A stretch of 42,768 nucleotides of DNA from a virus. Taxonomy: Duplodnaviria; Caudoviricetes. The position numbers and the translations under genes are program-made. Below the pieces are notes generated by a model. It searched no databases and had not been told where the DNA came from. It saw nothing but the letters and a program-made list of their open reading frames with translations. Every line of letters starts with the position of its first letter. The first letter of the stretch is position 1. Location: the IMG/VR virus record IMGVR_UViG_3300025087_000016, positions 1-42,768 of that record; one strand, written 5' to 3'. Of the stretch, positions 1 to 42,768 are shown one piece after another.

Positions 1-127
1 ATATAGAACTACCCATTATCATAAACCCGAAAGATAAATTAAATGTCTGAGCAAGTAGGATACATAAATAACTTAGATTTACAAGAAATAAACGACAAGT
101 TTCGTATTATACAAAATTTGTTCGATG
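1..127. repeat. Terminal direct repeat (left copy); assembly overlap of a circular contig
   Basis: Identical to 42642-42768; 127 nt is a typical assembler k-mer overlap; the reading frames run continuously across the join. Confidence 0.95.
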
Positions 128-1011
128 GGATTATATTCAACGATACACACTTAAAAGATTATCTTAATAACTCAAGACATGATTTACAAGAAAGACATAC
201 TCTTGGGGATGTAGTAAATCACGATAGTATTGTTAATCTAACAGACGTAAATATAGAGTTAATACAAGAGAATAGTTTAAAATTACTTAGAATAAACGAA
301 GAATATACAGGTGTAGAACTTGTTGCATCTGAATTAGCTATAGATTTATTTGAATTAATTTCTGGAACTACTAATCAAATAGATGTAGCTGGAGGCTCAG
401 GTGATGGAAGTGTAACACTTAGTTTATCTAGTACGCTCATATTTCCAGGAACAGCTACAGCTTCTAGTTTAATAGTAACTAATGGTGGAACTATTGGACA
501 AGCTGCTGGAGCTTTACTTACATTTGATGATACAAATAATTTCTTAGAAATAACTGGATGTAGTGTTGGAATTAAAAATACTGCTCCAGATGAACTTCTA
601 AGTGTAGGTGGAGAAACAGATGCAACTGATAATTATATAGCTATTTGTTCTGCTGGAACAAATGCACGCGGAGTTAAATTTCAAGAAGGTGCTACTATAG
701 AAGTAGATGCTAATGGAGATTTAGTAGTAAAATATAACCAAGGTGATGCAGCTTCTATAGATTTTTTTATTAAACGTGGAAGTGCCGAAAGTTTAGTTCT
801 TAATTGTGATGTAAGTGGTAATATTGGAATAGGTGTTACACCAACTTGTGTTTTAGATATAAATGCAGATAAATTTAGATTACGAACAAGTAAAACTCCA
901 AGTTCAGCTTTAGACACTGGCAATGCTGGAGATATTTGTTGGGATTCTAGTTTTATATATGTTTGTGTTGGTACAAATACTTGGAAGAAAGTAGGTATAG
1001 CGACATGGTAG
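43..1011 (+). CDS. Tail fibre / receptor-binding-like structural protein
   Basis: Gly/Thr/Ser-rich beta-type repeats (GNIGIG, SVGIKNTAP); C-terminal TPSSALDTGNAGDICWDSSFIYVCVGTNTWKKV motif typical of phage fibre C-termini; ATG overlaps the nozzle gene stop across the circular join. Confidence 0.7.
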   Translation: MSEQVGYINNLDLQEINDKFRIIQNLFDGIIFNDTHLKDYLNNSRHDLQERHTLGDVVNHDSIVNLTDVNIELIQENSLKLLRINEEYTGVELVASELAIDLFELISGTTNQIDVAGGSGDGSVTLSLSSTLIFPGTATASSLIVTNGGTIGQAAGALLTFDDTNNFLEITGCSVGIKNTAPDELLSVGGETDATDNYIAICSAGTNARGVKFQEGATIEVDANGDLVVKYNQGDAASIDFFIKRGSAESLVLNCDVSGNIGIGVTPTCVLDINADKFRLRTSKTPSSALDTGNAGDICWDSSFIYVCVGTNTWKKVGIATW

Positions 1012-1232
1012 ATATAAATAATTTTGCTTCTAAAAAATCTAAAGGACTTGTTAAACTCGAAAAAGTTGGAGCTTCATATGCACTAACTATCAAAAAGTTT
1101 AATCCTGAAGATGGAACTGAACAGATACCAATTATAATAGGTATTTCAAAAACACAAATATTACAACAAAAAGAAACTTTAACTAAAGCAATTAAAGACC
1201 TTGACGATATACTTTTAGAAATGGAGGAATAA
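1005..1232 (+). CDS. Small hypothetical protein, possible fibre chaperone (start moved to ATG 1005, MVDINNF)
   Basis: ATG overlaps the fibre gene end; C-terminal coiled-coil-like helix. Confidence 0.55.
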   Translation: MVDINNFASKKSKGLVKLEKVGASYALTIKKFNPEDGTEQIPIIIGISKTQILQQKETLTKAIKDLDDILLEMEE

Positions 1233-1236
1233 CTTC

Positions 1237-2676
1237 ATGGCTGAATCATCATCTTTTTGGCCACTTCTAGTTTCGGCAGCTATAGAAAGTTATCAAGATA
1301 GAGACCAAGCTAGTATTAATAGAAATACTAGCTTACAGATGGCAAATCTACAATCTGGAAAAGCTTATCCTGGACAGGGAAAATTAGCTGCTGAACTTGC
1401 TCCATATTTGTGGGAAAATATCAATACTGGTTTAACTCCTGAAGAAAAGAAACTTTATTATAATCAGGGAAAAACTAGTATTTTACAAGCTGATAAAAGT
1501 AATAGAGGTCAAGCGTCTAAAATATTTGCTTCACAAGGCTTAAAAGGTGGATCTATTGCTAATTTACTTGCTAGTACAAATGCAAGTGAGTTTACTAAAC
1601 TAAATAATAACATAATGCTTGCTGATATAAACAAGAAGAATATGAGAATAGAAGATATTCTTAAATTCTTGTCTTTAAAAGCAGGAAATAATTTAGATTC
1701 TGATGATATAAATTCCCTATTAGGAGATGGTGGCTCTAATTCTTTTTTAAGCTCAATAGCTCCTGCTGCTGGTGCTATGATTACTAAATGGCTAATGGAC
1801 CCTAAGAAACCTGCTTCTGAAACCGCAACAGAGGCAGGTACACGAGAAAGTGGCGGAATAACAGATGTAGTTAAAAATGTACCATCAAGTATTTTGAAAT
1901 ATGCAAAAGAAGCTTTGGGAATAAATACTCCTGCAATTACCGGAGCTGAATATAGTACATGGGTAGGTGCAGGAGAACCAGCTTTAACTCCTGGATCTTA
2001 TGGTAGTGGTCTCGCTTCTTCTGCTGCTCTAACTGCTTCTGGTTCTAGTTCATTAGCTGCTACGGGTGCTTTATCTGCTTCTGAAGTAGCTGCTGCTGAA
2101 ACTGGTACTGGTGTTGCAGCTAGTTTAGGAAGTTCATGGTCATCTGTATTGGGACCAATAGGAGTAATTCTTGCGCCGCTTATGGGATATTTTGGTGCTA
2201 AAAGTGGAGAACGAAAAACAAAACATGCTAGAGAAGATTTCTTTAATTCTCTAAATTATGAACAACAATTAGCATATGCTGCTCACGGTGATGTAAATCA
2301 AAGATGGTTAGATGTTTTACAGAAATATACTCCTACTGAATCTGGTGAAGATATTACACTTAGAGATTTTTCAAGAACCCCTGTTCCAAATTGGTTACAA
2401 CCGTTTAGTAGATTTCAACCAAAAGATGAAGATATTAATTCATTGTATGAAGATGTAACAGGTTATAATGAAGCAACTAGTCAGTATGAGACTAGTAAAG
2501 TATTGAGAAAAAATTCCGGTGCTGCTCTAAATAAACTAATGAATAATCCTAATAACTGGAAATATTCACAAGATAGTTTTAATAGTGTAGAACAAGCTTT
2601 AACTAATAAAAGACCAGCTTATTTGAAAGGCATAAATAATGGACTTGAATTATTTAGGAGCATAAATTATGGGTAG
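1237..2676 (+). CDS. Putative internal virion/ejection protein with transmembrane-like segment
   Basis: GGAGG RBS; Ala/Gly/Ser-rich stretch followed by hydrophobic VLGPIGVILAPLMGYFG; position after tail genes. Confidence 0.55.
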   Translation: MAESSSFWPLLVSAAIESYQDRDQASINRNTSLQMANLQSGKAYPGQGKLAAELAPYLWENINTGLTPEEKKLYYNQGKTSILQADKSNRGQASKIFASQGLKGGSIANLLASTNASEFTKLNNNIMLADINKKNMRIEDILKFLSLKAGNNLDSDDINSLLGDGGSNSFLSSIAPAAGAMITKWLMDPKKPASETATEAGTRESGGITDVVKNVPSSILKYAKEALGINTPAITGAEYSTWVGAGEPALTPGSYGSGLASSAALTASGSSSLAATGALSASEVAAAETGTGVAASLGSSWSSVLGPIGVILAPLMGYFGAKSGERKTKHAREDFFNSLNYEQQLAYAAHGDVNQRWLDVLQKYTPTESGEDITLRDFSRTPVPNWLQPFSRFQPKDEDINSLYEDVTGYNEATSQYETSKVLRKNSGAALNKLMNNPNNWKYSQDSFNSVEQALTNKRPAYLKGINNGLELFRSINYG

Positions 2677-3913
2677 AATAACAGATGCAATAGCAAAATC
2701 AATGCAAATTGACTTGCAAAGCAGTCAATTAGAACTTCAAAGAAGAGAGCAAGAAAACAGAAATGCTGCTGCTGAACGTGCTGATTTGTTACAAGCTCTT
2801 AGAGATAGAACAGAAGCACGTAAAACAGAAAATGAAAGCATGACTATAAAGTTAAACCAAGGAAAAGATTTTATAGATAGCTTTTCTAAATTATACGCTG
2901 GAAGAAAAGATATTACTCCTAATGAAATGAACGCTGGAGTAAAGCTATTTCAAGAAAAATTTGGTATAGATGCAACTTCTATGTTTCAACCAAATACAGA
3001 TGAAAAAACTGGAGTAACTAAATCTTTTAACTTCACTAATGCAGATAGTATGAATAAGGAAATAGATAATAGACTAAAAGAAGCAGATATTAAAAACAAA
3101 CAAGCTGATACTGCTATAAAAATTATAGATGAAAAACAAAAACAATTAGAATTTTCTGGTGGTAAACCTGAGAAAACATGGGAAGGTGAATTACTTAGAT
3201 TACTCAACAATGATCCAAAATTTAAAACTTTATCACCTGAAGAAAAAAGACAAAAGGTAGTTGAAACAGCTTGGAGTTTACCAACTAGTTCAACTCAAGT
3301 CATGCCACAAGGAACTAAAAAAGAACTCCAAGATTCTATGATAGGAACTATAAGGCAAAGCCATGATTTGGCTCTTATAGAAAAAATCTTTGATGAAGAT
3401 ATGTTAACTTATCAAGGAAAACTTTGGAATTATAAAACTAGAATAGGTCTTAAATCTAAGTTAATAAAAAACTTATCTCCTGAAGATGAAAAATTTCATA
3501 CTAATCTTAGGTTATTTGAAGAAGCTAGTTCACGTACTGTAAATCAGTACACACATGATATGTCAGGAGCACAGTTTAGTATTAAAGAAATGGAAAGATA
3601 TAGAAATTCTCTGTTTAATACAGACTTAGATAAAGTAGAGTTCAAAGCTTCTTTTAATGATTATGTTAGTTTTGTCAAAAAATCTTACAGAATAAAAGAC
3701 ATGCTAGTTAGAAAAGGATTCACTGGAGAAGCTTTAGGAAAAAATATAGACCAATTAAATATGATTGGTGGTGATCCAACTCTAAGTGCTGATGCTATTA
3801 AAGAACGTGGTGATGAACTAAAAGAATTTTTTAAATCACAAGGTATAGCAGAAGATAAATTAATGGAAAAGATTAATTCTGAACTTATTAGAGAAGGATA
3901 CTTTCAAAAATGA
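2669..3913 (+). CDS. Putative ejection (internal virion) protein, alpha-helical
   Basis: N-terminal Q/E/R coiled coil; second of three large genes after the tail module. Confidence 0.5.
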   Translation: MGRITDAIAKSMQIDLQSSQLELQRREQENRNAAAERADLLQALRDRTEARKTENESMTIKLNQGKDFIDSFSKLYAGRKDITPNEMNAGVKLFQEKFGIDATSMFQPNTDEKTGVTKSFNFTNADSMNKEIDNRLKEADIKNKQADTAIKIIDEKQKQLEFSGGKPEKTWEGELLRLLNNDPKFKTLSPEEKRQKVVETAWSLPTSSTQVMPQGTKKELQDSMIGTIRQSHDLALIEKIFDEDMLTYQGKLWNYKTRIGLKSKLIKNLSPEDEKFHTNLRLFEEASSRTVNQYTHDMSGAQFSIKEMERYRNSLFNTDLDKVEFKASFNDYVSFVKKSYRIKDMLVRKGFTGEALGKNIDQLNMIGGDPTLSADAIKERGDELKEFFKSQGIAEDKLMEKINSELIREGYFQK

Positions 3914-5493
3914 ATGAATATATAGATTTTAATACTAAACATGCTGAAGATACTGGTGAAATTGTAGCCAGTGAAGTTAATAAAGCTGAAAAAAATGAAT
4001 ACCAGATTTTTAACGAGCAGTATATCCAACAAGATTTAAATAAACGTCAAAGTATAACTATAGGACAGACTTCTTCATGGGGAAGGACTTTGCTTAATTC
4101 CATGAAGAATTTTTCAATTCCAAAATATTTAGCTGCTCCGTATGAAGCTGGTGAATTTATATATGATAAACTCACTAATTTCAAAGCTACTAAACGAGAA
4201 TTAGGTGAATTTGCTTCCGGTATGGCTAAAACTGCCATACTTAGAACATATGCAGGTGAGGCAGGTAATAAAGCTAGAGAACAAAAATGGGGAGAAAAAG
4301 ATTACGAAATAGCTCAAATTCTTAATTTTGAAAGAAATATGGAAAAAGAGTTTGGTACTGAAGAAGCGTGGAAAAGATATTTCGAGAAAAATCCAGAAGA
4401 TACTTTACTTACAATAGCACCAATGCTTGGTTTGGCTGGTAAGTTTACTAAACTAAAAACTCTTGAAAAAGCTGGAACTGCAATAGATCCATTTAATGTA
4501 TTAGTTAGACCACTTGGTATTCTAAAAAATATGCCTGAAAATCTACATACAAGAGCTTTGAAACTTTCAGATACTTTGACACATGAAAGATATGATAGAG
4601 TTATAAAAACTTCAGTTAAAAATGATCTTGGTATGAGTTTTAAGGGTGTTGAAAAGTTAACAAAACAAATAGATGAATTAGGTAAAGTTAAAGATAATAT
4701 TATAAATACTGCAACTGGTTCTGGTATGTTTACTATGCCTGTATCAGAAATGTTTAAAGGTTTAGATGATTACGTAGAAACAATGCTAAAAAATTCAAGT
4801 GAAGGGGCTACTATTAAACCTATTGTTGAAAAGATAAAAAAAGGTATATTAGATGCTGAAAAAGAATTAAAACGTGATGTTTCTGGTTTAACTGCAAGAG
4901 AAATTGCAGATAAAAAAACTAGATTCGGCAAGGAACTTCATGAGTATTGGGGAAAACTTGTAAGTACTTCTGAAGCTTTGCCGTTTAAAAAAGAAGTAGT
5001 AGCTAAAATAGAAAGTAATCTGTATGATTATTTAAAAATTCTAGTTCCGGATGCTAGACTTGGTGACTTTCCAAAACTATCTAAAAAAATAGTAAAGGAC
5101 ATGTATCCTGGCATAAAAGATATTAGCCTTGAACAAATAAATAGACTCCAAGGAGATTTAATAGAATTAAAAAGAGCCATTAAAGATGAAGCTCATAGCA
5201 TGAAAGTTGGGAAATTTATGGACTTTCAAATTGGACAAAAAACTGCAACAGGAACTTGGATAGGTGGAATTTCTGGTGCTGTTTTGGGCGGTGAAGGTGG
5301 AATGAAAATTGGTGGAATGATAGGTGGAACTGGTGGTTTTATACTTGGTACTATTGATAGTTCTCCAAGAATTAAAATGGCACTTGGTAGATACTTAGAT
5401 TCAGCACGTGCCGCTGGAATCTTAGTAAAACCAAATGCCACCCTAATAAGACTTGGATTATATAGAGTTAATGATTATCAGAAGATGGAGTAA
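3910..5493 (+). CDS. Putative ejection (DNA transfer) protein
   Basis: Helical protein with a C-terminal glycine zipper (IGGISGAVLGGEGGMKIGGMIGGTGGFILG); last gene of the + arm. Confidence 0.55.
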   Translation: MNEYIDFNTKHAEDTGEIVASEVNKAEKNEYQIFNEQYIQQDLNKRQSITIGQTSSWGRTLLNSMKNFSIPKYLAAPYEAGEFIYDKLTNFKATKRELGEFASGMAKTAILRTYAGEAGNKAREQKWGEKDYEIAQILNFERNMEKEFGTEEAWKRYFEKNPEDTLLTIAPMLGLAGKFTKLKTLEKAGTAIDPFNVLVRPLGILKNMPENLHTRALKLSDTLTHERYDRVIKTSVKNDLGMSFKGVEKLTKQIDELGKVKDNIINTATGSGMFTMPVSEMFKGLDDYVETMLKNSSEGATIKPIVEKIKKGILDAEKELKRDVSGLTAREIADKKTRFGKELHEYWGKLVSTSEALPFKKEVVAKIESNLYDYLKILVPDARLGDFPKLSKKIVKDMYPGIKDISLEQINRLQGDLIELKRAIKDEAHSMKVGKFMDFQIGQKTATGTWIGGISGAVLGGEGGMKIGGMIGGTGGFILGTIDSSPRIKMALGRYLDSARAAGILVKPNATLIRLGLYRVNDYQKME

Positions 5494-5768
5494 ATCAAAT
5501 ATGACCTAGTATCTTCTCTTAATATTTCAAAATGTAATAGTTCTAATTTATTCAATATTGATTTAATCAAATCTATCATAAAAAAATAAGATCCTTTGTG
5601 ATGATGGTCATATAATTCTACTTTTTTTCCAGGATTACTCATTGCTTCACCTATAAAGCGTAAAGCTAAACCAGTTGATCTACCTGAACGCCTTTCTTCA
5701 GGAAAAGAATATCCATATAGTAGTTTATATTCTTCCCTTTTTTCATCAGATATCAATTTATTTTTCAT
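5478..5768 (-). CDS. Small protein with P-loop-like RRSGRST motif
   Basis: ORF track; RRSGRSTGLAL resembles a terminase/helicase Walker A with K replaced by R. Confidence 0.5.
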   Translation of the reverse strand: MKNKLISDEKREEYKLLYGYSFPEERRSGRSTGLALRFIGEAMSNPGKKVELYDHHHKGSYFFMIDLIKSILNKLELLHFEILREDTRSYLIYSIF

Positions 5769-6048
5769 ATATATCCTTCCCTACATCCAATTCTCTCTTC
5801 AACTTATTATAAGCCAACTGCGCGTAGTGTGCTATTTTAAACATATCGCGCAGTTGTTCTAAATCACCCCTTGAATTTCTTTTAAATCTTGCCAAATACT
5901 TCTTAATAGCTTGCATACAATCTTCACTTGTCCAGTTTTCAACCTGATCGTTTCCATCAGGATTATCATATTGAGCTTTGGTGTATTTTTCAATATGTTG
6001 ATACATCTGAAGATTAAACTTTTCCCAATCTTGTAGTCTGTTAATCAT
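5758..6048 (-). CDS. Hypothetical protein, DUF3310-like (nucleotide-metabolism associated)
   Basis: AIKKYLARF...K....EQLRDMFKIAHYAQL resembles the KY..R...K...DL.KA..Y signature. Confidence 0.45.
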   Translation of the reverse strand: MINRLQDWEKFNLQMYQHIEKYTKAQYDNPDGNDQVENWTSEDCMQAIKKYLARFKRNSRGDLEQLRDMFKIAHYAQLAYNKLKRELDVGKDIYEK

Positions 6049-6316
6049 TTTCTATCTCCTTCCTTATCTCTTCTTTAATATTTTCAAGATTTTGTTGCGC
6101 GTCTTTTAGTTTACGCTCATAGTATTCTTCTTTGGTGATTTTGATACTTTTTCCACATTTAGAACATGTAACGTAATATACTTTTCGCATGTCATGATCT
6201 CTGTACTCTCTAGCATCTCCTATTTCAATATTATGTTCACATTCAAACTGAGTAATTTTTGTTTCTAAGTATTCTATTCTATCTTTTAAGTTTTCAAGTA
6301 TCTGTTGTGGTCTCAT
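6041..6316 (-). CDS. Small zinc-finger/coiled-coil protein
   Basis: CEH...CSKC putative metal ligands. Confidence 0.5.
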   Translation of the reverse strand: MRPQQILENLKDRIEYLETKITQFECEHNIEIGDAREYRDHDMRKVYYVTCSKCGKSIKITKEEYYERKLKDAQQNLENIKEEIRKEIEND

Positions 6317-6318
6317 AT

Positions 6319-6741
6319 CTAAAATTCCCTCCCATGTTTATATGGTCTATTTAGGTTTATTTTATGTTTTTCTTCAATAGCCCTTCCTAAATCAATACCT
6401 AAATATTCACACAAATCCATTATTCTTATAGTTGCATCCGCTAGTTCTTCATTTAAAGATTTATTGTCTCTATGTGCTTCTAACGCTTCTGATATTTCAG
6501 AATGAATTAAACATAGTTTTTCAGAAATAATTTTAGGATTATCTTTTTGTTCCCAAAAACCATGCCTTACTGCATTTTCGTAAACTCCATATTGAATATT
6601 TCTAATTCTTGTATCATATACTATACCTGTGTATTCCACTGCCATTCGTATAATTTCTGGAATAGCTAAATTTTTAGGTAAATTCCTAGCTGTATTTTCC
6701 AATTTTTTTTCTATAAAACTAATTGTTTCTTCTCTATTCAT
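6319..6741 (-). CDS. MazG-like NTP pyrophosphohydrolase
   Basis: LIHSEISEALEAHR...EELADATIRIMDL...EKHKINLNRPYKHG signature. Confidence 0.85.
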   Translation of the reverse strand: MNREETISFIEKKLENTARNLPKNLAIPEIIRMAVEYTGIVYDTRIRNIQYGVYENAVRHGFWEQKDNPKIISEKLCLIHSEISEALEAHRDNKSLNEELADATIRIMDLCEYLGIDLGRAIEEKHKINLNRPYKHGREF

Positions 6742-7187
6742 ATCTCGCTCCTTGTGTTTACCATTATTTGAATCATCTTTACTGCATCTTCATAGGTATT
6801 AAACTCAAAATCCCAATCTATAATTATGCTTTTGGTTTTAACTCCTACTGTTTTTGCTCTTTCGCTTAGGAATATTTTCCTGTAATCTAGTTTGTTATGT
6901 CTGATTAGAATTTTATCATTGTTTTCATCATAGGCTACTATAATTCCTACACCACCAGATGTTTTAATTCTGTTTATATGTTTAAGCTGAAATGGTGTGG
7001 TTGTTATTCTATTATCTCTTCTAACTTTAAACTCTATCCCAACAAAAATACTATCTAAACAAAATAAATTATCCGGTATTCCTTCTTCTTGTGCTTCATG
7101 GCCATGTATTTTAATAGCATACATGAATGGATAGAGTTTATATAAGTATTCGTTTATGAACTTATGAGCAAAGTCGGTTTCTTTCAT
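6738..7187 (-). CDS. VRR-NUC / Holliday-junction-resolvase-like PD-(D/E)XK nuclease
   Basis: E...KIHG...GIPD...FVGIEFK...T.FQ...I...GG motifs. Confidence 0.8.
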   Translation of the reverse strand: MKETDFAHKFINEYLYKLYPFMYAIKIHGHEAQEEGIPDNLFCLDSIFVGIEFKVRRDNRITTTPFQLKHINRIKTSGGVGIIVAYDENNDKILIRHNKLDYRKIFLSERAKTVGVKTKSIIIDWDFEFNTYEDAVKMIQIMVNTRSEI

Positions 7188-7615
7188 AATATAAACTCCA
7201 ATAGAATATTTATATCATCTGTAATTAAATCAGCAAATCCATACATAACGTCAAATTCCCCACACGGAAACTCTGCTTGGTAAATTATTAGTTTTTTACC
7301 ACAACCTTTTGCATATCCAGCTTCTAAATGAGATGATTTTCCAGCAGGTAAAACCAAAATACAGCAATCACACCAATCAAGGAATTTTTTATCTTCAGCA
7401 AAAGCTTTTTGAACTTTACTGTACTTCATAATACTTTCTGCATTTTCTTCATTTAGATCAAAAACTTCCGAAGTAAGTTCTTTCCATGAAAAAATATATC
7501 TTCCTGTACTTCCATCACAAAAACAATCTACTTCATGATTAAATTCTTTTAGTATTTTAGCTATACCCTTTAAATAAACAGAATTTTTCCAGCTACTTGC
7601 AAGATATATTTTCAT
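7184..7615 (-). CDS. Nucleoside 2-deoxyribosyltransferase-like protein
   Basis: KIYLASSWKN...D...LDWCDCCILVLPAGKSSHLEAGYAKGCGK. Confidence 0.8.
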   Translation of the reverse strand: MKIYLASSWKNSVYLKGIAKILKEFNHEVDCFCDGSTGRYIFSWKELTSEVFDLNEENAESIMKYSKVQKAFAEDKKFLDWCDCCILVLPAGKSSHLEAGYAKGCGKKLIIYQAEFPCGEFDVMYGFADLITDDINILLEFIL

Positions 7616-9654
7616 AATTTTGCCAATTCCTCCTTTAATGCTTTTCTGAAAATAGCTGTTTTTACATAAAATCCCTGCTTCTTATCAAGAAATCCACATG
7701 AAACCATAGTTGCTCTAAGTTTATCTGCCTGATCTCTAGTACATCTTGCGAAATCATGTATTTCCTGAAATGTTATTCTCTTTGTATTTATCATGTTGAG
7801 TATGAACGATTTAGCTTCCTCACCACAGTAGCTATATACTAGTTTAAAAACTTCATCTTTTGAATTACTAGTCTTGTCATCTCCTGCTTTGTGGTATGCT
7901 GAATATTCTCCATAACCAAAGCTTTCTTTGTTATATATCTTATTAAGCCAGTTATAGATATACTCAACATGTTCTGTTTTGATTATTACATTTTCACCGC
8001 TGTCATCTGTGCTAAAAAGTCTAACAGCTAAAGCTATACTTAGTCTTGATAGTTTTAATCTTATTGTACTTCCAAGAACTAGAGGAAAGTTAGGTGAGTA
8101 TTTATTTGACATTTCAACAGAGTAGAATAAAATTAAATCTTCAACGTCTTTATCGAATATTACATTGTTAGCTTTTCTACTCCAACCCCAAAGAATTAAC
8201 TTATTACACAAATCACCAGTATAAACATGTTTTATACCTGGAATACCATCTTTTGTTCTAGCTGCATTTATCTTATCCGGATTCACTTCATTTTCAGAAA
8301 TAGTTAGAATAAAATCGAAACGTGAAATATCCTCTTCATTGCCAATTAACTCTTTAACCATGTCACAACCATTGTCGTATAATCTAATAGCTCTTTTTCG
8401 TGGATTTGAAATCCAAAGAAGTCTAACTTTTGCACTTGTACTAGAACTTCCCCCAACGATAGTTCTTTCTGCAATACCTTCAGAACGTATTCTTGTTAGT
8501 TCTGAGAAAACTTCCCTATCTATTCCAGACATTTCGTCTAGTACAACTGCTCGTGAATTATTTAATGGTAAAAGTCCCCAAGTCATTACGTTTATGCTTT
8601 CAAATTTAGTCATTCCTCCAATTAAGCCAGCTATTGTACTATTTTCAGCGCCTTGGATTATTCCTGCTTTATAATGTTTTATTAGTTTAGTTGCTATTTT
8701 TGTTTTTCCTGTACTTGTGTCACCTACTATTAAAGCTTCAGTCCAACCTTTTTCAAAACTTTGACCAAATTTAAAATGCAATACACTATGAAAAACTAAG
8801 TCTACTGAGAACATTATATCGTTTCTGTATCGTATAATAGGTGACAAATTTACAGAGAAGTCGTTGTAAATCTCTTTAAGTTTTTGCTCTATGTTAGTAT
8901 TTTCTACTTGAAATATTTTCAAATCTTCTTTTTCTTGGTTAGTTAATTTGAATTTATCTAAATCATCTTCTTCTTCTTTATACTTCTTGATATAAAAAAC
9001 TAAACTTTGATTCTTTGGCAAAGAAATAGGTTTTCCAGAAAATTTATACTTCTTATTAGGTATGATTTCTGATCCCTCAGCGAAAGCATGGCGTACAATA
9101 AATCTTTGTTCTTTAGTTTCATCTACTCCTTTCATATCAGGTGAAAGAAATATTTCTTGCATATACTTTTGTTCTAATACTTCAATTTTGAATTGTCCAC
9201 ATTGCATAATGCCAAGCTTTCGTTTAATAAGAGATATTTTCTGTACGTTATTACAATCTATTAACTCCAACGGTGATATGTTATCTAGCTTAATTTCAAT
9301 GTGTCCACCTGTTAAGAATAAACCACAAGAAGCGCACATTTCGCCTCTTGTCATATCGCAGTTAACTCTTATTTTAACTGGATATATATATGGTTTAGCT
9401 GCTTCACCCCTTACCATAGCTGTAAAAGTTATAGGTTTATTGATATACTCTTCTTTGATTGAATCGTAGAAGTCAATTTCTTTGTAATCTGTACCAATAT
9501 CATCTTCTTTAATCTCAGATAGTTCAGGAAAAGCCTCTTCAAAAGTTTTTGCATTGTCTATTAGGAGTTTAAACGCTGTTTTAAATTCATTTAGTCTATC
9601 TGAGTTAAAGAATAAGAGAAAATAATCAGTGAAATCCTTATTCTTATATTCCAC
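7612..9654 (-). CDS. mcm: MCM-family AAA+ replicative helicase; N-terminus carries the tail of a Toprim domain
   Basis: Zn finger (C..CASC..C), Walker A GDTSTGKT, sensor region STIAGLIGG, Walker B VVLDEM, arginine finger SRFD; begins with KDFTDYF. Confidence 0.85.
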   Translation of the reverse strand: MEYKNKDFTDYFLLFFNSDRLNEFKTAFKLLIDNAKTFEEAFPELSEIKEDDIGTDYKEIDFYDSIKEEYINKPITFTAMVRGEAAKPYIYPVKIRVNCDMTRGEMCASCGLFLTGGHIEIKLDNISPLELIDCNNVQKISLIKRKLGIMQCGQFKIEVLEQKYMQEIFLSPDMKGVDETKEQRFIVRHAFAEGSEIIPNKKYKFSGKPISLPKNQSLVFYIKKYKEEEDDLDKFKLTNQEKEDLKIFQVENTNIEQKLKEIYNDFSVNLSPIIRYRNDIMFSVDLVFHSVLHFKFGQSFEKGWTEALIVGDTSTGKTKIATKLIKHYKAGIIQGAENSTIAGLIGGMTKFESINVMTWGLLPLNNSRAVVLDEMSGIDREVFSELTRIRSEGIAERTIVGGSSSTSAKVRLLWISNPRKRAIRLYDNGCDMVKELIGNEEDISRFDFILTISENEVNPDKINAARTKDGIPGIKHVYTGDLCNKLILWGWSRKANNVIFDKDVEDLILFYSVEMSNKYSPNFPLVLGSTIRLKLSRLSIALAVRLFSTDDSGENVIIKTEHVEYIYNWLNKIYNKESFGYGEYSAYHKAGDDKTSNSKDEVFKLVYSYCGEEAKSFILNMINTKRITFQEIHDFARCTRDQADKLRATMVSCGFLDKKQGFYVKTAIFRKALKEELAKL

Positions 9655-9656
9655 AT

Positions 9657-9893
9657 TTATTTCTCCACTATGTCAAATAGAGTTTTCTTTCCAGTTTTTT
9701 TAGAGTTCATTGCGCGTACAAGTATTCTAATAGAATTTGCAATTCTACCTTCCTTACCGATTATTTTCCCTAAATCTTCTTTCTTGACACTTACTTCGTA
9801 CAAGATATGACCATTAGAGCTAAGTTCAGTAATCTTAATTGCGTCTTTGTCGTCTACCAAGTTTTCGATAATACTTTTGATGATAGTTTTCAT
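9657..9893 (-). CDS. khpA: KhpA-like single KH-domain RNA-binding protein (start ATG 9893)
   Basis: IIENLVD...YEVSVKKEDLGKIIGKEGRIANSIRILVRA with intact GxxG loop; GGAGGA RBS 7 nt upstream. Confidence 0.88.
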   Translation of the reverse strand: MKTIIKSIIENLVDDKDAIKITELSSNGHILYEVSVKKEDLGKIIGKEGRIANSIRILVRAMNSKKTGKKTLFDIVEK

Positions 9894-9897
9894 TTTT

Positions 9898-10692
9898 TTA
9901 TCCTCCAAATGGTAAGTCTACAATTTTAACTTCTTTTGCGAATCTACAGAGTTCTTTTCCAATAGCTTTCAATCCACGCAAGCCAGCTAAATCTTTATCA
10001 TAACAGATATAAATTAGTTTGTCTTTAAATAGTGGTAACAAATCTCGATTAAAAGAACCTTCTCCAGTCGTAAAAGTTCCTGCATTGAATCCTAACTGGC
10101 AAGCCAATATTGTATCAGGCTCACCAGCACATAAAAGTAAAAAAGGATTTTCAATAAGATTCCTAATTGGGAAAAAATAGCTTTCATTGTGTCCACGAAT
10201 ACCTCTAAATTTAGGGTTTTGTTCTGTTACATGGCCAGATACTAAATATTTCCTGATATTTAGTAACTTGCCATGTTGATTATAAATAGGTATTTGTACT
10301 CTTTTTTCTTGGTCGTTCCAACCTAGTTTAAATTTAATAATAGTTTCTAACAACCATCCCCTGTGAGTAAATAGATAATCTTGAATATGTTTTTTAGAAA
10401 GTAAAAAATTATGCGCTTCTGTTACTTCTGCTTCTGACAAAATACTAGCTTTTGAATCTCCAAGAACTATTTTCTTCGCTTCTTTAAAGCTACATTTATT
10501 CCAGTGCATCACCCATGTATAAATATCTCCACCTTTCTTGCATGAATGACAGAAGAAGATTCCTTCTTTTAAATTTACGCTCAGACTAGGCGTACTTTCT
10601 TCATGAAATACACAAATCACATTCTGTTGTTCAACGTCTGAGCGTAAATTAGGAATATATTTAGAATAGAAATCGTAGTATCGGATACTCAT
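9898..10692 (-). CDS. DNA primase (CHC2 zinc finger + Toprim), C-terminally truncated
   Basis: CVFHEESTPSLSV...FFCHSC zinc finger; CAGEPD and YICYDKDLAG Toprim motifs; ends abruptly at IVDLPFGG. Confidence 0.88.
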   Translation of the reverse strand: MSIRYYDFYSKYIPNLRSDVEQQNVICVFHEESTPSLSVNLKEGIFFCHSCKKGGDIYTWVMHWNKCSFKEAKKIVLGDSKASILSEAEVTEAHNFLLSKKHIQDYLFTHRGWLLETIIKFKLGWNDQEKRVQIPIYNQHGKLLNIRKYLVSGHVTEQNPKFRGIRGHNESYFFPIRNLIENPFLLLCAGEPDTILACQLGFNAGTFTTGEGSFNRDLLPLFKDKLIYICYDKDLAGLRGLKAIGKELCRFAKEVKIVDLPFGG

Positions 10693-10973
10693 TAATTCAT
10701 CCTAACAGGAAAAGTAAATACTTTAGCAGGTTTATTATGTTCAGAACATATATCTTTATCTGGACATGTATCACATTCAAAAATTTTATGTAATTCTTCT
10801 CTAGTCATATAGCTAAGAACTTTTTCATATTTTTCAAGTCCTTCTTTCAAATCAAGTAAAGCAAAAATTCTTTTTTCTTTTCTGTTAGTTTCATCTATTG
10901 CTATATCTATAAGCATTTTCATTTTAGGCAACATCATTTCCATTGCGTCATTATGTGTTTCTACTCTAGTCAT
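10692..10973 (-). CDS. Hypothetical protein with CxxC-x4-C motif
   Basis: GGGAGG RBS; CDTCPDKDIC. Confidence 0.55.
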   Translation of the reverse strand: MTRVETHNDAMEMMLPKMKMLIDIAIDETNRKEKRIFALLDLKEGLEKYEKVLSYMTREELHKIFECDTCPDKDICSEHNKPAKVFTFPVRMN

Positions 10974-11163
10974 AATTAATTTCCTCCCGAATATGATTAA
11001 TACTATCTATAATAGCTTTCGGTAAACCATCGTTCATGATGTTTATGAACATTTCAATTTGTCTTTCAAAATCAAAACGTAAAGCTTCATGTTCTTTATC
11101 TCTTGCCGGTGTTTCCCATTCTAGTTTGTATTTTATTTCGGTTGTGATAGAATATTTGTCCAT
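10966..11163 (-). CDS. Hypothetical protein
   Basis: AGGAG RBS; tightly packed in the operon. Confidence 0.55.
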   Translation of the reverse strand: MDKYSITTEIKYKLEWETPARDKEHEALRFDFERQIEMFINIMNDGLPKAIIDSINHIREEINYD

Positions 11164-11164
11164 A

Positions 11165-11437
11165 TCATCTCCTGTACTGTCTCAAGAATTTAATCTGATC
11201 TTCCCAATTTCTCTCTTTCATTTTGTTCCAGTTAGTGTCAAAAGTATTCACACATGTTTTACAGAATACTAGCAAGATACTAAATACAGCTTCAGTGCAT
11301 GAATTAACTTTTTTGGTTTTGAAAACATGCGGATACCTGTAATAAATTACTTTACTTAATTCTTTGCATCTGTCACAAACTTTGGGCTTTTTCGTGGTCC
11401 CGGCAGCCATTACATTCACCTTTATTACATACTTCAT
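11165..11437 (-). CDS. Zinc-finger protein
   Basis: CDRC...CKTC. Confidence 0.5.
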   Translation of the reverse strand: MKYVIKVNVMAAGTTKKPKVCDRCKELSKVIYYRYPHVFKTKKVNSCTEAVFSILLVFCKTCVNTFDTNWNKMKERNWEDQIKFLRQYRR

Positions 11438-11696
11438 AAGCTATTCTTTGTTGTCTTTCTTTACACCAAACAAATCTACTTGCTGGCTTATGAAGTAGTT
11501 CTAGTAGGTTAGTTGCATATTCAACTGTAATTATTCCTTCGCATTTAGAACATATTTTTTCTTTTTCTGTAGATTTAACTTCTTCAAGAATTTCAATTAT
11601 TCCTGCTGAACCACAAGCACAGTTTTTCTTGCGCTTAAATAAACTTTTATCTACTTCTTTGTTACCGAATAAATCAGTGAGTTCAAAAAATCCCAT
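11373..11696 (-). CDS. Cys-rich hypothetical protein
   Basis: AGGAG RBS; CAC, CSKC, C..C...CNGC. Confidence 0.55.
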   Translation of the reverse strand: MGFFELTDLFGNKEVDKSLFKRKKNCACGSAGIIEILEEVKSTEKEKICSKCEGIITVEYATNLLELLHKPASRFVWCKERQQRIAYEVCNKGECNGCRDHEKAQSL

Positions 11697-11904
11697 ATGT
11701 AACTCCTATATAGGTTTCAATTTCATTATCGGCAGCTTTTTCGAATGTAATGTTTATAGATTTAAACGGCAAACCATTAGTAGCTTTAGTTAAAGTTTCT
11801 ATTTTGTCTTTTACGTGATTCAAAACAAGTTCTCTTAACTCTGATTCACGTATATACAAAAAAGCTGAATATTCTTCTTTTTTAGTTTCTTGTTTTAGTT
11901 CCAT
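11683..11904 (-). CDS. Hypothetical protein
   Basis: GGAG RBS; overlaps both neighbours. Confidence 0.55.
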   Translation of the reverse strand: MELKQETKKEEYSAFLYIRESELRELVLNHVKDKIETLTKATNGLPFKSINITFEKAADNEIETYIGVTYGIF

Positions 11905-12152
11905 AGTTCAAACTCCACGGCAACTTCGTGCAATGCACACAATGCGCAATCTCCATTAGCCTTGCATACGCATTGATCGCAAAACTTATTAATAGCTTGT
12001 TTTACTTTCTCGCATGAGTTTTCCACTTTAATACTGTCTTTAATAAGCCTACTATGATCTTCACGTAAATTTTTAAGTTGCTCTTGAGTAGCACCTAAGT
12101 CTTTTCGTACTCTTTCAAACTTGGCGTGTATTTGACTTATGGGATTATTCAT
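11895..12152 (-). CDS. Coiled-coil protein with C-terminal Cys cluster (start ATG 12152)
   Basis: AAGGAGG RBS before MNNPISQ; CDQCVC....CALC. Confidence 0.6.
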   Translation of the reverse strand: MNNPISQIHAKFERVRKDLGATQEQLKNLREDHSRLIKDSIKVENSCEKVKQAINKFCDQCVCKANGDCALCALHEVAVEFELWN

Positions 12153-12167
12153 AGAATCCTCCTTTTT

Positions 12168-12205
12168 TAACCAGAGCATATAAATAAAAATATATGCTCT
12201 GGTTA
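12168..12205. terminator. Perfect 15-bp inverted repeat (hairpin) downstream of ssb
   Basis: TAACCAGAGCATATA-8 nt-TATATGCTCTGGTTA; T-rich tail only on the + side. Confidence 0.55.
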
Positions 12206-12211
12206 GTTTAT

Positions 12212-12952
12212 TTAAAACGGAATATCATTATCTTGAACTTTCTCAGCTTCTTTAGTTTCAGTCACATATTCATCTGACCTGATTTCTTGCTTTCTAGCAG
12301 TATCTTTAAACTGTTGAATGAAATTTCCAACCGTGCGAAGTTCAGATGTAGATAGTACAGATTTACGGGAAAACTTCATTTCTGAATATTCGTTTGTACC
12401 TGCTACTTTACGAGTCAAGTTAAATTCTGTTACAACGCAGGCATATGGAATGCCTGAGTCATAAAGAGTAGTCATATAAACATCAAATGGTTTCAAACTA
12501 CTTGGCGGAACTGTAAGTCTTTTTGGCAAAGCTGAACCTTCCATAATAACATGAAGTCTTGCCATGTTTTTGCAAGCTTTACCCTTTCCGGTCTTTGGAT
12601 CAGATCCGTATTCATTTTGTGGACAACCTGCACAAGTTTCATTTTGCAATTTACCAGAAGATTTATCCGGTACTACGCCATTCATAGAAAAGCAATCTGG
12701 AATTACTGCTATACCATCACCTGCCGGTTTTTCCCACCATGCGTTAGCTCTATGCTGATCTATTATGATTCCTTCAAAGCTTTCTACTTTACGCTCATCA
12801 GGCATACGAAACATTTGACCAGCATGAATAATACCTATTTGTGGAAGTCTTGGAACAACGCCTTCCATGTTGTTTTGAAGTTTAAATAAATCTTTAAACT
12901 CATCCGGGATTTGTACTGTTGTGTTTCTTACTTCCTTGCTTGGTAATTGCAT
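12212..12952 (-). CDS. Phage single-stranded DNA-binding protein (start ATG 12952)
   Basis: PDCFS.NG..P...CAGCPQNEYGS...GKGKACKN...L.VPPSSLK; acidic DNDIPF C-terminal tail. Confidence 0.8.
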   Translation of the reverse strand: MQLPSKEVRNTTVQIPDEFKDLFKLQNNMEGVVPRLPQIGIIHAGQMFRMPDERKVESFEGIIIDQHRANAWWEKPAGDGIAVIPDCFSMNGVVPDKSSGKLQNETCAGCPQNEYGSDPKTGKGKACKNMARLHVIMEGSALPKRLTVPPSSLKPFDVYMTTLYDSGIPYACVVTEFNLTRKVAGTNEYSEMKFSRKSVLSTSELRTVGNFIQQFKDTARKQEIRSDEYVTETKEAEKVQDNDIPF

Positions 12953-13035
12953 TTTCTCTCTCCTTTTAGATATATTGTCCAAAATATTTTAATTCAAATC
13001 TTAACAATTCTTTTGTACGGTTAATTTCAGCTATT

Positions 13036-13275
13036 TTATTTAACCTTCTTTCCGATTCCTTCCTTAGCCATTTTTTCTTTTGCTTTATTTCTCTTTTCTT
13101 GTTCATACTTTAAATCCTTCATTACATACTTTTCATGTTCCTGATACCAGACTATCTTACAATTTACACAAAAAAGCAGGTTATAGGTTATTAAGAATTC
13201 ATCTTTTTTTTCCCGTAATCCTCCTGTTTTCAAGTAGGTGAAAATTTCTTTGTTACATTTTGGACAAAGTTCCAT
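13036..13275 (-). CDS. Zinc-ribbon protein (start ATG 13275)
   Basis: AGGAGG RBS; CPKC...CVNC. Confidence 0.6.
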   Translation of the reverse strand: MELCPKCNKEIFTYLKTGGLREKKDEFLITYNLLFCVNCKIVWYQEHEKYVMKDLKYEQEKRNKAKEKMAKEGIGKKVK

Positions 13276-13315
13276 ATTACAAAACCTCCTACTGGCTAAA
13301 TGGACATGTCTTTCT

Positions 13316-13630
13316 TTATGCAAAATCAAATATATATTGGTTGCATATTTTTTGAATTTCATTAAAAAATATTAATTCTCCAGCTTTAATTGTATCATAA
13401 ACATATCTCATCATCTTTCCATGAGTTTTTAAACTATAATCTTTTATTGTTTTTACATATGGATCACTTGGACCGTGAATACACATAATATATCTTTTTG
13501 TATCTTTTTCTTGAAGAGTTAGTCCAATACTAAAATCTGAACCTGTTACAATGCAGTTATATATTCTGTTATTATTTAGTTTAATCTTAACTTCTTTCCC
13601 TTCAATAGACGCATATCTTCTTTTTCCCAT
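13316..13630 (-). CDS. Hypothetical protein
   Basis: GGGGG RBS; ORF track. Confidence 0.55.
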   Translation of the reverse strand: MGKRRYASIEGKEVKIKLNNNRIYNCIVTGSDFSIGLTLQEKDTKRYIMCIHGPSDPYVKTIKDYSLKTHGKMMRYVYDTIKAGELIFFNEIQKICNQYIFDFA

Positions 13631-13633
13631 GAT

Positions 13634-14455
13634 TTATACCCCCCAATATTCGTTTGTTCGTTTCCAAAATTTATACTTATTCCCACCAGCCATGCACGTA
13701 TCAATGTCTTTTAAGATTTCTATTAGGTATAACTCAAACTCTTTTATCATATTCAAAGTTACAGGTTTAAACGTACTTTTGAAATACTTTTCTTGTTCTG
13801 CATCTGCAACAGTATAGATTAGTCTTTTCTGGAACTCACTTATAGTTTCATCTTTTTTTTGTCTTATACGTGGTTTCATTATAACTCTCTTCAAGACACC
13901 TTCTGGAATTGTAAAATCCCATTTATAACATGCCCAAGCATATGTCATAGTCTGAAAATCTAAACACTCAAGGGTATTATCTTCATCTCCTGAAGTTTTG
14001 ATTTCTATTATCACTTTTTTGTTTTCATGATATGTCAAAGCAGTTAAGTCCGGACTTGTATATATTAAGAAGTCATGTTTCGCTTTTTTTATACTAACAG
14101 GCACTTTCCAGTTTTCTATTTTAAATGTATGATATAGCTCTTTACTCCCGTATATTTCTATGTAAGCATCAAGCAAAGCCATAACCATAGTTTGGTCTAT
14201 TTTATTAGGAAGTCTTTTAAACTCATCACTATCTAAGACATTATCACCATATGGTTTTTTATCTTGCATTTTGTTCATATAGTAAGTTTTTATTCCAAAA
14301 TCTACTGCGCTACCTATTGTAAAAGCATTTTGAACAAATCTATATCTTACCGGAGTTATACCATTACAGAAATGGTTATAGAAACCATATCTATCATCTA
14401 AGAAGTCCCTTAGTTGGTGCATATGCAACATGAGTTTTGGTTTCTTTTTCAACAT
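13634..14455 (-). CDS. PD-(D/E)XK exonuclease (Cas4/RecB-like)
   Basis: AFTIGSAV...PDL...IIEIKTS...FQTMTYAWA...IMKPRIRQKK.ET..EF..R. Confidence 0.75.
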   Translation of the reverse strand: MLKKKPKLMLHMHQLRDFLDDRYGFYNHFCNGITPVRYRFVQNAFTIGSAVDFGIKTYYMNKMQDKKPYGDNVLDSDEFKRLPNKIDQTMVMALLDAYIEIYGSKELYHTFKIENWKVPVSIKKAKHDFLIYTSPDLTALTYHENKKVIIEIKTSGDEDNTLECLDFQTMTYAWACYKWDFTIPEGVLKRVIMKPRIRQKKDETISEFQKRLIYTVADAEQEKYFKSTFKPVTLNMIKEFELYLIEILKDIDTCMAGGNKYKFWKRTNEYWGV

Positions 14456-14505
14456 GACGTTTTGCCCCTTCTATACTTCTATACTTAATAAGTAAATAAA
14501 TAGTT

Positions 14506-14874
14506 TTAATCATCGCTTGGATTACAAGTATTATCTTCATAATCTAAATACCCCTTTTCTTCAAGAGCTATCCATGTTCTTTTAATAGCTTCTTGTTGGG
14601 ATTGTTTTTCTGTTTTATCAAAATAATGATATTTAGCAAAATCTTGGAAAGCATAACATGGACATGGACTTGATATTTCAAGTCCTATAAAGGTTTTACA
14701 GATGCGACAAACTTCTTGTTCTTCTTCAACGGGTACTATAATATATTCATCATAATTATTACAGTAAGTATTCATTCTAAACTTACGAATCTTGGGGCAA
14801 CAAACGCATGGTTTTTCTTTTTCCAACATATGAAGCAATCTTTCAGCATGTAACTTTTCGGTGTATTCTATCAT
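14506..14874 (-). CDS. Cys-rich hypothetical protein
   Basis: GGAGG RBS; PCVCCP...CRICKTF...CPC. Confidence 0.6.
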   Translation of the reverse strand: MIEYTEKLHAERLLHMLEKEKPCVCCPKIRKFRMNTYCNNYDEYIIVPVEEEQEVCRICKTFIGLEISSPCPCYAFQDFAKYHYFDKTEKQSQQEAIKRTWIALEEKGYLDYEDNTCNPSDD

Positions 14875-15251
14875 ACCCTTACCTCCATTGTGATTATTCC
14901 TTCTATTAAATCTTCTGCAAATTCAGGTTTCTTGTACCAATAGTTATATTTTTTGTAAAAGTATCTACCAGCTAGAATTTTAGCTGTATCGAGACTGCAA
15001 TTAGAGAATATTTCCTGTATTTCACGTAGAACAAAACTTTGTTGCTTGCCAAGTTTAATTGGATCAGATATATTTACTTTATCAGGAATAATTCCCAATT
15101 CACGCAATAGTAGCTCTGTAGGCTTATAATAGCTAAATTGTTTTTCAAGCTTACCGGATATTACTAGTTCATCTAAATCAGAGTTTTTAAGCTTCTTCTG
15201 AAATAACTGATTTAGCAAACCACGTGTTAGATATGTTTTGGTAGTTATCAT
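14871..15251 (-). CDS. Hypothetical protein
   Basis: GAGG RBS; ORF track. Confidence 0.55.
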   Translation of the reverse strand: MITTKTYLTRGLLNQLFQKKLKNSDLDELVISGKLEKQFSYYKPTELLLRELGIIPDKVNISDPIKLGKQQSFVLREIQEIFSNCSLDTAKILAGRYFYKKYNYWYKKPEFAEDLIEGIITMEVRV

Positions 15252-15253
15252 AT

Positions 15254-15670
15254 TTATACCTCACTAATAAACTTTATCTTTCTGCCAGCAACAACGGGAT
15301 TTATATAATAAAATCCTTCAAGTAAATCTTCTAATACTGTTGCTTCAACGATTATAAAGTTATAGTTAAGATCATAGTGATCGCTATCTTCCATAATTTC
15401 TTCTAGTAATTCTTTTGCCTGATCTAAACTTTTAAATACCGCAGTGCGTCCAACCATTTCATTTTTAAATGTAATATGTTTAAGAATATCGCCAACAAAA
15501 TAATGTCCTATTCTGTTTTGCTCTTCAACAACGGGTATAATTTCACTATCGTTATAGCAGAATCCCATTGCTATACTATAATACTTGCCATTTTGTTTAT
15601 GTTTGGCTACTACTTTGTAGCCGGTAAATTCTTTTTCTTCTAATTCTTTCATTAGGTCACACATAATCAT
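15254..15670 (-). CDS. Hypothetical protein (start ATG 15670, coupled to the SNF2 stop)
   Basis: AAGGAGGG RBS and ATGA overlap with the helicase stop. Confidence 0.6.
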   Translation of the reverse strand: MIMCDLMKELEEKEFTGYKVVAKHKQNGKYYSIAMGFCYNDSEIIPVVEEQNRIGHYFVGDILKHITFKNEMVGRTAVFKSLDQAKELLEEIMEDSDHYDLNYNFIIVEATVLEDLLEGFYYINPVVAGRKIKFISEV

Positions 15671-17694
15671 TTCCCTCCTTTTGCCATGTTTCGCAAGTTG
15701 TCCTTTGTGATTACATCCGCTACCGACTTTTTTCCCATTAGAATCTGTAGTATGCCTATGTCTATTGTATCTTGACATACTATGTCAGTATAGCTTACTT
15801 TGTGCTTTTCGACTACATCCTGCGCTCTATCTTCTGACTGGAGCCTGTCTTTTAGAACATAGCTATTAGACATATAAATCACATCCTGCGCTCGTGAAAG
15901 CTTCAAACCCTCACCTCCGCTTGCTGCAGTACCGATTATTACCTGTATTTTACCTTTCTGGAAGCGTTCTACTATGCTTTGTCGAGTGAAAGCGTCTATT
16001 CCGAGACTCGAATCAGGAATGACAAAACTTGAAGTGTTCATGTCTTTAGGTAGTTCTATGTTTTGGAATCTATTTACAGAGGTATATAGGTTATTTATCT
16101 TCTTTAGGAGGTCTATATCTTCTTTAGATACGTTTTGGTTTAAGTCCGGATGTAATTTCTTCACCATTTCACGGTAAGCTTCTTTAATAGCCTCTATGGT
16201 GTTAGCTTCAGGCTTAAGAATAGCCAGAAGCTTACCTAGTGGGCTACTAGGGTCTATGTTGTTACTAGCTTGTCTTTCATCTTCATTGAGCTCTATAGCT
16301 GAACCCACTATACATCCAAAACTTATCTTCATTTCTTGGAGTAGTTCAGCGATCATTTTAACTTCAGGAATAAACCTGGACCAGATTATAAGAGGCTTAC
16401 CATTATTTACTTCCAGGTTTTCTCTTAGAGCTTGTATTTTAGGTTGTTCTTTAAAGCGAAGTATTTTACCCTCTGGGGTTTTTAAAAAACCCGATGTAAT
16501 TTGCGAGAGTCTTAATAGCTGGACAAGTATTATAGGAGCAGATACTTCTTTACCTTCTAATTCAGCCATTGCAAAAGTTACCATTTGGTTATATACGCTT
16601 TGGTTTTCTGGTGGTAATGGAATATGTAGGGGTATATAAAGCTTATCAGGCATATCAAAACACATATCTCTTGTGAAACGTATTGCGTTTTCATAGAGTT
16701 TATCTGAAATAAGCTCATGCGCAGAATGTTTTGGTACTAAGTTCCATCCGTTTCGAGTAAAGTATTTTTCTATGAACCTTTCATATGAAAAGCCGAACTT
16801 GCGTCCCTTGTCTATTATTAAATTTGGAGAAAATAGGTCTATACTGCCTTGTGATACTGGAGTACCACATAAGCCCATTATGTATTCTGTTTTTAATCCT
16901 ATGTCTATTAGGTTTTTAGCTCGTTTAGCAGAAGGATTTTTTATCTTAATAAACTCATCTATGATGATATTTGTTCGGGAGTTTATTAGATTTAGTAACT
17001 CTTCTTTAATACTCGATACGCCTTCAAAGTTAATTATGAAAAAATCTACCTTATCTTTCATTAAACCTATTTCTAAGAGCTTATTCTCTCTTGTGCCTGT
17101 TATCATCAAGTATGATGCTTTGTCTTTAGGCATCCATTTCTGAATTTCATTCGCCCACGTATACATAAGAGTCACAGGACAGATTATAAAGCTTTTGTCT
17201 ATCCGGTTTAGGTTCTCTTTTAAGAATCTATGTCGTTCTATAGCTACCCTAGTTTTTCCAAGGCGCATTTCGTCCAAAGAATAAAAAGCCGGAAATCTGA
17301 CAGCATGTTCTAACTCTAACTGTTGATGTGCGAATGGTTTGCGTATATCTTCAGGTAGGTGCGAATAGTCAAGTAAGTAGGGCCTACTCTGGATGTTTTC
17401 TAGGGTAAGCTTTTCTTTAAGAAGCTTTCGCTTAATAGCTAATTCCTGGTCTTGTATAAGTTCCTGCTTATAATCTTGTAGGAACTTATCAGTAAACATA
17501 AAGTTATCGTCTTCGCTGTATCTTTGAATCAGGAAAGAGAAATTCTTGGCAGTAGTAGGACATATTAAAATAGAAACATGGTCTTTATAAGAGTCAAGAC
17601 CGTACTTGATGTTTTGCTTGTCGTATTGCCAGCTAGATGTATTCTTATCGAATACGAGCTTTATTGCTTTATTTTCGGTAGTTATAGTATGCAT
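15667..17694 (-). CDS. SNF2-family (SF2) helicase/ATPase with inserted DnaJ J-domain
   Basis: Q-motif PFAHQ, DEMRLGKT, IICP, IIIDE..KIKNP..KR, LCGTP, GGEGLKL, QSEDRA; internal IKEAYREMVKKLHPD. Confidence 0.88.
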   Translation of the reverse strand: MHTITTENKAIKLVFDKNTSSWQYDKQNIKYGLDSYKDHVSILICPTTAKNFSFLIQRYSEDDNFMFTDKFLQDYKQELIQDQELAIKRKLLKEKLTLENIQSRPYLLDYSHLPEDIRKPFAHQQLELEHAVRFPAFYSLDEMRLGKTRVAIERHRFLKENLNRIDKSFIICPVTLMYTWANEIQKWMPKDKASYLMITGTRENKLLEIGLMKDKVDFFIINFEGVSSIKEELLNLINSRTNIIIDEFIKIKNPSAKRAKNLIDIGLKTEYIMGLCGTPVSQGSIDLFSPNLIIDKGRKFGFSYERFIEKYFTRNGWNLVPKHSAHELISDKLYENAIRFTRDMCFDMPDKLYIPLHIPLPPENQSVYNQMVTFAMAELEGKEVSAPIILVQLLRLSQITSGFLKTPEGKILRFKEQPKIQALRENLEVNNGKPLIIWSRFIPEVKMIAELLQEMKISFGCIVGSAIELNEDERQASNNIDPSSPLGKLLAILKPEANTIEAIKEAYREMVKKLHPDLNQNVSKEDIDLLKKINNLYTSVNRFQNIELPKDMNTSSFVIPDSSLGIDAFTRQSIVERFQKGKIQVIIGTAASGGEGLKLSRAQDVIYMSNSYVLKDRLQSEDRAQDVVEKHKVSYTDIVCQDTIDIGILQILMGKKSVADVITKDNLRNMAKGGK

Positions 17695-17696
17695 GA

Positions 17697-18167
17697 TTAT
17701 ACCCTTTTCTTAATAGTTACTAATTCCCGTTTTCCGCATTTGGGACATGTACGGTGTCTATTAGTATTTGTTTCTCTCGTTTCACCTGTATCGTAGTTAC
17801 AGGAATCGCATATCCAGATGTAGGTGTATTGATCTTCTGTTTTATTAGTAGGGTTGCTTGGTTCAAGCTCGATATACTGATTTAGTCTTTTGTTAAAGTA
17901 TTTCAGATGATAAGTATAGGTGCACTTATCTAGGGTGAATTCGATCTTTGGCGGGGACTCTGTAGGCATACCTGCTAGGTAGAAAATTGTATCGGTTAAC
18001 TCTGGGTCTAAGGGAAACTTACCGGACTTGTCCCATAGTGTCATGTATTTTCGGATTACGCTTAATTTGTATTCGTTTCTGAATCTTTTCTCTAGCTGGA
18101 AATATTTATCTATTTCCTGCTTAACTTTGGCTTTTTGGGTCTGAAGGGCTTTTCTGTAGTCAGTCAT
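17697..18167 (-). CDS. Hypothetical protein with C-terminal zinc ribbon
   Basis: WICDSC...CPKCG. Confidence 0.6.
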   Translation of the reverse strand: MTDYRKALQTQKAKVKQEIDKYFQLEKRFRNEYKLSVIRKYMTLWDKSGKFPLDPELTDTIFYLAGMPTESPPKIEFTLDKCTYTYHLKYFNKRLNQYIELEPSNPTNKTEDQYTYIWICDSCNYDTGETRETNTNRHRTCPKCGKRELVTIKKRV

Positions 18168-18202
18168 GTGTTATACCGTATTTTTTGAAGTAGAATTAAG
18201 CC

Positions 18203-18241
18203 AAAAAGGGGGGCAAGCTATTTTATTCTAAGCTTGCCCCC
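18203..18241 (-). terminator. Rho-independent terminator
   Basis: GGGGGCAAGCT/AGCTTGCCCCC stem followed by a T run on the - strand, just after gene 18251-18694. Confidence 0.8.
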
Positions 18242-18250
18242 TATTCTCGA

Positions 18251-18694
18251 TTAATCCTCTTTGCCTACCTTCTTCCTGATAATCCAGAAAAGTTTCTTAC
18301 CTTCGTAGGTTCCACTGAGCTTAACGTTGTTGGCAATACCCATGATCGGTTCCAGGTTGCCAATGTTCTCGTCCAAGATACGGACTGCGAGTTCGTTTGT
18401 GTCCAGTTCATCGGAGTTTTCTGATTCCTCTTGCTCTACTCCAAAACTAATAGAGTAGGCATTACCGTCCACATATTTTTCCTTTGTGGAAATGGTTACA
18501 ATGTCCTTTTTGGCGCGGACGATACTTGAAGCGAAGTTTTGAGTTAATGCCTTAAACAAAACCTCTTTGATGCTTCCCATCTGTTTTGTCATTGCCTTGC
18601 GTTTAGCCTGAAGCTTTTTCCACATGGCCAATTCTTCAGGTGTCATCATGCCGGACATCTCGTCATCCTGGGTGGTGGTTACTTCTTCTGTCAT
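18251..18694 (-). CDS. Early hypothetical protein (monocistronic)
   Basis: AAGGAG RBS; own promoter and terminator. Confidence 0.7.
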   Translation of the reverse strand: MTEEVTTTQDDEMSGMMTPEELAMWKKLQAKRKAMTKQMGSIKEVLFKALTQNFASSIVRAKKDIVTISTKEKYVDGNAYSISFGVEQEESENSDELDTNELAVRILDENIGNLEPIMGIANNVKLSGTYEGKKLFWIIRKKVGKED

Positions 18695-18719
18695 AGTGTT
18701 CTCCTTTATTTTTTTTGCT

Positions 18720-18748
18720 AATATAGCAGGTTAAAGGTTATTTGTCAA
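18720..18748 (-). promoter_or_regulatory. Sigma70-type promoter
   Basis: TTGACA-17 nt-TATATT with extended TGn on the - strand. Confidence 0.75.
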
Positions 18749-18754
18749 GGGGTT

Positions 18755-19009
18755 TTACGGAATCGGTCTACATTCTTTAGGGCAGTCAATCATAAGTGGT
18801 TCGGCTATTTCGTAAAGTGACTTACCTTCCAATTCATCGCTTCCTATTGCAAGCCCGATGATTGCCCCGGCTTGTATGTCAGAAAGATTTCTGAAAACAT
18901 GGATTCTACCAGACGGTTCATCTTCACAAAATATTGTCCAGGTATTTTCATCATAAGATCGTCTGGCTATTATAGTCAAGTCCTCTAGTTTTATTGTAGC
19001 CTCTAACAT
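18755..19009 (-). CDS. Early hypothetical protein
   Basis: AAGGAG RBS; first gene of the - arm. Confidence 0.65.
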   Translation of the reverse strand: MLEATIKLEDLTIIARRSYDENTWTIFCEDEPSGRIHVFRNLSDIQAGAIIGLAIGSDELEGKSLYEIAEPLMIDCPKECRPIP

Positions 19010-19031
19010 TGTGTTCTCCTTTCATGGGGGT

Positions 19032-19045
19032 GTCAAAATTTTGAC
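19032..19045. promoter_or_regulatory. Palindromic operator in the early leader
   Basis: Perfect 14-bp palindrome GTCAAAATTTTGAC between the promoter and RBS. Confidence 0.5.
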
Positions 19046-19081
19046 GCGTTGGGGAATTGACGATATATAGAAATTAAGAGG

Positions 19082-19110
19082 ATACTATCATATAGCTGAG
19101 AAAAAGTCAA
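19082..19110 (-). promoter_or_regulatory. Sigma70-type promoter
   Basis: TTGACT-17 nt-TAGTAT with extended TGn; shares the upstream CCCTTGAC context with the 18748 promoter. Confidence 0.7.
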
Positions 19111-19289
19111 GGGTTTTTTTGGGGTATTCTCAGGTAGGCGGTAGGGTACTCATAGGGTACTTATTGAAGGCAGTAGGGTATGGTAGTAGGCCATTAGATC
19201 GAGAGATAGGGGTATGGCGAATAGCAGAGGTCATGTAGGTTTGGAAATGTAGCTGTATCTCGGTGTTTCTGAAAAGGGGAGTGATTAGA

Positions 19290-19317
19290 AGGAGTTAGAA
19301 GGGATATTATGTTAACT
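19290..19317 (+). other. dif-like XerC/XerD recombination site
   Basis: AGGAGTTAGAA-GGGATA-TTATGTTAACT; 11-6-11 layout with a near-canonical XerD arm. Confidence 0.55.
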
Positions 19318-19561
19318 ATGGGGTATAGAAGGGCGGAATAGGGGTTTTTGTTTGTTTGTAAGATGTTGAAATAGTGAATTTTATAGGTGAAAAGTAATAC
19401 GTTGTCGGATATACTGTTATTTTGTGATTAGATTGAATAATTTAGTAGGGGAAAATAAGCTTATGTTTTTTCTGGTATATGGTAGTAAGTAGGTATTATC
19501 AGGCTAGAATAGTGGAATATATGTATTTTCTGACATATAGACCTATAAGCTATTTGCTATG

Positions 19562-19591
19562 ATTAGGAGGTATTAGGAGGTATTAGGAGGT
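19562..19591 (+). repeat. Tandem 10-bp repeat ATTAGGAGGT x3
   Basis: Read directly; followed by a partial copy ATAGG. Confidence 0.9.
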
Positions 19592-19893
19592 ATAGGCTTA
19601 TTAAAGTGGGTTGGCGCGTGCAAAAGAAATACTATAGATCGAGATTTTATAGCAAAAATTTCTAATGGTTACAGTAGGTTATAGGTAGTTTAGGTTTATA
19701 GGATAATTTTTGATGTCGGATTTTACCTGATTTAATAGGAAATACAGGTAGTTATTATGACATTAAAAAAACTCCTCTAAAAGTAAAATTTGGACCTTGG
19801 CGGGCACAGGGAATATATAAAAAGAAAAATTATTTGTGCATTTGTGCTATTTGTTGATTTGTAACTATTAGAATAGTAGTAATAGTGGGTTAC

Positions 19894-19926
<33 letters not shown>

Positions 19927-20017
19927 TTTTAGGTCAAAAACTTAGAGAATAATTCATAATATTATAGGATATATTTCTCTTTGTCTTATCTTCTTGTTGT
20001 TTCTTGGGGTTTTTGGG

Positions 20018-20034
20018 TTGGCATGGATGTTGCT
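20018..20034 (+). promoter_or_regulatory. Sigma54 (-24/-12) promoter
   Basis: TTGGCATG-GATG-TTGCT; GG and GC 12 nt apart. Confidence 0.65.
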
Positions 20035-20109
20035 AATCAAAAAAAATACTCTAGAAGTAGGTGTTAAGTTTAAGTGAGTTAAAATGGGTTATCAATTTGA
20101 TAGCAAAAC

Positions 20110-20192
20110 TGTTACACTTGTAACATATCAGGTGTTACACTTGTAACAGTAGGCTGAAATTACTGGGGTTTTTGGGTGTTACACTTGTAACA
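20110..20192. promoter_or_regulatory. Three identical 16-bp palindromic boxes TGTTACA-CT-TGTAACA
   Basis: Copies at 20110-20125, 20133-20148 and 20177-20192. Confidence 0.8.
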
Positions 20193-20343
20193 GTTAGGTG
20201 TAGCGATTTTGACACAGGTAATAGTGTGTAAAAATACCTGTTTTTGCTGGTTTTTTTCTCTAAGTGTGTTATTTTTGCCATACAAGTGTGTCATTTTTAA
20301 CTCACTTACCCTAAAAAAGCTGAGTAATTTTAGCCTGATAAAT

Positions 20344-20360
20344 TAGGCATAAGTATTGCA
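20344..20360 (+). promoter_or_regulatory. Sigma54 (-24/-12) promoter
   Basis: TAGGCATA-AGTA-TTGCA, correctly spaced, about 35 nt before an AGGAGG-led ATG. Confidence 0.65.
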
Positions 20361-20395
20361 GGAGAAAGAGTGAAAATTTAACAGGAGGAAAACAG

Positions 20396-20467
20396 ATGTA
20401 TACTGTAACTGCTCTAACTGTACTGGCAATGGGACTTTATACGGCGCTGTTAACATTGTTATTTTAA
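20396..20467 (+). CDS. 23-aa hydrophobic single-helix peptide (not in the ORF track)
   Basis: AGGAGG RBS; MYTVTALTVLAMGLYTALLTLLF. Confidence 0.6.
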   Translation: MYTVTALTVLAMGLYTALLTLLF

Positions 20468-20476
20468 GGGGGAGAT

Positions 20477-20620
20477 ATGACCAGAAAAAGCCTAGACTTT
20501 GACAATCCGGATTTTTCTCTAATCGAGAAGTATGACAATGAGCTATATGAAGAATACACTGACCATAATTTGGATTCTGCTTTTGGTATGCACCTGGAGG
20601 CAGAAGAAAGGGAGTGGTGA
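20477..20620 (+). CDS. 47-aa acidic peptide (not in the ORF track)
   Basis: GGGGGAG RBS; MTRKSLDFDNPDFSLIEKYDNELYEEYTDHNLDSAFGMHLEAEEREW. Confidence 0.65.
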   Translation: MTRKSLDFDNPDFSLIEKYDNELYEEYTDHNLDSAFGMHLEAEEREW

Positions 20621-20621
20621 G

Positions 20622-20846
20622 ATGAAAAAAGTGAGAATAGAAGTATTAGATAAATCAGGTAAGCTTATTGAAGTTATCTACTGTAAAACTTGGATGGAAA
20701 GTATAGGTAATTTCAATCCTATGTTTTGTAGATATAATGGTAGGCGAACGTTAGTTCAAAGCAAGGAAGGTGATATTTCAGATCCATTTAGACGTGAAGA
20801 AAGTTATCTCAATAGCTTATATATTACCATAAAGGAGAATAACTAA
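20622..20846 (+). CDS. Hypothetical protein (start ATG 20622, MKKVRIEV)
   Basis: GGAGTGG RBS; 1 nt after the previous stop. Confidence 0.65.
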   Translation: MKKVRIEVLDKSGKLIEVIYCKTWMESIGNFNPMFCRYNGRRTLVQSKEGDISDPFRREESYLNSLYITIKENN

Positions 20847-20847
20847 T

Positions 20848-21000
20848 ATGGATGATAACAGAGAACTATTTCACGCGGCAGATGATAGGGTAAATAACAG
20901 GCTATTCGCTTATTACTTCATAGGAGTATTATCCTGTCATGTAGACCCGGAAGTATGGCGGGAGTGTCTGAAGCTCGCTGAAGAGAACTTTAAATCATAA
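20848..21000 (+). CDS. 50-aa hypothetical protein (not in the ORF track)
   Basis: AAGGAG RBS; MDDNRELFHAADDRVNNRLFAYYFIGVLSCHVDPEVWRECLKLAEENFKS. Confidence 0.6.
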   Translation: MDDNRELFHAADDRVNNRLFAYYFIGVLSCHVDPEVWRECLKLAEENFKS

Positions 21001-21022
21001 AGCAGGAAAGGAGAAAAGCGTT

Positions 21023-21304
21023 ATGATAAAAATTAACAATTGGTCAGTAGGTGGAAATAATAATCCATATATACCGCCTGAATGTAGAACATTACATCTA
21101 AGTGGTATTGTTTTTAATCATCCAAAGATAGCCGATGGAGCACAAGTTACTACATCCGCTATTATAGATGCTAAGAAAAGGATAGTTTATACTACATCTG
21201 GAAGTATTTATATCTTAGGTAAAATTTCTAAATCATATCGTAAATATCTACACGATATAAGACCTAATTGGAATTGGAGAATACCGATAACTATAATACG
21301 TTAA
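21023..21304 (+). CDS. Conserved phage hypothetical protein (G.V..HP...DG..V.TS type, possibly DUF6634-like)
   Basis: AAGGAG RBS; NWSV...PY.PPE...LSGIVFNHPKIADGAQVTTS...T.SGSIY.LG. Confidence 0.6.
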   Translation: MIKINNWSVGGNNNPYIPPECRTLHLSGIVFNHPKIADGAQVTTSAIIDAKKRIVYTTSGSIYILGKISKSYRKYLHDIRPNWNWRIPITIIR

Positions 21305-21322
21305 TCCCTAATTGCTGCTCAC

Positions 21323-21354
21323 AATATCCCTTGGCTTACATAGCAAGGGATATT
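21323..21354 (+). terminator. Hairpin terminator closing the small-ORF operon
   Basis: AATATCCCTT/AAGGGATATT stem followed by TTATTT. Confidence 0.7.
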
Positions 21355-21588
21355 TTATTTCAATAATATATATTGAAATAGTATATAATAGCATATGCTG
21401 GCTAGTAAATATAGTATTATAATATATATCATTATAATAATCATTATTAATAAATAATAATTATACCCCCCCCGGTGAAAGCCCCATTGACTTTGTACAA
21501 ATAGAGGGAAGTTCCCCCCACAATTACCCAAATTTTTCACACCTAAAAATTACGGCCTATATTTCTCACAAAATTTGTGTAATATTCA

Positions 21589-21951
21589 CTATTTTTTATC
21601 CACCAAAATCCATATTTCATTAACATTTAAAATTCCAGTATTATCAGGATGTGGGTCATGAATCATTTCTTCACCATTATAAATAACAACATGATCAAAA
21701 TTACCCCTTGGAGATTTACCAGATGCTATAAATTTAATAGGAGGATAAAATTCTTTTAATCTTAATAAATAAATATTTTTATTATCTAACCATTTTAAAA
21801 CAGCAGGCCACCATTTATCATCATCCATATCCTCAAATTTAGGTATTTCTTCTATTTCTAATTCAAGTAAACTAGCAAAACATGCAGCCATACAATTTCC
21901 ATTAATATTATTTTCAGGATCATGTAATTTTGTTTGTTTTATTTTAATCAT
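21589..21951 (-). CDS. Papain/C39-like peptidase-fold protein
   Basis: Q...GNCMAACFASLL nucleophile helix and HVVIY...IHDPHP (Cys-His-Asp). Confidence 0.55.
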   Translation of the reverse strand: MIKIKQTKLHDPENNINGNCMAACFASLLELEIEEIPKFEDMDDDKWWPAVLKWLDNKNIYLLRLKEFYPPIKFIASGKSPRGNFDHVVIYNGEEMIHDPHPDNTGILNVNEIWILVDKK

Positions 21952-22271
21952 CTCACCACCCCACCACTATAATCAGATTCGTTATAATAACTAATACTTC
22001 TACATGTTTTACATAATCTAATATACCTATTATGAGTAATAAATTTCTTCTCACATTTCAAACACTCTCTACTAAAAGTCCCATCATAAGCTTTAATCTT
22101 TATTCCCGTAATAGTATAATTTTTATCTAATTTGTATTTACAATCTCTAACTCTTCTAACCGTAAGTTTATTATCCTGACATTCTTTCTTATCGCACCAA
22201 CCCTTACTAGGAGTTCTAGCTATAAATCCTTCTTTACAGAATTTACACACACAGATGAACTCTCTAGGCAT
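21948..22271 (-). CDS. Zinc-finger protein
   Basis: AAGGAGG RBS; CKFC...C....C; CLKC..KF......IRLCKTC. Confidence 0.6.
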   Translation of the reverse strand: MPREFICVCKFCKEGFIARTPSKGWCDKKECQDNKLTVRRVRDCKYKLDKNYTITGIKIKAYDGTFSRECLKCEKKFITHNRYIRLCKTCRSISYYNESDYSGGVVR

Positions 22272-22297
22272 AATTTACCTCCTTTTTTAGGGTATAT

Positions 22298-22349
22298 TAT
22301 ATACATTATATGGGTTGACTTGTCAAGTAAAATCGCTATATACTATAAT
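22298..22349. promoter_or_regulatory. Divergent sigma70 promoters sharing a TTGAC-TT-GTCAA inverted repeat
   Basis: Leftward TTGACA-17-TATATA; rightward TTGACT-18-TATACT (also TATAAT at 22344). Confidence 0.55.
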
Positions 22350-22377
22350 CACCCTAAAAAAATTGGTATTTTTTTCC

Positions 22378-22938
22378 ATGACCCAAGAAACCCAAGTCTT
22401 AACACGCGATTGGTACGACAAATTACAAGCACAAGCTGCTAGTAATTTTGTTAATCTACCAATAGAATTTCAAATGCGTGGTTATGACTATGATTTTATA
22501 GCTAAATCATATCTTAACTTTTTCAGATGCGAAGATAATACCAGACACGATAAGTTAAAACTAGCTAAGAAGTTTCTGAATTTTATAAGAAGTATAAATA
22601 AAAACCGTGCGAGACGGGAACTTTCAGAAGATTTTTTTCTTTGTTTTGAGTATTTCATGGAAAACTTTCCAGACCTATTAGCTAAACAAGATATGGTACA
22701 CTTAGAGACACTTGAGATCATAACCCAAGCTGTAGACCGGTCACAGTTCATACAAGATATTATATCAGTAGATGAACTTAAACGCCGAGTTTCTAACTTA
22801 GAAAAAACCCAAGAAAAAGAACATGAAATAATCTCTAATTGGGATGAGGAAGAATATATAACATTACAAAAAGAAAGAGATAAATACTTACTTTTACAGG
22901 AGATAACAGAAAATGGGCTTGATCCAGAACCTAGTTGA
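22378..22938 (+). CDS. Helical protein; small terminase candidate or N-terminal part of the large terminase
   Basis: First gene of the packaging/structural arm; ends CCT AGT TGA, matching CCT AGC at the start of the TerL ORF. Confidence 0.45.
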   Translation: MTQETQVLTRDWYDKLQAQAASNFVNLPIEFQMRGYDYDFIAKSYLNFFRCEDNTRHDKLKLAKKFLNFIRSINKNRARRELSEDFFLCFEYFMENFPDLLAKQDMVHLETLEIITQAVDRSQFIQDIISVDELKRRVSNLEKTQEKEHEIISNWDEEEYITLQKERDKYLLLQEITENGLDPEPS

Positions 22939-23296
22939 TGAAAATATGTCAAAAATAGAAGATATAGAATCTTTATGCCAAAAGATTCTATCGGGTAATT
23001 ATAGCACAAAACATACTCTACAAGAAGATGGGACTATTTTAATACAGGCTATACCTATATCAGCCATGTATAAAGATGAAGAACAAGAAGAACCCCTCCC
23101 ATTCCTTACCCAAGAAGAAATAAATAATAATATACAAATTATCCAAAACCAAACGCATGGTGAAGTATGTGGTACTTGTGTTAAAGCTCTTAATAACACA
23201 CCTAATCCACATGCAAATATGCGTTATTGTAAATATAATGGTACAATGGTGTCGAAACATCAAGCGTGTTGTGAGGTATATAAGCATGGCAAGTAA
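22913..23296 (+). CDS. Hypothetical protein with C-terminal Cys cluster
   Basis: CGTC...YC...ACC; start 22913 or 22946. Confidence 0.55.
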   Translation: MGLIQNLVDENMSKIEDIESLCQKILSGNYSTKHTLQEDGTILIQAIPISAMYKDEEQEEPLPFLTQEEINNNIQIIQNQTHGEVCGTCVKALNNTPNPHANMRYCKYNGTMVSKHQACCEVYKHGK

Positions 23297-23462
23297 GTGG
23301 GCAGAAGAAAAAAGAATTAAAGATTTGTACGCAAATTTACAACTTAAGCGTGGATTTGTAATTAAACCAGAATTTAATAAGCCAGGTTTCGTATTTACAT
23401 CAGTAGATGGAAATACAAAATATTACATAGATAAAAATGGCTCTAGGAGAAGAGTAAAATAA
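23286..23462 (+). CDS. 58-aa basic hypothetical protein (start ATG 23286)
   Basis: GAGG RBS before MASKWAEEK. Confidence 0.55.
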   Translation: MASKWAEEKRIKDLYANLQLKRGFVIKPEFNKPGFVFTSVDGNTKYYIDKNGSRRRVK

Positions 23463-23463
23463 A

Positions 23464-24540
23464 TTGGACTTTCAACAAGCCATAGAATTAGGTCTTCTAA
23501 AAGAGCGAGAGACTCCACAAACAGACCTAGAAAAAGCACATCAAATGATGAGTGCAGAGAAACCTATAACTGCACAATTAAAAGATGTGTTTGAGATATT
23601 AACTCAAAAAAAGTTCGATAATCCTATACCTGCTCTAACTCGCAAAACACCAGATATTTCTACATTAGATAAATCCCCACTAAAGCCAGAAGAATCTTCT
23701 AAATGGCTAGATTTCATATTAGACAATGTAGATTTAGTATCTGGCATGACCAAAGCTTTTCACGGCACACCAAATAGAGTTTTATTTGGTAAATTCGACA
23801 AAAAATTTATAGGTTCCGGTGAAGGTGGAGCAGCACGCGGTTGGGGTTTCTACTTATCAGATGTAAGAGATATAGGTGAAACGTATGCGAAACTTAAATC
23901 AAAAAAAGGTAAAAATATAGAACCCGGTTACATCTACCGCGCAACCCTTCATCCCCACAAAGAACAAGAAAACTGGTTAGATTGGGATGAAAAAGTAACA
24001 AATGAACAATTAAATAATATTGTTAAGCAAGCTAAGATAGAAAATATCTCAGAAAAGATTGAATCTAAATTAGATTATTATAATAATAGTGTTTTAGGTA
24101 ACCCATATTATGCTGGTTCTACAGTTTATCATTGGCTTAAAAATATATTTGGTTCTAAAAAAGCAGCTTCCGAATTCCTAGACCGCGCAGGAATAGATGG
24201 AATAAGATTTGAAGCTGGTAGTATAATGGGAGTGAAACCACGTGTAGTTGAAAGAAAAATAGAAAATATATCAGATGAACAAGCCGATGTTATACTTAAA
24301 GAATTAAAACAAATTCCTAAAAGGGAATATGGTGAAAATATTGGTTTTGGTAAAGGTAAAGAAGGATTAATGAAGTATACAAAAGATTATCCAAGTTTAA
24401 TAAATGAAATAATGGTAAAACATGGTTTTAGTAATCAACAATACAACTATGTAATCTTCAATCCCGAACATATCCAAGTAGATGCAGTAGAAGAAGTATC
24501 AGGAAAGGTAGTAAAAGAATTTGTACCCAATAACCCCTAG
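23464..24540 (+). CDS. ADP-ribosyltransferase-like protein (ART domain of phage polyvalent-protein type)
   Basis: AFHGTP...F.KFD...IGSGEG..A.GWGFYLS....GETYA ... GIDGIRF ... NYVIFNP. Confidence 0.7.
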   Translation: MDFQQAIELGLLKERETPQTDLEKAHQMMSAEKPITAQLKDVFEILTQKKFDNPIPALTRKTPDISTLDKSPLKPEESSKWLDFILDNVDLVSGMTKAFHGTPNRVLFGKFDKKFIGSGEGGAARGWGFYLSDVRDIGETYAKLKSKKGKNIEPGYIYRATLHPHKEQENWLDWDEKVTNEQLNNIVKQAKIENISEKIESKLDYYNNSVLGNPYYAGSTVYHWLKNIFGSKKAASEFLDRAGIDGIRFEAGSIMGVKPRVVERKIENISDEQADVILKELKQIPKREYGENIGFGKGKEGLMKYTKDYPSLINEIMVKHGFSNQQYNYVIFNPEHIQVDAVEEVSGKVVKEFVPNNP

Positions 24541-26032
24541 CTGGCTATATTTATTAGCAACTGAATATCTTGGTTTTAAAGACTTTGGTATTCTACATAA
24601 GTATCTTTGTTCACGAATATGTGAACCAAGAGCAGCACAAATACGACTTATTTTAGTACCAAGGGGTTTTTTTAAGACAAGTTTATTCACATATACACAT
24701 AATACAGCTTTAACTCTTGAAAATCCTAATATTAGAATTTTACTATGTTCAGGAGTTTTACCAAATGCTAAAGCAATGGTTGTTAAGAATGGTAAAATTT
24801 TTACACACAATGAAGTGTTTCGTGATAGATTTAAAGAATGGTGTCCTAAGAATCCAGAAAATCCAGAAACGAAGTGGAACGAGTCGGGAATATATCTACC
24901 TAACCGAACAATTCAACATGCAGAAGGAACTATCGAAGCGTTTGGTGCAGATTCCACGATAGTTTCTCGACATTATGATTATATCAAATTCGATGATATT
25001 GTAACTCCAGAAAATTGTACTACAAGAGATCAAATGGAGAAGATTATCACAATAGTAAAAGAAGCTTTTGGACTTTGTGATAATCGTATGACTACACCTG
25101 TAGATATAGTAGGCACAACATGGGATGACGGTGACTTATACGCATATTATCTTAAAAAATATGTAGACTGCATAAAAGCCAATGTAAGTCCAAGTGTAGA
25201 AGTTATTAAAATTCCTGCCACATACCAACGTGAAAAAGGCAATACTATTGGTATAGTTCTACCTTTTAAAGAAGGTGAATCTGTATTTCCTGAAAGATAT
25301 AGCACAAAAGATTTAAATAACATACAGAAAGAAGATCCAGAAACATATGCTAAATTTTATGACCTTGATCCAGTTCCTATGGGAGATAGGACTTTTACGG
25401 ATTTTACTTATTATTCTGATCTCCCTGGTGATTATAAGCAGTTTAGAAAATTCATGACTGTAGATCCTGCACATACAGAAAATCCAACTAGTGCATACAG
25501 TGCGATAAATATTACAGCAACAGATAATGAAAAAAATATGTATTGTATACTTTCTTATCGTGATAGAGTAAATCCTACTATTTTTATGGATATGATTTGG
25601 AAATTTTACTTTGAATATGAGTGTGAAAAGATAGGAATAGAGAAATACGTTTATCAAAAAGCATTGAAACACTGGCTAATGGAGCGAGTTGTAAACGATC
25701 CAGAACATAAAGTTATGCGAATAGTAGAGCTAGATCATAAAGGTAAATCAAAAGAAGATCATATAGCAGCACTTTCGCCATATGTGAATACTGGTAGATA
25801 TAAATTCATGCGTTCACATACTACTTTAATATATTCTTTGTCAAGATTTCCAAAAGCAAAATGGCGAGATGAAGCTGATGCTGCTGCATATCAGTTGTAT
25901 TTAGTAAAACCTTCAAGTAAAAAAGAGATGAAAATAGTACATCCTAACTCTTTAGAATCATGGAAGCGAAGAATTAAAAGAGCTAGAGGTCTATTGGGTA
26001 ATAGACCTGGACTATACGTAGGAAACCTATGA
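24521..26032 (+). CDS. terL: Terminase large subunit (ATPase + RNase H nuclease); N-terminus possibly encoded upstream
   Basis: Walker A LVPRGFFKTS, Walker B HYDYIKFDDIV, coupling motif VGTTW, nuclease MTVDPA and DEADA; only a weak TTG start. Confidence 0.9.
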   Translation: MYPITPSWLYLLATEYLGFKDFGILHKYLCSRICEPRAAQIRLILVPRGFFKTSLFTYTHNTALTLENPNIRILLCSGVLPNAKAMVVKNGKIFTHNEVFRDRFKEWCPKNPENPETKWNESGIYLPNRTIQHAEGTIEAFGADSTIVSRHYDYIKFDDIVTPENCTTRDQMEKIITIVKEAFGLCDNRMTTPVDIVGTTWDDGDLYAYYLKKYVDCIKANVSPSVEVIKIPATYQREKGNTIGIVLPFKEGESVFPERYSTKDLNNIQKEDPETYAKFYDLDPVPMGDRTFTDFTYYSDLPGDYKQFRKFMTVDPAHTENPTSAYSAINITATDNEKNMYCILSYRDRVNPTIFMDMIWKFYFEYECEKIGIEKYVYQKALKHWLMERVVNDPEHKVMRIVELDHKGKSKEDHIAALSPYVNTGRYKFMRSHTTLIYSLSRFPKAKWRDEADAAAYQLYLVKPSSKKEMKIVHPNSLESWKRRIKRARGLLGNRPGLYVGNL

Positions 26033-26289
26033 CTTATGATATTAGAAAAGAAAAAATAGCATGGTTGACATATTTAATATATATAATTTTAACTGCTTTG
26101 TCGCTTTCATCCGTGTTTATGTCAACCAAAATAGAAAAAATATCTGATAAGTTATCAGATATACCAAAAGAATATGTTAGTTTAGAAAGATATAATTGTG
26201 ATGTTAATAGAATATATGATCTTTTGAAAAACATGGATATAAAACTTGAAAGGATAGCACATAATGGTGGACTGGAACGAAATAGGTAA
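26029..26289 (+). CDS. Membrane-anchored coiled-coil protein (lysis-associated)
   Basis: N-terminal TM helix; YVSLERY..D..RI...L..MD.KL; next to the endolysin. Confidence 0.55.
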   Translation: MTYDIRKEKIAWLTYLIYIILTALSLSSVFMSTKIEKISDKLSDIPKEYVSLERYNCDVNRIYDLLKNMDIKLERIAHNGGLERNR

Positions 26290-26629
26290 TTTTAAAAGAG
26301 AAGAATTTATTTGTAAGTGTGGTTGTAAAGAAGAAAATATGAATCAAGATTTTGTAAAAAAACTTGATAAAGTAAGAAATAAATATGGTTTTCCTATAAT
26401 TATTACATCTGGATATAGATGTAAATATCATGATTCTGAATTAGGTGGCAAAGGAAATCATACTACAGGAAAAGCTGTTGATATTAAATGTGATGTTTCA
26501 CAAAATAGGTATTATATGCTTCCTATTTTGCTAAAATATTTCAAAAGAATAGGCATTGGAAAAACTTTTATACATGTAGATGATTGTGATGAAAGTAATA
26601 AACCTCAAGAGGTAGTATGGGTATATTAA
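26264..26629 (+). CDS. Endolysin, peptidase M15 family
   Basis: F..EEF.CKCGC...ITSGYRC..H....GG...H..GKAVDI...IGIGKTFIHVD. Confidence 0.9.
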   Translation: MVDWNEIGNFKREEFICKCGCKEENMNQDFVKKLDKVRNKYGFPIIITSGYRCKYHDSELGGKGNHTTGKAVDIKCDVSQNRYYMLPILLKYFKRIGIGKTFIHVDDCDESNKPQEVVWVY

Positions 26630-26740
26630 TAGCATTGGGGGATAGTATGAGTAAGGTGATATTCCAGTTATGGCCTCAATGACCCTCACAGCAAAAGACA
26701 GCCGGGGATGGCAGGGCACACGAGAGGATAGGAGGGTGAG

Positions 26741-27070
26741 GTGATACGTTGGTACTTGTCTCCATATTCGGGCAAGGGTACATGGGATGATCCATTTCAT
26801 GCTGCGGCATGGGATGTTATAAATCCAGAAAATGACAAGTGCGTGGGGTTTATTCACAAGGTTGGCGAGTCCTTCATTGTCCGTATTGAGGCCCCATATG
26901 AGGTTCACAACAAGATTATATTGGAGCGCAAGGGTGAACCCATTACCAAGCTTTGTGAGGGCATCATGGAGGAAAAAGCGGAACTGACATCCATAGATGT
27001 AAGCCTTCCAATAGCCAACAAATTAAAGTCCTCACAACTCGATTGGATCACGAAGGAGCGATTTAGATAA
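26741..27070 (+). CDS. Hypothetical protein (GC-richer island)
   Basis: GGAGGG RBS, GTG start; WYLSPYSGKGTWDDPFH. Confidence 0.65.
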   Translation: MIRWYLSPYSGKGTWDDPFHAAAWDVINPENDKCVGFIHKVGESFIVRIEAPYEVHNKIILERKGEPITKLCEGIMEEKAELTSIDVSLPIANKLKSSQLDWITKERFR

Positions 27071-27690
27071 TGCCGACCGATGCTTTTAATGATCCCGCAG
27101 CGGAGCCCATAGGTGATCCTTGGACAACCTGCGACGATTTATACCCGTGCCGCAAGAGCGGCGGGTATGCTTTGCCGTCTGATGGTGGGGTTGGTAATGT
27201 AAACTTCGCTCATGGGGTTTTTTACAACACTGGGTCTCCTGCGGCCAATCAGTACAGTAAGGGGCATGTGGTCGATGTGACCAATCTTCCAATGCTGATT
27301 GTTCGGCAGCGGAACAGCGACGATAAGTTTTACCGAACGTATTGGCACGCTAGCAGAATCTACGTTCAGTATTACGATGGTGCAGGTAATTATACTTCGG
27401 TTACTGGTGGATCGTACATATCATACACGATGGCTGCAGGGAGCGAGTTCGAACTGCGTGTGAGCGGAACGACAATATCGGTATGGGACGATGGCTCTCA
27501 AATCGGATCTGACTACACTGACAGTAATGTGGATTCCGGGGCGTATGGTTGGGGGTCGGCATATTCGACAGACGAAACGACCGGGATGTTTTCGGATTGG
27601 GAAGGTGGGGATGTGGGAGGCGTAGGTGGGACATTGCCAATTCCACGTCCCTTATCGCGTCCATTTTCCGGTCCATTTGGAGGATTTTAA
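27070..27690 (+). CDS. Beta-sandwich (lectin/LamG-like) virion-associated protein
   Basis: ELRVSGTTISVWDDG.....YTDSNVDSGAYG...FSDWEGG; Pro-rich tail. Confidence 0.55.
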   Translation: MPTDAFNDPAAEPIGDPWTTCDDLYPCRKSGGYALPSDGGVGNVNFAHGVFYNTGSPAANQYSKGHVVDVTNLPMLIVRQRNSDDKFYRTYWHASRIYVQYYDGAGNYTSVTGGSYISYTMAAGSEFELRVSGTTISVWDDGSQIGSDYTDSNVDSGAYGWGSAYSTDETTGMFSDWEGGDVGGVGGTLPIPRPLSRPFSGPFGGF

Positions 27691-28695
27691 ATGGTGCCTT
27701 ATCTTGGCGATTTTTTGGAATATTCAAAAGTATATATTCCATTAAATACTTTCGATTCAAATGATCCAAGCGCATCTACAACTATTACTAATTTAGTAAA
27801 TACAGATGTGCATATTCATAAAGGTGAAAGTTTAGTTCAACGTAATGATGCTTCAGGAGTAACTGTTAGTATAGATTTTGATGGAATTACAGGTAATCAT
27901 TTTATTGTAATAGACACTTCCGATGATACAATTCCTAACTTTTTTGAAATACAAAATGATTATTTTGTTAGAATAGAAGGTGCTACAGTAGATGCTGCAA
28001 CAATTAATGCATGGATAGCACATTTTAGTATTCAAAATCGCTATATTGGCGATTCTCATGATAGAATAAATGTAAATGTAGAAGAAATAGGTGAAGAAAA
28101 TGTTGTTTTAGATCCTGAAACAGGATTACTTAACGTAAATTTGGTTGAATTAATAACAAAACTTGATACTTTATTAACTAGAATAGTTGGGACAATAAAT
28201 GCAGGTAGTCATGTTGCACAAAGCGCGGATCATGCTGCTGCAATAGCAGCTATTCCTACTAATCCAATGCTTGATACTGAAGATGGTTCAAGTTTCAGTG
28301 CCATTCCTGATATGGCAACAACTACGCAACTTAATACTATCGCTGGATATTTAGATACAGAGATTGCAGCTATTCTTGCTGATACTAATGAATTACAAAC
28401 AAACCAAGGAAATTGGCTTACTGCTACAGGTTTTATGCCTAATACTGAAGATGGAACTAATCTTACAAATATAATATTACCGGCTGGAGGTTTAGATTTA
28501 ATAACTTGTGATGTAGCTACAGTTGGGGCTGCTCCAGGTACTCTAATTAATAAAATTCAAGCAATTTGGAATAGATTATTTACAAAACGATCAGCTACAG
28601 CTTTGTTAGAAACAGCTTATGAGAAAAACGATTTAGATGTAATGGAAACATGGGATTTATCTGATGATGATACTACAGCAACTAGGTCGAGGTAA
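27691..28695 (+). CDS. Acidic structural (fibre/decoration-like) protein
   Basis: Ig-like N-terminal region, then repeated segments (PMLDTEDGS / FMPNTEDGT; DTEIAAILADTNELQT). Confidence 0.55.
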   Translation: MVPYLGDFLEYSKVYIPLNTFDSNDPSASTTITNLVNTDVHIHKGESLVQRNDASGVTVSIDFDGITGNHFIVIDTSDDTIPNFFEIQNDYFVRIEGATVDAATINAWIAHFSIQNRYIGDSHDRINVNVEEIGEENVVLDPETGLLNVNLVELITKLDTLLTRIVGTINAGSHVAQSADHAAAIAAIPTNPMLDTEDGSSFSAIPDMATTTQLNTIAGYLDTEIAAILADTNELQTNQGNWLTATGFMPNTEDGTNLTNIILPAGGLDLITCDVATVGAAPGTLINKIQAIWNRLFTKRSATALLETAYEKNDLDVMETWDLSDDDTTATRSR

Positions 28696-28698
28696 AAT

Positions 28699-28986
28699 AT
28701 GAGTAACGATGTTGCAAAATTATTTATGCAAGAAGGAAGAAATTATTTAAGCATAAAAAAATGGCTTATTGGTCATGGATATCATGAAGATGTAATCAAT
28801 AAAGTCATGGTTGATTTTGCACAAAGAATAGCTGATGGTGAAAAGTTTGGATATGATAAAAATGGTATATCTATATTATCTAATTTAATACGCATTGAAG
28901 TTGTAAAATTATCTATAAAACCAGATGTTCTTGATGAAGTTAAAATTAAACCGAAAGTTCCGTGGTATAAAAAGCTATGGCGATAA
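28699..28986 (+). CDS. Hypothetical protein
   Basis: GAGG RBS; C-terminal PWYKKLW. Confidence 0.55.
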   Translation: MSNDVAKLFMQEGRNYLSIKKWLIGHGYHEDVINKVMVDFAQRIADGEKFGYDKNGISILSNLIRIEVVKLSIKPDVLDEVKIKPKVPWYKKLWR

Positions 28987-29384
28987 GTTATTTTGCAATA
29001 ATAATGGATGGGTTTAAAAAACCTGCTAATCTTGATTTGACAAATAAGCCAGATAGGGGATTATTCATAACTGATGGTTTATTTTCTTCTGGTTTTAGTT
29101 TTATTCAAGATTTATTTAGATCAGGTATGAGATTAATTTGTCAAGCATTTTCAGAAAATTATCTTCTTGATGGAACTACTCTTATTTTGCGTTTACCTTG
29201 GTCTGAAGATTATGAAGCTCAAACTGAAAATAAAGAGAGATTTTTACGACAATCTTGGTCTGAAAATTATAGATATAATCTAACTAATTACAGACGTATT
29301 CCTTGGTCAGAAAACTATGAAACAGATACATTGAGATTTGCAAAACAACCATTTTCAAAAGATTATCTTATCGAGGATAAGTAA
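28977..29384 (+). CDS. Protein with five (W/F)S(E/K)(N/D)Y repeats
   Basis: AFSENY, PWSEDY, SWSENY, PWSENY, PFSKDY. Confidence 0.6.
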   Translation: MAISYFAIIMDGFKKPANLDLTNKPDRGLFITDGLFSSGFSFIQDLFRSGMRLICQAFSENYLLDGTTLILRLPWSEDYEAQTENKERFLRQSWSENYRYNLTNYRRIPWSENYETDTLRFAKQPFSKDYLIEDK

Positions 29385-29389
29385 TTAAT

Positions 29390-29845
29390 ATGGGACTATT
29401 TTCAAATATAATAGGTAGTGCAACTTTAGGTGGTGTAAAAGGTGTTTTTGAAGGAGTTGGAAGTCTTGCAAAAGACATAAGATCAGCTATAACTGGTGAA
29501 ATTTCACCGGATAAACAAGCTGAAATTCTTGAAAAAGTAAACGAATTAGAAGCACAAGCTAAAATGGGGCAGATTGAAATTAATAAAGCTGAAGCTTCTC
29601 ATAGGAGCATATTTGTAGCAGGATGGCGACCATATATAGGTTGGATTGCAGGGACAGCTATTGGACTTTATTTTATTCCACAATATTTAATGGCAACTAT
29701 TTTGTGGGTTAAAGTTTCATGGGCAGCACAAGAAATATGTAAATTTCCAATAGGTGAACCAAAAGGATTAATGGAACTCGTTGGATTACTTCTTGGTTTG
29801 GGTACCTTAAGAATGGTTGAAAAACTGAAAGACAAGGCTGTATAA
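29390..29845 (+). CDS. Holin (3TM, GTA-type family)
   Basis: Q.EINKAEA.H.SIFVAGWRPYIGW...LLGLGTLR..EK. Confidence 0.85.
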   Translation: MGLFSNIIGSATLGGVKGVFEGVGSLAKDIRSAITGEISPDKQAEILEKVNELEAQAKMGQIEINKAEASHRSIFVAGWRPYIGWIAGTAIGLYFIPQYLMATILWVKVSWAAQEICKFPIGEPKGLMELVGLLLGLGTLRMVEKLKDKAV

Positions 29846-29846
29846 T

Positions 29847-30128
29847 ATGAACTGCCTAACTGAATGTAAATATAATCAATCTTGTTGTTCTAGATATGGT
29901 GTAACTTTATCTAAAGAAGAAATTCCTAGATTTACAGGAAAAATAAAAATAGTACCATTAACTGAAAATCACATGATACTTGGATATGTGCCTATTTTGG
30001 TAAAAAAAGATAACAAAACTACAGGTAGTCCGTGTGTTTTCTTTAACGAAGATACAAAACTTTGTGAAATATATGAAAATCGACCACAAGCATGTAAAAA
30101 TTTTGATTGTTTAACTAGATTAGGATAA
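29847..30128 (+). CDS. YkgJ-family CxxCxxCC cysteine-cluster protein
   Basis: C...C...SCC...PCVFF.....CEIYENRPQACKNF. Confidence 0.8.
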   Translation: MNCLTECKYNQSCCSRYGVTLSKEEIPRFTGKIKIVPLTENHMILGYVPILVKKDNKTTGSPCVFFNEDTKLCEIYENRPQACKNFDCLTRLG

Positions 30129-30131
30129 ACT

Positions 30132-31976
30132 ATGCCTATTCAAGACGATAAAAATGCAGAAATTTTGGAAGTTCCTCAAAGTAGTGAAGTTTACGAGAGA
30201 CTTCCAGAACCTAAACAAAATAATATCATAGCTAGTGATGAAATAAAAATATGGAAAGCTAGAATAGCAGTAGCTAGAAAAATACGTAATACTAAACATA
30301 AAAATCTAAATAAACTTATAGATTTTTATGAAGGTATTCAATGGCATCTTGATGATAATATACTTCCGAAAGATAAAACTACTGTAAACTTGATATTCTC
30401 TAATATTAAGAAAGAATTGCCATATTTGTATTTTCAAAACCCAACTCCTATCGTAAATCCTAGAAGTGGTGAATATGAACTTAATGCTTTTGCAGTACAA
30501 GAGCTAATAAAATACTATACTAAGTATAATCTTGGAACTACACTTAAAAAACATGTTAGGTTAGCTATTTTAGATGCTAAGTTTAGTTTTGGTACATTAA
30601 AAGTATCATATACTCCAAGGTTTTCAGCTAATCCTAATAAAGATCAACCTATATTAGCCGGATATGATTCTTTTAATGAACCAATTTTTGTTATAAATGA
30701 AGATGGTTCAGTAGCAACTGAGCCAAATGAAATTCTAGTCTCAGAACTATATGGCATAGAGCGAATTTCTCCAAGAGAAATGCTTATAGATTCTGAATGT
30801 AGAAACTTCATAGAGAGAGCTAGATGGGTTGGACAAGAAATAATTAAGCCTTTAAGTTATTTGCAAAAGAGTAAACTATATACAAATACTAAATATCTTA
30901 GAAGAAATGTAGAACTATCTGATTTTTTCAAAGATAGTTTAAATAAAAAGCAAGATGAAATATCTGCTGTTCGTGAGCTTGAAGGTACAGACAATGAACT
31001 GGTTAAATTTGTAGAAATATATGACATAGAAAACGAAAAACTTCTTGTTCTTCCTGATAATGAAAATTTTTTTATCAGAGAAGAAAGTTTTTTTATGTCA
31101 CCATTTAGTTTTTTAAAATTCAATGAAAGTCCAGATAATTGGTATGGGCCTTCTGATATAGCACAAGAAAAACCTATTCAAGAAGAAGTAAATGTTGGCC
31201 GTTCTATGATGATAACACATGCACGTAGAGCAGCTAGAAAATATTATTATTCAGAAGACACTTTTCGTGGAATTGAAGATGAAGAAGGAATTGAAGCCTT
31301 AAAAGATCCAGAAGATATGACATTAGTTAAAGTTTCAGATTACGATAAACCACCTAAAGCAATAGATGTTGCACAACAAGACCCTGCTATTTTTCAAAAC
31401 TTAATGCAAAGCAGGTTGGATTTTAATATAGTTTCAGGTTCTACCGAAGCTGAACGTGGAATGTCTGAAAGAAGAAAAACCGGAAAAGAAGCAAGTTTCC
31501 AAGAAGGACATAGCACTGTAAGAAGAACAGATAAGCAAAGTTTAGTTGCTGATTTTATAGTAGATACATATAGAAATCTTGCAAAACTTATGCAAGCTAC
31601 TTTAACTAAAGCACAAGCCATAAAAGTGATTGGTAAAACTGGTATTTTCTGGACTGAAGTTAAAAGAGAAGACATACAAGGAGAATTTTTCTTTGATATA
31701 GAAGTCTCTGAGCTTAGGCCACAAATACCAGAACAAGATAGGCAGGAACTTTCTGAGTTTATTTTTGCATTGTCTAATTTTTTAACTGTTGTTCTTAGCA
31801 ATCCAGTAGGTCCAATGATTTTTAATATTCAAGGTTTGGTATCTGAGTTTTGTAAATCTTATCCTAGCATTAAGTCAGAAAAGATTCTCAATATGAATGT
31901 TACTCCAGAACAAATAGCTAATATGCTTATTCAACAAATGCAAGGTGGTAAAAAAGATGCCGATCTACCAGTATGA
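30132..31976 (+). CDS. Portal protein
   Basis: DFYEG.QW...VNLIFSNI......LYFQNP...V.P; KT..EA; 614 aa, upstream of scaffold and capsid. Confidence 0.85.
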
Positions 31977-32373
31977 ATGCACTAGTTGTGGATACCAGTT
32001 TGAAAAGATTTTTTCTATAAATGAAAAATCTGGTAAAACTGATTGTATTAAATGTGCAAATACATCTTTTAAAATTCCTGCTGTATTTGTACCTAGGATT
32101 TTTAAGAAGCGTGTATTTTCTGATGGTACAAGTACACCAGAATTTGTAGCTACTCCAAAACAAGAAGAAAATTGGATGAAATCTCAAAAAATAACTTATG
32201 ATCCACCTAGTAAAGATCAAAAAAATAAAGTTAAAAAAGAAAGGCAAGTTAAATCTAAAACCATTATGGAGGAAGCTTTCAAAAAAGCTGTAGATAAGTG
32301 TGAACAAGGATTTAAGTTTGATAAACCTTTAGAGCAAAGAAATATAAAAAGTTCTTTGCGTTTTAAAGTATAG
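31957..32373 (+). CDS. FmdB-family zinc-ribbon protein (start ATG 31957)
   Basis: [14 protein letters not shown]......C..C. Confidence 0.75.
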
Positions 32374-32385
32374 GAGGAAAGTATT

Positions 32386-33057
32386 ATGCCTACATTGAAA
32401 GAGATTTTGGATGAGATTGATGTGAAGACGGATGATCTTGAAGAAAAAAACGACATTGACATTAGTTCTGTGAAACTGGATGATATTCCAGAAAAAGAAA
32501 GACCCATTTTTAAGAAGCTTTTGGATACTGTAAATGAAAAAACTAATGAACTTGCAAAAAATGATATTATCATCAAAACACTTAGGTCTACTTATACAGA
32601 AAAGAAAGAAGAAAAGAAAGAAGATAAGAAAGATGATAATGATGACGAAACAGATCCAATCAAGAAAGAACTTAAAACCCTTAGACAAGAATTGCTTGAA
32701 ATTAAGCAAGGAAAGGAGGTAAATAGGGAAGAACAGGCAAAGGAGGATATTGTAAATTATCTTAAAGAACATAAGGATGCTATTAGATATGTTCAAGATG
32801 CTGATAAACTATTAGCTAAACATCCTACATTGAAATATGATGCAGAAAATCTTTTTGATTTGGCAAAAAAATCTTATGATACAAGAACAGGTAAACAAAA
32901 AAACAAGCAAGATGAAATTAATAGGGAGAAAACTGCCAGAAACAAACAAACCGAAAGTTTTGGTACATCTAGTACCAGAGTTAGTGATGTTTCAAACGCG
33001 AAAAGTATTTCAGAAGCTTTTGAACTTGCAGAAAAGAAACTTTCAACAGGGAGGTAA
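32386..33057 (+). CDS. Capsid scaffolding protein
   Basis: Charged coiled coil; C-terminal SISEAFELAEKKL helix; directly before the capsid gene. Confidence 0.75.
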   Translation: MPTLKEILDEIDVKTDDLEEKNDIDISSVKLDDIPEKERPIFKKLLDTVNEKTNELAKNDIIIKTLRSTYTEKKEEKKEDKKDDNDDETDPIKKELKTLRQELLEIKQGKEVNREEQAKEDIVNYLKEHKDAIRYVQDADKLLAKHPTLKYDAENLFDLAKKSYDTRTGKQKNKQDEINREKTARNKQTESFGTSSTRVSDVSNAKSISEAFELAEKKLSTGR

Positions 33058-33063
33058 ATTTAA

Positions 33064-34128
33064 ATGGGAGCCGTAAGTTTGACTCTAGGGTATGGTGAAC
33101 TTCTTACCACAACGATGTTTAATTACAGAAATCAGTTTTATGACAATGTTTTTAATGCGATTCCTGTATTTGTGATGTTGCGGAATAAGAAGCGAACCGA
33201 ACAGGGCGGAGAAAGAATTGCAATTCCTCTTGCATATTCTAGGAATACTACTTTTAAGTCTATGCAAGGCAGTTATGATACTGTTGATACTACTCCGCAA
33301 GATAATTTGACTACTGTTTTTTCGAATTGGAAAGAATTTGCTGGAAGTATTTCTATTGCAAGGGGTGAAGAGAATAAGAATAGGGGCAAATTTCAGATTA
33401 TCAATATGCTTTCTGCAAAAACTCAAATTGCAGAAATGTCTGCTGCTGAAGAACTCTCTATTCAGGCTATTGGAACCCTTGCAACTACAGATCCAACTTA
33501 TGATCTTTCTCCTATTCATTATTTGGTTCAGAAAGATCCCACTGCTAGTAAATCTGTTCAAGAACTGAATCAAAGCACTTATGCAATTTGGCAAAATCAA
33601 TACCGTGATGGAACCGCACAATCGGATACTACTTTTGCAGCTTTTCTGAAAGGTATGGAGCATCTTTATAATTCTTGTTCAAAAGGAGGTGGTGCAGGTA
33701 AGAGAAGTACACCAAATTGGATTCCTTGCGATCAGATTTATTATGAAACATACATTGCTGCTTGTCGTGACAAAACACGTATTGTAAAGTATGATGAAAC
33801 TATTGCTAATCTTGGTTTTGGTGGTGCAAAGTTTCGCAATGCTGTTTTGACATGGGATGAGCATATGCCTGACATTAATTCTGGTACTTCTGTAACTGCT
33901 GCAACTATTGATTCGTATACTCATACTTATTGTAATGCTCTTTTTCTCAATACTGAATTTCTTGAGTATGTTGTTATGGCTGGTTCTGATCTTGATGTTG
34001 GGCCTTTTATTAAACCTGAAAATCAATTGGCTAGAACTGCGATTATTTACAACATGGCGAATTTTACTGTATCTAATCGTAGAAAACAAGGGGTGCATTA
34101 CAAGGTAAACGCTAGTATTTCAACTTAA
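33064..34128 (+). CDS. Major capsid protein
   Basis: TTT..NYR....DNVF...P....L...K....GGERI..PL.Y; GF...KF..A....D; F.KPENQ.A..A.I. Confidence 0.85.
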   Translation: MGAVSLTLGYGELLTTTMFNYRNQFYDNVFNAIPVFVMLRNKKRTEQGGERIAIPLAYSRNTTFKSMQGSYDTVDTTPQDNLTTVFSNWKEFAGSISIARGEENKNRGKFQIINMLSAKTQIAEMSAAEELSIQAIGTLATTDPTYDLSPIHYLVQKDPTASKSVQELNQSTYAIWQNQYRDGTAQSDTTFAAFLKGMEHLYNSCSKGGGAGKRSTPNWIPCDQIYYETYIAACRDKTRIVKYDETIANLGFGGAKFRNAVLTWDEHMPDINSGTSVTAATIDSYTHTYCNALFLNTEFLEYVVMAGSDLDVGPFIKPENQLARTAIIYNMANFTVSNRRKQGVHYKVNASIST

Positions 34129-34189
34129 ACTTTTTTTATTAACTTATTTTGGAGCATTAATTTGCGTTATTAAAGGGAGGAAAAATTTC

Positions 34190-34645
34190 ATGATTATTCA
34201 AAGAATCAATCGAGCTAATCCTGAGAAAGTTTTTGTAGTTGTTCGTAATGACACCGCTTCTGCATTTGTGAAAGGATATCCTTGTGTTTATAAGTTTGAT
34301 GGAACAAGAGATGGTCTTGATGTAGAAGATGCAAAAACTGGTGCTGCTGCAAAGAATCATTTGATTGCAGGTATCGCCGATACAGCCATTGGTGCTGCTG
34401 CTTATGGTTTGGCACAATGTTATGGTGTTAGAACTGATGCTTGTATTCTGAAGTGTGGTACCGCAACCAATAAGAATGCAGCTATTGGTGATGCACTTAT
34501 TTTGCATACGGCAGCGAGTATTCTTTCAGGTGTTGCCGCTGGTGCTGTTTCTGCATGGTTTGCAGGGATGGTTATGGGCCAAACTATGGCTTCTTCTTCT
34601 GCAACTGCAACAACTACGGCGACTATTTTCTTGCGCTTGATGTAA
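34190..34645 (+). CDS. Capsid decoration/cement protein
   Basis: Ala/Gly-rich, AGIA..AI.A..YG..QCYG; follows the capsid gene; GGGAGG RBS. Confidence 0.65.
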   Translation: MIIQRINRANPEKVFVVVRNDTASAFVKGYPCVYKFDGTRDGLDVEDAKTGAAAKNHLIAGIADTAIGAAAYGLAQCYGVRTDACILKCGTATNKNAAIGDALILHTAASILSGVAAGAVSAWFAGMVMGQTMASSSATATTTATIFLRLM

Positions 34646-34661
34646 TTTAGGAGTTTAACAT

Positions 34662-34871
34662 ATGGAGATTGCATACAGGTGTTATAGATGCGGAAGAATA
34701 GTTTTTAAGTATCAAATTCTTTATGGGAGTCATGTTTGTAGAAAATGTGGCTCCCATAAAGTAGAACCTTTAATTCAAGATTTGACGAAATTTGGATTAT
34801 GGTATTGTAAAAAAAGAAACAAAATAGGAACTTGGTGGTATGAAAGAATTATCAATAAAGTTAATAAGTAA
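34662..34871 (+). CDS. Zinc-ribbon protein
   Basis: YRCYRCG...CRKCGS. Confidence 0.6.
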   Translation: MEIAYRCYRCGRIVFKYQILYGSHVCRKCGSHKVEPLIQDLTKFGLWYCKKRNKIGTWWYERIINKVNK

Positions 34872-35484
34872 AGAACTAGCTAACTATAATAAAATTATAG
34901 TTACTGGTCCACCAAGAGCAGGAACAACTTTTTCTGGTCTTGTAATAGCACATGAATTGAAATATAAATTTATAGACGAATCATGGTATGATGCAAACAA
35001 TCCTGATAAATTTATGATGCTTCTTGGTTTTCCCAGGAAAATGATAGTACATACAACTGCATTTCTTAGGGATTTACATACTATTTCAAATATATTAGAT
35101 CAAGCTAATATATCAGTTGTATTAGTTAAAAGATCAATTAAAGATATACTTGACAGTATTGAAAATACTAAGAATTTCAAAAAAGGAGTAGAAACTATTA
35201 ATGGTGTTATGGTTTCTATAGGAAAAGAAGAACAAGATTTACTTTTTAAGGCTTATGGTGGAAGAGTAGAAAATATATCTCTTCCAGAAGTTATATATAA
35301 TTATTTCTATTCTACAATGTATAAATTAAATCAAGATAAATTATATTCTGTGAATTATGATGATTTTAAGAATCACGAGTTGTTTATATCAAAAAAAGAA
35401 AGGAGGAAGAAATTTAAACATATTAAACAAGTTAATTTTGATCCTCATTATCTTGTAAACCAGAAAGGGGTTATGGTATTATGA
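34840..35484 (+). CDS. PAPS-dependent sulfotransferase-like protein
   Basis: 5'-PSB loop IIVTGPPRAGTT, 3'-PB motif VKRSIKDILDS, VNYDDF. Confidence 0.7.
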   Translation: MKELSIKLISKELANYNKIIVTGPPRAGTTFSGLVIAHELKYKFIDESWYDANNPDKFMMLLGFPRKMIVHTTAFLRDLHTISNILDQANISVVLVKRSIKDILDSIENTKNFKKGVETINGVMVSIGKEEQDLLFKAYGGRVENISLPEVIYNYFYSTMYKLNQDKLYSVNYDDFKNHELFISKKERRKKFKHIKQVNFDPHYLVNQKGVMVL

Positions 35485-36299
35485 CAGAGCAGCTAGTTGG
35501 TATTTTTGGCGATGGAAAAAGAATTGCAATAATAGCTATTTGCAATTTGGATACTATTCAAAACAAACCATATGCAACTCATTTGCAGTTTGCATATAAA
35601 TTAGCAAAAGACAATCCTGAATTTCAATTTATTCTTTTTACGCCATACAGAATGTCTATTGCTAATTTTAGGAATTATGCTGCAAGAGCAACTTTGGAAT
35701 CTGGTGCTGATTATTTGATGTTTATTGATGATGATGCTGTTCTTGTTCATCATCCTAGTATTTTTAAAGAACTAAAAGATAAAATAGAAGGCGATGAAAA
35801 CAAACATGTAATCATGCCTGTAGTATATGTTCGTGGTTATCCTTTCAATCCAATGTTTTTTAAATGGGTAAATGATCCAGATCTTATTACAGAAGGAAAA
35901 GGTCTGGATTTTTATACAGACTGGAAAGAACAACCCGTAGATAGTAAAAAACTTCTCGAAGTAGCTGCTATAGGTTGTCATACTTGTCTTATTAAATCAG
36001 AAGTATTTAAAGCTATAGAGGAACCATATTTTCTAACTGGAATGAACAATACAGAAGATGTTTATTTCTGTATGAAGATTCGTGATTATATAGAAAATAT
36101 TGGAATCTATGTAGCTACAGATATAACAATAGGACACCTATTAGATCCGCTTTATGTAGATAATACAAATGTTGATATTCTTAGGAAGTTTTATAGGGAA
36201 CTAGGAATGGACACTACTCTAAACATTGCTGATTTTCTAAATCAACAGGAAAGTATTAAATCCGAACTCGAAGAAATGGGGGAGGATTTTATTAAATGA
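35481..36299 (+). CDS. GT-A fold (GT2-like) glycosyltransferase
   Basis: IANFRN...ADYLMFIDDD; AIG...CLIKSEVF...PYF; EDVYFC...IGH. Confidence 0.8.
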   Translation: MTEQLVGIFGDGKRIAIIAICNLDTIQNKPYATHLQFAYKLAKDNPEFQFILFTPYRMSIANFRNYAARATLESGADYLMFIDDDAVLVHHPSIFKELKDKIEGDENKHVIMPVVYVRGYPFNPMFFKWVNDPDLITEGKGLDFYTDWKEQPVDSKKLLEVAAIGCHTCLIKSEVFKAIEEPYFLTGMNNTEDVYFCMKIRDYIENIGIYVATDITIGHLLDPLYVDNTNVDILRKFYRELGMDTTLNIADFLNQQESIKSELEEMGEDFIK

Positions 36300-36841
36300 A
36301 CATAGAAGAAATCATAGAAAAGAAGGGATTGGATAAGAATACTTTACGTTTAAATATTGGTGGTGGAAACATAAGGTATTCTAATTGTATAAACCTTGAA
36401 CTTCAACCACATGATGAAGTAGACGCTGATATTTATGGAGATATTACACATAATTTGCCAGATATTCCAGATAATACCTTTCATGAAATACTTATGATTC
36501 ATGTTATAGAACATATAGAACGTAAATTTCACATGAGAGTTCTTGATGAAGTCTGGAGAATATTGAAACCCAACGGAAGATTTGTTTTAGCTTTTCCAGA
36601 TATTATTGAAGTAATGAAAAGATTTATAGAGAATAAATATGGTGGTAGATGGAGGCTTTATCATAATTGTATTTTTGGTAGACAAGGTAGACCAGGAGAT
36701 TATCATGTAACTGGTATCGAAAGGCAAGATATAACAGATAAACTTTTTTCAACTGGATTTGTAAATGTAAAGTATCTTCAACATACTATTAATTCAACTT
36801 TAACATGTTATAAAGGTCCAAAACTTACAACTCATATTTAA
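36296..36841 (+). CDS. SAM-dependent methyltransferase (type 11-like)
   Basis: LNIGGG; HVIEH; EVWRILKPNG...LAFPD. Confidence 0.85.
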   Translation: MNIEEIIEKKGLDKNTLRLNIGGGNIRYSNCINLELQPHDEVDADIYGDITHNLPDIPDNTFHEILMIHVIEHIERKFHMRVLDEVWRILKPNGRFVLAFPDIIEVMKRFIENKYGGRWRLYHNCIFGRQGRPGDYHVTGIERQDITDKLFSTGFVNVKYLQHTINSTLTCYKGPKLTTHI

Positions 36842-36856
36842 GAAAGGAGTTTAGTC

Positions 36857-37207
36857 ATGCTTTTTGAAAGAACAGCTTTTTTTATGAAAGAGAGAAATGA
36901 TAAGGGTGATGTAAAGATGCGTCAAATACCGTGGGAACTAATAGCTTTTGGACAAGAAGGATTTTTTTGTTCTCCTACTCCAGTTAATCTTGGAGTATTT
37001 TCTGAAGTAGGAACAAGTACGACTTATCTTGATATTAATGAGCTTTTTCGTGAAGAAGCTGAAGGGAATGATTTTATTGATGATATAGGAATGATAGAAT
37101 ATGTAGAATCAGAACAACTTTTCTATTCAAAGTTTGGTAATACTTTTGGTTTCTACAAAACAGATCCTAGTCTTGAATTTGGTTATCCTATCGCTTCTGG
37201 AGTATAA
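36857..37207 (+). CDS. Acidic hypothetical protein, paralog A
   Basis: AAGGAG RBS; RQIPW motif shared with the next gene. Confidence 0.6.
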   Translation: MLFERTAFFMKERNDKGDVKMRQIPWELIAFGQEGFFCSPTPVNLGVFSEVGTSTTYLDINELFREEAEGNDFIDDIGMIEYVESEQLFYSKFGNTFGFYKTDPSLEFGYPIASGV

Positions 37208-37210
37208 TTT

Positions 37211-37558
37211 ATGGCTTTAATAAAAAGAATCAATTATTACATAGATGATTCTGGATATTATCGCAGGATACCGTGGGATTCATGGTTACAGGATGGTGAT
37301 TTTGTTGGTTTATCTCCTGTTGGAATACAACTTGAATCAGAAATTAATTTTAGTTCTGTAGGAGTAGTTGAAGCTTTTTTGGATTTTCTTGATATTGAAT
37401 CTAATCCTAATCTACACGAATCAGATGTAATTGGCCTAAATATTCAAACAGATGAAAGAACTTTTTTAGAAACATACGAAAATGTAATAGGAATGTATGA
37501 ATCTGAATGTTCTCAAACATATGAATTTGATTATGACAAATCGGAGTATTACGAATGA
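37211..37558 (+). CDS. Acidic hypothetical protein, paralog B
   Basis: GGAG RBS; RRIPW; similar length and layout to paralog A. Confidence 0.6.
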   Translation: MALIKRINYYIDDSGYYRRIPWDSWLQDGDFVGLSPVGIQLESEINFSSVGVVEAFLDFLDIESNPNLHESDVIGLNIQTDERTFLETYENVIGMYESECSQTYEFDYDKSEYYE

Positions 37559-38445
37559 GAACTTTTAGCCAAGTTCAAAATGATGTTAGAACATGGATAA
37601 AAGAAGTTTCTGGAGATTCTGGTTATTGGACTAATCAAGAAATTAAAGATGCTATAAATGAAACATATCATTTTATAGCAGATCAAACAATGTGTTTTAA
37701 ACTTGAAGAAATTATTCAAGTAAAGGCAAATATACGAAAGTATAAACTTCCAGAAAACTATGTAGTGGGAAGTTTATATCGTGTTGAGTTTAACGATAAA
37801 AGAATTTTTCCAATAACATCTGGTGAATTAGATGCTTTAAGTTCTACTTGGAGAAGTACAACTTCTGAAACTCCAACTCATTTTATTCCTCCAGGTGATA
37901 TTTGCAACACAGATGAAATTATATTATATCCTTGTCCATCTGTAGATGGTAAAGAATATAATTTAGCATCTGATTCAAAAGATGATGGAGTAATTGTTTC
38001 CGTTGGTGATGATTCATTTGAAGAATTTGAATCAGATGAAGGTGTTTTAGTTGCAACTAGTGGCGAAGCTCATTTTGATGAAACAGAAGGTACTGGACCC
38101 GTATTAGACATAAAAGATTCTGAAAATAATGTTAGAATATTCGGTGCAAAATATCCAAAAAGGTTATTTAATGATAATGAAGTATTCTTACATCCATTGA
38201 GTAATAATCCTAGAAGTATATTAACAAATGGATCTTTAGCTATACTTTTATCAAAAGAAGGTGATGGAAAAGATATAGCTAAATCTAGTTATTTTAACAA
38301 AAGATTTATGGAAAGTATGCCTATGTTTCAGAGATCAAAACTCAAAAGAATACATAGGATGAGAAGTATAACAGAATTATCACTACATGAAAGTGGTAAT
38401 TATGGTTTGAATCTTGGCGAACACTATCCAACTTATGTGAGATAA
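37555..38445 (+). CDS. Head-tail adaptor (tail tubular protein A-like)
   Basis: T.......VR....E.....WTNQEI...INE; Y.LP; W....ETP..F; LYPCP. Confidence 0.7.
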   Translation: MRTFSQVQNDVRTWIKEVSGDSGYWTNQEIKDAINETYHFIADQTMCFKLEEIIQVKANIRKYKLPENYVVGSLYRVEFNDKRIFPITSGELDALSSTWRSTTSETPTHFIPPGDICNTDEIILYPCPSVDGKEYNLASDSKDDGVIVSVGDDSFEEFESDEGVLVATSGEAHFDETEGTGPVLDIKDSENNVRIFGAKYPKRLFNDNEVFLHPLSNNPRSILTNGSLAILLSKEGDGKDIAKSSYFNKRFMESMPMFQRSKLKRIHRMRSITELSLHESGNYGLNLGEHYPTYVR

Positions 38446-38449
38446 AAAA

Positions 38450-40555
38450 ATGAGCGATCAAATATACTCTAAGGGTTATATAGGTAGTGAAGATTTACAA
38501 ATAGGAACTGGAACTTTCCTCAGAAAGAATCATCTTGGATCATATATAGAAAGAACACAAGTAAACAAGTCACATTTTGGTATAGATTGGTATGCCGATG
38601 CTAGAGATTATGTAAATTTTGCTACTGCCATATCAGAACTTAATGATTTGGAAACTAAAGTTTTATTAATAGTTTCAAGTCTAATGGATGTTCCTCAAGA
38701 AGTAACATGTAATTCAAATGTATATGTTTGGTTTGTAGGAGAAGGTAGTTTAAATAATACTGGAAATATTACTTTCAATTCTCCCTCTCATGTAAAAGCT
38801 GAAAGCAATCAAACTATATTTACTGGTAGTGGAACTATTAGTTTTACTAATCCAGGTATAATGTATCCTGATTGGTGGAAGAAAAATACTACTCCAGGAA
38901 CTACAGATATGTATGCTGCTATTTATGCGGCAGAAACAGCTTGTTCAAATGGTGGAACTATTAAATTCAATGAGTATAATACATATGTAATATCAACTGA
39001 TCTAAGCATAGGTAGTGATATTATATTAGACTTGACAAATGCAGAACTATCAATAGATTCCGCTATAGTTCTTACTATATACTCTGCTGCTTGTATAGTA
39101 GCACCTAGAAATAAAAAGATATTTACAGGTGAAGGTAATGTAGTTTTTTCTACCGCAGATGAAGAAGTTATTTTTAATTGGTTTGAAACATCAGCAAAAG
39201 CTGTTTATGCTACTCCTATCGGTGGATCTCTGTTGCTTCTTGGAACTTTAGATTTTGCTGATTATGGTGTTATTAGTTCTACGAAACCGATATATATACG
39301 TGGTATTGGATGGGGAAAATTCTCAGATGGTAAATTTTATGGAACAAAAATCATAAATAGTGGAGATGATGCAATAGATTCTCCATGTATCACAATAGAT
39401 GGTGGTGCAGTTGGTGAAAGATTACATCATCCAATGATTAGAAATATATATATTCAACACGAAGGCGGTACATCTTTTGCTATATCTCTTGATGAAACTA
39501 CTTATAACAGAATAGAAGAAGTATATATAGATTGTAATTTTCTTGGTTATGGTGGAATAAATACTCTTGATGTTGGCGGAGCTAGTTTCGGAAGTTTTTT
39601 TACTACTATAACAAATTCGAGAATTTCTTGGTTTACCGCTTATGGAATAAAATTTGAAGGAGCTGGTTCTGTACATAAAGTAATTGATTGCCATGTAAAT
39701 ACTAACCAAGATGATGCTGTTGGTATTTATACTAACAGGGAAGGAACTTCAATAGTTGGTGGTCAAGTTGGATTATCTGGTGAAAATAACATTGGAATAT
39801 ATTTTTATAATACTGCAAGTTCTATTTTCAGGGGTGGTTATGTTAATCAAGTTTTCTTTGAGAATTTTACCGCAACTAGTAAATGTGTAAGTATAGATGG
39901 AAACACACATGCTTTTAATGATGTAAAACTTGAAGGACTAAGGGCCAGTCTTTCAAATAATTTAGGTATTTTTTGTAATTTTGGAAGGGCTGGTTTTTGT
40001 ACTTTAATACATTCTATGCTTTCAGAATTATTAGGTGGTGGAACCGCTGTTGCATGGGGTGAAAATTCTTTAAATTGTACTGTAGATAGTGGATCTATGT
40101 ATGCAATGGTATATACAGTTCATGCTTCAGCAATTAGAGCATTTTTTCGACATGGGCCTATATCTGAAAGTAATTTAGGAAATATTCAAACAGACGCTAA
40201 TATAACTATTTCTGTAGATTGGATTACTGAATGGAAAACTCCAATGTTGTGGGATGGTACAAGTTGGAGAAAAACAGATACATCAAGAATTTCAACTGCA
40301 ACAATGTCAGGAAATGAAACGATGACTGCCGAAGATGGAAATGTTTGGATTAGAGATCCAAATGGATCTAATAGAAATTTAGTAATTTCAGATGCAGACT
40401 TTTTTCCAGGTGAAGAAATTACTGTAATAAATACCGCTGCTGGAGCGAATAGTCTTATGTTTGATTCTGCTGGAATAAACCAAGCTGTAGCTCAAAATCA
40501 ACGTGGAATTTTTAGATTTGATGGAACTGACTGGTACACTATTTTTGTTGGATAA
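38450..40555 (+). CDS. Tailspike with right-handed beta-helix (depolymerase-like)
   Basis: PDWW...PGTTD...AI.AA head motif, then pectate-lyase-like repeats (IYIRGIG, GIKFEG, GIYFYN). Confidence 0.75.
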   Translation: MSDQIYSKGYIGSEDLQIGTGTFLRKNHLGSYIERTQVNKSHFGIDWYADARDYVNFATAISELNDLETKVLLIVSSLMDVPQEVTCNSNVYVWFVGEGSLNNTGNITFNSPSHVKAESNQTIFTGSGTISFTNPGIMYPDWWKKNTTPGTTDMYAAIYAAETACSNGGTIKFNEYNTYVISTDLSIGSDIILDLTNAELSIDSAIVLTIYSAACIVAPRNKKIFTGEGNVVFSTADEEVIFNWFETSAKAVYATPIGGSLLLLGTLDFADYGVISSTKPIYIRGIGWGKFSDGKFYGTKIINSGDDAIDSPCITIDGGAVGERLHHPMIRNIYIQHEGGTSFAISLDETTYNRIEEVYIDCNFLGYGGINTLDVGGASFGSFFTTITNSRISWFTAYGIKFEGAGSVHKVIDCHVNTNQDDAVGIYTNREGTSIVGGQVGLSGENNIGIYFYNTASSIFRGGYVNQVFFENFTATSKCVSIDGNTHAFNDVKLEGLRASLSNNLGIFCNFGRAGFCTLIHSMLSELLGGGTAVAWGENSLNCTVDSGSMYAMVYTVHASAIRAFFRHGPISESNLGNIQTDANITISVDWITEWKTPMLWDGTSWRKTDTSRISTATMSGNETMTAEDGNVWIRDPNGSNRNLVISDADFFPGEEITVINTAAGANSLMFDSAGINQAVAQNQRGIFRFDGTDWYTIFVG

Positions 40556-40558
40556 AAC

Positions 40559-42691
40559 ATGTATAAAGAATTTACAGTAAGTTTTCATAAAGGACTTCGT
40601 GAGAATGGTTCTCCTAGAATATTTGAAGATGGAGAATGTTCTATAGCACAAGATTGCTATTTTGATGAATTAGGAAATATCTATTCAAGGAAATTTATAA
40701 ATGTAGTATCAAGTTTTGATGATAAGATTAAAACTATATTTCCATATAATTATCAAAATAGGCTATTAATATCTACTAAAAATGGGAACCTTTATGATTA
40801 TAATGAAAGTATAAATAATTCTGAAAAACTTATTTCTAATAGCATAGGATCAGATAAGTTATCTTGTGTTGAATATAATAATATAGCTTATTTGTTTAAT
40901 AAATTTTGTGCTAAAGCGTACAATGGAGTAAGTATAAGAAATGTTGGAAATCCTGCTCCTACAATAGCTCCAGTAGTAAGCGTAATAAATAAAGTAATAG
41001 ATAATGCTACTACAAATTGGACTGCTTCCGCTAATGTAACATCTTCAGTAGATGAACATAATTTTAAAGTAAGTCCAAGTTCAATTAAACTAGATGTAGC
41101 ATTAGCTTTTACAACTGGTGTAATAGCTTATCATGATTTTAGTGAAGCTATAGATTTAAGTAGCTATACACATATTGGATTTTGGTTTAAATCGAGTAAA
41201 GATTTAAGCACTGGAGATATAGAATTTTTACTTGATGATACGCCAGCTTGTGTTAGTCCATTAGATACTATAGATATTCCAGCTTCAAGTGTTAATACTT
41301 GGAAATGGATAGAAATAGAAATACCAACTGGATTAACAAGTGTAAAATCCATTGGATTGAATATGCCAGTAGACATTGGAGTAGTTACACTTAGGATAGA
41401 TAAAATAACTGCTGTTCTAAAAGGTAACTTAAATGGTACATATTACTATAAGTATAGATATGTAGATAAGAATAACAAAGAAAGCTCAGATAGTCCAATT
41501 TCTGAAGCTATTAGTTTAAATGATGAATATGCAAATATAGAAGTATTTGCAAGTCCAAGTAGTGAAATAATTAAGATGAATTTATACAGGCTTGGCGGAA
41601 CTTTAACGGACTGGTATTTTGTAAGAAAAATAAGTAAGTCCAGTCAAGATGATATTCAAGATAATAAAGCTGATACAGATTTAATTACATTATGTGAAGA
41701 TAATATAAACGATCCACCACCTGCTGGTTTGAGTTATATAGTAGAGCATTATGAAAGACTAATAGGTGTTAAAGATAATACTTATCCTAATAGTATAAAT
41801 TTTACAAAAGAATATGAACCTGAGTATTGGGGAAATAATTATAATCAACAGTATTTAGTTTCTAATTCTGATCCATGCACTGGTTTAGTTTCATGGGGGA
41901 GATATTTAATATTATGGAAAATAAATAAAATATATATAATTGAAAATACAGATCCTACAAAATGGAATATAACAAAATCTTCAAGTAATAGTGGAAATAT
42001 AGCTCCATTTGCAGTTAAATGTTTTAATATACCTGTATCTGTTTTGGCTTCATATAGTTTGCCATTGTATATAAATTATTCGGGATGGTTCGCTTTCGAT
42101 GGAAACAAGGAGATTTACTTATCGGACAAGGTAAGAAATTTCTTTAAAACAAATAAAAGATTACTACCTAATGCGATAAGTGAATTACATGATAATAAGT
42201 TTTACTTGTTATTACCAGATTATATTATTCTAATTTATGACTTCATACAGAAAATATTCTATACTCAAAAGTTAAAATTAAGTGAAATAAGTTATAACTA
42301 TTTGAATAACTTTCTATACGCTGGAGATGAAAACAATAATCTTGTTAAGCTAGAACAAGATATAAATGTAGATAGTTATGACTCTGTTGATTTTAAAATC
42401 AAGAGTAAGGCATATCCATTACATGATGTTCCTAATATGGAAGGTAGTTTACGAAATTTCATACTATGTATAAATACTAAGAATCAAGATGTATTGTTTA
42501 ATATATACATAGATGGAGTATTGGTTCAAACTATCACTATTAATACTTCCCATGTAGAAAGATTACGAAGAAGTTTCAATAGTAATTTAACCGGAAGATT
42601 TGTAGAATTTGAGTTTGTTTACTCAGGAACAAAACAAATTTATATAGAACTACCCATTATCATAAACCCGAAAGATAAATTAAATGTCTGA
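40559..42691 (+). CDS. Tail nozzle (tail tubular protein B-like beta-propeller) with inserted carbohydrate-binding-like domain
   Basis: F..GL....SP...DGE...AQ..YFD..G; APTIAP...GNLNGTYYYKY; HYERL; insert IDLSSYTHIGFWFKS...NTWKWIEI. Confidence 0.7.
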   Translation: MYKEFTVSFHKGLRENGSPRIFEDGECSIAQDCYFDELGNIYSRKFINVVSSFDDKIKTIFPYNYQNRLLISTKNGNLYDYNESINNSEKLISNSIGSDKLSCVEYNNIAYLFNKFCAKAYNGVSIRNVGNPAPTIAPVVSVINKVIDNATTNWTASANVTSSVDEHNFKVSPSSIKLDVALAFTTGVIAYHDFSEAIDLSSYTHIGFWFKSSKDLSTGDIEFLLDDTPACVSPLDTIDIPASSVNTWKWIEIEIPTGLTSVKSIGLNMPVDIGVVTLRIDKITAVLKGNLNGTYYYKYRYVDKNNKESSDSPISEAISLNDEYANIEVFASPSSEIIKMNLYRLGGTLTDWYFVRKISKSSQDDIQDNKADTDLITLCEDNINDPPPAGLSYIVEHYERLIGVKDNTYPNSINFTKEYEPEYWGNNYNQQYLVSNSDPCTGLVSWGRYLILWKINKIYIIENTDPTKWNITKSSSNSGNIAPFAVKCFNIPVSVLASYSLPLYINYSGWFAFDGNKEIYLSDKVRNFFKTNKRLLPNAISELHDNKFYLLLPDYIILIYDFIQKIFYTQKLKLSEISYNYLNNFLYAGDENNNLVKLEQDINVDSYDSVDFKIKSKAYPLHDVPNMEGSLRNFILCINTKNQDVLFNIYIDGVLVQTITINTSHVERLRRSFNSNLTGRFVEFEFVYSGTKQIYIELPIIINPKDKLNV

Positions 42692-42768
42692 GCAAGTAGG
42701 ATACATAAATAACTTAGATTTACAAGAAATAAACGACAAGTTTCGTATTATACAAAATTTGTTCGATG
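42642..42768. repeat. Terminal direct repeat (right copy)
   Basis: Identical to 1-127. Confidence 0.95.

Follow-up and report, generated by a model that had tools for sequence, protein, structure and literature searches.

A phage primase-MCM gene split inside its Toprim domain, with an active site that is probably rebuilt from two chains

Introduction

The closest described systems are phage enzymes whose genes occur in pieces. In T4, the large subunit of topoisomerase II is split by mobA in its Toprim domain, through the metal site, and the resulting gp39 and gp60 are described as a functional complex; the same text describes loss of the endonuclease from the gap in some T4 relatives (10.1101/2022.08.31.505936). 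A second case is that of Aeh1 NrdA-a and NrdA-b, which are split by mobE; the two chains are reported to assemble without splicing, and insert-derived tails to be essential for activity (PMC3045599). Phage primase-MCM fusions have also been studied, in the form of BcMCM of a Bacillus cereus prophage (PMC2715239, PMC3273815). For translational bypassing, the known lengths are 50 nt in T4 gene 60 and 27-55 nt in yeast mitochondria. Literature searches, which covered mostly openly accessible main texts, did not turn up any phage primase described as split. The locus described here was found in IMGVR_UViG_3300025087_000016, a complete record with terminal repeats, and the whole of this 42,768 nt stretch is referred to as the window.

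The split locus

The entire split locus lies on the minus strand of the window. The first gene (9898..10692) encodes a 264 aa primase chain, with a CHC2 zinc-binding domain and a DnaG-type catalytic core, and its 3' end encodes IVDLPFGG, with the codons GGA GGA TAA. It is followed by an intact khpA-like type II KH gene (9657..9893), which encodes 78 aa including a GKEG loop, and by the gene for the second chain (7612..9654), an MCM protein of 680 aa with a GTG start at 9654. The MCM frame is open from 9672 (HSGEINVEYKNKDFTDYF). A DFTD motif at 9625..9636, which contains Asp7 and Asp10 of the second chain, is the counterpart of the D-P-D acidic motif of DnaG. Judging from the model of a fused relative (P0026), the second chain consists of a stretch of about 40 residues completing the Toprim fold, an MCM N-terminal domain, an AAA+ domain and a C-terminal winged-helix-like domain.

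Several features reported in a first-pass annotation were reproduced on recomputation: the primase and MCM ORFs share a frame, the two TGGAG copies (9907-9903 and 9667-9663) are 240 nt apart, and joining across them yields 946 codons. The KH gene occupies 237 of the 240 nt of the insert, whose GC content (0.32-0.33) is the same as that of its flanks. However, the 'exact cassette' aspect is much weaker than the split itself, which is real and far beyond chance. With one tightly packed gene in the gap, a shared frame would be expected about one time in three, and the 13.7-kb minus-strand arm contains 16 copies of TGGAG. The annotation's own caveat, that the GGAG copies could be ordinary ribosome-binding sites, agrees with their position, 8 nt before start codons in both cases. 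From its placement, the GGAGG at 9902..9906, which overlaps both the end of the primase gene (its final two codons) and the first copy of TGGAG, is likely to be the ribosome-binding site of khpA, upstream of its ATG, and the GGAG at 9663..9666, inside the second TGGAG copy, is likely to serve the second gene. The same GGAG-to-GTG arrangement is present in the related phages L021 (8 nt) and L018 (7 nt), and GGAG or GAGG precedes the start in 89 of 154 called genes from the window phage and four relatives. A promoter scan yielded 16 candidates against 26 expected, at or below chance.

Domain and structure comparisons

Pfam matches were obtained for the CHC2 zinc finger, the MCM P-loop and KH_KhpA-B, with the MCM AAA+ domain scoring 26 bits against a cut-off of 23.3 (PF00493); no intein domain was matched in the window. 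The model of the fused relative aligns with MCM7 (Z 26.6, rmsd 6.6, 448 residues aligned), in line with an MCM N-terminal fold and AAA+ domain. The primase chain, modelled alone with a mean pLDDT of 90.4, aligns with residues 119-344 of E. coli DnaG, 114-342 of the S. aureus protein and 65-236 of T7 gp4. Its model stops at DnaG residue 344, and that of the fused relative continues to 369. Structure comparison thus puts the cut just ahead of the metal-binding Asp345 of DnaG, which upholds the original proposal of a primase-MCM fusion split inside Toprim. DFTD aligns to the DPD of Aquifex DnaG, and the proposal that this motif is part of the primase fold is likewise supported.

The cut lies within the catalytic domain, and the active-site residues are divided between two chains. 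The CHC2 domain, the Toprim glutamate and the DxD motif (Glu191, Asp232 and Asp234) are found on the primase chain, which terminates past the last Toprim strand (LPFGG stop), and the C-terminal acidic motif is found on the second chain. At the sequence level, both pieces carry start and stop signals of their own.

Distribution among relatives

The break is well preserved among relatives. Of 42 close primases, 40 terminate at LPF followed by 0-6 further residues. The annotated starts of all 23 close MCM proteins fall 2-10 residues ahead of N[KT]DF, although these start sites are gene-caller predictions. DFTD, including Asp7 and Asp10, is invariant in all 23 split MCM chains, and residues 5-16 form the most conserved segment of the second chain (0.87, versus 0.77 in the AAA+ region). 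The primase Glu and DxD are likewise invariant. In a homologue search covering lengths of 374-1190, no protein longer than 713 aa exceeded 42% identity. In trees of both proteins, built as quick searches and with long-branch warnings among the outgroup, the split forms constitute a single clade with a support of 100 and the fused forms fall outside it. The split dates far back and extends throughout this clade of uncultured phages, and we infer one ancient fission of an ancestrally fused gene.

Gaps were compared at the DNA level in six phages (the window phage, L018, L019, L021, L023 and L024). The distances from the primase stop to NKD are 258, 979, 639, 871, 45 and 253 nt, and three are out of frame. 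In the five related phages, where the gap spans 45-979 nt, it contains other small genes or none, and neither what it holds nor how long it is shows any relation from one phage to another; homologues of the spacer genes are found outside the gap in relatives. In L023, the stop, a GGAGG and a GTG stand back to back with no intervening gene, and in L024 the predicted ATG lacks a clear ribosome-binding site. Among the 14 spacer ORFs of four relatives, none matched an endonuclease family (E 0.05), and the gap in the window holds the KH gene. Further DNA from the split clade was limited to one phage in the viral collection searched, and a search of bacterial genomes found none, but matched one fused form. 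The first-pass annotation had named homologues that are normally two genes with the same break as grounds for refuting its reading; this is the arrangement of the close clade, including L023 with no inserted gene.

The khpA-like product scores 63.3 bits against the Pfam model (PF13083, cut-off 32.1), and 64.5 bits against the NCBIfam equivalog, for which the cut-off is 106. It resembles the bacterial KhpA (UPF0109/YlqC) RNA-binding proteins in its KH_KhpA-B domain with a GxxG loop, but differs from them in being phage-borne and below the equivalog cut-off. Three relatives of the protein were found, at 40-47% identity, and the gene appears to be an uncommon phage passenger. The five relatives lack khpA in the gap slot and carry other genes or none. 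The suggestion that the 240-nt khpA cassette or the repeat was the cause or mechanism of the split is not supported. khpA is a passenger in a variable gene slot, outside the mechanism.

Alternative explanations

The first-pass annotation had offered three options, namely ribosome hopping, precise excision and rebuilding of the active site in trans. The last fits best, and the other two fail most of the tests run.

A further possibility is that the short primase chain acts alone or in another role, with the DFTD piece of the helicase being a leftover or serving only the helicase. The lone chain does fold confidently and retains the invariant Glu and DxD. However, Asp7 and Asp10 are invariant within the most conserved segment of the second chain, the equivalent Asp343 of S. 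aureus binds the third metal, and D237 of T7 is said to stabilise Mg in a docked model. This explanation is considered unlikely.

Ribosome hopping would require ribosomes to leave at the GGA before the stop and land on a GGA 240 nt on, skipping khpA, to give a fusion of 946-947 aa, at least as a second route. The window does contain matched GGA codons (GGA-TAA at 9903-9898 and an in-frame GGA at 9666-9664). Within the lead of 9-15 codons ahead of NKD, an in-frame GGA is present in all four GGA-stop loci, compared with 35 of 154 background genes; at a background of 23% the chance of this is about 0.003, and counting the window and L021 as one, given their shared junction, raises it to about 0.012, although the test is post hoc. 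In L024 the GGA lies within the second gene. The linker produced by a hop in the window would be 11-12 residues, at or just beyond the top of the range in 46 fused proteins (3-11), but that in L019 would be 19. Most other features argue against hopping. In L018 and L023 (two of the six loci) the primase ends in TTT-stop and the lead offers no codon to match it, and primases end in Gly in only 16 of 40 cases, with Phe in 13 of 40. A terminal Gly requires at least three changes on the starred branches of the tree, and the tree sister of the window's primase ends in LPFN. There is no take-off hairpin (-2.3 kcal/mol and z -0.36 in the window, z of 0.5 or -0.25 in five relatives), and there is no GAG 6 nt upstream of the landing GGA. 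In both the window and L021, this landing GGA is itself the start signal for a GTG codon. Finally, the gaps to be skipped reach 871 nt, far beyond the known bypasses. The in-frame GGA signal in the GGA-stop loci is what remains of the hopping proposal, which we regard as improbable; it is equally doubtful that, in the GGA-stop members, ribosomes also skip at least one complete gene (240-870 nt) and reach a matched GGA, giving a fused primase-helicase. If hopping did occur, the bypass would be five or more times longer than that of T4 gene 60. Decoding of TAG as an amino acid in L023 was dismissed, since TAG terminates other called genes of that phage; low-level TAG read-through there may occur.

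That the insert is precisely excised between the TGGAG copies, at the DNA or RNA level, so as to restore a single gene is highly improbable. The two copies form a direct repeat of 5 nt, and deletion between them restores the frame; comparable short repeats are present in L019 (7 nt) and in L021 (4 nt), but L018 and L023 have none, and the gaps of different phages are unrelated. A search for a group I or II intron core gave no Rfam match at the gathering score in the window or the five relatives' loci. The predicted 9667/9907 joint was absent from the contigs of six DNA runs covering the site, which may be the window's source, although contigs drop rare variants; three runs span 9450-10150 in a single piece, one at a depth of 86.5. 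One joint linked 9186 to 9983, with a side of 21 nt; it probably comes from another organism and was disregarded. A pseudogene created by a recent insertion, or a misassembly, is hardly credible: it has nothing in its favor besides the interrupted domain, dozens of proteins at 52-78% identity show the same break while keeping their catalytic residues intact, and the site is crossed by single contigs and belongs to a complete record.

Proposed model and significance

The preferred reading, with a probability of roughly 0.8, is that an ancestrally fused primase-MCM gene was cut in the loop past the last Toprim strand, and that the separate chains dock to rebuild the active site. This rests on where the cut falls and on its retention throughout the clade, on catalytic residues being conserved to either side of it, on the variability of the gap, and on the precedent of T4 gp39/gp60; the missing insert-derived tails of known split enzymes are a point against it. 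Because the gene is cut within the primase catalytic domain, the enzyme is likely to be functional only with both separately made proteins docked. The two halves would probably be translated separately, with independent initiation of the second chain at the GGAG/GTG. The N-terminal piece of about 40 residues of the helicase chain would then insert against the primase core and provide the aspartates that the primase chain lacks, and priming would take place only with the primase chain bound to the helicase ring. The gap has since acted as an ordinary small-gene slot, with khpA as its current occupant in this phage.

If this is correct, the locus encodes a primase that naturally consists of two chains and has a complete active site only when on the helicase, and priming is tied noncovalently to the helicase ring. 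The phage could tune the ratio of primase to helicase through translation. The cut would mark a site at which the DnaG fold tolerates being divided, and would indicate that a deep clade can retain a split of this kind with no need for long assembly tails.

Comparison with known systems

Both halves match the fused proteins of Microbacterium phage JingleBells (gp47) and Bacillus phage BSTP5 (BSTP5_032) at about 30% identity; unlike the split clade, these are encoded by one gene of about 960 codons and form a single chain. BcMCM is also a single chain. The GGA followed by a stop, with a matched GGA downstream, recalls T4 gene 60, but the distance is 240 rather than 50 nt, there is neither a take-off hairpin nor a GAG before the landing site, and the take-off codon is not conserved in the clade. 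As with Aeh1 NrdA-a and NrdA-b, an essential enzyme is fragmented into two chains, whose assembly is here proposed by analogy; the enzyme is different and comparable tails are absent. The closest parallel is T4 gp39/gp60, in which an essential phage replication enzyme is likewise cut in Toprim with its metal site divided between two genes. Here, however, the enzyme is a primase and not a topoisomerase, the ends extend by only 0-6 and 2-10 residues rather than having tails of about 44, and the gap is a variable small-gene slot with no bypass cassette seen. No homing endonuclease was detected in the gap of the window or of four relatives; by analogy with some T4 relatives, one may have been lost. 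If the preferred reading holds, Toprim 'genes in pieces' extend from topoisomerase to primase.

Anatomy of the locus

The window is a complete record of 42,768 nt with direct terminal repeats at its ends. It includes genes for the terminase, portal and major head proteins, and it was found in sequencing runs of groundwater and soil metagenomes. The genes in question lie on the minus strand. There the primase ORF (10692-9898, 264 aa) ends in LPFGG, encoded up to the stop as GGA GGA TAA, and is followed by a khpA-like KH gene (9893-9657, 78 aa) and then by the MCM ORF, which runs from a GTG at 9654 to 7612 in the reading frame of the primase. Two copies of TGGAG on that strand (9907-9903 and 9667-9663) are spaced 240 nt apart, and a computed joining across them gives 946 codons. 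All of this reproduces the first-pass annotation. Elsewhere in the window, a near-palindromic word of 18-20 nt occurs in three copies (20108-20194) within the long gap that separates the divergent gene arms, and these are likely operator or origin sites. In the SNF2-like helicase gene (15667-17694), residues 496-538, which lie between the two helicase lobes, give a weak, sub-threshold match to a DnaJ domain (E 9.6e-6).

Position of the cut in the primase fold

The model of the primase chain (pLDDT 90.4) covers residues 119-344 of E. coli DnaG (Z 15.4, rmsd 2.7, 173 residues), and also aligns to residues 114-342 of S. aureus DnaG and 65-236 of T7 gp4. The chain thus ends one residue short of E. 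coli 345, S. aureus 343 and T7 237. Work on S. aureus DnaG assigns Asp343 to third-metal coordination (PMC6755086), and work on T7 describes Mg stabilisation by D237 from a docked model (PMC12839067). For P0026, a fused relative that occurs naturally, the model (pLDDT 88.1) extends as far as residue 369 of E. coli DnaG (Z 16.9, rmsd 2.5, 195 residues). A profile built from 46 fused relatives places their D-[FL]-T-D motif, whose counterpart opens the MCM ORF, on the DPD of Aquifex DnaG. In the fused model the cut falls in the loop joining the last Toprim strand to the next helix, which in those 46 relatives spans 3-11 residues, with a median of 7. According to these models, the primase active site is interrupted by the cut.

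The two genes are most likely translated independently, each with a start of its own, and the first ~40 residues of the helicase chain would pack onto the primase core, placing Asp7 and Asp10 at the metal site. We infer this docking from the predicted fold and from sequence conservation; if it holds, priming would occur on the helicase only.

Age and spread of the split

Among the 100 MCM relatives listed (374-1190 aa, two of them shorter matches at 47-52% identity that are set aside here), the split proteins comprise that of the window and 22 relatives (53-78% identity), with lengths of 525-713 aa; all of the listed proteins longer than 713 aa are at most 42% identical. The MCM start lies 2-10 residues ahead of N[KT]DF in 23 of 23, with a 10-residue lead in eleven, and 40 of the 42 primases (query included) end in LPF plus 0-6 residues, the remaining two being shorter. 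Trees were built for the primase (37 of the 42 split proteins and 22 of the 46 fused) and for MCM (23 split, 20 fused). In both, a branch supported at 100 sets the split forms apart, and fused forms both adjoin this group and occur in the outgroup; both trees are quick searches with long-branch warnings, and the root is based on nine distant fused proteins. By sequence comparison the split is old and clade-wide, and we read it as traced to a single fission. The fused gene is present in cultured Bacillus and Microbacterium phages. Catalytic residues are invariant in both chains, and residues 5-16 are the most conserved stretch of the second chain; both halves are therefore under selection.

A second break site is seen in nine more distant relatives (L030:2949, L042:2518, L046:1637, L075:1113, L076:4965, L089:6507, L091:6696, L092:2253 and L093:6504), ~530 residues in, in the linker ahead of the AAA+ domain. 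The ORFs there overlap by 40-119 nt, with a shift in one direction in five and in the opposite direction in four, and purine-rich words occur in the overlaps, as does ATG or GTG. The break looks like a further fission of the primase-MCM gene.

The gap and its small genes

Both halves were found on DNA from the window and five other phages. From primase stop to NKD, the gap is 258 nt in the window (in frame, one small ORF), 979 nt in L018 (out of frame, five), 639 nt in L019 (in frame, three), 871 nt in L021 (out of frame, up to five), 45 nt in L023 (in frame, none) and 253 nt in L024 (out of frame, one). Content, length and frame vary in this way, and of the 101 loci that matched MCM only two showed KH, each of them a copy of the window; the 240-nt khpA cassette is not special. 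None of 14 spacer ORFs from four of the related phages matched endonuclease families at E 0.05. Several have homologues elsewhere than the gap in other phages, so the gap resembles the upstream small-gene region in its behaviour. The L024 gap gene (276-521) resembles genes that precede the primase in the window (10966-11163, E 0.007), L019 (0.003) and L023 (4e-5).

A contig of 182 nt from record 2 of run X1 (depth 3.2, 8 differences in 97 nt from window 9896-9992) follows the primase end past the stop and then carries different sequence at the khpA start; this one low-depth contig suggests that a close relative has another gene there. The khpA-like genes (window 9657-9893) were matched in 12 of 50,697 phage records, one a jumbo phage and most being short unannotated records, possibly host DNA, and they look rare in phages. 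The putative role of the KhpA-like protein is most likely that of a phage-borne RNA-binding accessory with no tie to the split.

Each GGAG copy in the window lies 8 nt upstream of a start codon. The GGAG-to-GTG arrangement recurs in L021 and L018; in L023 the stop, GGAGG and GTG are directly successive. Of 154 called genes, a set with some spurious ORFs, 89 have GGAG or GAGG ahead of them.

Possible hopping and excision

That ribosomes hop from the primase GGA-stop to a downstream GGA, making a fusion, is unlikely. An in-frame GGA does lie within the 9-15 codon lead at all four loci ending GGA-stop, as against 35 of 154 background genes (chance ~0.003-0.012, post hoc and with related sequences), and this signal in favour of hopping stays. 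In L021 and the window, the candidate landing GGA coincides with the start signal; in L019 it lies within GAGGA 12 nt ahead of the ATG, and in L024 it forms the fourth codon of the second gene. However, no take-off hairpin was found at six loci and no GAG ahead of the landing codon in the window; the primase C-terminal residue is Gly in only 16 of 40 (Phe in 13), and the Gly-ending primases are scattered over the tree. Programmed gaps described in 10.1101/2022.08.31.505936 measure 50 nt and 27-55 nt. Past the last in-frame stop, a matching codon is missing from L018 and L023, and because the split persists in L018, where a matched landing is impossible, the clade can do without a hop. In L023 (3818-3840), the primase ends at a TAG that is in frame with the MCM gene, and read-through of this stop, 45 nt from NKD, would yield a fusion with an 18-residue linker.

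Removal of the insert from DNA or RNA, restoring one gene, draws on frame-restoring repeats of at least 4 nt. Such repeats occur at three of the loci compared (the window, L019 and L021) and are missing from the other two, L018 and L023. Rfam gave no matches in the window and five related loci, and the suggested 9667/9907 joint was absent from contigs of the six DNA runs covering the site (seven of 14 listed runs were checked), runs that may be the window's own source and whose contigs lose rare variants. A single contig crosses 9450-10150 in three DNA runs.

Comparison with known systems

The split primase is real, conserved and testable, and less strange than first proposed. The available text of a survey of viral replication genes has many primase-helicase fusions and adjacent pairs and does not mention a split inside Toprim (PMC4889955), and no report of a split phage primase was found in the literature searched, with most subscription journals outside its scope. 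In T4 gp39/gp60, the metal site in Toprim is interrupted by mobA, and the two products together yield a working enzyme (10.1101/2022.08.31.505936). The way of working proposed for the split primase, with each chain made separately, is like that of T4 gp39/gp60 and Aeh1 NrdA-a/b (PMC3045599). However, the enzyme is another one, with no detectable endonuclease and no long tails, and it is therefore classed as a variant outside those elements proper. The split primase adds a new form to phage genes in pieces.
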